DNA of 64,000 bases from Lingula anatina (taxonomy: Eukaryota; Animalia; Brachiopoda): positions 5,828,001 through 5,892,000 of the forward strand of contig CM120645.1 of assembly GCA_051362555.1 (NCBI GenBank). Reading direction: 5' to 3'. Position numbers and translations under genes: made by a program. The notes beneath the pieces are model-generated. The model ran no database searches. It saw only the letters and a list, made by a program, of their open reading frames with translations, and was not told where the DNA came from. Positions 1-64,000 of the stretch are shown piece by piece; position 1 is the first letter of the stretch, and each line of letters begins with the position of its first letter.

Positions 1-2196
1 ATATATACTGGAATAATTCCAGACAGTATCTGATTTTACTCACCTCCTTGTAAAATGGTTGGGATCACATTGTTCAAGTTACTTCAACAGATAACTAGAG
101 AATAACTTGCCCTTATCACTGCCTTAAACTAAGCCTTGAATTATTTACAGATATCTCCTTCTCTTAGTCTGCAGCCGAAGTTGCTAAGACATCAGGAGGA
201 TCCAGTGGACTTTAGTGCAGAAAGTACGGGAAGCATGGGCGAGTTTAAAAAGGTAAGAGAAACCCCACCATGAAATCTATACAGGTAATCCACAGTGATC
301 CTTATTGCATTTACTACACTACAAATTCAAGAACCTGGTCTGTTTACATTCACAACTGAAAGTTAATTTGGCAGAACATCCCACAAGCAGGCCTGCTCAG
401 TCTCTCGTGTTTAAACTGAGCAACTTTGTCAGATTTCTCCTCCCATTACACAATCTTCTCTAACGCAATTATCTTAACTCTGAACACAACAGGGCACAAT
501 CATGATGACAAAATCACCAACACTGCATTTCGGGTGCAATGGAATGTAAGTGCCAACATCACTGTGCCAGAATTTCTTCACATTTCTTATCATGTTATTT
601 ATAACAACATTTACCACTATGAGGACATTAAGCTCCATATCAACTAAAACTGATTTTGGGGCATGGCAGGCAAGAACACATTTTGATTGCAATTAAATGT
701 CTAAGTGATGTATGAGTGCCAATTGAAATTCATTAATCAGCCTGCTCATTATGCAGACTACTTAACACAAATACAAGGTAGTTAGTTCATGGTTGCTATC
801 AGGCATCAGGTTTAAGGGCTTCTTTTTTTTTAAATGTCCAGTTTTGTTGAACAGCCCCCTATCTCTTCTCTACCACAATGACCTCAAGTCACATCATGTC
901 ACAATCTCAAAGAAACACATTCACAAACTCAGGACCTGGTCAACCTCTCAGTTCAGTGCTAATGTCTGTCATTTTTTTCTTGCGTGTGTGTTGTGATACA
1001 CTAGAATCTTTCCCAGTGAAACTAAAAACTCTTGATTTTCATACACGCTTATAGCTTGTATAGCAACTTTGTAGGTTTATGGAAAGTATTTTAGCCATGC
1101 AGCAATTATAATGGGGGTTTCGTGTGGAAAATTGATCTGCCATCATCTTAATCACGAACCTATCTTACTACTTACAAATAATGAAAAATTTTAATGGCAA
1201 AGATCCTTGTTCAAATTAGTAACAGCCTTTGTTGAATAAACCTCTTCCCTAGGCTATCCTAGACCAGAACATTTAAATTTCTCTTAGAGCCCACCCACCC
1301 ACAACCATCCTTCCACTTCTGACCTTTTTTAAGTGGTCATGGCCATGGACTTACCAAACCACCTCAGGCAGTGGTTATCCATAATGAATGAACTATTCAC
1401 TTCTGGCCCCTTGGGCTTAAGGCTATTTCACACCTTTGTATTCCACAAGCTGAAATAAGTGGTACTCAATACATCTTTTTTAATATGATAATAGACTTTC
1501 TTCACACATATTTTATTGACTTCAAGGCACTTACTGTGCAAAAATCTGATTGCAATACTTTGTACGTTGATCATTATCCAGAACCACTAGAGACAATCTT
1601 AGAATTGTATAAGTCATCTTTGTTAAACTTTGACTCACAAGATTATTATCAACAAATATAATTTAGGAAAAGTGTCATACACTGGATTAAGTGATTAATC
1701 ATTACAGTTCTGCTCAATTTCATTTGGAGAAGATCTGAATATGGAGTTTTAGCATGTCTGATTTTCTTATCACTAATGTGAGCTCCTGCTGCATATCCCA
1801 AACTTTTTTTATCTCTTCACTAGGAACTGAGAAATGAATTAATGTTCACTTCATAGAAAAAATCACTTGGGGATACTATTGTAATATATCATGTACATTG
1901 TAAACCATTTGGCCAGCTTTCACCCAGGTCTCTCATTATTTTTATATTGGTTCTTTCTTTTACTTGACTATTAACTATTTTCAATATGGCAGAAGATACA
2001 GAGAACTGCACTGACAAACAGGACACAAAAGTAAAAATTACTAATCTACATTACCAGTATATACAGTTCTATCTATATATCTTTACTTATAAATACAGAC
2101 ACCTTGTAACAAAGCAACCAGTCTTTTTCTGGTGCTATAATTGTCAACTGCACAAATTTGATGCCAGTATCAAATATGAACTGAGCCACACAATCT

Positions 2197-2197
<1 letters not shown>

Positions 2198-2260
<63 letters not shown>
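2198..2260. repeat. Poly(A) tract
   Basis: About 60 nt of nearly pure A. Confidence 0.95.
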
Positions 2261-2261
<1 letters not shown>

Positions 2262-2699
2262 TTGACAAATCTATCAATGAATGATTATAAATAAAATTCC
2301 TTTCAGCAACTTACCTCAAAATGTTACTACAGGTGTCACACTCCTGCCTTAAGACTGGACAAATTGTCACAAAAAGCCCACACCAGGAATCAGGCACACA
2401 CACACACAAACTCTATAGCTGACACAGCTCAGTGATTCTTATTATGTGTGAGCTTTAATTAACCTGTACGGAGAGGTAACAGAAGAGGGTGGGCCTACAA
2501 TTATCTTTAGATCTTAACAGTGTCCTGTATCTAATTAACCCCTAATAATTACCCCTCTCACGGCTAAGGGAAATGCCCTCTTCCTGTGCTGCCATGGGGG
2601 TTAGGGGTAGGGGAGGATGGGCCTCCTACTAAATGATCTGTACAAGTGTTTCCTGGGCTGAGCTGACTCAACAACATTTTGTTTTTGAGAATTAACTCA

Positions 2700-2917
2700 T
2701 TGACCCCATTTCCAGAGATTAGATCGATCTACTTTAGATCGACCTAACTCCCTGGGGGTTCATGCTAAATAGCTGTCAGCCAAGCGGACACGAAAGTTAA
2801 TTACCCCCTTACAGCTTGTAGTAGGCGGGACGGACATTTAAGCCGGATTATCTGACAGTAATCTAGTGAGACTCCCCGCAGGGATAGATCGATCTAAAAG
2901 CTCTGAGAATACAGCCA
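2700..2917. mobile_element. Degenerate MITE-like element
   Basis: GC-richer island with CAGAG..TAGATCGATCTA near the left end and TAGATCGATCTAAAAGCTCTG near the right end, forming imperfect inverted ends. Confidence 0.45.
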
Positions 2918-3453
2918 TTGTTATTGTAAACCAACCTTAAGAGTAAACTGGTTTGCTTATCTATTGCTCAAGGTGATGAGCAAGGTAGATAAAGGAAGAT
3001 GACAAAAGGATTCTGAGGGGTGGGGCTTCATTAGGTGTCCTCATTTATTATAGGTGAGAACAGATGTGAGAATACATTTGGGAGGATGGGGACATATCAA
3101 AGATAGACGTAAAATTTTTTAGTCTAACAGTTTGAAAAGCTCCTCTAGTTATTTCTGAAGATGACCTTAATGTAACATTGCAAGGGACATTCAAAATGGG
3201 GTATTTTGACTTCTGAAACAACTCTGAAGAAGTGTTAGTCACCCTGGAAGACTAAATGATTGCATGGCCCTAGTCCATACAAGTGTTATATATATCACAG
3301 AATATACTAGTATAAGCAGCATTACTAGGCATTTCAAAATACAAAATATTCCCTTAAGAATATAATCATTGATTTCTAGCGAAAAGAATTCAATAATAAG
3401 TATTTTAAAACGTCATAATTCAATATTACTCGACTTTTTTATAGCAGTGCTGA

Positions 3454-3490
<37 letters not shown>
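3454..3490. repeat. (AAT)n microsatellite
   Basis: About 12 AAT units. Confidence 0.95.
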
Positions 3491-3492
<2 letters not shown>

Positions 3493-6019
3493 GTAAATAA
3501 ATAAAAGACCAAAAATATTTGATGCCTTTCTACCTGTAGAAACTGCTTTGCCCCATTCTCACAGAACACCTCCCCAGCTTTGATATACATGAAATTATTC
3601 CATTCCTTTCTTTTGTAATGTTTCCTTTCATATAAAAAGATGGTTTCATTCCTTAAAGGACAATTTTTCCTCCCATCAGTGTTGTTTCTCATTACCAATA
3701 TCAATATTCACAAATTGTCTGCTTTGTTGGCTTCTTATGTTCTTATTTTAATCGATTTTCTTTGCCTCTTGAGTAAAATCTCCAGCCTTGAGGGAGACCA
3801 TTGTAACCAGCTTCATGGAGAATAAAAAGTCAATTTTCTTGAAGATTAATTCTCTCTTTGAGATGGATCTTTTTTATCTCGCTTTATTTGCTTAGAAATA
3901 GTTCCAATTATTTTAGTTAATAGTGTGCACACCATGAGAAAATAGGGGAACAATGATGGAAATTGCCTCAATACAATTTTCACGTTTTCAAACCTGATAC
4001 CCTTTTTTTTTTTTACTTAAAAATTGATTTCTGGACTTGTCCATTGATGGATTGAGTTAAGATGGGTGTGAATGCCCTGAAAAATACAGCAAACTTAATA
4101 GACACTTGTGTCTCTCTTTGTATATGAATTAGGTTTGATTTCTGTCAGATTATAGGAAAGCTGCTTACAGTGGTGGCAATAATGAACTTAACTTTTCCAT
4201 TTTGTTACTACAATATGGAATAATCTATCGACTTTCTGTTCAGGCTACATCTCCTGGAATGCACTTGATTTGATATATCTTGGCACAGGGCACTGGGAGT
4301 AGGTGTACTCCTACGATAAAACAACTTTTTAAAAATTAATCTCAATCCTTTTATAAGCCCATGGCCAGCAACTTTAAAGGGGGGTTCTTTTCTAAAAAAT
4401 ATGGACCTTTATTATCCCGTAAGTCCACTAACATTCAATAAAAAGGATTTAATTTGAGAAATGGCAAAGAAACCAGATCATATTTTGATTCTGTGTATGG
4501 ACGACTTTTTCCTGCCAAAATTGCAATTCTTTTGAATACCCCCAGCCTAGCTGCCCATATAAGCCCATTTCACCATAAAAAGAGATATCCTTTATTATGT
4601 CATTTAAACCAAGAAAAGAACAAAATTAATCAATCCACATACCTTTAAAAATCTGAAACAGAAGTGCCTATGCATAACATCACTTACTATAAATTCATAT
4701 TCTTCATTTGAATATTGCCACTGGTCAGCTTTACAATGCCAATTGCCAATGCTTTGTAACCAATATACAAGAACACGTTGATTCTGCCAAGGACAAATCA
4801 CGAACCAAACCAAGAGTTCTTGTCCAAGCCAATTAGGGCAATATACCAGTGTGCCTACATGTACAACCATGTGGGTAATCTAATTACACTGCAGTGTTGC
4901 TCTCTGATATGCATAGCACTGGTCCTTGAGGAGAATGGAGATTTCTTGCTTAATATGCCTGGTTTACAAAAGCTTTTAAGCTTTTAAAGCACTCACCGGT
5001 TTAATATCAAATTTTAGTTTTAGGGAGTTATAAAAATTTTCTTCACAGTTCACACAGTTGGAGTTTGGGGTGTTGGGGTGCATTCAGTCCAACGCCACAA
5101 GTACTGTTGTGATTCACATATTTCATGATTCGCATATTTCAAACACTTTGTCTACAACAAAATTAAAGAAAAAACAAGGTTCAAAATTTTAGTTCAATGA
5201 AAACATAAATTCTGACATAAACTGAACTCAATTTCCACATTTCTTAGTCATCTTTTATGCTTTTTACAAAACAATTGAATATAGGTCTACAAATAATAAA
5301 TTCCATTCAAATTTAGTGAGTAATTACAGTACTCATTCCTGTATTTTAAAATTGTTCATCCTATCCAACTGTAATTGTGCGTTGTCTTCTGCAGTTATTT
5401 GTTTACTTCAACAGAAAACACAAAAAGGTCCAGCACCATCTTGGATGCGAACCTATACCAATTTAATCCTTATTCCATTAAAAATAATGAAGGCTAATTT
5501 GTTTTTGTTAATTTGTTGAGAAATAAAACACTTAAATGATTTTTGAGTTCTTAGAAGGAAAGGCCATGTTTACTTTTCAGTTATACATACACTGATAGAA
5601 CAAATTCACTGGGCTTGGTGGCACCAGGCATACCATGCATAAGATTACCTGCAAACTTGCTTCGCCCCACATTTTCCAAAATCTTATTTTTACAGGGTTT
5701 ATTATTTCCAATCACCCGGAAAAACAGGCTTCTTGATACTAACCCAACTGCTTTCATTAATTTTTTTTTTCAGATAAATAAATAAGCTAAATGTTCCTAA
5801 GGTTTTTAGCAGCCTACCTTAACAAATTTTAGACTTCAACTCAAACATATAAGATAAACTGCACTTCATTTCTTGGACTTCTATGCCAGGTGAAGAAAGC
5901 AACAAGTGCAGGAAATGACCATCAGAGGGGTGACCACACCAAGGTATCCACACCAAGGTGACCACATCAAGGCATTTCGGTGTTAATTTGAGTTAACTGT
6001 TGCCAGACATGCGACTGTC

Positions 6020-6108
6020 ATGGAGGATGGGAATGTATACAAGTACATCAATATGTCCACTGGTGCAGTGGACATATTGATGTACTTGTATACATTCCCA
6101 TCCTCCAT
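6020..6108. repeat. Perfect 43-bp inverted repeat with 3-nt loop
   Basis: 6020-6062 is the exact reverse complement of 6066-6108; the loop is GTG. Confidence 0.97.
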
Positions 6109-6167
6109 CAATATGTCCACTGGTGCAGTGACAGACACCTATCCTTCCTGCTATGCACATTCTAATC

Positions 6168-6334
6168 CAGGCCCATAGCCAGGGGGGTTTGGGGGGTTAG
6201 AAAGAACCACCCCTTTTGCTGGGAAAAGGTCCACTCTGGGTAAAATTTGATCTAGGTACATGAAGTTTTTATGGGAAAAGGTCCACTTTTTAAGAAAAAG
6301 AACCCCCCTTTTGAAATTGCTGGCTATGGGCCTG
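6168..6334. mobile_element. MITE with CAGG...CCTG ends and 5-bp TSD
   Basis: TIR CAGGCCCATAGCCAG / CTGGCTATGGGCCTG, with TAATC on both sides. Related copies lie at 32910-33098 and, degenerate, at ~4355-4560. Confidence 0.8.
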
Positions 6335-7600
6335 TAATCTTTACCTCTACACCTTCCTCTCTCTCCCCACATTCCACCCGATTTGATATTTCTCTCTCTC
6401 CACCATGCATTCATTCAATCCATACAGATCACATTGCCATCTCTCTCTCTCTCTCTGTGATCTCATACATCAAGGTATTTATTTTTGGCTTTATTTGCCC
6501 CACACCTGCATCAGTAAAAACAAAATAATCACCAACACATTTGTAAAAATATTTTGGTGTAATTGTGCTTCAAATTGATACAAATCATATTTCATGTCCC
6601 ATATTCATTTTTATTTCACCCTTTGATGTGATGTCCAAACACCTTTTACATGGCATGATACCCTGTAGTTTACCATATAGAGGCTCATCTGTCACCCTTT
6701 TAAGTTGACATTAATTCTTTCATGTACAGTGTTAATTATTAGGATGTGTACTGATAAGTAATTCTATATATCCTAATTTGTGAAAAGTTTCATATTTATT
6801 TCCTTTGCTTTGCATCTATAGGAGTACATCATGGATGGTATCAGAGAATGCTAAAATAGGAATATTCGAATATTTCATACAGAGTGGACAAAAACAAGCA
6901 AGCAACCATATGTTTATGTAACTCTCTTACGAAAAAGGAGGAACTTCTCTACAAGCTGAAGTTGACAATTAAGCAATACAATGAACCATTCTGCAACAAT
7001 GGATGAGGGAGAGAAGACTTTAATGATAACCATAAAAATTCTGTAAAACTTTCTCCTGAAAAAAATAAGCATTATGCAGATTTGAATTAACAAAGATCAA
7101 ACAAAATGTCTTCAGTGGATCATAAATGCCAACAAAAGACTGGAAGAGGTGTCTGTACAACATGCCTACCTTGATGCTTACACGTTTATAACTCCAGGGA
7201 AGACAGATTTTCTGTGGTATCCTTCTGGCTTTTCAGAATGATTTAAAATCCATGGCACACCTTGAAAAACAAACTGAAAAAATTAGCATAATATCATTTA
7301 TTCAAAGTTTTGATCAAAGGACATTTATGCATTTCACTTCAGGTGAACAGTGGTCAACAATGCTTTCAAATATTTATGAAATATTTTGACTACATGAATG
7401 TTACTGCACAGATAAAACATATATCTCTCTATATTGCGTTTTTTTGCAAATCTTAAAAGTCATACATACATGTATTGCATAAGTGATAATTACATAATTA
7501 CATAAATACATAAATCAAGTTCTGAGATGGTTATAAAACTTTGTCCTTTGATCTTGATTTTGAGCCCAGGTAGAACATGTTGCACCGTGGATAAAAACTT

Positions 7601-7843
7601 AGAGCTCATTCACAATGAAACTATCATTCTACCTACATCATTCCATCTCCATGGAAGCTTTTACTGAATGCAATCAGATTAACATTTAGCATGCCTTCTT
7701 GTTTTCAGTGTGCCCCTGTAATCACCAGCTTTTCTGTATTCTGCTCAGTGCATGTTAATCTGACAATCTGATTGCATTCTGCGATAGTCCGTGCAGAATT
7801 GGATCAATCTACGAAGAACAAGTGTTTCATTGGAAATGAGCCT
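7601..7843. mobile_element. Dispersed Harbinger-like MITE family, representative copy
   Basis: TIR GCTCATTCACAATGAAAC / GTTTCATTGGAAATGAGC in TTA/TAA context. The core GAATGCAATCAGATTAAC...TAATCACCAGCTT recurs at ~10770-10975, ~18840-19065, ~19518-19685 and, reversed, ~34300-34465. Confidence 0.7.
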
Positions 7844-9997
7844 TAAGAGACAACGAGTAAGAATTTTTTTAAATTCTAGTCACAATAAACTTAACTTCAA
7901 GGTTTTCAATTGTACCGGTACTTGCATGGTAGCAACTCTAGGATAAATTTTTAAAGCAAAATTTGACTGGGTCTACTTTTTTTAATTAATTGATTCATTT
8001 ATCAAGCATTAAAATGTGCTGGAAGACAAAAATTGGATGCAAACAAAATCATCTGGTGTTTAAGAAGGAGAGAGAGATTTTGGGTTGTTGAGTCTCAGAA
8101 CTGTGAAATCTTTGTCAACAAGGGCTGAAGTATGCCCAGCTGTAAAAGGATTAAAAGCTGTCACACTGAACAATAATGAACATGATTTAGACCCCTGCTG
8201 AATATTACATTTATATGAATAGTACAGCACTTCACCTATCATCTCCAGTGCTAAACTTAAGTTATAACCCACCTAGTAACTAATTCAATTTAATCTTAAG
8301 AATTCAGATTTATTGTAGCAAGTACATAATATTCATTTCTTCTACTCGAATTATCTTTCGAGTTATAAAATCTGAAAAAAGGTGCTACATTGTATTTTTG
8401 AGCAAGTCAGGTGCAATCTGCCTTTACACAGGACAAAAATGGTCTTTGAACCAATTGACTTGTCTTACAGAAATGTTTTTTCTGTTTTTATCCACGTCTT
8501 CCAGACAAGTTATCCTTTTTCCCAGTGAGAATCCTGGCAAATTCAGGAGTAATGAAACTAGCAGAAACAATCAATTCCTGAAGATTTTTTCAGCTTCCTA
8601 TTAGAGAGGGATGTGCACAAGGGACATACAGACTAATGTAATTTCTTACAAATTTTGAACTCCTTATTTTTTATAACTTTATTTGTTCAATTTTATCATA
8701 TCTGGTTACTCTGGAAATTTCATCTTCTGCGATGAACCCACTTTATTTTTAAATACCTTTCAAACTATCCTTTTTTTCTGGTGGCGCAGATAAAAAATTG
8801 TTTATCTTTTAATTTTGTACAAAACTACTGATTTATTATTGTAGGCCTTGCGTATTAAGGTCTCATCTATTTCACAATCCCCCAGTTTGTTATCCATTAC
8901 ACGTGCTATGTTACGGCTTATTGATTGTCTTTAATATTCTTCCTGATTTAATAGCCAAGTGGAGTCATTAAGCCCCAAACTAAATTACAATTATCATCAA
9001 TATAATTTGTCTCATTTTTTTTTTCACAGCCCTGCTGTCTTGTTTTCTATCTAATGAGCCAAAAGATTGTACATTAGATGACAATTGTGGTAGATTTCTC
9101 TCCAAGATGCACAAATGAAAGCATATTTGCTTGATTTATGTTACAATGTATTTTACACAGTATTAGTTTTTCAATTGCTAGAATGATCAAATCTGGTTGA
9201 TAAAATGTGGGAAGGATTGATTTTTCTGGTCAATTTAACAAGGCATGGTGAAAAGTAAGTTAATAATGGCCAGCACATAAATATACCAAGGATGAATTCA
9301 GTGGATATCTTATATGTACCTTGTCATAAACCCTTTAAATCAATATTTTTTAAAGTCAATTTGATATATGAAACTGTTCAAGGCAATTTAGCAAAATTAT
9401 GTATAATGATACATAAATAAATAAGACAAAACCAAATAAAAGGGAAAATTTGTCAGACATCCTCTGCTATGTTCTTAAACAAAAACTATCAAGTTTCAAA
9501 TATAAAATTAGTTCTATCCAAGATTTAAAAACCAATTACTGGCATACCACTTCTGGCACGAGACAAGTGAACACTTACAAGTATTTGCATTTTCACTTAA
9601 CACAAAATGGCACTATTAAGCAGGATTAGTGAAAGCACTTCTTTTAATAGACAACACATTTGAGCCGCATGCAAAAGAATATATAAGCTGCTAATACAAA
9701 ATTGGAGACCAACGTCAATTAAATTTTACACTTACTGTACCGCCATCCACCAGAATCATAATATACATGTACGGTCAAGAGGCACCTCTTCTTGGCCTAT
9801 AAAGATGGAATTGACCCCGTGGCTCATCTGATGCATCTGTAAAAACACACTGTATTATGTATACCAGTATAATGCACCATTTCAAATATTCTTTGTTGTT
9901 ATACTTTTATCAGGAATGAGAGAAGAAAATGCTAATAAAGGACAATCCTGATCCATTCCCCTAAATAAATCACTTATTGGACATTTCATATAAAATT

Positions 9998-10036
<39 letters not shown>

Positions 10037-10339
10037 CTTTTTATACAGGAGGGAGGATTCTCATACCAGTTTTATGGAGAAAGAATGTTTTCTCCTTAAT
10101 TGGCAGTGACAAGAAAAGACGTTCTATTACATTTCTACTCTACAAATCTATAATTTGCTACCTTGTAAAACTAATATTACAGTCACAAAATGATTAGCTA
10201 TAATTTCCTACACATACCAACTTACCAAGCTGAAGATCAATCAAATATGCAACCTTGTACTTCCGCACACTTTGTCAGACAGGCCAAAATATGCAGGCTG
10301 TATATAGTTACACAAATTTCAAACCATGCACAATCAAAA

Positions 10340-10760
10340 ATATCCTATGATCTTGTTGTCACTACAGCTTCAATACAGGTAGTAGGCCAATGTTTTTCAC
10401 ATCTGACCATAAAACATAATGGCCACCTCTTGAAATTGGGTTGGTCTATTGTGTTACATTCACATCAGAAATAAATTAGACCAGAAATAGACGCATCATT
10501 GACATTAACTGACCAAAAGGATAAAAACTGCAAAAACATGTCATAATATTGTTTTTCATTACAACATCAATGCAGGTTAAATGTTTTTCAACAGCCACGT
10601 CTTAAAACTATGTTTATCTTTTGTGTTGCATTCACACCAGAACTAGCTTAGACCAGAAATGGACTGACAAAAGTACAAGAACACATATCCTAATATTGTT
10701 ATCATTACAACATTAATGTAGGTTGTGTCAAATGGTTTTTCACAGTGGGGTATTAAATAC
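10340..10760. repeat. Degenerate tandem repeat (~150-195 bp, 2-3 copies)
   Basis: The blocks ATATTGTT..CATTACAACAT.AATG.AGGTT..ATGTTTTTCA and CATTCACA.CAGAA....TTAGACCAGAAAT recur; the pattern resumes at ~10980 after a MITE. Confidence 0.6.
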
Positions 10761-11428
10761 TACCCAATTCCATTAGAAACCATTTAATTGGTCTACCTGG
10801 ATCTACCCAACTCTATGTGACTCTCGCTAAATGCAATCAAATGAATACCTCCTCTTGTTTCCAAAGTACACTTGTATAATCACCGGCTTTCTGCATTCTA
10901 ACGCCAGGAAGAGTGTCAATTAATTATGCTGATTGCAGTCAGCAAGAGTCCCTGCAGAGCTGGATCTATCCACGATATATTCACATCAGAATCAACTTGG
11001 ACAAGCTGACAACAGTGCCTGACCTATATTTCTGCTTTATATGGGAATAACAAACCAGAGCCTATAGACAGATGTCCCTTGATCTGTTGAGAAAACCAGT
11101 TAGTCCGTTTCAAGTCTAAATTTGTCCCAATGAAAATACGATCTATGTACTAGTATGCAATTTCCATGGACTACTATCTAGTGTTACTTTAATTTAATGG
11201 AGACCGCAGTAAGTTTATGGGAATTTTAGTGTAAGAAATTGATCTGGGCATGACAGAGCTACATTTCCATAATAAAATAGTTTTTATAACCGTTACTCTT
11301 TATTGTTTGAGATGGTATTAAAGCTTGCATTAAGAACAATGTTATTTAACACTCTGCAGGTGCTGGCTCTCTAAGTGCTTCTCGGGAGTCATGTTCATAG
11401 CTGAAACAACTCAAACCAGAAACAAACC

Positions 11429-12078
11429 AGATAAGATAAGATAAGAGTTTATTCAGCCATTAATATATAAATATAAAATTCATATAAAACGGAAATTGGA
11501 CTGCTATTCGGGTTACAAATTATAAATAAATAAATTATAAATTTCCATTTTTGTTGTTAAAATAAGACACAGCAGATGGGTAAAAACTCTTTAAAAACCT
11601 TTTAGATCCCTTAAAAGTTAAAAGCCTGCAGTTGCTCGGTAAAAATTTAAAAAGCCTATGTGCGGGGTGGGTATAGTCAGACATGATTTTCTCTGTTTTT
11701 GTTACTGATCTATTAGTATAGATGGCACCTAGAGATGATTTTGCCGCACGTTGATGTGACCATATCTAGACGCTTGCGTTCTTCTACAGTGGCCCGCCCA
11801 TACCATACTATGATTGCAAATGTTAATATACTTTCTATAACGCATTTGTAAAAGTTTGCTAAAATCATTTCATTTGAAGTAAAATCCTTCAACTTTCTTA
11901 AAAAATATACCCTTTGCCTCGCTTTTTTTAACTGTTTGTCTATGTGGTCCTTCCATGTAAGTGAGCTATTGAATTCTACCCCCAGCAGTCTAAAATTGGC
12001 TACTTGCTTTACTGCAGTGCCACTGATATGAATGGGTTCTTTCACATTTCTATTCTTTCTGAAGTCATCTGATATCAT
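11429..12078 (-). mobile_element. 5'-truncated non-LTR retrotransposon (Rex1/Babar- or L2/CR1-group), RT C-terminal region and 3' tail
   Basis: The ORF reads FRLLGVEFNSSLTWKDHI...KKARQRVYFLRKL...FYKCVIESILTFAIIVWYG and continues after a frameshift as IMSDYTHPAHRLFKFLPS...SFYPSA. The 3' end has AATAAA followed by a (CTTAT)n tail at ~11429-11453. Confidence 0.88.
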
Positions 12079-13863
12079 ATATTAGAAAATCAGACTGCTC
12101 AATATTGGGTTCACAGTTGAAGACATGCCAAGAGCCTTAAGGCAGGCTGGGTATCAAGTGATGTCATTTAGTTTTTTCCCTCTGGTTCAATTAGTTAGGT
12201 CAGTTGTGAACAGGCCTATGTAAAACACCAAGGTATGTGAAGAGTGTGACACAGTAGTAAAACGTTTTTATTGTTTGAGCATTTCAAATAGTGGCATTTA
12301 CCGTCTGATCACAGCTAATTGCCACAATCTTAAATGACACTGAAATAACATGTTTTGTAAGTAAAGCAAGCATAGTATAAGAGTGTCAAAACAGTTTACC
12401 TTTTTCACAGTATCTTTTCAATATTTTCCTTCAAACTGTGGCACAGATCAAATTAAAATCCACAAGCACTGTCTGTATTTACCTAATACTATATGTCCAC
12501 ATTGAAAGAAAAAACAATGTTCAAACAAATGTTGAAAGATCTTATGGGTACGTATTTTTGAGAATAATTGAAAGTTGAATTACAAAATCTATGTGCTGAG
12601 GTAAGACCCCAGATTCTAGAGATAGGGAACCGATTTCTGAAATATTGAGAAGGTATGTTTTTGCTTGGGTCAAGAAGGCACCTACTGACAGAAATAAAAA
12701 AGCAATTAAGGTAAATCATCAATGTTCAATCAAACTACAAATATGTTTTACTTTTCTAGAATTATAACAATACAGAAATTCTGGGTATATAAAAAAGCAA
12801 ACCTAAATACACTTCTACTAAACTAAAACTCTAAACTGACTATTTGCCGTTTGTGGTATTTCATTAATCAAACCTTATTCAATGACCTCTGGGTTAAGAC
12901 CATCAAAACTGGTAAATTTCAACTATATTATAGAGCAAAGGATGAATGTGAGGATTCAAACTCCTCCTAGAAATTGTAAAAAAACTTCATGTAAAAATTG
13001 TAAAATGCCATGACTATGCCAATAAAAAAAAACTGAGAACTCAATCTGGCAGTATAAAACTGAAGACATAAACAATCAAAAACTAATATAAAACTTTAAT
13101 TAAAGAGATTATCTGTACTTTTCTTTCATCTTGCCTGGGTATTTCTGTGAGTGAAAAAAAAAATAATTTCAATTCCATTTGTTACTGCATTAATTGGGAC
13201 TCTTAGGCACAGTGTGGTTTTCCAGGCCAAGTACCATTAAACACTATGGGATTCTGTTTCTCCAGCTTGTTTTTTTAAATGGACCTACATATTATACTAA
13301 TCTGGCTTCCTGAAAGTAAAAGCTAAAACTACAATGCAGTAACACTTGCTTGACATCAATATCTGTTAATGTATGTTAAAATATGAATACTGGGTAAATG
13401 TCCACTCAGTTTTCAAAACACTTCCAAGAATATCAAAACTGTGTTTTTGGAACTCTCCCTCACGCATTAGGGTTATATACCTGTCTACATGCTCATGTCA
13501 CAACTTAAGATGTACCTCAGCATTCAGAAAAAAAATTCTAAATATTCTGGAGACTGGAAGAAGTACAGGTGTGTCTATACTTCTGTCTTAATTCATAAAC
13601 CATTTGGCTTAGGCATCGAAATTTAGGTTAAATATTTATTATCTATAACTACAATATAATAATTATTGCAGCCAACTTTTTGCCTGTCTCCTAAATTTTT
13701 ATGATATAAAAATAGAACGTTTTGGGTAATACCACGTAGGTTTTGGCACACTACTTCCATTTTGTTCAAGATCCACAGACTTGTGCTGAGCTGCACCTGT
13801 ATTCTAGAGCACTTTTCCAGAGATCCTTCAAAACATATTTCCTCTGACTTCACACCTCATCTT

Positions 13864-16800
13864 TTAGCATCTGTTCACATGAACTGGGGTACATCTGTAT
13901 CTGTGAGCAAGTTTCCAGTGGGTTCTCTGGCAATCTTTGGAGCAGTAGGCCACCTTTCTACACTCTGAGCACTTCCCATACCTCTCCCCTTCCCTGGACG
14001 CCTTGGCACAGTATGCACAGGTGCGAGTCTTGGTCTTGCTCTTGGAGGCCTAAATGGGAACATATTATTAAGAAACATTATTACATTATAACATTAATAA
14101 GAAGGGGCTACCAAATATTAAATATCAACCAATGTTGAAATGTGTTTGTTTGCTATCTATTTTAAGAGTTTTCAAAAACTAATTTCTTCTTCAAAATTCT
14201 ACAATGCAAGTTATGTGTAACGACTTTTACTTTATAACTTATCTATGTATTAATCGTTAGAATTTATTTTTTTTGCAAATTAAGAAATTTAAGAAAAAAC
14301 CAACAGTTTTTTCATATTTTATACCTTCTTCCCAGACTCACTGGTCACTCCTCCCGTGGTCTCTTCAATGGACATCTGCCTCAAGTGCTCTGCCACACCA
14401 CAATCACCTGCTGCATTCCTTCCAGCATCTCCTCCACCACCATGATCAAACAGATTGCTTTCAGAGGCACAACTACCACAATTGCCACCTGGGGTACACC
14501 CACAATGCTTGCTTGCAGCATCACCTTTCTTATCACAATTTGGCCAAAGTTTTTCTCGCACATACTGTTTGGCATTCCCATCTTTAGCAATTCCATTTAA
14601 CTGTGAGTGATCGGTGGGCCTGTCACTTCTTGAGGTAGCGTTGGTTAAATCCACTTCTTTGCCTACTGAGGGCGTCTTCAGTTTGTACGGTAATTTATTA
14701 ATCTTATCATCCTGGTTCAAATTAGTCATAAACTCTCCTTCAATTCCTGCTGAAGTTTCAGACTTTTTGGCACCTTTATTTTTACTCTTCTCCTTTGACA
14801 AATCTCCTGGAGTTTTGACTTTTTCTGTATCAGTTGGATCTTTTGTTTCACTGTGATCAGAGTTCTTGCTCTTGCCTTTCATTTGCCTGGGATATTTTGA
14901 GTTCTTCTTTTCACTAGGTGCTGGATTATAAAAAAAATTGGGCTTTGAATCTCTATCCATGCCAGTGTTCCTTTTCTTATTTTGCTTTTTATTCTCAAGA
15001 TTTGAACTTGTATCTCCACCACATTGTCCTTTCCCATTAGTTTGAAAAGGGTTTCTCTGTCCACTGGAAGTAAAACCAGAGCCTGGGTTAGTCACTGATG
15101 ATGTAGGCAAATACTGATCACCCTTCTTTGATTCTTTGCCACTTTTACTAGGCTTAGGACTGGTTGTCCTTGTCAAGTCTACATCTGGCACTGGTTTTGA
15201 ACCTGTTAATTGGTCTTTCTTAGGCTCAGAACCGTGGAAGGAGGGTTGGTTCCCATTCTTCTGTGTTTTCTGTTTGTTTGCTTCTTCTTTAACTTTGTCA
15301 AAGGGGAAGTTTGCTGAAATGAAAATCATTTGGTGTATAAAATCACATCATTTACCAAAAAGGTTTATTTTTAGAAAAAGTTACTTTATTATTTTTTTTT
15401 CATAAGTAGTTCAATTTCAAATACTCCATCTTAAAAATACTATAATAAATATAAACAAAATAATCAAATTAAGTAAACTGACCAAGGTAAATTGGTGCAA
15501 AATAAATAAATTAACCAACCAACTGAACACATTAAACAAATATAAAAATACTAAAAAAAATCATTACCAAATCTTTGCTGAAATGTTTCTACTTTGGACA
15601 TGAACATTTGTCTCTTCACTTCCCACAGTGGGTCCCTCCTCTCCTTGTCCAGCAGCCTTCTCAGCCTCTGATCAAACTTTTCACGTGCTTCCAATAGGTA
15701 TGCTGAAATTTAAACATTTCATCAAGGACCTCACCTTTTTTAGACCAATTCTCAGAGTGCAAAAGCGTATAAAACATAATTTCCTGATCTGCTAGTGACA
15801 GCTATAGTTCACACAGTAAACTGCACACTAGCTGTGATAGTTGGACATCTAAGCATTTTTAGTGGCCCTCATTTAGACTTCTAAGAACAAATGAGTGCAA
15901 TTTCCCAACAAGAAGCTGTACATATGTTTATCACATCTTCAGTACTTGGTACTGATCATCCAACTTGAAAAGCTATAGAGGAGCAGACAATCTCTTTCAA
16001 GGGGATGTGAGACGAAACACAGATGCCTTAATATTAATTACCTGGCATTGGTGACTTTCGACAGCATCCTGGCCTCTCCAACCTGACAGCATACATGTCT
16101 GGGTTCACAGGGGCACCTGTCTGCTCCAGGAAGTCCACATAGGTGCCTGGATATCAATAACATATAAATGAAGAAATGAACTAATGGCCTGATATATGGA
16201 TAATATAAACAAATAAATATAAAAAAATAAAGGGAAAGAAAAAGCAAAGAAACACTAATATGCACAACTGTGAAATTTCTAAACCAACAGAGTAAAGCCC
16301 AAAAGAATGACAAATTATATCAAACCTGAGAAAATTTCTTCTCAGTGAAATATATATTACACGTACATAGCTGATTTGGAACATTTCAGTTCAATGCTGA
16401 AGACATTTTATTTAGCTGATTCATGATAAACATCGTTTATCATGATGACCTATAACTAGTCACATGAAGAAGTTAATAATTTGATTTAAAAATGTATAGT
16501 CCTTTCCATTTCAGAATTCACAAACAAAAATTTAAAAAGGGCTTGAATTTACCATATCTTACCTGCCAAATCAACATCCACCTTGTCCTCAACATAGGCT
16601 TGAGCCACCTTCAGGTAGGCCTCTTTTCCCTTCACAAGTTTGATGTTATTCACAACTGCAGCATTCTCTGCAGTGTCATGATTATCTTGGAGAACTTTAG
16701 CATGGAACAGTAACAGGAATTCCCGTACTGTCTCGCTGCCGTGGAAACAGTTACCAAGGGGACTGATGTACTCCATGGCACAGGACAGGTTGGAACTCAA

Positions 16801-19408
16801 GAGTGCGTGGAATGCTAAAATCAAAGAACAACCTGTATGTCAGAATATAAGTCTGATCAAAGGGCAGAGGAGGGGGTTGGAACACACTAATTAAGCCCCA
16901 TTTTCAAAGAAATCAAGGTACATATTTTCTTTTTATTGATAACAAAGAGTATCTTATTATTACAAAATGTGTGTTATAAATAAAAGAATTAAAAGAAGCT
17001 CATTAATGTGGACCAGACTCTGACTACAAAAGGCCATAAGCTCTCACCAATTTTGAAAATAATTAAAGATTTTTAAAATTACTTACAGACCAAATAAGGC
17101 TATAGGTTTGATAGTGATCTTAAATGATATCACAAAACATTGTGAAAAACAGATCACTGGATCTGAAGGAAAATACATAAAACTGTAAACAAGCCTTTCC
17201 TAGGAGGGCCATCCTGCCAATAATTTTCAATGATGCAAATTATAGCTGAACTGAAGGCACCAATATAGTAGTCTTGATGAGGCATTTTCACCTACCTGCA
17301 CCATTTTCCATATAATGCACTAATACATAGCCTATGAAGCTGGCAAAGTGTATACCAAACTTATCATCCGACAGCCAGTACTTGAACATAGGGACAAGCT
17401 AAAACAATACACAGGATGATGTACAAAGAAAACACTTTTAACAAAACAGAGCAGTTTTTACTCTTAAAATGTGGTACTGTGTCTCCATTGCAAGTGCATT
17501 TAGGCAATGGCAAGTGTTTTAACAGTCTTGTGTTCAAACATGCTCTCTTAATTCTTTCTTTTAGCCTAAACTGTTGCTCACCTTTTGCAAAGAGAGAGAG
17601 AGATTCTTGCTATGAAATTTGCATTAGCACTCACCATCTCAGCAAGAGGGTTGTCGTCTGGCAGTTGTGTTGAGTATATGATGAATGTTACAATTTTGCT
17701 GTTTTGGCAGAGGTCCAGGTATGGAATTAAAGCATGGAATCCACGAATACATTTCCAGTCTTCACCACCATTCTCCACCTCAGCATCCACCAGGTCAGCT
17801 AACACATTCACCATCACCTGGAAGTATAACACCTAACACATTCACCATCACCTGGAAGTAAAACACCTAACACATTCACCATCACCTGCAAGTATAACAC
17901 CTAACACATTCACCATCACCTGGAAGTATAACACCTAACACATTCACCATCACCTGGACGTATAACACCTAACACATTCACCATCACCTGGAAGTATAAC
18001 ACCTAACACATTCACCATCACCTGGACGTATAACACCTAACACATTCACCATCACCTGCAAGTATAACACCTAACACATTCACCATCACCTGCATGTATA
18101 ACACCTGACACATTCACCATCAGTTGGAAGTATAACACCTAACACATTCACCATCACCTGAAAGTACAACACCTAACACATTCACCATCACCTGGAAGTA
18201 TAACACCTAACACATTCACCATCACCTGGAAGTATAACACCTGACACATTCACCATCACCTGGAAGTATAACACCTAACACATTCACCATCACCTGGAAG
18301 TATATCACCTAACACATTCACCATCACCTGGAAGTATAACACCTGACACATTCACCATCACCTGGAAGAATAGCACCTGACATATCCATAATCACCTTTA
18401 AGTATACTACATCTATAAGCAGATAAGCACCTTGGTGGAAACCACTCATTCATTATTAAATGTATAACAAAATTACCTTCATGTCCTCTTCCCCTGCCTC
18501 TCTGGCTCCCAGCAGGTGTTTGGGTTGGAACACATCTTTATACCCCTTCCTCAGGTATTCAATGAAGCTCTCTCTCTGCTTTAGAACTGTTGCATCCAAT
18601 GTTTTCAGCTCCTCTCGGTTCAGGGTCTCAAATTCTCTGCATGGACACTTTGGGTTGTGACATTCTCTACAGTACCTGAAATGAAAAAAATATACATGTG
18701 ATGATGTGGGTGGTTTTAGTCAAAATCTGATATAATTATTACAACTATAAACATTAGAAAGTTCATTTCAGGATATCCTTTCCTGTACCAACTACTGGAT
18801 GGTCACGAAAGATGGCTCTGTATCTGTGGAGTGATTAACCATTCATTCAAAATGAGTTAGTGCGCACTAGCCCATGCACACTTACTCCATTAGGACTCTT
18901 GCTGAATGCAATCAGATTAACAGATTTAGATGCCTCCTCTTGTTCCCAACATACTTGCTATAATCACCAGCTTCTTTGAATTCTACGTAATGCCAGGGAT
19001 TAAGGGGCATGTCGGTCTCTTAATCTGATTTCATGAAGTTGGTGCACACTAACTCATTCTGAAAGGCCCCCAAGTTACTGAGTGATCTACAAACACATGG
19101 TAACAGATCCAAAATGTTCTGGGTCAGGCACTCCCGTAAGCCAGAAGGAAATTCTTCTAGAATAATTCCAAAACTAGTCAAAATGTTACCAAAGTTTACC
19201 TTTCATCTGCTTGGCATTGCTTATTGTTGTTATTACGCCTGATGTAGATCTGTTTGTGAGAGAAAGGCATGGCATGTTGGGGGCGCACTCTCATCATCTT
19301 CACAGCATCCTCCAAGTGAATTCTGGTTAGTGTGGCCTTAAAGTGAGCAAGCAAGCTCTCCCTGTCCAGCTTTCTCTTTGCTGCACTACCTTTTGATCTT
19401 TTTGGCAT
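13864..19408 (-). CDS. Uncharacterised ~792-aa protein with C-terminal MYND-type zinc finger (9 coding exons)
   Basis: Exons 19408-19200, 18675-18477, 17817-17635, 17398-17296, 16832-16563, 16146-16042, 15702-15568, 15313-14325, 14049-13864. All are GT-AG with compatible phases and total 2379 nt. The last exon reads CAYCAKASREGERYGKCSECRKVAYCSKDCQRTHWKLAHRYRC, matching the zf-MYND pattern (CxxC...CxxC...YCSxxCQxxHWxxxHxxxC). Exon 8 is low-complexity and K/S/G-rich. The start codon is inferred; a likely non-coding first exon has a donor near 20685. Confidence 0.8.
17801..18378. repeat. 34-bp minisatellite, 17 copies, whose unit spans an intron/exon boundary
   Basis: The unit AACACATTCACCATCACCTGGAAGTATAACACCT repeats every 34 bp from 17801 to 18345, with one degenerate copy to ~18414. 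Confidence 0.97.
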
Positions 19409-20685
19409 CTTGGGAAGTTTCTGAAACAGCAGGCATCTACAGAGTAAAAAAAGTTTTGACAAGAGCTTTTTTATATTCCCTAATTGGTATCTGAAAACCT
19501 TTTTTATATCAAATTATAGGGCCAATTCCCAATGAAACTATTGACCTACATAGATCAATCCATCTCCAAGGGGATCCTTACTGAATGCAATTGGATTCAC
19601 ACATAAACACGCCTCCTCATGCTCCCCATATACTCTTTTTATCACCAACTTTTCTGTATTCTACTCAACACCAGGAGGAAGCATGTTATTTAAAATTAAT
19701 TTAAAAATCATATGGGGGAACATACTGAAAATGCGTGATAATATATTTTTCCTTTTTCCTTCAATGTTACAAAGCAGTCAAATTCAAGGAAGAGAGCTAA
19801 GAAAAATAATAATACTGCAGGGTACATGAGAGAGAAAGGTGGAGGGAGCTAGGGAGAGAGGAGAGACCTTTTCTTATTAAAAAAAAAACAACAAAAAAAC
19901 AATAAAACTTAAAAAAAAAGCTCATTAAAGAGATATATGGTTCAGAGAGATGGAAAATTGCTAAATCATTAACTAAAAAGTTGGTATTTCAGTCTGTTCT
20001 TTCACCCTTCCCCCAAAAAAAATTATTTAATTCATTCAAAACCTGTGTCTTTTAATTTGGCTCAATAATTTTTTTCTTTTTTAATGCACTAAAAACATGG
20101 AAATGGGACACACATGTTCCACATCAAGAAAAATCACCTCTGTTTTGGTACAATTAATCTTCTTCCATAAACAAATAAAATGGACTTGTTTTCACTTTGA
20201 TGTTGGTGAAGTAATCTCTTTATCTCTGGTTGGAGACTGGCAGTCATGGTCCACTGACTGTTAGTAAATCAGTCCCAGATGTTACATAACACAATCTTTT
20301 GGGTATTCAGATTTCACAAGCACATTTCAGGTTAGAAAACCTTTCTCTTGGATCAACAACTTCCTAACAAAGGACAAACCTTCTCAGTAGTTTTTTTAAG
20401 CAAAATTTACTTGAAGCGGGACTGAGGTAGTTGGGGAATTGGTCAAGAAGGTACGTCAACATAAGCCGAAATCTCGTCTCATATTACTCAAGATGAAACG
20501 TGCAACCAACAAGTAGCTCTGTATCACCAAGTTTATTTTTCAATGGCCACGTCGGAACCTCCAAGACCAAAAAAGAAGCGCAAGTTATTCTCTTGTTGCA
20601 AAAACCTCAACACCAAAACTGTGTGTAATTTAGTTCTTATCTGAATCTGATACAACTTGATAACTTTATAAGTCGATGACCTTAC

Positions 20686-20768
20686 AATTTACATTGTTGC
20701 TTTCTGAACTCGTAGCTTCGATAACATTTGGTGTTTCACACACGAATCGCACCCGACACTAAGTTCAC

Positions 20769-20808
<40 letters not shown>

Positions 20809-21137
20809 CTAGGTCGCCAACTGTTCATACTTGTAAACAAGCTCCGCAGCTTGTTTGTATTTAAATAAAAAGACCATCTTACAAATATCAGTTGCCTTTA
20901 CTCAGATTTTACCCTGTTTCTCGTCTTTTCCCAATCTTCTGACAGATATCCACCCAACAGTCACGGTTCGTCTGCAAGCATGTGGTTCGTCATAAAACTA
21001 GCGGGAGGACAACCAAAGTCACATGACAAAACACCAAGTCATGTGACCAGCCTTAGGTGTCAAAATGGCTGCTTCCGTTTGATCGTGTCACACGCTTTCG
21101 TTTTGCTTCCTGGTCAGGCGTGTATTTATCAGCCACA
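20686..21137. promoter_or_regulatory. Putative bidirectional promoter (MYND gene / PPM1H)
   Basis: CpG-retaining region between divergent genes, with E-boxes GTCACATGAC (~21018) and GTCATGTGAC (~21038), YY1-like CAAAATGGCT (21061) and (TA)n at ~20775-20806. Confidence 0.55.
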
Positions 21138-24100
21138 ATGCTAAATCGGTTTAAAAGCGTGGTGGAGAATGTGATGGGTGGCATTCAGTCCATACCTCAC
21201 AATACAGAGAAGGCGGGGAACCCAGAAAGTTTGGAAATTAAGTACGCGTACGCTCGACCGGACTTTCTTCAACTAACACACGAAGAGGTACACGTATCAG
21301 CGGATCATGCTTCGCGACCTATATTGGTGCCTAGGAGTATTGAGCGCCTTCCTTGGAACGCAGGATATGCAGAGTAAGTCCACTCAATATTCACCTCACG
21401 AAAGGACAAGGGGAAGAGAATGTAATAGATGCCTTTTCTTCTTCACTTACGTGGTTTTGAATGTTTATTTACTTTCTTTTTGTTTTGTTACATCTTATCA
21501 CAAGCAGTGTACCTCTTAGCATTATGTATATTCGTGATTTGGGGTTAATGTATCACACAATAAGTTGGTTTCTGATGTGTGATCTTGGTTAACTTTTATT
21601 TAATTGTGTGTTTGTAGGCTCTCTGATTCAAAATGTGGGTCCATTTTTAAAATACATTTTTAGCAATTTCAAAATATTAAAATATTCGCAGTTTTTCTTA
21701 AAATATTAAAAAAATATAAAAAAGAAAAAGTTAAGATTTTGAAGTATTTGGTGATCTTATAAATGGAATGATAGATTTTTCTCAAGTGATGTGTTTGAAG
21801 TAAAAGTAGAAGTATGTTACGAAAACACTTCCTTATATAGTAAAGCCTCAATATACCAGGATCTAACCCAGCTTCATGTTTCTCAGTGTATACTTCACTT
21901 TTCCTATTTTTTCCATTGCAAACTCAATAGAAATTCAATTTCATTTAAATTTCAAATATACAATGTTTTAAAGAAAGCCTTCAGTATGATAATCTGATAA
22001 GGGCCTTGTCACTATCTTCCTTCCCTCTGTGACATACTGGTACTAATATTTTAATCATGATAAAACTTTTTGCCAGAAAAAACTTTCAGATTTCCTTAGT
22101 TTGTATTATTGATTATTTTAGATGAAGTGCAATTGTTTACAAATGTTGCTTTGTTTTGGCATTGGAGATAAAAACAGGAAAAGATTTATGGAATAAACAA
22201 GAGGTTACACAAGGGAAAATGGATCGTAATTGTTTTATTCTTATCTTTACCCTGGGGCTGTCCCTGATTTATTACTTCTCTGGAATATTATTACATATTA
22301 TAACATTTTGCACATGAGTATAACAGGGTACAGTGAATGACACTCTATATGAAAACCAAATCTACTTAAAAATCCACCATATAGTCCTTTCTTCTCCATA
22401 ATTGATGACAGTGAGTTTATATTTAATAACATTTACTTTGCACCAATTTTCACTTGAAAATATTGTAACAAACCTGTCGCTAGACTTGGATTGTCATATG
22501 AAGTAAACACAATGCATGCTCTATATTCATTTGGTCTATACCCAGTATACATAAGGTTCAAGGTTTGCCTTGCGCATTTTGTCATTTTGGAAAATGTCTT
22601 TTAAGACAGAATAAATATGTTAGATTTAAAAAAAAGTCAAGGATCTTCAGTATTGTGCTGAAGAGGGCCAGTAATCTCATGTACATGTATGAGCTACAGA
22701 AGTACAGCAGACTGTTCTTACAATGTTGAGTAGATTTTATCATTGATCTATTCTAAATCCCATAGCAACTCGCAGTGAGGAAATTATATAACAGAACATT
22801 CTACTTAACACAAATTGTAATGTTCAGCTACTCCTTACAGCCCAAAGGTTTTTCAACTATTGGAACTATTATAGTACAGTACTTATTATACTCAACATCA
22901 CAGCTGGATTATTGTACCACCAGCGTTAGCGCTGGCGGTACACATGGTTTCGGTCCCGTCCGGATCGTTCCGCCGGCTCCGCCGGCTCCGCCGGCTCCGC
23001 CGGCTCCGTTGGCTCCGCCGGACGGCTACCGTTACCGCTTCTCCTCCTAGACGGTCAGGGCCCCCGTACCCATCTCATGGATTTAGGTCACCTATAATCT
23101 CAACTCGTTCCACGTAAAATTTGGGCTTTGTCGGTATTGGGGTCTGGGTGTGGCACTCATTACAATGCACCCTTGTCTAAAAATGGCAAAATTAAATGCT
23201 AATTATCTACCCTACGGAAGGAGTTATGGGAAAAATTTCTATAGACGGCTTTCCAAAAGTCATATGTGTAGATTTCAAATATACCCTTGGATTTGACCTT
23301 TGACCTTTACTTCAAGGTCAAATGGGCCAAAATTTTCAAAAAAATGAAATTTTTTACGAAAAAAATTTTTTTTGCCCTGTTATTCAGACACCACACAGAC
23401 TTAACCAATAATATTATTGGAAGGTGTTACCCTTCAGGTCATCTTTCATCTCCATGAATTTGGGGTCAATCGGTGCATTTTCACGGGAGTAGCGGCCATA
23501 AGATACCGAAACTGAAAACTGTCTCTAATTCGGGAACCGTTAATGCTAGAGACCCATTCTTTTTTGCATTTTGTAGAGCATGTAAAGCCCAACACTGGAG
23601 GTGGTCTCGGTTTTTTTGTATTCCATACGGTTTTCGAGTTACGCTGTATCAAAAAGTACATATTGGTGGTAAAAGCAAAATGTGCAGTACGGTAATGGAT
23701 AATAAATTTTGAACTCTGGAAAAATAAAACATAAGGCTTGGCAAAGCAGACAACTTGTGTTCAAAAATGACATTATTTCATCAAATTTGAACTTCTGAAA
23801 CTTCAGAGCACCTCCTATTTCAAGAATTTTGACCAAAATGACATTTTCTTTATTTTAATTAATTTTTTCTGTACGAAATTTAAGGCACATTATGGTAACT
23901 CCAAAATTATAACATTTAGTCCCTTATATCTCCAAAACTGGCAGAGATAGGTCCATAGTTACTATTGAAGTTGAATAGGAAGTCATATACTGGCAATCTT
24001 ACTATGACCTTGAAAGTGACCTTTGACCTACTTTTCACCATGAACTGAACTTTGCAAATTTTTCTTCCCTTTTATCTCCAAAACTGGCAGAGATAGGTCC

Positions 24101-26284
24101 ATAGTTACTATTAAAGTTGAATAGGAAGTCATATACTGGCAATCTTACTATGACCTTGAAAGTGACCTTTGACCTACTTTTCACCATGAACTGAACTTTG
24201 CAAATTTTTCTTCCCTTTTATCTCCAAAACTGGCTGACATAGGTCCATAGTTACTATTGAAGTTGAATAGGAAGTCATATACTGGCAATCTTACTATGAC
24301 CTTGAAAGTGACCTTTGACCTACTTTTCACCATGAACTGAACTTTGCAAAATTTGCTTCCCTTTTATCTCCAAAACTGGCAGAGATAGGTCCATAGTTAC
24401 TATTAAAGTTGAATAGGAAGTCATATACTGGCAATCTTACTATGACCTTGAAAGTGACCTTTGACCTACTTTTCACCATGAACTGAACTTTGCAAATTTT
24501 TCTTCCCTTTTATCTCCAAAACTGGCTGAGATAGGTCCATAGTTACTATTGAACTTGAATAGGAAGTCATATACTGGCAATCTAAATGTGACCTTAAAAT
24601 TGACCTTTGACCTACTTTTCACCATAAACTGAATTTTGCAAAATTTGCTTCCCTTTTATCTCCAAAACTGGCAGAGATAGGTCCATAGTTACTATTGAAC
24701 TTGAATAGGAAGTCATATACTGGCAATCAAAATGTCAAAATGTGACCTTAAAATTGACCTTTGACCTACTTTACACCATGAACTGAATTTTGCAAATTTT
24801 GCTTTCCTTTTATCTCCAAAACTGGCAGAGATAGGTCCATAGTTACTATTGAACTTGAATAGGAAGTCATATACTGGCAATCTAAATGTGACCTTAAAAT
24901 TGACCTTTGACCTACTTTACACCATGAACTGAATTTTGCAAATTTTGCTTTCCTTTTATCTCCAAAACTGGCTGAGATAGGTCCGTAGTTACTATTGAAC
25001 TTGAATAGGAAGTCATATACTGGCAATCTAAATGTGACCTTGAAATTGACCTTTGACCTACTTTTCACCATGAACTGAACTTTGCAAATTTTGCTTTCCT
25101 TTTATCTCCAAAACTGGCAGAGATAGGTCCATAGTTACTATTGAACTTGAAAAGGAAGTCATATACTGGCAATCCAAATGTGACCTTAAAATTGACCTTT
25201 GACCTACTTTACACCATAAACTGAATTTTGCAAATTTTGCTTTCCTTTTATCTCCAAAACTGGCTGAGATAGGTCCGTAGTTACTATTGAACTTGAATAG
25301 GAAGTCATATACTGGCATTATAAATGTGACATTAAAATTGACCTTTGTCCTACTTTTCACCATAAACTGAACTTTGCAAATTTTGCTTCCCTTTTATCTC
25401 CAAAACTGGCAGAGATAGGTCCATAGTTACTATTGAACTTGAATAGAAAGTCATATACTGGCAATCTAAATGTGACCTTGAAATTGACCTTTGACCTACT
25501 TTTTATCATGAACTGAACTCTGCTAATTTCTTTCTCTTTTAACTTCAAACTTGACAGAGATAGGTCCATAAATACTCTTGAACTTGAATAGGAAGTCATA
25601 TACTGGCAATTTACTGTGACCTTGAAATTGACCCTTGACCTACCTTACGAAGAACTTAAATTTGATTGTACCATATATATTTTTTGCAATAGTTTAAAAA
25701 TTCTTGTTGATTGCATTTTTACAGCTTGTCAAGCACAAAACTGGTGGCTGTGTCCCTTATTTTGTGTATGTGGGGGTCTATACGAATGCGCTTGCTCCAG
25801 CTGGTGGTACAATATTCGGAGGCGGTATCGCCTCTCTGATCCTCTAGTTTTCTTCTTAGATTATCCAGAGGCATAGTGCATACACTGTGCATACTTAAAA
25901 GTGAAGGATGTTTCTACTGCTGCTGAAAAAAATGCATGAAAAAGAATCTAATACCTCTTCAGTGTAGGTCAAGTTGTTTTCCTATGAATGTGTCTTTTGA
26001 GATTGGAATTTGATAGAGTATCTAAAGGCAGTGAAGTAATAAGACTTGTTGAGGATACCATGTAAGTTTTATTTATTTATTGTATTTCAGGCCAAAATCC
26101 AGAGTTTGGAAATTATTCACAAAATTCAAACAAAATTGATAACTTACAGTATTTATCCCAAAGCAATGTTTGCTAGTTATATCATTCTAAAAAAGATTAT
26201 TTGAAAGTTTGAAAAGTGGATGAAGGACGTGTTCCAAATATTTGCATGTGAGCAACTGATCATGAACTAATATATCTTGTAAAG

Positions 26285-26327
<43 letters not shown>

Positions 26328-29300
26328 CTGAAATAATTTTTGAGCTTGTAATTTAGGAATAAAAGCAAACTGAACAGAGCCAGTAAGGATCTTCCACATT
26401 CAGGGTAACCTTAAAGCTATAATTCAGATAACACAAATCTATAAAGACATGAAGACACTTATCCCATTCGGATGATCTTTGCATTTGATGTTAGCAGACA
26501 TGCCAAATCAATGTGCAAATACAGCATAAGAGCAGATTTGATGGGTCTGCAGTATATACGACACTTTCTCACAAAATGTAAATATAATTGTAACAGTATG
26601 TAGTTAAATGGAACTATGTTTACTATACTGTGTGAGCTATACCATGTACATGTAATTGTGTACTATATGTCAAGTGGCTTCGCTATGACCCTTCATCATG
26701 GCTCCTCGTTTTTATTTATTCAGTCATAGTTTGTTTGTTTTTTTTTTCATATAAAACTCATAGTATTTGGGGTTAAATATTATGATGGTGATTTTGGTTG
26801 AAGTCAGAAGTTTTTATGTATATATGACTGATATTACATCATGAAATGACAGAATATTAAACAATGGAATAAACAGTGTTTCAAATTTCTTGGATATTTT
26901 TGTACCACCAGCGTTAGCGCTGGCGGTACACATGGTTTCGGTCTCGTCCGGATCGTTCCGCCGGCTCCGCCGGACGGCTACCGTTACCGCTTCTCCTCCT
27001 AGACGGTAAGGCCCCCCATACCCATCTCATGGATTTAGGTCACCTATAATCTCAACTCGTTCCACGTAAAATTTGGGCTTTGTCGGTATTGGGGTCTGGG
27101 TGTGGCACTCATTGCAATGCACCCTTGTCCAAAAATGGCAAAATTAAATGCTAATTATCTACCCTACGGAAGGAGTTACGGGAAAAATTTCTACAGACGG
27201 CTTTCCAAAAGTCATATGTGTAGATTTCAAATATACCCTCGGATTTGACCTTTGACCTTTACTTCAAGGTCAAATGGGCCAAAATTTTCAAAAAAATGAA
27301 ATTTTTTACGAAAAAAAAATTTTTTGCCCTGTTATTCAGACACCACACAGACTTAACCAATAATATTATTGGAAAGTGTTACCCTTCAGGTCATCTTTCA
27401 TCTCCGTGAATTTGGGGTCAATCGGTGCATTTTCACAGGAGTAGCGGCCATAAGATACCGAAACTGAAAACTGTCTCTAATTCGGGAACCGTTAATGCTA
27501 GAGACCCATTCTTTTTTGCATTTTGTAGAGCATGTAAAGCCCAACACTGGAGGTGGTCTCGGTTTTTTTGTATTCCATACGGTTTTCGAGTTACGCTGTA
27601 TCAAAAAGTACATATTGGTGGTGAAAGGAAAATGTACGGAAGCCCACTGGTGCCATATGTAGAAAAAAAAATTATCTCGAAATTTCGAGATACTATTTTG
27701 AAATTTGAACAAAAAAATTTACCACCAGCGTTAGCGCTGGCGGTACACATGGTTTCGGTCCCGTCCGGTCCGTTCGCCGGCTCCGCCGCCATGTTACCGT
27801 TACCGCTTCTCCTCCTAGACGGTAAGGGCCCCCGTACCCATCTCATGGATTTAGGTCACCTATAATCTCAACTCGTTCCACGTAAAATTTGGGCTTTGTC
27901 GGTATTGGGGTCTGGGTGTGGCACTCATTGCAATGCACCCTTGTCTAAAAATGGCAAAATTAAATGCTAATTATCTACCCTACGGAAGGAGTTACGGGAA
28001 AAATTTCTATAGACGGCTTTCCAAAAGTCATATGTGTAGATTTCAAATATATTTGAGCAAAAAAATTTATCTCGAAATTTCGAGATAGTATTTTGAAATT
28101 TGAACAAAAAAAATGCTATCTCGAAATTTCGAGATAATTTTTTTTTTCAACATATGGCACCAGTCGGCTTCCGTAAAAATGTGCAGTACGGTAATGGATA
28201 ATAAATTTTGAACTCCGGAAAAATAAAACATAATGCTTGGCAAAGCAGACAACTTGTGGTCAAAAATGACATTATTTTATCAAATTTAAACTTCTGCAAC
28301 TTCAGAGAACCTCCCATTTCAAGAACTTTGACCAAAATGACCTTTTCTTTATTTTAATTAATTTTTTCTGTAGGAAATTTATGGCACATTATGGTAACTC
28401 CAAAATTATAACATTTAGTCACTTATATCTCCAAAACTGGCAGAGATAGGTCCATAGTTACTATTGAAGTTGAATAGGAAGTCATATACTGGCAATCTTA
28501 CTGTGACCTTGACATTGACCTTTGACCTACTTTTCACCTTGAACTGAACTTTGCAAAATTTGCTTCCCTTTTATCTCCAAAACTGGCAGAAATAGGTCCA
28601 TAGTTACTATTGAACTTGCATAGGAAGTCATATACTGGCAATTTTACTGTGACCTTGAAATTGACCTTTGACCTTCTTTTCACCATGAACTGAACTTTGC
28701 AAATTTTGCTTCCCTTTTATCTCCAAAACTGGCAGAGATAGGTCCATAGTTACTATTGAAGTTGAATAGGAAGTCATATACTGGCAATCTAAATGTGACC
28801 TTGAAATTGACCTTTGACCTACTTTTCACCATGAACTGAACTTTGCAAATTTTGCTTCCCTTTTATCTCCAAAACTGGCAGAGATAGGTCCATAGTTACT
28901 ATTGAAGTTGAATAGGAAGTCATATACTGGCAATCTTACTGTGACCTTGAAATTGACCTTTGACCTACTTTTCACCATGAACTGAACTTTGCAAATTTTG
29001 CTTCCCTTTTATCTCCAAAACTGGCAGAGATAGGTCCATAGTTACTATTGAAGTTGGATAGGAAGTCATATACTGGCAATTTACTGTGACCTTGAAATTG
29101 ACCTTTGACCTACCTTACAATGAACTTAACTTTGATTGCACCATTTTTAGTTATATATATTTTTTGCATATTTTGAAAATTCTTGTTGATTGCATTTTTA
29201 CAGCTTGTCAAGCACAAGACTGGTGGCTGCACCCCTTATTTTGTGTATGTGGGGGTCTATACGAATGCGCTTGCTCCAGCTGGTGGTACAATATTCGGAG

Positions 29301-32300
29301 GCGGTATCGCCTCTCTGATCCTCTAGTTTATCCCTACATTTACTAGTATTTGGTTCATTGAGGACTAGTGTCCTTTATTCATTGTCAATGTTTTAAAGCT
29401 TCTAAACTCTGATTACTAGTTATTTTCTTACTCTTATGTTTTTATTTATGTATTTATTAAATGAATATGTCAGAAAAGAATTTGGTAGAATTTGAGGCAT
29501 TTAACTATTCACTCATTAATCCTTTATTTGAATTGAGCTTAAATTTAACTTTGAAAAGAAAATAGAGACAAACAGTTTATTTCATAAAATTGAAATATGC
29601 AATATATTATATTCTTTTGTTCCTTTCTCAATTTTCAATTTTGACATAATTCCCCATTAACTTAAGACACAAAATAAATCTGACACAATTTTATAGGCGA
29701 TAAAGACACGAATAAATGAAGATTGATCACCAGTTCTCATTTATTTTACAATTTCACAATGAAAAGTTGTTAATATTCACTATCTGTATGAGGGAGCCAG
29801 GCTATTGCGTCCTGGTTGCACAGGCTTACTGAAGAGTTCATATTATGTTACCAAATAGACACAGCAGTGTAATCAGATAAAATTCTGATATTAATACAGG
29901 AATTGCTGCAGACTAGGTTATCATGCGCTATACAACATGTAAAGACCCGACCAGTCCAGTTGAGTCTAGAAATAGACCAGAGGCATGTTTACATTTTCTT
30001 GGCACAACACTTCAAACCCTTTTTATAAATTGTAAATTTGACTGTAGTCTGACTGATGTTACAAATATCCAGATTAAATAGGGATCCTCACTGCACCTAA
30101 AAATTTGAAAAGTTGTGTTTTACAATCCTGTCACTTGGGATACGTGTATATAGTATTCCTCACCTAAGTTAGTTCTTGTGTGAACATGCCTGATTTAGTC
30201 ACCCTGGGTCACATGATGTGGTTTAGCTATTATAATATTTACGTTGAAGATTTAGGTGTATTCAGTTAATGTTGAAACCAACATTGGGGTATTTTTGCCA
30301 AAAAACTTAATTTTGGCCGAAAACCAAATGCCCGATTTTATGGTTTTACTACTTATAATTTGTAGATTTAACATCATGTTTTGTGTCGTTACATATAGAG
30401 AGAAGACTCGGTTTAAAATGTTTCATGCAGTTTGAGTTAATACAACTTTTATATTCAATTTGTTAGCAAATGTGAAGCTTTGTTATAATTATGATCATTT
30501 TATAAACCAAGTTATAAAAAATTATCATAATACATGTATTATTTATAGTAACTACTGTTCCATATACATGTAGCTCCACAACAGCAATTTGAAACCAAAT
30601 AATTACGTCTCTGGTTCTTAAACTACCTGAGATAAAGAGTAATACCATTCTGTCTGCTTCTACTCTCTAATCACATCCGCGTAGTTGTTTGCTGCACATA
30701 ATCCATTTGTTTTTCTATCTTACATCAGATGCCCATTACATGGCCATTTTAAGAGGCTCTACTCCTTCCTGCCCCATCCCCTTCCAAAAAAAAAAAAAAA
30801 AAATGAAAGATTTAAAAAATAAACAAATAAATAAATGAATAAACATTAATTTTTTTTATGTTGTGACCTTTGAATAACTTGTGTAAGAGTTTAAATAAAG
30901 TTTACACAAAATGTTTGCCAGAGGTTATAATATTAAGAGTAATAAATCAATGTGTAGGAGGAGTTTTTTTTTTTGTTACTTTTTATTTTTTTAAAATGCC
31001 CACTACCCTCCCCTCCCCCCTAAAAAAAACCAAGGCATGTTTGATCAAAATATTGTATTAGTCTGGAGTGGAAACCCATTAAAGAATAGTCATGTTTGGA
31101 ACTCCACGACTTTGAACTAAAAGAAACTCATTCAATAATACTAGCAAGGACAGACTAACATTATTGGATTGCAAAGAGTTGTGATAATGTTGTGCCGAGT
31201 GGCTGCATTAGTTTCGTTATCTGCACTGGGAAATACAGTTACTGTAAAGAAAGTTACCTCCTATTGAATTAAACTTCCACTTTCAGCACTTCAATCACTC
31301 ATCAAGATACATTATGTATGTCTTTTCACTACACAATTGATATAGGATGGACTTGCCTTAAGATGTCAACTCGGTTCAGTGGGAAGGGTATTAAGGTCCC
31401 TTGTCGTTAAGGTAATGGATCAATAACAATCACTGGGTATGCAGTGGTTATAATTACTGGGAGAATGATTGTATTTTCACATGCAATGATAGACAGAGAA
31501 CTTAAGATTATACTGAGATTCATACCCAGGCCTCCCAAACAGTTACAAAGCATAATAACAATGCCTTGACAACAACTCCAAAACCATGCCACACAAACCA
31601 ATGTTAAGATTTTGGGTTTTTATCTAGACTCTGTAGGTGCATGTTCACATAGTAACTATTTGGGATGCTTGATTTAGGATTTTACATTGGTAAGAAGGAA
31701 GGCAAGGATGGGGGGGGGGGGGGGGGGGGGGGGGGGGAAGGAGCACAGGGCTAAAATGATGTTTGTCTTTTTTTTTCTTGAATTGGTAAAAGTTTTTATT
31801 CAGGATTAATGTCAGAGTGACAGGTTAATAGCTGTGACAGACTTTGCATGAAAGGCACACTCAGAATTGATCTGGTTTAAAACGGAAATGTCTATTGAAT
31901 CAAAGCACATTGCAAATTGAGACAATTGAGGAGATTGCATATATATGGACCCCCTAGCCCCTTAAAATTTTCAATTTAATAGGTTTTGGAGATTTCTTTA
32001 TCAAAACAAATAAGCTGTTGTGATTGAATTTAGTATAATATGACTTAAATAAACCGACATACAACTTTTACTCAAAATTTTCCAATTGCCTGTCACCTAC
32101 TTTAAATTGCATACAGTTCTCAGGATTTTCTTATTACATGTAGTCTCACCCTCAGTTATGGTAGTTGCATGCAGTCAGTTGAAGTAGATTGCTTAACCAC
32201 ATACTATGGCTTCTGTGAAATTCTGCAATTAGAGAGAAGGTTTTGATTTCATGACATTGAAGGAAAGAAATTTAGAAGCAGTAGAGGGTATTTGCAGGTG

Positions 32301-35300
32301 ATTAGATATTACAAAAGGAATGAAAAAAAAAGTGCATGTAGCTCCATTCTGTTTTGTTCTGCACCATTTAGTTCATTGGTACAAGTTTTTAAAAATTATT
32401 TCATTGAATTATGTCATGCTCTCAAAGAATCAGTACAAGTTATTTTTTCTGACAGACTTTTTTTGTGTATGTGATTAATTGTTTGTGAAATAAAATTTTC
32501 CTAAATGATTACTTTCGACTTTGACATTGTTTTTCCCAGAAAAAAAGGGTAGTCTAAATAAGTATGTACAAATAGAAATAAGAAATAAGCTTTGAAGTCC
32601 AATATGCTATATGCTAGAATAGCTATCAGCTTTGAGGTTGTATAGTGCAGTTATTTAGAAATAAAAATCTTTTTTATAAGTTGGAGTTCAGCTCAGTACA
32701 CTGCGCCCTGTATTGATCCCAAGTTTGCTGTGAACTGATGCATATACAGGCTGTCTGTCAGGGAAAGTCAATAAGATTTCTACTGCATTGCTGCCTCCTC
32801 ATACTACACCCCGTTGGAACCCTTTGGTACATCTCTGTGTAGAAAACCTAGTGTGTTCAACTGAGGTCTTGAATATGTGAGTGTGTGGCAGTTGCAATGA
32901 ATGGGTGTGCAGGCCCATATAGCCAACAATTTTAAAGGGGGAGAGGCTCTTTTTCTAAAAAAAAAAAATTGGACCTTTAACCAAGACACCTTTGTGTACC
33001 CGGATCAATTTTTATTCAGAGCGGGCCTTTTTCTGGCAAAAAGGGCAGCTTATTCTAATCCCACAAACCCCCCCCCCCCAAACTGGTACACAGGTCTGGT
33101 GTGCATGCATGTGTGTGTGTGTGTGTGTGTGTGTGTGAGTGCATGGAGAAGAGGGCATGTGTGTGTATGTGGTAGTATATGTGCATTTGTGCATGCATGG
33201 TGATGGAGACCTAGAAGTTTTCAACTGTGTGCAGGCAAAGCTTTACTACTTTTCTCCCTGGAATTCTAGAGATGCTTATCACTGTGGAAAATGTATGATA
33301 TGATTAAGTCAATATAAGTTATAAATATTGATTTTGCAAGTGTAAATTGAATTAACTATGTTACGATAAGTGAAAATACAGTTAGAAAAATTACTTTTAT
33401 TAATTTGTAAAACAAATTTTTTATTTTGTTAATATTCTATTCCATTAAAAAAAGAAAAAATAGAGAAGATAGGTGCCAAATTATTTTTACACCAAATTAA
33501 ATGCAAAATAAGAATATTTTGAAATGGTCAATATTTTTGTCCTCATTCAAATTGTACTCTTCTCAGGGGCAGATTTAGCACGTCTTCTGGGTCTTCTAGA
33601 AGACGGTCAAATTTTCAAGTTTACATTGACGGGTATCCAATTTTTTCTGTCGGAAGACGGTCAACAATGGAGGATGGACCAACAAAGATAATTTGGAAGA
33701 CTGTCAGAAAATATTTCTGGATCCCCCCCTGCTTCTAACCCCAAGTTTCAGGATATTTTGGGAACTCATTTCAGTAATTGAAAACAACATAAGGGTGGTG
33801 GTCATAAAGGTGAACTTAGAAAGATTGGGTGAAGTCTTTCAGCAACTGACAAATGTGTGTACAGTTGGTTGATCCTTGGGTTTAATAATTCAGCCAATCA
33901 TTCAACAAATGAATGATTTAAGCTGTTCCTGCTCAAAAAGAGTGCTGTAATCAGTTCTACAGATATTGATAAATTGAATTGTGTGGATGCTGGGGAATAA
34001 TCTACGTTCAGATATATGTAACGTATTCATCATTTAAAAGGTCAGGGATAGTTTAAAGTGATAATTCTGTAGATGATTTATTTGATCGGTGGTCAGCAGA
34101 TATTACTTTTTCAGTGCTTCAAACCATTCCCTGGATTTATTATGAGTTACAGTATCTATACTCACCCCTGAAGAAAAAAAGCGACATATGGCTTTGTGTT
34201 TTTGCCCCATATTGTTTATCCCTTGACCCAAAATAAGCACTTTTTATATTACATGACATGTGCCAAAAATGGAGGAACAAGTTAATTCTACCCCTTGTGG
34301 AAGCTTCCTCCTCACACTTGGCGTTGAGTAGAATAAAGAATACCTGGTGTTTATATATGAGTATGTTGGAAATGAGGAGGCATGTTAACCTGATTGTATT
34401 CAGCAAGAGTCCCCTCAGAGTTGGAATGATCTATATAGAAAGATAGTTTTATTGGGAATGAGCCCTAAGCTTAGACTTGTGCTGACTTAATTACCAGTCT
34501 AAAGGGCCAGTTAAATCCTACTTGTAAAGTAGCTAGTTAATAATTTAGATATAATGTCTAGTTCATTAAGTTAATTTAGTAAATCACAGCCAAGCTAGGA
34601 AAGTAAGAACAGCTCCTACCAGATGCACGAAGACTTTTAAATCGCTTCTGTTTAATCACTTTGCATCTGGTGATGGCATTTGGACTTAAACTGATATAAA
34701 TCTGTCTGAACACTCTTTTTGTCCACAATACAGTTGCTTTAGATTAGTTTGAAAAGTAATAAATATCAGCATTATGTGGTCCTAAAGAGAAGTTTAGAAA
34801 TGATTTTTTCTTCTGACAAGATATATGGAGCAATATAATTCTCTGTACGAAGGATCTCCTATTGATTGACCTCTGTTTTAAAAGAACTGCTCATGCTGAG
34901 AGATATGTATTTATAAATTTGGCATTGTTCACACAGAGCCATGATGGACCACATCTAATAAGGACTGAGGTCCCCTATTAAAAAATGCTGTATTATAACA
35001 TTATTCCTCCTACATTCAGTTTCTTTGCTCACCAAAATGTAAATATGTCCATGGTGATGCCCATGCAGGCACTGGTGTGTCTGGTATAATTACAGTTAAT
35101 TAATGGTCTTAATTATAATTGAATTAGTTATATTCTTTGATTTAATTACACTGACATATAAATTATACAGGGTGTCTCAATATAGATGGAACCCACAAAT
35201 ATAATGATTTGGCAAGTAACTGAGACAAGATTACATGTCCTGGAAGCTGATATAATAATTAGATAAAAAAAAAAACAAACATTGATTCAATGTTTGTTGT

Positions 35301-38300
35301 CTCTATCACAAATGTTCGAAATGACTGGAGAAATGATCAAAGAGGATCCTGACTTTCTTGTTGATGTGTGGTAGTGTCAAAGCAAACTTCTGGCTCTGTG
35401 GACTTGTCAGTAGCAAATCATTGTTTTGTTTTTTTAATTGTTATTATATCAACTTCCAGAACAATTAATCTTGTTTCAGTTATTTTTCTCAGATATAAAT
35501 CATTATCATATTTGTGGGTTCCATCTATATTGAGACCCCCTGTAATTCAACTCAAGGTAAATTCAGGTACATGTATGTATGCATGTATTTATTGTACAAA
35601 CTATGTTTTGTTTTTGCTGTTATAAACCCAGCAAAATAATTCACTGATTTGACGACTACAGATTTGTCTTGGTTCAAAGTAGTCTAAATTTTTGGTCTCA
35701 AAGTTTAGTCTGAAGATCATTTTCTAGGCTTAAGCTCAAAAAGATGAAACAAAAATCTTTATATAATCTTTCAAATATACAGTAGCCTGGTGTTCATTTT
35801 GAGCTTTAGTTTACTGTAACCAGGGCCCTTTTGTAATGATTTCAATTTAGTATTTTCATTCTTTTTTTTTTTCCTTTGCAGAGTGATCAATGGAGGAAAG
35901 AGTAAATACAATGAAGACCAAGCCAAAGCTGTACAATTCATGTTGAAGCCACCCTGTGTACAACCAAATTCTGAAGACAACCGTGTACTTAGCAAGAAGA
36001 AGACAGAGCCAGTGGAACTGAAGCACATTACAACAACTGTAAGGTGGAAAAGATAAAAAGGAATCAGAAGTAGTCTTTAGTAAAATGAAAATAAAGGCCT
36101 GACAGATACATGTAGATGACAACCCTTTATTGCATGAAAAATAAATGTTAAAGTAAGGCAGAAAAGGCCTGTGAATGGACCTTTGAAAATTAGCACAAAA
36201 GTCAGTATTAAAAAAAAAATAATAATAATAATAATAAATAAATAAAAAAGAAAGAAAATTCTTTTTAAAAAAGATCCTATTAGTATCAATGTTAATAATT
36301 TTAAGTAAATGATAAAGGTAAAAATCATTTTTGACTCTTATTATCCTGATGCCAAACCCCAACAAAAGTGTCCATCCAGCATGTTTAGTTTTATCAAATA
36401 TTAATAGGAAAAATGAATCTAATACTGGACGTACAAAGTAACAATGCAGTAATCTGACATTGAGATCAGTATCCATGAGTTTCACTGCGAAAAGAGTGTC
36501 AGTGACCTGATGGGCTGGTCATGTGACAGGCAAGATGGCTATATAGGTATCTGCTGGAAGGCGCAATCCCAGATATGAGAAAGATTAAATCTCAAATTTG
36601 TCTTTGAGAAGAGATCTAATCTCCTGTATTTGAACCAGACAGTCTGTCAGCAGATTTTTAGTCATCTGTCCTGTCACATGACCAGCCAATTGTATACGTC
36701 TCTGACACTCATTCAGCTGACTCATTTACCTGTTGATGATTGTAGCTTACAACATCCCAGCCCTGAATTATTACTCATTTTAAGCGCAGTATTAGATAAT
36801 TATATCTTTAATTTCCTTAACATGATACCAGTCCACTGAATGTGTCAGGACATTCACTCTCTCATGACCACTGTCAATTTCAAGACATACATTGTACTTC
36901 ATTTGATGTTCTAAAATTTATTAAAATAAAATGTGGTAATTCAAATTTTTTTCTAACAGAATCTTTCCATCAAGAACATTCCATGTACATACTTTGCCAT
37001 ATTTGATGGCCATGCTGGAACTGGTGCTGCCCTTATGGCAATGAACTTACTGGATTATCATGTCAAGGTAAGGTGACAACCATGACCTTAATTAGTGGTA
37101 TATACAATGTATCACTTTATGGTAATAGCTTGATGACGTAGTAGTGTCATGAACTTATTTGATTATCATGCTTCCTAGGGTAACGTGAATGTCATGAACT
37201 TACTGGGTTATCAAGCTACCTAGGGCAATGTGAACATGTGACAATTTTGAACTTATATACTGGATAATTGTTTCTTGGTAATATCCAAATTATGACAAGG
37301 CAATGACATGAACTTACTAATACTGCAGTATTAATTCATGATAATGAAATAATATCAGAAAAATTTCATGAAATTTCTTAATGATTATGTCATGGTAATG
37401 TCATGAACCAAAAACAATATCAAGTGAAGGTAATCTTTCCAAATTTTTTAAAAACTTTACGATTCTGATATGTAGATATATGATGTAAAGTTTTTTTTTT
37501 TTTTTTGGAATAATCTCTAAAGAGACTTTTATGAAGGTAAAGCCATCTTTGAAAGTCCACATGGTCTGATTGCAAGCACAGATTCCAGAATTATTGTGAT
37601 AACTGCTGTTTTGGTGGTAAAATGGAATTTATTATATTTCCATGAGTTGTTTACAATATTTTTAACAGTTGTTATCACTTTAAGTTGTGATAGACTTTGT
37701 ATTTCAACAACAGGCCCTGTCTGGTATCTCAAAGAACATTAATCTGTGTCTTAAGATGAAAAAGACTATATAAAAGGGATAGGCTCAGATGCTGTGTTTT
37801 CCACAAACTCAAAAGATCAGAGCTTTGACATTTTAAAGGCACTTTTCTCTAATGTGATAATTGCAGGGGTAGGTGTCTTAATGTGTGACATGTTGGGAAT
37901 TCTTGTTTTCTTTCTTGGAAAATAGCTTTTATCATGGTTTTGTTTGATTCAATTATCAAATCCCTCACAGATGGAGCTTGATTAAACTATTTAAATGGTA
38001 TTATATACAGTACATGTGTATGAATGCCAGTATTGCTAACATTATGATAGTAATTCTCAAAAATGGGGAGATATATTTTGTATCATATATTTAATGGTTA
38101 AAGAGTAATTCATTCCTTAAGATACTAAATGTGACAGTTAGGCTGCATTCACATGAAAAATCTATTTTCGAAAAATCTAAAAATCTATTTGCGGTATCTT
38201 GTGATCACGGTCTGTGCACTGGATATCCCACGGCGTAATTACGGGCAGCGCGAGCCAGTTACTTCCAAAGCTGTAATTAATTCTTGGTGCTGCCAGTAAT

Positions 38301-41300
38301 TACGCCGCGGGATACTCAGGGCACAGACCGTGATCACAAGATACCGCAAATAGATTTTTAGAAAATAGATTTTCCATGTGAACGCAGCCTTAAACGAGGC
38401 ATGTACGTGAATAATAGAGAGTTCAGTTTCCAATATCTTTGGAAACACATTTGAGAATATGAAACTCCATGTCAGAATAACAGTCTGTCATTTTTACTAG
38501 AAGTGCTAGTTGTCTGGTAATGTTTGGATAAAACTCTTTTTCTGTTTTAATTCAGACCAAGCTTTTGTCTTGAATGGACCTTAGTTTAAAGAGAAAGAGA
38601 AGTTCTCACGCTGTCAATCTTCCATACTCCATAGATCTTATACTGTACTGTCTCAGATGTAATCCTTGAGGGATATAATATGGAGTCAGATTGATCTATG
38701 GATTATAGCTCTCAATCTTGCATCAACATCAGTAAGGACACATTCAAATTGGACAAGTAAAGGTCACCTTAAGGTCAGAATACGGCCGTGTTGGTGGTGG
38801 GGGGGACTAATACTTGTCTTATTTGAATTGAAATAAGCTAAACCAGTATCACAAGGATATTTGCATTTGGTGATAATGTTTTATTTTTGATGATTTAGGC
38901 ATTTTACCCTGTTCAAAATGGAAAGTAAATTGTTTGTAGAACATACTAGAGGACTTGTCCCCTCTGTAGAACTCAAAAGTCTGATCACATTACACCAGTT
39001 CTTCATGATTTACATTGGTTACCTATATCTCAAAGGATAATTTATAAAATGATACTTATGACTTTTAACATTTTAAAGGGCGACTGTCCATATTATAGAA
39101 CAAGCTAGTTCCATCAGAACATAAAGGTCAACAGTGGGCAAATTCTACCAAAGCAAAAAAAAAAAAAAAAAAAAGAATGTAAAAGCAGATGGTCATGTAA
39201 GTTATGAGATTAGTTTTATGGTCTGTTTAAAATCAAATCAAATCAAATGTCTCCATAGCACTTCTGATAGTGAAAAAGAAATTAAAAACCTTTTTTATTT
39301 ACGGAATAGTATATCGTTGATTTATGCCCCATATTTTCTTTTGATTATCTTTAAAATAATCTTTGTAGTTTAAAATTCTATATGCAGTAATAATATGTAG
39401 CAATTAAGCAGTACTAGGCCATACACACGTGTATTGTGGTCTTTTTTTCTTGAAAGAAATTAATTATCTAGACATTCAGGACATTGGCTGTCCTAGCCAA
39501 CTATAGGGATGAAGAAAAGTGATTTAAGTATTTGAAAATATTTACTTAGTACTAAGTATTTCTGTGAGTTAAGGAATTTTCCTTGCTATGTGCCAACAAT
39601 TGTACATACACAATGTTTTTCAACATTGTCATCAGCAGCTTTTTTTTTTTAAATTTCATTTCAGTTCTTTAATATGGTTTAAAACATTTTGTTAACATTC
39701 ATGATGTACACTCAGTGAGTTAATGTCATTCCACATGATTTTATAGCCCTCTGACCGATGTTTATGAAAAAATAATAAGTATATTTTTGATCTTATTGAG
39801 TATGGTGTGGATACACCCTAATGGTCACTGACATTCCCTTTAGTCTCTTGTATTATTAACCTAAGTACTGATCCATTAAGACTTAGCTGCCAGAAAAAAT
39901 CTTTTTAATCCCATCGGTCCCTGAACTATGACCCAAGTGGGCTGTTAAGAATACAGGATTCCAGGAAGAGAATTTATACTCTGTGCAGTGGATGTGTCTG
40001 AAGCACAGACTGAATTAATATCCCTAGAGATGTCAACACTTTTACTGTATTTTCACGCAAGGTACACCATAACCAGAACATCACTGTTGACCAGATTATG
40101 ATCTGTAAATAAGTTTACAAATCTAATGGCTCAAAGCAAAAACAGTTGCCAATAACAAAATTTACAAAATATAACTGCCTCAGCTTTCATTTATTGGCAT
40201 TTGACATGAAACCAGTGTTACTGCATGTGGCAGACTAAAACTATGTACAGGTTGGTGTGGGCCACGTAAACATGGGTGTGCATGAGCATCACGTATGCTG
40301 TCGCAGAATTTTCAGCCTATGTCTTTGTTCTTGTATACAACTTTCGTATGTTAGCATTTACATGTAGTAAATCTCATCATTTTAATGCATGGCACTTTAT
40401 TTACTCATTTCAGGAGAAGCTTTTAGACTGCATTGATCTCATATTATCAAAGAAAGGCCTGCTTCCTCCACAGTCTCCTGGGGCTGAGCAAAACTCTATC
40501 TATGCAGCCACGCCCAGGTATGGCATGACAAGCAAAGAGTCCAGTATCAGTGTAGAAGATTTGGTGTGTGGGGCACTAGAGGCAGCTTTTGTTGAAATGG
40601 TAAGAAGTGGATCAGTGGGTACTGTATGTAGACTGTACGTGTATGTCCAAAAACAGAAGAGAACTTATAGTATTGATTCAGGAAAAGGGGGGGGGGGTTT
40701 ACACAGATGATTATACTTGACTAGATCTGCCTCCTTGTCAACTTTTATGTTTCTTAGGTTAAATTAATAATAAGTTTGTATTCTTTGATGTCAGTTTATG
40801 TTAAATAGCTATATATGTTCTATATTTTATATTGACTCTTATATGACTACTGAAGCTCCCCAATCTACTAGTACTTAAAATAACATGACTTTTTTATTTC
40901 ATTGCCCTTTAACTTGAGATTTTCAACAATTTTTCATTAATTTTATTATTTTTATGCTTTTAAAGTTCAATATACAGTTCAATTCAAGTAATACAGCTCA
41001 ATTGTACAGAAGGCAATGTAATATGTCTTTCAGGATAACCATATAGCGCGTGAGAGGACCACATTTCGGATAATAGGGGGGTGCACGGCCCTGGTGGCCT
41101 TGTTCTTCATGGACAAGTTGTATGTGGCAAATGCAGGGGATTGCAGGTACTACAGAAATTACGTAGCCTTTATAGTCAAAAATATAAAATGACAATGGCG
41201 GGATGTTAACATTTTGTTTTATCCTGATTCTTACCCTGTGTTATTAGTTGAAGGGAATTTGTAAGTTGAATGTTTTTTGTAACTTGAATGTAATGATTTA

Positions 41301-41440
41301 TCACAATGAAGATTATTTCCTTCATTCCTTCAGGGCTGTGATAGTGAAAGATGGGACCTCTATACAAATGTCTAAAGATTTCACACCTGAGTCAGAGAGG
41401 CAAAGACTACAGTATTTAGTGAGTATTTTGTTGGGATCTG

Positions 41441-41491
<51 letters not shown>

Positions 41492-44390
41492 CACAAATGA
41501 CTAGTGTAATGAATTTTGCAGGTGATTGAAAAAAAAAGAGAAAGAATTGAATTTGTGTTTTTATAATTCTGAAAACATAGATGTTTGCCTTACGTAAATA
41601 TTTTCTTACTATTCTAGTCCACCATTAACATGAGCCACCACCTGATGAGTTCACACATCCAGAAAGTGTTAACAAATGTTGAAACTTGGCATTCTTAATA
41701 AATTATACTTTTGAAATACATCTAGGGAAAAGGCTATTAACACATTTTTTTCATAATTATCCAGGGATATCTTCAGCCAGAGCTACTACATAATGAGTTC
41801 ACACATCTAGATTTCCCCAGACGTGTCCATAAAAAAGACATTGGAAAGAGGATGCTGTACAGGGATGCACAGATGTCTGGTTGGTAAGGCAAAAGTTACA
41901 AAGTTTGAGAATTTCACATCATAAAATAGAGTAATAAGGTTCTCACTTAATTCAGATATGACAAACTCAGTCACTATATTTCACAATTTTCAAAAATTTT
42001 TTCATAAAGTAATCATTAAGGCATTTTAAATGTTGATTTGTAAAGGCCGCATATTTTTTCATTGGGCCACTGAATATTGTAAAAATTTTCTTGAATATAC
42101 TTGAAATTTGATGCAAAAATCAAATAAAAGTGTAGAAATATTAGCTCAATAGTTAGGTATCTAACATTATCATTATAATCATTATATTCACTTCAGGGCA
42201 TACAAGACAGTAGAAGAGGGTGACCTCAAGTTTCCTCTGGTATTTGGAGATGGGAAAAGGGTAAAATAAGTTTCTGAAAGCCCAATTACACTAGGCCTCA
42301 CCCCCTGTTTCACAAAATAACTATAAAAAATGAAAGTAGGTTTTTATTTCTGCAACCTCATTTCTTTTATTTGGACCCAGGATTAAACAGACAGTTCTTT
42401 TGCTGAACAGGTTCCCTTTCAAGGCCTAAATATGGTCACTTATTTTATTCTTGCATGTTCTGATGGGTTTGTGGAGGCAGGTATTTTCTGGATTGTGCTG
42501 TTTATCATATATAACACAATGAGAATCCCCAACTAAGGAGTTAATATGGCATTGGAAATTATTAAATGCTTATACATGATTATTGGCATATTAGCAAAAT
42601 ACATGGCTATTCATGTTACTAATAAAGTTCTACTTATTGCTCACATCCACAGTTTTTATCCCAAGATGCAAGTTTTAAAGTTAACATTGTATCTTTGTTT
42701 TTTTTTTTTTTTTTCATTTTTTAATGTTATATATCAGATCATGAAGTTTAATAGAAAAAATCTTAGCATCTGTATATGAAATAAAGCTTTAGCCCCCTCC
42801 CTCCCCCTCCAAAAAAAAAGGGGGGGTCTACAGTTATATAATAGTTCGAATTTTTCTATAATGTAAACATTTCTATTTTAACAGGCCAGGGTGCTAGCCA
42901 CAATAGGTGTAACACGGGGATTTGGAGATCACGACTTAATGGTGCATGATTCTAATATACATATAAAACCATTCCTAACTCCAGTACCAGAGGTAAGGGT
43001 ACAGCTGTGCAATACATAAATATATACACACACACGTGCACACACACACACACATGCACGGGTGCAAGCAATAGTTCACAATAATACAGCTACCTACTTA
43101 ATTGGTAAGGCCCATAGTCAGAGGTTGAGAAATGACAAATCTAACCATTACCCTACTATGATGAGGAGGAGTACATTGTTAGATTATTTCAAAGTTCAAA
43201 AAGGTGAGCAGGGCTCACAGTGCGTATCATAAATGTATTTTGTAAGTAATTTAAATGTCATGTCATAATGAAATGGAACTTTGAAATAAATGATTGGGTA
43301 TTTGAACATGTTTGGAAAAAAAATGTTTCTTCACATGATTCTGAGGCCATAATTTTAAATCAAATTAAAAAATGCCTCACAAAACTCATTATCTCCTTAA
43401 TAACTCTGGATAATAATATAACATAACTGGATAGTATGTATCCCTTGATATGTCAAGGTCATGTACATTCTTTTTAAAAATTTTAGAGATATTTGAAAAT
43501 TTTAACATTTTAGTGATATTACTCCAGGTTAAGGTGTATGACATGACAAGCTGTAAGCACTCGGAGGATGATGTACTTATATTGGGCTCAGACGGCTACT
43601 GGGATGTGACCAGTAACGAGAAGACAGTAGATTTAGTGTTAGAATCACTGAAGCATTATCATAAAGGTGATCAAAGCAGGTGAGTTGATAATATACTGAG
43701 CTTCTCTCTTTTGTGTGGCAGGGCATCATGGGGAATAGTACTGTTGTTTTAATCACGATGTATTATAATAACATAAGTGTGTAGAGACATGTCATGTTTG
43801 TGTAGAATGTGCTGGGTGAGACTGTTTGATGCCTTCATGTTGGGCAAGTTTGCTCCTTTGTGAGATTGTGTTTGGTGAGATTTTGTTTGATGTGATTGCA
43901 CTAGGTGAGATTGTGTTGCACCGGATTGTGCTGGCCATGCATTAGAGTCTGGGGTGTGTAACAGCAATGAGGAGAGAGTAGAAGTAACTGTTATGATAAA
44001 ATCATTGAAAACTTTTCATTGAAGAAACTGGTATTGTTGAGTGTCCACCTTCTGCAAAGGTGTCAACCAGTGCTGAAGGGCTGTACAAGTCTTGGTTTGA
44101 CTTTCTACTTCTAATGTACAGAATGAAACATAATGAGGCACTCTGTGTCACTGCCGAGAGAAATATTTATGTATATAATTTATTTTGTCTCCCCTAGATA
44201 CACTCGCCTGGCACAGGACCTAGTAATGTTTGCACGGGGGCTTCTCAAGGGTAGAGCATGGAAGACTGAGGGTGATAAATCGGCATCAGGGGACGATATC
44301 ACAATATTTGCCATTCCACTGTATAGGTACAAGCCACTGAATTTAGGGAAATCAAGGACATCACAAACTAACAGTATCCCTAACAGCTGA
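21138..44390 (+). CDS. PPM1H: Protein phosphatase 1H/1J/1M-like (PP2C/PPM family), ~506 aa, 11 exons
   Basis: Exons 21138-21373, 35882-36038, 36960-37067, 40414-40599, 41034-41146, 41334-41418, 41765-41883, 42197-42260, 42885-42992, 43528-43679, 44198-44390 (1521 nt, in frame). Motifs: RPDFL, GYAEVINGGKSKYNEDQA, FDGHAG, ANAGDCRA, DFTPESERQRLQ, ARVLATIGVTRGFGDHDL, LGSDGYWD, SGDDIT. Confidence 0.93.
22912..25849 (+). mobile_element. Non-autonomous Helentron/HINE (DINE-1-like) element, copy 1, in PPM1H intron 1
   Basis: 5' subterminal repeat TTGTACCACCAGC with nearby inverted copy GCTGGCGGTACA, then a (CCGGCTCCG)n microsatellite and a central 146-bp tandem array. The 3' end has inverted subTIR GCTGGTGGTACAA, hairpin GAGGCG-GTAT-CGCCTC and terminal CTAGTTT. 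No TSD seen. Confidence 0.8.
23927..25645. repeat. 146-bp tandem satellite-like array, ~12 units
   Basis: The unit start TATCTCCAAAACTGG recurs at 23927, 24073, 24219, 24365, 24511, 24657, 24811 (after an 8-bp insertion), 24957, 25103, 25249 and 25395, with a degenerate copy near 25540. Confidence 0.97.
26287..26326. repeat. (TA)n microsatellite
   Basis: Pure TA run; similar runs occur at ~20775-20806, ~48725-48777 and ~52933-52962. Confidence 0.95.
27635..28175. mobile_element. Non-autonomous TIR element with TACGG...CCGTA ends and 6-bp TSD (IS3EU-like)
   Basis: TIRs are TACGGAAGCCCACTGGTGCCATATGT and ACATATGGCACCAGTCGGCTTCCGTA. AAAATG is duplicated at 27629-27634 and 28176-28181, and the empty site is visible in copy 1 (CAAAATGTGCAG near 23677). 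It contains three TATCTCGAAATTTCGAGATA palindromes. Confidence 0.8.
28426..29120. repeat. 146-bp tandem array, ~5 units
   Basis: Units start at 28426, 28572, 28718, 28864 and 29010, with the same monomer as 23927-25645. Confidence 0.96.
31710..31737. repeat. Poly(G) tract (G-quadruplex-capable)
   Basis: About 28 consecutive G in PPM1H intron 1. Confidence 0.9.
32910..33098. mobile_element. MITE of the same family as 6168-6334, opposite orientation
   Basis: Ends CAGGCCCATA...CAGGTCTG, flanked by GTGTG on both sides. The internal sequence resembles the reverse complement of 6168-6334. Confidence 0.7.
33564..33731. mobile_element. MITE with CAGGGG...CCCCTG ends and 5-bp TSD
   Basis: Imperfect TIR CAGGGGCAGATTTAG / CTGGATCCCCCCCTG, with CTTCT on both sides and internal GAAGACGGTCAA repeats. 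Confidence 0.7.
35168..35542. mobile_element. Tc1/mariner-type MITE
   Basis: TIR of ~35 bp, CAGGGTGTCTCAATATAGATGGAACCCACAAATAT / ATATTTGTGGGTTCCATCTATATTGAGACCCCCTG, flanked by TA on both sides. Confidence 0.88.
36493..36711. mobile_element. Degenerate foldback/MITE-like element
   Basis: GAGTGTCAG...GGCTGGTCATGTGACAGG at the left end is mirrored by CCTGTCACATGACCAGCC...CTGACACTC at the right end. Confidence 0.55.
38141..38389. mobile_element. PIF/Harbinger-type (Tourist-like) foldback MITE
   Basis: Ends GGCTGCATTCACATG / CATGTGAACGCAGCC with TTA on both sides. The arms are ~100-bp imperfect inverted repeats with CpGs retained. Confidence 0.88.
41443..41486. repeat. (GT)n microsatellite
   Basis: About 22 GT units just downstream of the PPM1H exon 6 donor. 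Confidence 0.95.
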
Positions 44391-45998
44391 TAAACCATAG
44401 TTTTAGCCATATACATGATATTTTGAAATAAATCACTACAGGTATTAAGTAATGCTATAATGATGAAAACGTGGACCTGTTTGTCTGCTGGAAGACTTTC
44501 AGGTCTTCTTGATGGATGTTTTTAAATGTCACAAGGGAAAAGCAAACTTAAGTTGATTTCTTAAATATACTACTTTGGAGGACTAGCAACCTGTATGGCT
44601 GTGACTGCCTTAGAAAATGCAGTTTTTAATCAGGACAACAAATGTGGAAATATATCTAAGGCTTACCTGGAGCATCGCTCAGTTGAAATAATTCCACTTG
44701 GGATATGTTTTATGTTTACAAATTGAAAGAAATGTTGCTGCTGCCGCCATGAGACCCAGTACCATACGCACAGTGGATTAATTATATTGCCTTTTCAATG
44801 ATGTTGCTGCAAGACACCTGGCAAATTAATTTTTTTTTTTTTTTCGGAAGATGCCAGGACAGAGTTAAACAATAGCTGTATGGATTTCTTCTCTCAAATT
44901 TTACAGCTGAGTTACAGTACCAAGGATCCATTTTTGTAAATGCATGTATTCATTATAAATATGTTGTAAAAAAGACAGTTATATGACTATTGTCCATTGG
45001 CATTTTGTCTGCCAATGTCATAAATATGTTAGATAAGAATTGGAAAACATTTTAAAAGTAAAGGCAGGCCTTATTGTATATACTGTAAGAAGAATAATGG
45101 GATTCCATTTGTTGTTCTTTTCAAAACTTTATCAGCTCTGTAAGTTACTTTTTAGTTTCTTTTTGATAAGTTATTGATATAACTGTTGAAAGAAGAATCT
45201 TTATAAACTTCTTTCATCTGTGCTGTCTTGAGAATTGCCGTATAAATTTGGAAATTTCCCAAAATTAAACATAAAATAGAGAAAACAAGACTGTGCCTGA
45301 AATGAGTCAAAGTCGTCTTCTAATCAAACAGACAGATCTTTAACAAACCAACTTGTCACCAAAATTTTAAAAACAGAATGTGCCACTTTGCATATTTTAA
45401 ATCATAAAAAAGTAACAGCAACTTATTTGTTCCCAAAGCAAACTGTTTTTCGATCATTTTAAAACTGATTTTCACCTATCTGGCCTTAGCCTTGGCAAAT
45501 GGTGTATATTTGTAATTGTTATGTAGCAACAAGTTGCTATTGGAAATTCAGTGTCAAAGCATCGTACTTAATATTATTAGCTTAACACTATCAAAGAATT
45601 ATTTATTATAATCATTTAAGGGATTGTGCATAAGAGCACTTGCTGTAAGAATATTGGTAATTTTGTTTTACTATTTACTTCTTTAGAAGGTAAACAGGGT
45701 ATGTTCAGTCATTGCAGTCATACTTACTTTTTTATGATTAAGATAGAAATTGTTTCACCATTAACTCAAAACACAGTGAATTAATAGTGAAAACATTTCT
45801 ATGGTAATCATAGAGTGCAATAACAAGTCTTAAGTTTTTCTATACATATGTTATAAAATATCTATATGAATATATTGTGATCAATATGTAAAATATAACA
45901 AAACAGTTTGTACAAAGTCGGATTACAAATGTTCAGCTAAGTGCAGGTTTTCATGGAGGTACATGAAAAACAGAAGCACAGATGAACAGGGAAATCTT

Positions 45999-46205
45999 AA
46001 TCCAGTTACAGTTCATTAAGTGATAGAGAATAGGTGGTAGTTAATGAATCACTTATGATTACATGCTAAATCTGAATCTAGTTTTAATTCATTAAGTAAT
46101 AGAGAATAGGTAGAAGTTAAAATGACACGAGTTATGATTACACGTTAAATATGAATCCAGTTATAATTCATGAAGACAGAGAGAGGAGCTGGAAGTTAAA
46201 ATAAC
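45999..46205. repeat. Degenerate ~77-bp tandem repeat, 3 copies
   Basis: AATCCAGTTA...TTCATTAAGT.ATAGAGAATAGGT...AGTTAA at ~45999, ~46076 and ~46154. Confidence 0.7.
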
Positions 46206-48030
46206 ATCACTCAATAAAATGCTACACGCTTAGTGATAATATTCATAATTTATCGTGGGAATTTTTCAAAAATGTGCAATAAATTCAGACTTGGTTATCT
46301 CTGTTGGTGTTAATAGTTCTCTAGAATGAAGTCATATTAAAGAAAGATGAAAAGTGGTTGTTGTAACTCTTGGTGGCAGGATGTACAAGATGACCTGCAT
46401 CACATTTGTAACAACAACAGGATCATGTGGTAAATCTGTGGTCTGAGATATCTGATATCAATTGAGGGAATGCAGTTAAGTCTCTTCAGAAACCATTGGT
46501 CCACACAAATAAATACACTGAAGTCTATTGCCCTTGAACTTGCGGGGAGGGGGGGGGACTTCTTGTCTTTTTACGCATAGTTTAAGATTATTTGTATCAA
46601 TCTTGGGACATAATGATCTCTCCTAAAACGAAGACCTAAGGCAAGGAAACCCCCAAGAACTATTCTTTAGTCTGGGTTATATGGCATCAGTCCCAGAAAT
46701 GTTGTTTAATTATAACCCATCAGACTGCAGACACACATGAAGAAACTCAAGTATCCATTGTCCTTGTAACAGAAGGTATGTACTGTCCTCAAGTTTACAG
46801 GCCAAGGCAAAGAAAACCAACAATATACAAGAAATCCACTTCAAATGGACTTATCTGAAAATTTTATGTTTAGCCATGTGAAGCATTGAGATTTACCTGT
46901 ACAATGGAGGAATTAAATGTTGAGATCATATTCCCTTGATAACTGTAAAAATATTCCGTCAGTTATTCTAAGATATTAAAAAGACAGGTCAAGACACTGC
47001 TCAAAGTATGCAACAGAGAAAAAAAAACGTGACAAGCTTACTACAAACAATCTTTTAAGACATACACTTTTTAATGGATTGGCTTTCCTTTTATAAGATC
47101 TTTGATCCTTATATATCATTTCATTCAAGAATCTTCGATGAAGAAAAAAATGTAAATTTGATTATCTATTCTAATGCCATCTTTAAACTGATTTTTAGAA
47201 GTAATCCGATTTTAAGAAGAGCAGTTGAAATACAGTAGAGATCAGTTGAAATTACACTTAAAGAAATAGAATGCTCTCTGATAAACTAACTTTTAATTAT
47301 TTTTTCATATGTTTTATTGTGAAAATACAGTTATCACACCATCACAAACAAACTCATCACAGAAGACGAACAGATTCTTAAAATAGGTGCAAATTGAACA
47401 TCAAAATATGAATTGGTCCCCAAAATAAATATGCCTTAAATACTAGTCGAATGTTCAGGTAAACATCACAGCATAATGTGATCACACAAATGAATAATAT
47501 TTAAGTCCAACAAAACATGTTTACAATACGAAATTGAGACAGAAATATCTGTATGGCGACACCTAATGCTGGCTTATATCTCATATCAGTCTTCAATTAT
47601 ATCAATGCCTGTTTAACTTGTTATATATATTATAGAGATCATAATATTGCACAATCAACATGCCTTAAGATGATGGTTGCCAGAATATCACATCTGCAAA
47701 AATCCCTGAGAGGAATGTTCAGTTGTGGTGGTTTGGTCATGTTAAAATGGGCTTGTTTTCTAATGGTGTATGTTTTATGACAAGGCATTGCTCTTAAGTG
47801 ACATCTCAAGTGCACCTAGTCACACGTATGGTTTACAGAAGGGTCACCTCCTGTGTTCTCATCAAGTCACTAAACCATGTCCTTTGAAGAGTAATGTGTA
47901 GATGACCTATGAAATAGATTGTTCGGAAAGACTGCTGGAATGATCTTCAGGAAACCTCCTGATATGTGTCTGTGGTTATTTTGGTCAAGAAGTTGTGTGC
48001 GTCTAAGGCTTTCACGGTGGTACAATTCAT

Positions 48031-48719
48031 CTATAATAATGTGCAAGAACTGAAAAGAGAAATGAAGAATTTCTAGACATAAAGTATATGCACAGAAACT
48101 CAATGACATAATTATATAACTGCACATAAAATAATTTAATTGAAACATATAAAGAAAAATGGGAGGGGGTTTGCAATTCAACGTGAAGAGTCATATCAAG
48201 ACATCAGCTAAGCTAAATATCAGGCTTTAGTGCTTCTGCCATAAAAAGCAGACTAGTAAACTGGAAATTTTGTTTAAGTCAATTAACAGCTATAAAAAAT
48301 GTACCCACAATGAATATTTAATGAAATAAATGCTTAATATGAAATATTTACTTTAAAATCGGGCACAAAGATTACATGAGACATTACCAGTCAAAACGAA
48401 TGTTTATGAATAAATGTTTGTCAACATGAACATATGCCACTATGCCATGTATTGAATATGTAGCAAAATAATATATTCATTCCACAGCAGCTAATATTCA
48501 GCAATTGGTTAAATGGAACAAGCGTAAAATTGCTAAGAGAAAGCGAGAGAAGAATGTATATTAAAAGGTAAGTTGTTTAGGACCTGGCTAACAACTGTCA
48601 GTGTCTGATAGCAGGGTGTGCAGCTTTGCAGCTTTCAGAACTTGTCATCTTGACGAATGCCTCATGGCTGGCACTCACCTAGACACCAAAGCCCTGTAGC
48701 ACTCACCAAAAATTTCAGG

Positions 48720-48783
<64 letters not shown>

Positions 48784-50093
48784 ATGCTTTAATGAAATAT
48801 GGTCACAATAAGTAAGGACTGAATTCAATGTAAATTCGTAATCACAATTATTCAAAATTAGTTTCATACATTTTGAGCATGTTTTAGTGCCCAGACACCA
48901 TTAGCCAAAGTGGTGAGTCATTCATTTGCAGTACTAGCCAGTCAATGTCAACACATGCTATGGCGAGTTGGCAAGTGGTTATTTCACACCAGGTGAAAGT
49001 AAGATAGTACTGTACATACTGTAGTTGCCCGAAAGAAAAGTGACTGCAGCCACTCAGGATCAGATACAGAAGAGCTGTATAGTTGTTACCTGAATGAGAT
49101 ATTAGGCAGCAAGCAGGGATCCACCTACTTTGACTTTGTATCACGTGGACATTTGCAGCGCTCTTCGACTGGGACACCCTTTAAGGCTTGTTCTATGTGC
49201 TGACCACAGCCTGAAAAACCACATTAAATCAGGCAATAACAATATGTACAGGTCTAATATCAGTTCATTCTTAAACCGTAGATTCTGTAATTTACATGAT
49301 TACTTGGTTAATAAAATTTATTTTAAACAAAAACTTTAAAATTTATTTTTAAAATTAATTTCTAGCATGCTTAAAAGTAAACTTTTGAAGAGCTGTATTC
49401 TTTCCAAAGTTAAACACTACAGCATTTTAAATTCTTAGCTAAAACAGTCAGAAAATAATAATCAGAAAATTTTATTATCGTTTTTTTCAACAAGTACAAG
49501 TTAGCACAAACTTCATGGGTTAGCACTGCTATTGACAATTTTGATTTCATTTCTGTGCCAATGTATAAAAGCAAAGGCCTAAAAAAATGTAAAATTAAAT
49601 GAAAACCAGTTTCCGAACCAGACGTGGATATTACCAATTACTGACAGTTCTGCTGATGAGCAAACTGGCTGGCTTTACAGGATGAGAGGTAAGATAAAAA
49701 TCTAAGAGCTTTTACTGGTGCAGAAACTGATCTTCATTTAACACTTTTTGAGGCCTTTTATGGGTTTATTGGCTGTAGAAATTTGAGGTTCCAATTACTA
49801 ATAATATTAACAGCTAATAAAAACTGTAAAAAAAAAACTGTTTGAAAAGTGTAAGTTAATTACAGGGTGGGGGGATACTACAAAAATACCTAAAGTTGAA
49901 GTAATGGAGAGAGGGTTGCCATGGAAAGGCCTCATACAAACACACTTAAATGAAAAAATGACCCAAGGAGTTCAGGGGGTAAAATGTACAATATATTTAT
50001 CGAATTTACCTGTAAGCATTGTATTCCTTAATCAATTAACTCACCTCCCCAGGTTGGTTTTCCACACTTCTCGCATGTCTTTTTAAAGCACAT
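48031..50093 (-). CDS. 49-aa Cys/His-rich microprotein with C-terminal CaaX box: MCFKKTCEKCGKPTWGGCGQHIEQALKGVPVEERCKCPRDTKSNSCTLL
   Basis: Exon 50093-50045 has AAAATG start context and donor GTGAGT. Exon 49210-49129 has acceptor TTTTTCAG and donor GTAGGT. Exon 48049-48031 has acceptor TTTCTCTTTTCAG and a TAG stop. Total 150 nt with compatible phases. The TWGG|CGQH motif spans the first junction. Confidence 0.8.
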
Positions 50094-50491
50094 TTTGATT
50101 TTCGTCCAACCCCAATTCTTTTCTTCTCGGTGATCTTATGGAATTTTCAGGCTTATGTTAAACGGCAGAAAGTTCTAATTGAAATAAATCCGCTAAATTT
50201 AGTAAACTAGTGTGAAAGTGCAGACGACCTTGCTTTTAAAATACGTGCTTATATATAGTAAGTGCGCATGCGTCAAGATAAGTCTTTAGTAAATTCGGTG
50301 AAAGGATTTAAATCTTATTTCAGACACAATAACGTAGTAAAAAAAACTGAATTATATACTTGTATCATCTGGCAAATTAATACGGGCTATAATACAGACT
50401 GAATATATATTTTTGGCTTGTCTTGGATCAACCTCGTTGCTGTTTACAGTAGCAACAACATGGCGGTCATATGTCGGTCTCTTTGGTTGGG
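50094..50491. promoter_or_regulatory. Putative bidirectional promoter (microprotein / EFCAB12)
   Basis: NRF1-like TGCGCATGCG (50263-50272), forkhead-like TGTTTAC overlapping X-box-like GTTTACAGTAGCAAC (~50441-50456), YY1-like AACATGGCGG (~50457), and a GTAAGT donor at 50492. Confidence 0.55.
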
Positions 50492-51028
50492 GTAAGTTAT
50501 CTTTGGGATTTGACAATCAAAGGAGATTTAGATCATTATAATGTGTAGGTGTATTTCCCCAAATTTAGTTGTTTAACGGTTTTATCAAACCCTTTACTAA
50601 TTTCCCTGCCGAACAGTATAGAATCGCGGCAGTATATCTCTGACACAGAAAAAGACTCAAGAGTCAAGCCTTCAAGACAAGAGTGTTTTGCCTGTTGTGT
50701 TTTTAATAATCACATGTCATTGGATTTGCTTCAGTTAAAAATACCATCGAATGCGAACGACAAAGTGCAGCCTTATCCTGCGGCAAACTTAAACAGTGAC
50801 AACAATGAATGACCAGGAAATGGTGTAGCCTTTGTGCATTGTTTTTATTTTAGTATCTGAAGTGATTAAATAATTTTTTCTTTATGTAACGTTATATATT
50901 ACATTACACTTACAGGTTAGGCCACTGATGAGGCTGATTTTGTGATGTTAACATGACTCTGATTGACCTGAACTGGTGCATTCACTGATTCGTTCTCCTG
51001 AAGCAACAAGTACTTGCAAAGAGACACC

Positions 51029-52928
51029 ATGGGGACCAAGTGGAGAGAAGGAGTGGGGACAGTACCCTCGGACCTGGGCTTCTGTCTTAATCGCCTCTTT
51101 GACCCTTTAAACTATGACCATACTACCGTGGAGGAATTTCTCAAAGGTTACAAAGAAAGGGACCTGAAAAAAGCAAAATTATACAAAATAGCATCAAATA
51201 TGTTTGGTGTGCCACCTGGAGCTCGGAAAAGAAGAATTTTAGCTCCGCCTATGGAAAAGGCCCCAGTGGTCAACCGAAAAATTGAATCTGCACCAGAACT
51301 CTCTCTGCCAGAGAAGACAAAAACTAAAGATAAAGGCACAAAAGATTCAGAGGAAGCAGAAATAGAATATGCCATGCCAGAGCTTGCCAAGTATAAAAAG
51401 TGGTTTAAAGAAAGAAAGGAATTTAGAATCACTTTAGAATCCATGGGTTTGAATGAAGAATGGCTGCTTAACAAACCTGACAAGACTCCTTTAGAGTACA
51501 GGATGCTCCAGAGATTTATAGATGCTAGGACACCAAAGCCGCCTTCTCCTGAGGTTAGTTAGAAACATGGGGATGGGATAAGAAAATACCTACAATAAGT
51601 TTTCTTTTTGATACAGTTGTAACCTTGATGTACAAACTTTTGATATTTTATTAAAAGAATTGAGAAGTTATTAATGCACACTATGTACAAGTAGAATATG
51701 AATCATAAAAAAGGCACCCTGTTAATGCTAAAGGAAAGAAGAAGACACACTTGCAGCAGGTGAGAGGATGTGTCAAAGTGCCCTCCAGAGTAAAAAATTA
51801 GTTTGAAAATTGGCAAGTGTTTTAATCTGGAACTATTTGATTCAAATTTGCCATGCAAAGATTTGTCAGCTCTTTCAATTCCATTTTTCTCATAGTCTTT
51901 TATAAACTGGAAAATTTTAGTCTTTATATACATATATATGTTTTTTTTTCAGCCTGTGATAGAAGTAAATCTAGAGGGCGAACTGCCAGAAAATTTGCCC
52001 TTGGTCCACCGCCCTGCACCTCTGGCTATTAAAGCCATAGATGAGTTTTTACACAAGAAAAATATGAGACTCATTGACTTGTTCAGGAAAGTCGACAAAG
52101 ATAAAAATTGGAAAATATCAACACAGGAATTTAGAAAGATTATAAAAGAGGTAGGTTTAGGAACTGTAATTCTGTATTGAATAATATTAGATCTGCAGCT
52201 GTATGGGACTTGTACAGATGAAGATGAAATATTTATTTATTTATTGACTCCCTCAATTTTTTTTCTCATGAATTGTTTCTTGATATAATATTGATTATAA
52301 TGTTAACCTTATTACAAGCTTTGTCATTTTTTTTCACTTATGGTTAACCCCATTTATTACGCTTTAAAGAGCCATACACTAGTAATCATGTGAAATATAT
52401 ATATATATATCCTCTTAGTCTTGTGTTAGCTTTAGACTTAGTTCCCATAATAGAAAACTATACAGTAATTCCTCATTCATTGTTTAACTTGTTCAATTTC
52501 TTTTCCCCTTTCAGAACCACATCCCCATCTCTGATATCCTGCTGGAGGACTTAATGCTGGCTCTGGACACTGACCTCAATGATGAGCTGGACTACAAGGA
52601 GCTGGCCATGGGGCTTGACCAGTACAAGATAGAGAGGAGAGAGTCACAGAAGAAGATGGGGAGCATAGGTAAGAACTAGAAATAATTGACATGCATATGA
52701 TTGAGGCTTCTTGCTTAACTTTAGAGTTGCTAAGATTTGATTTTAAGAAGTTATTATGTGTTGTCTTATTTGAAGGTGTGTGAAATCTACACATTCAAGA
52801 GAAGATGAAAAGAATCTATTACAACTTAAAAAAATATTGTTCAGTTTCTTGCTCACATTATACTGAACATGGGAATAATTTGATCATTTTTAGTACTAAA
52901 ATTATTGATTATTTTCCTTTTTTATCTT

Positions 52929-52966
<38 letters not shown>

Positions 52967-55900
52967 ACATAGACATGGAATAGTAAAATATCAAAATATT
53001 TTGCATTTCAGATAAAATTTCCACAATCAGTTCAACAACAGTAACCAAGTCCAAAGTGAGTGGGCCCAAGGGTGGGGTGCCAGACGGACCTCCAGAGAGC
53101 ATAAAGGGGGTGCAAATTGGGGGTTCTGAGGGTGCGAGGGGGATCCAAGGAGCTGGTGAAGGGAGTATTAAAGAAGCTGCGGAGAGCACACAGCCTGAGA
53201 TCACTGTCAGCTCACACAAGACACCGCAGCCCCCATCACCCCCTACTAAGACTGGTAAGTGGGAAAGAAGTTGTAATGAAAAATTTCAGATTTTCTGTAG
53301 AATTAATTTGGGAAACAAATCCAAATTCTTGGGATATGAATAAATATAATTAATTACATAAATATAGAAATACAAATAGATAAATAATGGGAATGATTTT
53401 TATTTAAATTCACAACAGTTACTAAATGCAATTCATGCTGTTTGAAATTGAGAGGGAAAGGGATGCTTTTTTTAAAACTAGGACCCATTAATGGGTCATA
53501 GCATGAAACAAGCTAATGAAATTGCCCTGTTGTTTTACATTCAGTGACACTATAATATATTAGTTTAAGTGAAATTAAATAATTACTTCAGGCACTGCTA
53601 GCAGCATGAGTAACCCCAGTGCTAGTGCCCGCCCCAAATCAGAACTGAGCACCATCAGTCAGTCAAGATCTCCGTCCCCGACATCTTCTCTGCACCTGGA
53701 GCCTCCAGAGGCAGACCTGCGGCCAGAGCAAATGATATTGTCTTCAGAGGAAGCCATGTTGGATCTCAGGAAGAGAGACAGGGAGGCGCTGGCAAGAATG
53801 ATGGGGAAGAAGCTGGTAAGGAAGGCTTAGAATTATGTATTTTACCTAAAGTGCTAAGTACAGGTACATATCAGAAAATGCTTATGACAGAGGTAATATG
53901 CTGTTAATGCTCATAATATATAAAATTATTTGGTGCAAGGGTGTGAAATGCACATGTAACTGTAGTGAGTGGTAACAAATTTGTATACTGCAGCTCACTT
54001 GTTTTATGGTTTTACTTGATAATATAAGCATTCACCATTAAGAAAACACTCTCCTTTCCAGCCTAAGACTCCCAGCTTCAAGCAGCAACGGCAGACTACA
54101 GGAAAGGCAGCCCTGATAAAGACTGGCAATAAGGCCATAGACGACCACTGCCGCCCCTCCACCCTGGAGGGTGAGACTGCAGACATGGTGGACAGGTTCA
54201 GGCAACTCAAGGTGAAAGAGTACCATGAGATTCTCAGGGTGTGTCAGAAGAACCATGTGCCACTGGCAGAAAGCTTATTAGAAAGGGGTAGGTGTGAAAG
54301 TTTTGAGATTTGCACAACATACAAATACTAGTAGCAGTATGCACAATCAGAATGAAATGGAGGATTTTACATCTTCAAAACTTTGATTTTTAATTAAAAC
54401 TGTTACTAAATTCAAATAACAATATCCATTTTTTTATTCCAGTTCTCTTCCATCCACCTGACAAGCCACATTCCCTCTTGAAGAAGAAAATCCGCCAGCC
54501 AGGTGTGGATCTGCTGGTTTCTTCCCACTATGCAGACCCTCCCAAGAAACCAAAGACTCCCATGCAGATCAAGCACAAGGACAAGATGATACTGTCAAAG
54601 ACAGGCCAGCTCCTGATAGACAGCAGACACATGTACCCACAGCATGAAAAGGTGGCGCCAGCGGGCCACAAGATCAACCTGTCCACAGGGAGGGCAGTGG
54701 TCAGGCGGAGAGTGGACTGCTGGATGTCATTTGAGGAGTATGACAGGTTGACAAGGTGAGTTAACAGTCCATGATAACTTTTTCTGAGGCCATACTGTGG
54801 TATTCCATGATCAGGGTGCTGGGTAATGGCCAAAAGAGTTGCTGGTTTTGTTATTTTGAAATATGACCAGGAGAGTTGTTAGTTGATGCTGCTTACGTGT
54901 AGTTGTGTAATGTCCCAAATTGCATTTCTGGTTTTGCTTGATGCTTCTTTTTTTCACTCTTCATGGTCGCTGTCAGCGTCAGCAGTGGTAGTTTATTTGC
55001 CTCTTGATTCTTTCTGCCAGCATTCCTGTTGTAGTCTGGACATCAAATCCAGCACACCTCTAGTATTTTACTGTCTGCATTGGATACATCCGGGTACTAG
55101 AGGCTCATTGGGAAATAAACCCAAGAAGTCATCTACAAAAACTAAAGTCCTTCAGTCTAGCTTTATCCTCAAGCTAAGTCTACCTGGAGAACATTCTAAT
55201 GGGACTGTCTCATTTTTATTTCACATTCCATAATTTCGCATTCCACATCTTATTAGGATTGAACACACAAAAAAATGAGAGACTTTTTTCAGTTTAGTGC
55301 AACTGAAAGTAGTATTGATACATACAAACTTTTACAAGATTGATATAAAGTTCTACAAGATGTTTAACTATTTAAAGCAATAAACACCAAGTAAAAAACG
55401 CGTCACCTTGTGTACCTTCTCAATACAAAGTAAACCAAATCACACAAATCAATGCAATGTAAATCCTCTTGGAAACACTACAATTTTTTTCTATGTTGTT
55501 AACAATGCACATACTCAGATACTTACAGCAGTGCCATCCTCTAAATTTACCAATGACTTGAATTAAATCAGCTTGAAAAACATGAAAAAAGACAAGTGCA
55601 TTGGGTTATTTTTCCCTTCTTTTCTTCCCACTGTGCATTGCATGCTCACAAGACTGCTCTTTACCCATCTTTGAGTAGTAGCCATTAAGAAATTCATCAC
55701 TAAATAGAGGTCATCACAATTTGAATGCAAAATAACAAAATATAGGTCTTTCCCAGAACTCACATTTCTAAGAAAACTACTGATGCAACTTCTTGGAATA
55801 AGCACTTACCCTGCAGCTCCGGTGGTGGTTTATTTACAGTTCATTTTCCAACACTTAGGTACTGTTGGTAAAGGCATTGGGATCTCTTTGTGGGTGAAAT

Positions 55901-56461
55901 ATAGACAACAAACATTTTTACACTGTGGACAAAATATGATAACATTTTGCCCAGGCATCAGTAGTGAATATGCCTTCTGAACGGATTTCCCCTTTGTTTA
56001 TGAATTCTACATTAATGTTCTTTTCTTCTCATTTACAGGCAGGTGCTTTTAAATTATATAAAGCAAATGGCAGTAAATATCTGTCTTTAAAATCTGTAAC
56101 TATTGTTTTTAAGTATAATGCAAACCAGCCCAAAGAAGTATGAATTCATGCAATTAAATGTATAATACTTCCTATTTTCAGTAAATTTGCTGTGCGCTAC
56201 AAGCAGCTCCATGGCAACATTGATGACAATGCCTTTTGGCCTGGTCATCTTCTGGACAAGATACGCCTCTGCATGCCACCTTACGACAACCCACAGCACG
56301 AGCCAGGGGCACGCAGCATGTTCAGAAACACAACGACAGGTGAACTGCGTACTAATCATGGTTACGACAATGACTTGAACTTATGGCCAGTTAATGACAG
56401 TGGCTGCGTTCAGATGGGCATGTACGACCCATATAAAAATAAACCTTTGTGGAACGTATGA
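51029..56461 (+). CDS. EFCAB12: EF-hand calcium-binding domain-containing protein 12-like, ~720 aa, 8 coding exons
   Basis: Exons 51029-51553, 51953-52150, 52515-52668, 53012-53254, 53592-53815, 54062-54287, 54443-54755, 56182-56461 (2163 nt, in frame). EF-hand loops DKDKNWKISTQEF and DTDLNDELDYKEL. The motifs DHCRPSTL, IRQPG and FWPGHLLDK match what I recall of vertebrate EFCAB12. A probable 5' UTR exon ends at 50491. Confidence 0.85.
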
Positions 56462-57990
56462 ATGTGATACTTTCATTAAAATGTTAACTGTGGTGGCAGC
56501 ATTGGAATTGCTAGTAACATGTTGTGGTAGGGTTCAATAGTGGAAGCTATCCAAAAAGTATCTGTCAGTAGTTATACTAAAATGTAAATTAAAACATTTG
56601 TCTTATTAAAAGTGTCTGGTACAAGCTTTTTTTTTTTTTTTTTACAAAAACACAGTTTAATAGTCCAATATAAACTGCCCTTTGGCTCACTGGTCAACTT
56701 TGAAATGGCCCGTCTTTGGGGCTTGTGTATTATTATATGGGCAACAATCATCATGACAAACTTGAAAGTGTAATTATAGATAATTATTGGTACTCTGATA
56801 TTTAAAGCACAACATCTGATGAGGATTTGTGTGACAAGAAGAAAGTTTATACAAATGTGAAACACAAAGAAAAATTTACAGATTATGCATACTCCAGTTA
56901 TGCTGGGAAGTCTATTGGTGATTGTATCACTGAAAGTCATCATGCAATGCTATGTCTAACATGATATTGTTGTGTGCGGAGACCAATCACGTGATTATAA
57001 CAATTACTTGTAGTTAAATGCTGATATGATTATTGAATCTGTGAGGTCAATCAGGTACAAAAAAAGTGTCTAATGATATTTTTTTATTTGATGTATTTCA
57101 AGGTTACAACCATAATAGTATATATTATAATTGTTGCTTTTTAAAACAGGAGCAGGGCTCCATTGAAAACCACTGACAGTAGTTTATGAATGAAAGAAGT
57201 GCCTTCAGTATTATTTTTATAATAAATACCATAAATTATTGATATTAACATGTTGTCATGTGTTGTTGATATTTTTAATTGAGACTGAACTATGTGTCTT
57301 TATATTATTTTAATCCAAAAAGTATAAACCTAACAATCCGATGTGTGCAAATGGTTTATTCTAAAGATTATGAAAGTAAAAAATAATGCCAGGAAAATAT
57401 TTACAAATTCTGTATTTGTAATTATAATTTCCTTACCATTCAACCTGAAATATTATTTTATCAATAGATTTATCTTTCTGTGTCAAATTAATGAAAACAT
57501 TTTCAGCAAACAAGACAAAAATAATAAAAAGAATGAACTCGTTTTAACCAGTTTAAGCAATATAATTATCATATAACCCACATCATGACAAGGTATTTCA
57601 TAGATCCAAAAATTTACTTCATGTGCATCCAGTTGAAATTCTATTTGATGCAGCACATTGACATATAGACTCTTTAACTGTACATGATAACAAATATCAT
57701 GTAACTAACATAAAAAGAGGCTATACCAACGTGTATCCTTTTGTCCATAACACAACTATCCAGCACACGGTTTACCTGTGCAAAAATTCAACTCAAACCA
57801 AAAGAAGCATGCTTGCTGATATTGCACTTCAGATATTCCAAAGGCCAGGATGCCTTGGTACTTCAGTGTTCACCGCCATGCCAATGATGCAGAGATATCA
57901 GCAATTATTACACAGTTCCTTGCAGCTTGCACCCATGGATAAAACTTTATTGTCCATATTAAGTCTAAGAGTGGTTACTGTTGATAACAT

Positions 57991-60878
<2,888 letters not shown>

Positions 60879-61114
60879 GATTTTTGTTTCTCCGATCACG
60901 CCGGGAGTCGATTGTAGGTACTCAGTTTCACGACATTAAGTGCGACATTAATTGAAACTATTTTACACGATATATGTAAAATGTATTCACTATTAATGAA
61001 ATAATTTAGTCTATTTATCGTGTCATATAATGACACGTTGTCATTTTATTCGATAACTCTGCAGAATCAAATCAGTGACCTTTTCCTCGTTACCACTTTA
61101 CGGTAGTTACCAAA
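60879..61114. promoter_or_regulatory. Very short bidirectional promoter (NAA10 / ZBTB-like)
   Basis: Only 236 bp separate the two divergent start codons. A YY1 consensus CAAAATGGCGG overlaps the ZBTB ATG. Confidence 0.65.
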
Positions 61115-61805
61115 ATGGCGGAAGAAGCGGTGACTGAGGTAAGTCCCCAAAAAACCAACCTGTCTTCCTCAATGCATGTACTATTTGGTGGATCACCTAT
61201 GTGTGATTTTTTTATTTGGTTAATTTATGTTACTAGGCCATTTTTTGATTGTGTTGTCTGCAGTGAAAGGTGGAAATTTCCATTACTTATCAGAGCAAAC
61301 AAGCGTGTGCTTCAAGTTCAGCTTCGGGAAATCTCTGATATTTTTGTGTGTAACGACTCACGTCAGAATTTTCGCCGACAAGTGACTGTTATAAGAAAAA
61401 ATATGCACCAAGAATTTTTTAACTAACTTTGCTGTAAACTTTACCTTTGAAATGCGATCTTTGGCGATGGGCTGTTTACATTGTACAGCGGATGTATCAC
61501 TTTCAGATCATTTACTAGTAGGTCCCAACGTCCCCAGTATGAATTTTCCGAACTATTGTATCTATAGGATGTATCTGTGGCGGAATTAATGGTTTTGACA
61601 AAACTTGCACTGTGCTTAATTGGTACAGTGCAAGCAGCTGACTTGATTGACGATATACTGTAGAACTGCTTTTATTTCATTTATGTATTTTTTAATGAAC
61701 AAATTTATGAGTGTCATTCAGTCACAGGGAAAATTTTGCCAATTAAAAGTAATTTGATTTGGATGGAGCTGATAAGAAAGTCTTTTCAATAATTTTTTTC
61801 ACTAT

Positions 61806-61840
<35 letters not shown>

Positions 61841-63980
61841 TAAGAAATTGGATAAATGTAGGTGGAATAAAATTTTGAGGAGGGCCCCAGATCTTTACCA
61901 ATGTGTTGTGTATGTAACTATTAAGAAATTAATTGTAATTTTTTTAGGGAACTTCCATTCTTGTAGACTTACTAGTAATCATGTTGTTTATGCCTTTGTC
62001 TTGTTGGTAATACTAGTATATTGATTCTAACATTGGCAGTGATAAAAATTGTACTTAAAATGTGACACTGACATAAAATTTCCACTACTTATTTTTATAC
62101 AGTTTGCCGAAATGGCTGTGGAAATGCAACCAGTTGGCATAATAAGTGCTACATCAGCATCAGTCACAGTGCCAGCACACTTTGTGGACCAGGTACCTCT
62201 TTTTAATTTAGTCTCATATTCATCAAAGAATTATAACTTTTTTAAATTAATTCATAGTTTTAATCAGTGCACGACAAATAGGGATTTTTTTCCCTAACAA
62301 ATAAAGGATGTTTATCCTTTTATTTAAGTTAGTGGGAATTTCTGTGCTTGATAACTTTACATGTGTTGTATTTTTCTGTATATTTTATTCTTTTCATGCC
62401 ACAGGTGTCTACACTAGATGTAAATCAACTAGCAGCCCAGGAACTGGCTCAGCTTGCCTCGACACCTATTGGCAATAATGTAAACCAGGTGGCCAGCCAG
62501 GTGCAGGTGGCAAGTGAAGTTACCTCTGAACAGGTAAACTTTCAAGGGGTTTACCTGTATGTTTAAGAGAAAATTCTTGTATTGCCTGTATATATTGACT
62601 CTCCTGTAACAGTTGAACACTTATAACCCCATCTACTTTTTTCTTTACTTTGAAATACATTTATTTTTTCAAAACAATTTTGAGCATATTTAGAGATATA
62701 CCACAATCTCTAAATATGTAACCTATGCATACAATTAATGTACCTAATTTTATAGCTAAAATATTACTTTACAGATATATTGATAACACTGTCCTCTTGG
62801 AAAATAAATGACATCTGTTGTTTTCCATTTTAAGCCACCTCCACAGCCGTCCCAGTCCGGAGGGTATCCCATCTATCTCTATCGCTTATCGGAACATGCA
62901 GCAACGCTACTGAAGAGCCTAGACAACATGCGCAATGATCCAGACTCATGCGATGCCAAAATCACGTGCAGAGATGGTCCACCTATGTTTTCACACCAGT
63001 ATCTCCTGATTGCCTGCAGTCCGTATTTCAAACGGCGTTTTCGATCTGGTGGTGAAATCAACATAGATCTTCCAAGTCAACCAGTGAAGCGTATCTTAGA
63101 TTTCATATACACCGGTGAGATTAGTATCAAGTCTGAGGACGTGTTTCCCCTCCTTAAAGCTGCTGAGACATTGATGATTCAGAGCCTAATGGATATCTGT
63201 GTGGACTACATGAAAACTCACAACATTGGTCTTAAGCCTTCAGCAGATGGAGTGACACCTAATCTTGAAGAAGGTTGGAATTTAGACTTGTGCAAAGACG
63301 AGGGGAGTTCTGATAAGCCATTGACATTGAGACAGCAGGAGTCGGCTGAGGCAGAGGAGTACAGTGACGAAGAATATGAATATGATGCGGTCAGTGGTAA
63401 GAGGAAAAGACGAAGGTCAAGTAACCCATACCCATGGGCATGCCCACACTGTAAATTCCGCACACTTTCAAAGAAACGCCTGGAAGAACATGTTGCAAAC
63501 CATTCAGCAGACTTTGCATACAAATGCGCTCTTTGTACTTTCACAGCTAAAAGCAATCAGAGTTTAGTGAAACACATCAGCAGTGGGCACACCACTGAGG
63601 AGTTGAAAAATCTCCCCCAAAATGCTGACTACAGTTGGATGTACCCTCCAGAGCAGCTAGATACCTCGAAAAAGGCTTCAATAAAGGCCAAGTCCACCAA
63701 GGCCCTGTTGGCCATGAACTCTGGAGTGGAGGAGGAGGAGCAGTTCGTTATCAGGATAGAGGCAGCACCCCCTGCTCCTGTCGAATCTCTCGACCACCCA
63801 CAGCAGCAACAACAGGAGGGGGAGGGGGAAAACCAGGACCAGGAGACACTGAAACAGGCGCACATGCTGATGTCAGCAGGGCAGGGGGAGGGGGACAATG
63901 GACATGTTTTACTGGCCACAGAGAACTGTGACTCTGGAGCAAATGGGAATACGAGTCTAGAGGCCGTATCAGAAGGGTGA
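61115..63980 (+). CDS. BTB/POZ plus C2H2 zinc-finger protein (ZBTB-like); may continue beyond the window
   Basis: Exons 61115-61138, 62103-62192, 62405-62533, 62835-~63980. The BTB domain reads HAATLLKSLDNMR...CDAKI...HQYLLIACSPYF...ILDFIYTGEI...LLKAAETLMIQSL. Two C2H2 fingers follow (CPHC...HVANH; CALC...HISSGH), plus a basic NLS-like KRKRRR. The end is either the TGA at 63978-63980 or a weak donor at that point. Confidence 0.85.
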
Positions 63981-64000
63981 TATTGGATTTGAATAGGAGA

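Follow-up and report, generated by a model that had tools for sequence, protein, structure and literature searches.

A spliced gene for a conserved Cys/His microprotein in Lingula anatina, made with and without a CaaX box, and its possible link to reactive sulfur

Precedents exist for each feature seen or proposed in the locus described here: compact metal-binding Cys/His modules, metal binders that carry a prenyl group, and CaaX boxes switched by splicing. Metallothioneins are defined by a very high Cys content and lack a hydrophobic core. Metallothionein-3/GIF is described as carrying Zn/persulfide clusters that store sulfane sulfur and zinc and are recycled by thioredoxin (PMC12618007). Plant HIPPs require an HMA domain and are described as unique to vascular plants (PMC12294528, PMC10459601). 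In bacteria, described reactive-sulfur operons include cstR-rhdA-rhdB-coaP of E. faecalis (PMC9405070) and PDO-TauE-rhodanese-CsoR of S. coelicolor (PMC7533328). Among CsoR-family repressors, one preprint links an x-C-x-C signature to persulfide sensors, including an actinomycete cluster, and states that copper-sensing CsoRs mostly adjoin CopA and CopZ (10.1101/2021.07.25.453692). Finally, lipid anchors can be switched by splicing, as with Cdc42-prenyl versus Cdc42-palm (PMC9868626) and in plant cases (PMC12609287); both papers also indicate that a CaaX box ending in Leu favours geranylgeranylation.

The locus lies in a 64,000-nucleotide stretch of L. anatina DNA (hereafter the window), which is eukaryotic DNA rich in AT (31–42% GC per 2 kb) and in introns. 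Its minus strand carries a three-exon gene that is real, spliced, and expressed. An initial annotation had predicted this hidden gene and its coordinates, and both the exons and the GT..AG introns are borne out. Specifically, exons at 50093–50045 (49 nt), 49210–49129 (82 nt), and 48049–48031 (19 nt) supply 150 nt of coding sequence, and the joined ORF of the CaaX form specifies 49 aa and a stop, ending in CTLL. Cys occurs at positions 2, 7, 10, 18, 35, 37, and 46, and His at position 21. The RNA evidence comes from eight of the nine RNA-seq runs under the same species label, each sampled at 6–30%. The junction reads that the initial annotation proposed to look for are present: the intron 1 joint (49209/50044, joining 50045 to 49210) has 237 reads from all eight runs, and the CaaX joint (48049/49129) has 62 reads from six, the other two runs having only 23 and 18 mapped reads. 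Mapped reads vary about 20-fold between studies, from 553 per 12.4 million records (run X1) to 23 per 9.5 million (run X4). Stranded runs assign the transcript to the minus strand, the introns are nearly devoid of reads, and read depth falls in three blocks, at about 50245–50045, 49210–49090, and 48049–47300.

Exon 1 begins with a 5' UTR (50094..50245, minus strand) whose start is approximate, seven molecules of run X3 ending at 50245; it holds no upstream ATG, the two nearby ones (50269 and 50368) falling outside it. The coding part (50045..50093), whose ATG has A at −3, specifies Met1, Cys2, the CxxC knuckle (C7, C10), and Trp15. Intron 1 (49211..50044, 834 nt) interrupts Gly17 in phase 1. 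The short form of exon 2 (49129..49210) contributes C18, H21, the helix, and C35-x-C37. Intron 2 ends at one common polypyrimidine acceptor whichever donor opens it; no joint to alternative acceptors within 6 kb, such as 48532, is among those listed in the RNA reads. Exon 3 (coding part 48031..48049) carries CTLL at 48045–48034 and a stop at 48033–48031, and is followed by a 3' UTR of about 700 nt (47300..48030) with AATAAA at 47318–47313. The lower end of the 3' UTR is approximate; depth stops in the bin 47304–47437 and is 0 below it.

Upstream, a plus-strand gene (50386–51562) diverges from the microprotein gene, beginning within about 200 nt of its start. Opposite-strand reads break at 50493 and resume at about 50918, ahead of an ORF at 51002–51562 that has no Pfam match. 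The head-to-head promoter between the two genes contains the palindrome CGCATGCGCA (50262..50272, minus strand), which we take to be NRF1-like and which has one match in the window versus none in 100 shuffles. The palindrome overlaps one TGCRCNC motif, presumably MRE-like; with 33 TGCRCNC matches in the window versus 21.5 by chance, a single promoter site is weak evidence. A TATA-like run at 50257–50248 was rejected as a canonical TATA box for the 50245 start, being too near those read ends. Elsewhere in the window, a single long ORF at 62808–63980 (plus strand) encodes a BTB/POZ and zinc-finger protein (Pfam BTB, E 1.9e-18). An ORF at 11713–12081 (minus strand) matches ALKBH8_N (E 1.6e-9), a profile frequently found at the ends of ORFs in non-LTR retrotransposons. 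Recurring, near-identical translated stretches at 23446–23760, 27398–27718, and 24766–25393 are signs of a duplication within the region and of a tandem repeat of roughly 290 nt.

Two splice donors give the gene two products. The CaaX joint of the initial gene model exists, but that model overlooked a second donor, and most transcripts encode a form without CaaX (274 versus 62 of the 336 reads across intron 2). Donor A, at 49129 (AAA/GTAGGT, the slash marking the exon end), overlaps a TAG, opens an intron of 1079 nt (48050..49128), and yields the CaaX isoform. Donor B, at 49090 (CAG/GTAACA), lies 39 nt downstream, opens an intron of 1040 nt, and is used in seven of eight runs. It adds a 39-nt extension to exon 2 (49090..49128) with an in-frame TAG at 49127–49125, so the product is a 44-aa protein lacking CaaX, and exon 3 becomes 3' UTR. 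From the end of this stop to the last junction is 35 nt; stops within roughly 50 nt of that junction usually escape nonsense-mediated decay, and the 44-aa form's stop is thus inside that zone. The share of CaaX joints is 12% in study P1 (35/291), 64% in study P3 (27/42), and 0/3 in study P2. Reads of P3 are only 90–99% like the window, as are those of runs X7–X9, whose many fixed differences suggest that these runs, under the same species label, sample a distinct population or a cryptic species. The difference in ratio is confounded by population, tissue, and the mapping filter; the likeness filter may drop long-form reads. One locus yields the same core with and without a predicted prenyl anchor, in ratios that vary between data sets, and so offers a natural experiment.

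The coding sequence is under purifying selection, a check that the initial annotation had set for itself. Eight of the 10 coding variants among those listed are synonymous, compared with 20% synonymous sites (binomial p = 8e-5), and the two that are not, E32D and K42E, fall outside conserved positions. Both variants listed in exon 3 (48036 and 48039) are synonymous Leu changes. The gene is almost certainly translated.

The 37-residue core belongs to a large family. A profile search placed it with at least 1,877 clusters (2,019 candidates), and a second search found 1,474 clusters among 1,554 candidates. The exon 2 frame alone matches 72 representatives at E ≤ 0.001; 28 of these are missing the N-terminal half, a pattern to be expected where spliced genes have been mis-called. 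The family pattern is C-x4-C-x2-C-x4-W-x-G-C-G-x-H-x13-C-x-C, and the window protein has C2, C7, C10, C18, H21, C35, and C37, together with W15, L26, P30, and R34, at the fixed spacing. Its core is up to 78% identical to relatives and averages 67% identity to 149 of them, mostly bacterial. The initial annotation placed this Cys/His pattern in small uncharacterised proteins of actinobacteria, fungi, and plants, and members indeed occur in actinobacteria, fungi, algae, and invertebrates. Animal members come from the oyster Magallana gigas, the bdelloid rotifers Adineta and Rotaria, and the monogonont rotifer Brachionus. Fungal and protist members come from the basidiomycete Schizophyllum, chytrids, the dictyostelid Cavenderia, and a labyrinthulid, and green-alga members from Tetraselmis and Bathycoccus. 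Bacterial members belong to Actinomycetota (e.g., Actinomyces), Acidobacteriota, and Myxococcota (e.g., Myxococcaceae). The family also occurs on 11 viral contigs, in a Yasminevirus protein, and on 64 plasmids; no vertebrate name appears among the named matches listed. In the oyster model (P0003; UniRef K1QLD1), the core is joined to a tail with PF13359, which looks like a mis-joined gene model that masks the true C terminus. Three bacterial loci (L049, L060, and L062) appear to carry two copies of the microprotein gene.

The family appears uncharacterised in the libraries and literature searched, and the known family whose discovery would have removed its novelty was found neither by sequence nor by fold in Pfam, NCBIfam, or the PDB. 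All descriptive names among the matches listed are hypothetical, predicted, unnamed, or uncharacterised, and 29 of the 30 plasmid matches listed have no annotated feature beneath them, in a gene table known to be incomplete. A Pfam search with the two exon frames returned no family, zf_C2H2_13 reaching 12.2 bits versus a cut-off of 26.5. For 22 members, Pfam and NCBIfam gave no family model, and zinc ribbon or finger matches were confined to single members (E 0.02–0.09); by neither profile nor fold does the protein join the known zinc ribbons and fingers (Zn_ribbon, UBZ, C2H2). A PDB sequence search found no match for the family, and Foldseek against the PDB found no fold match for the models of two relatives. 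VIA-align of the 52-aa model gave no Z ≥ 2 among 48,161 chains, a search in which small models are often missed. The ESM Atlas returned only "hypothetical protein" clusters with no common Pfam family, and BFVD gave one match, A0A5K0U7B3, an uncharacterised family member from Yasminevirus. Among 15 longer matches, 10 of them inspected in what is a weak search, there was no convincing fusion to another domain; candidate fusions in the inspected 10 look like read-through or frameshift joins. The open-access literature searched held no paper on the family. A PANTHER entry, PTHR34724, may cover similar plant and fungal proteins. A family spread across bacteria, eukaryotes, and large viruses, and often unannotated, has neither a Pfam or NCBIfam model nor a solved relative.

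Conservation and predicted structure bear on what the core may do. Three alignments (22, 95, and 76 members) show little or no variation at C2, C7, C10, C18, H21, C35, and C37, and of 242 full cores all but one (241) have Cys at position 2. At the last ligand, 25 of 80 GTDB loci have CxGH instead of CxC; such a replacement of Cys by His is compatible with metal binding but not with a disulfide. For two relatives, AlphaFold models (52 aa and 40 aa) agree on one fold, with pLDDT of 78 and 88: a beta-hairpin (3–6/13–16) whose turn carries CxxC, then a short helix (22–25). We consider it highly probable that the core binds metal, and the metal is likely zinc. An iron-sulfur protein, such as a Cys3His-type [2Fe-2S] protein of the CDGSH/NEET kind, acting as a membrane-tethered redox or sulfide sensor, would also suit six Cys and one His, membrane anchors, and the sulfur-transfer and redox genes that neighbour bacterial relatives. 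We judge this reading improbable: CDGSH, Rieske, and ferredoxin profiles match none of 22 members, neither profile nor fold assigns the protein to CDGSH/NEET or Rieske proteins, and a beta-hairpin whose turn holds CxxC is characteristic of zinc knuckles.

Beyond the core, the tails are modular: hydrophobic and helix-like in bacteria, CaaX in many eukaryotes, and none in others. Taking one copy per locus, 69 of 80 bacterial loci have hydrophobic tails (e.g., xFLxRLFGR), seven have none, four have other tails, and none has CaaX. The hydrophobic moment of the bacterial tails is 0.54 versus 0.49 when shuffled, and higher in 54 of 73, which is modest support for an amphipathic helix; we take this tail to resemble the MinD membrane-targeting helix. 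In line with the CaaX box noted by the initial annotation, CaaX-like ends recur among eukaryote-type relatives, in 20 proteins (with redundancy; Brachionus CIIS, Schizophyllum CVVG, and Batrachochytrium CEIQ among them) and in five intron-bearing, AT-rich metagenome loci of three types. The spacing between the CxC motif and CaaX is similar in relatives and in the window protein. The Cavenderia member has no tail. Members from large viruses (contigs up to 482 kb, L001–L011; Yasminevirus A0A5K0U7B3) are mostly tail-less or acidic-tailed, and the viral contig types show no shared neighbours around them. Adineta ricciae (P0010) and many similar proteins (P0214, P0218, P0222) have long Glu/Lys/Thr-rich tails with no anchor.

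CTLL, present in the minor isoform only, follows the GGTase-I sequence rule, and the initial annotation's reading of a Leu-ending box as a geranylgeranylation signal agrees with the literature (PMC9868626, PMC12609287). We expect, with good confidence, that the CaaX form is prenylated. Very improbable, in our estimate, is that only the 44-aa soluble form matters and that the CaaX junction is tolerated splicing noise. That account can call on the dominance of the long-exon donor (274/336 reads, and 88% in P1) and on the tail-less members, bacterial (7/80) and Cavenderia. It must, however, contend with a CaaX junction found in six of eight runs and making up 64% in P3, with the similar placement of CaaX in relatives, and with the two listed variants in CaaX codons, both synonymous, though two make only a weak case.

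The same conservation could signify an adaptor. Under this alternative, the eukaryotic protein is a structural, zinc-finger-like adaptor for a protein or lipid partner at membranes, and any sulfur link is either peculiar to bacteria as a specialisation or no more than co-regulation. The conserved non-ligand residues (K12, T14, W15, E23, L26, V29, P30, and R34) exceed the needs of a simple chelator, membrane tails have been added in many lineages, and copies in large viruses mostly lack them or have acidic ones instead. We nonetheless hold an adaptor to be unlikely, given the absence of a convincing domain fusion (15 longer matches, 10 inspected, a weak search) and of any match to known zinc-finger families, and a mean core identity to the mostly bacterial relatives that suggests a single common activity.

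The origin of the eukaryotic genes was addressed with a metagenome scan and a tree built from 37 columns, in which 40 of the 80 bacterial rows were included. The window protein groups with the oyster and bdelloid Adineta members (support 98/80), and all 13 eukaryote rows fall on one side versus bacteria, with support of 42/0, too low to settle the deep origin. When metagenomes were scanned for acceptors placed at Gly17, 33 loci emerged, of which 24 belong to the family; this pattern selects for the intron position and speaks to its presence, not its frequency. Ten green-alga-like members, similar to the Bathycoccus protein, have a complete intron of 86–111 nt exactly at the window's intron 1 position. 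Of the 24 family loci, nine are intronless and five are the AT-rich loci, with CAIQ or CSIL ends inside the core exon; exon 1 of these five was not found in the available upstream DNA. Together, intron position and tree favour old vertical descent with losses over recent horizontal transfer. Transfer, which the initial annotation had raised as one source of a patchy animal distribution, is as a recent event unsupported.

A first candidate function comes from bacterial gene neighbours. In six-frame counts of 80 bacterial loci (the best-scoring ones, mostly actinobacterial and related, hence not independent), a CoA-disulfide reductase is present in 28, a CsoR-family repressor in 33, and a rhodanese-profile match in 17, at least one of which is the fusion's own domain. 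At least one of these three sulfur markers occurs in 41 loci; 39 have none, including most Acidobacteriota loci. The reductases are rhodanese fusions, by motif in 26 of 28 and by Pfam in the other two. Twenty-one lie directly upstream on the same strand (3–329 nt), three downstream, and four on the other strand, varied positions indicating that the association persists through rearrangement. Each of the five genomes checked has a single copy of the fusion, which puts chance co-location below 1% per locus. In E. faecalis, an enzyme with this arrangement serves as a CoA-persulfide reductase under CstR control (PMC9405070). By inspection, all 33 CsoR-family repressors have retained two Cys but not the Cu-binding His, which matches the x-C-x-C signature of persulfide sensors (10.1101/2021.07.25.453692). 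Pfam searches of nearest ORFs (150/155) and second neighbours (60/144) recurrently recover the CoA-disulfide-reductase-rhodanese fusions and PF02583 repressors, as well as rhodaneses, DsrE, YgaP, TauE, and thioredoxin. On annotated plasmids, rhodanese and TauE lie within 6 kb in three of four records, and DsrE, thioredoxin, and an MBL-fold hydrolase in two of four. Specifically, a Curtobacterium plasmid has the order repressor, microprotein, rhodanese, DsrE, TauE, then thioredoxin and MBL-fold hydrolase; an Arthrobacter plasmid has the same gene set; a Rhodococcus plasmid has YgaP, TauE, and rhodanese near the microprotein; and a Microbacterium plasmid has the repressor directly upstream of it. 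Non-pathogenic actinobacteria with the cluster include Arthrobacter crystallopoietes DSM 20117 and Microbacterium trichothecenolyticum T2. Many bacterial relatives show the gene context of a CstR-type regulon, an x-C-x-C repressor with sulfur genes nearby. From this context, a role in bacterial sulfur stress is probable. It is the first testable function for the family, reactive-sulfur handling, and the protein is small enough for synthesis and assay to take days.

These neighbours also bear on the heavy-metal role that the initial annotation had in view. A general chelator or chaperone for Cu, Cd, or Zn, in the manner of plant HIPPs or metallothioneins, would account for metal ligands combined with CaaX, for one MRE-like promoter site, and for CsoR-family neighbours in 33 of 80 loci. 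We regard it as rather improbable, slightly more so than an iron-sulfur protein. The P-type ATPase DKTGT motif occurs in none of the 80 loci and an HMA motif in one, versus the CopA and CopZ reported beside most copper CsoRs (10.1101/2021.07.25.453692). The neighbouring repressors lack the Cu-binding His, the protein combines 14% Cys with a folded hydrophobic core, unlike a metallothionein, and the MRE-like 7-mer is present 33 times in the window. The bacterial context points towards reactive sulfur and away from heavy-metal efflux.

The reading we prefer, tentatively and at somewhat below an even chance, is that the 37-residue Cys/His module, likely zinc-binding, buffers or relays reactive sulfur (persulfide), and that splicing divides it between membrane and cytosol. 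Splicing would yield a soluble 44-aa form, located in the cytosol, and a 49-aa CaaX form of one conserved core, geranylgeranylated and held at membranes; donor choice would set the amount of protein at the membrane. From the predicted layout, C7/C10 and C35/C37 (or His) may form a structural metal site, and C2/C18/H21 an exposed one at the open end of the hairpin. The fourth ligand of the exposed site could be the N-terminal amine after Met removal, or incoming HS-/RSS-. Persulfide would modify or displace thiolates and release the metal, and thioredoxin- or CoA-persulfide-reductase-type systems could reset the thiolates. The sulfur link is drawn from bacteria only: the gene's neighbours in the window, an ORF without a Pfam match and the BTB-zinc finger gene, have no bearing on sulfur. 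That the same sulfur chemistry is retained in L. anatina we place just short of an even chance. More broadly, and doubtfully, the family may be an ancient one, common to bacteria and eukaryotes, whose microproteins combine two metal-thiolate sites in an undescribed fold and supply a so far missing part of reactive-sulfur homeostasis; its anchor would have been reinvented (amphipathic helix in bacteria, CaaX prenylation in eukaryotes) and here be switched by splicing. On that reading, animals would possess a persulfide buffer or sensor that has been overlooked, with splicing determining where it resides.

Compared with described systems, what is new is the connection to reactive sulfur, the exchange of one anchor type for another across the family, and the control of the anchor by splicing. 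The unnamed family relatives are alike across the whole 37-residue core; the window gene has CaaX in its own exon, toggled by two donors, whereas the five AT-rich relatives encode it in the core exon. The initial annotation's analogy with HIPPs holds insofar as a Cys motif of the metal-binding type occurs together with a C-terminal CaaX, itself confined to the minor isoform, but the window protein has another predicted fold and no HMA domain (PF00403 matches neither exon frame, and one of 22 relatives at E 0.23), and HIPP identity is rejected. Metallothionein identity is likewise rejected: no metallothionein Pfam matches the exon frames or the 22 members, Cys content is 14%, and the model is folded. 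Metallothionein-3 offers an analogy in the proposed Zn-thiolate/persulfide exchange and thioredoxin reset (PMC12618007); it differs in that no sequence likeness was found and that the window protein has far fewer Cys, one His, a defined predicted fold, and an optional anchor. Bacterial relatives sit among the gene types of CstR/CsoR operons, and the plasmid regions resemble the PDO/TauE/rhodanese/CsoR circuit (PMC7533328). The accessible parts of those operon reports describe no such microprotein, and the window gene is spliced, eukaryotic, and in no operon. Finally, as in Cdc42, alternative splicing alters a C-terminal CaaX; here, by contrast, one alternative 5' donor that overlaps a stop codon strips the anchor entirely, from a protein of fewer than 50 aa.
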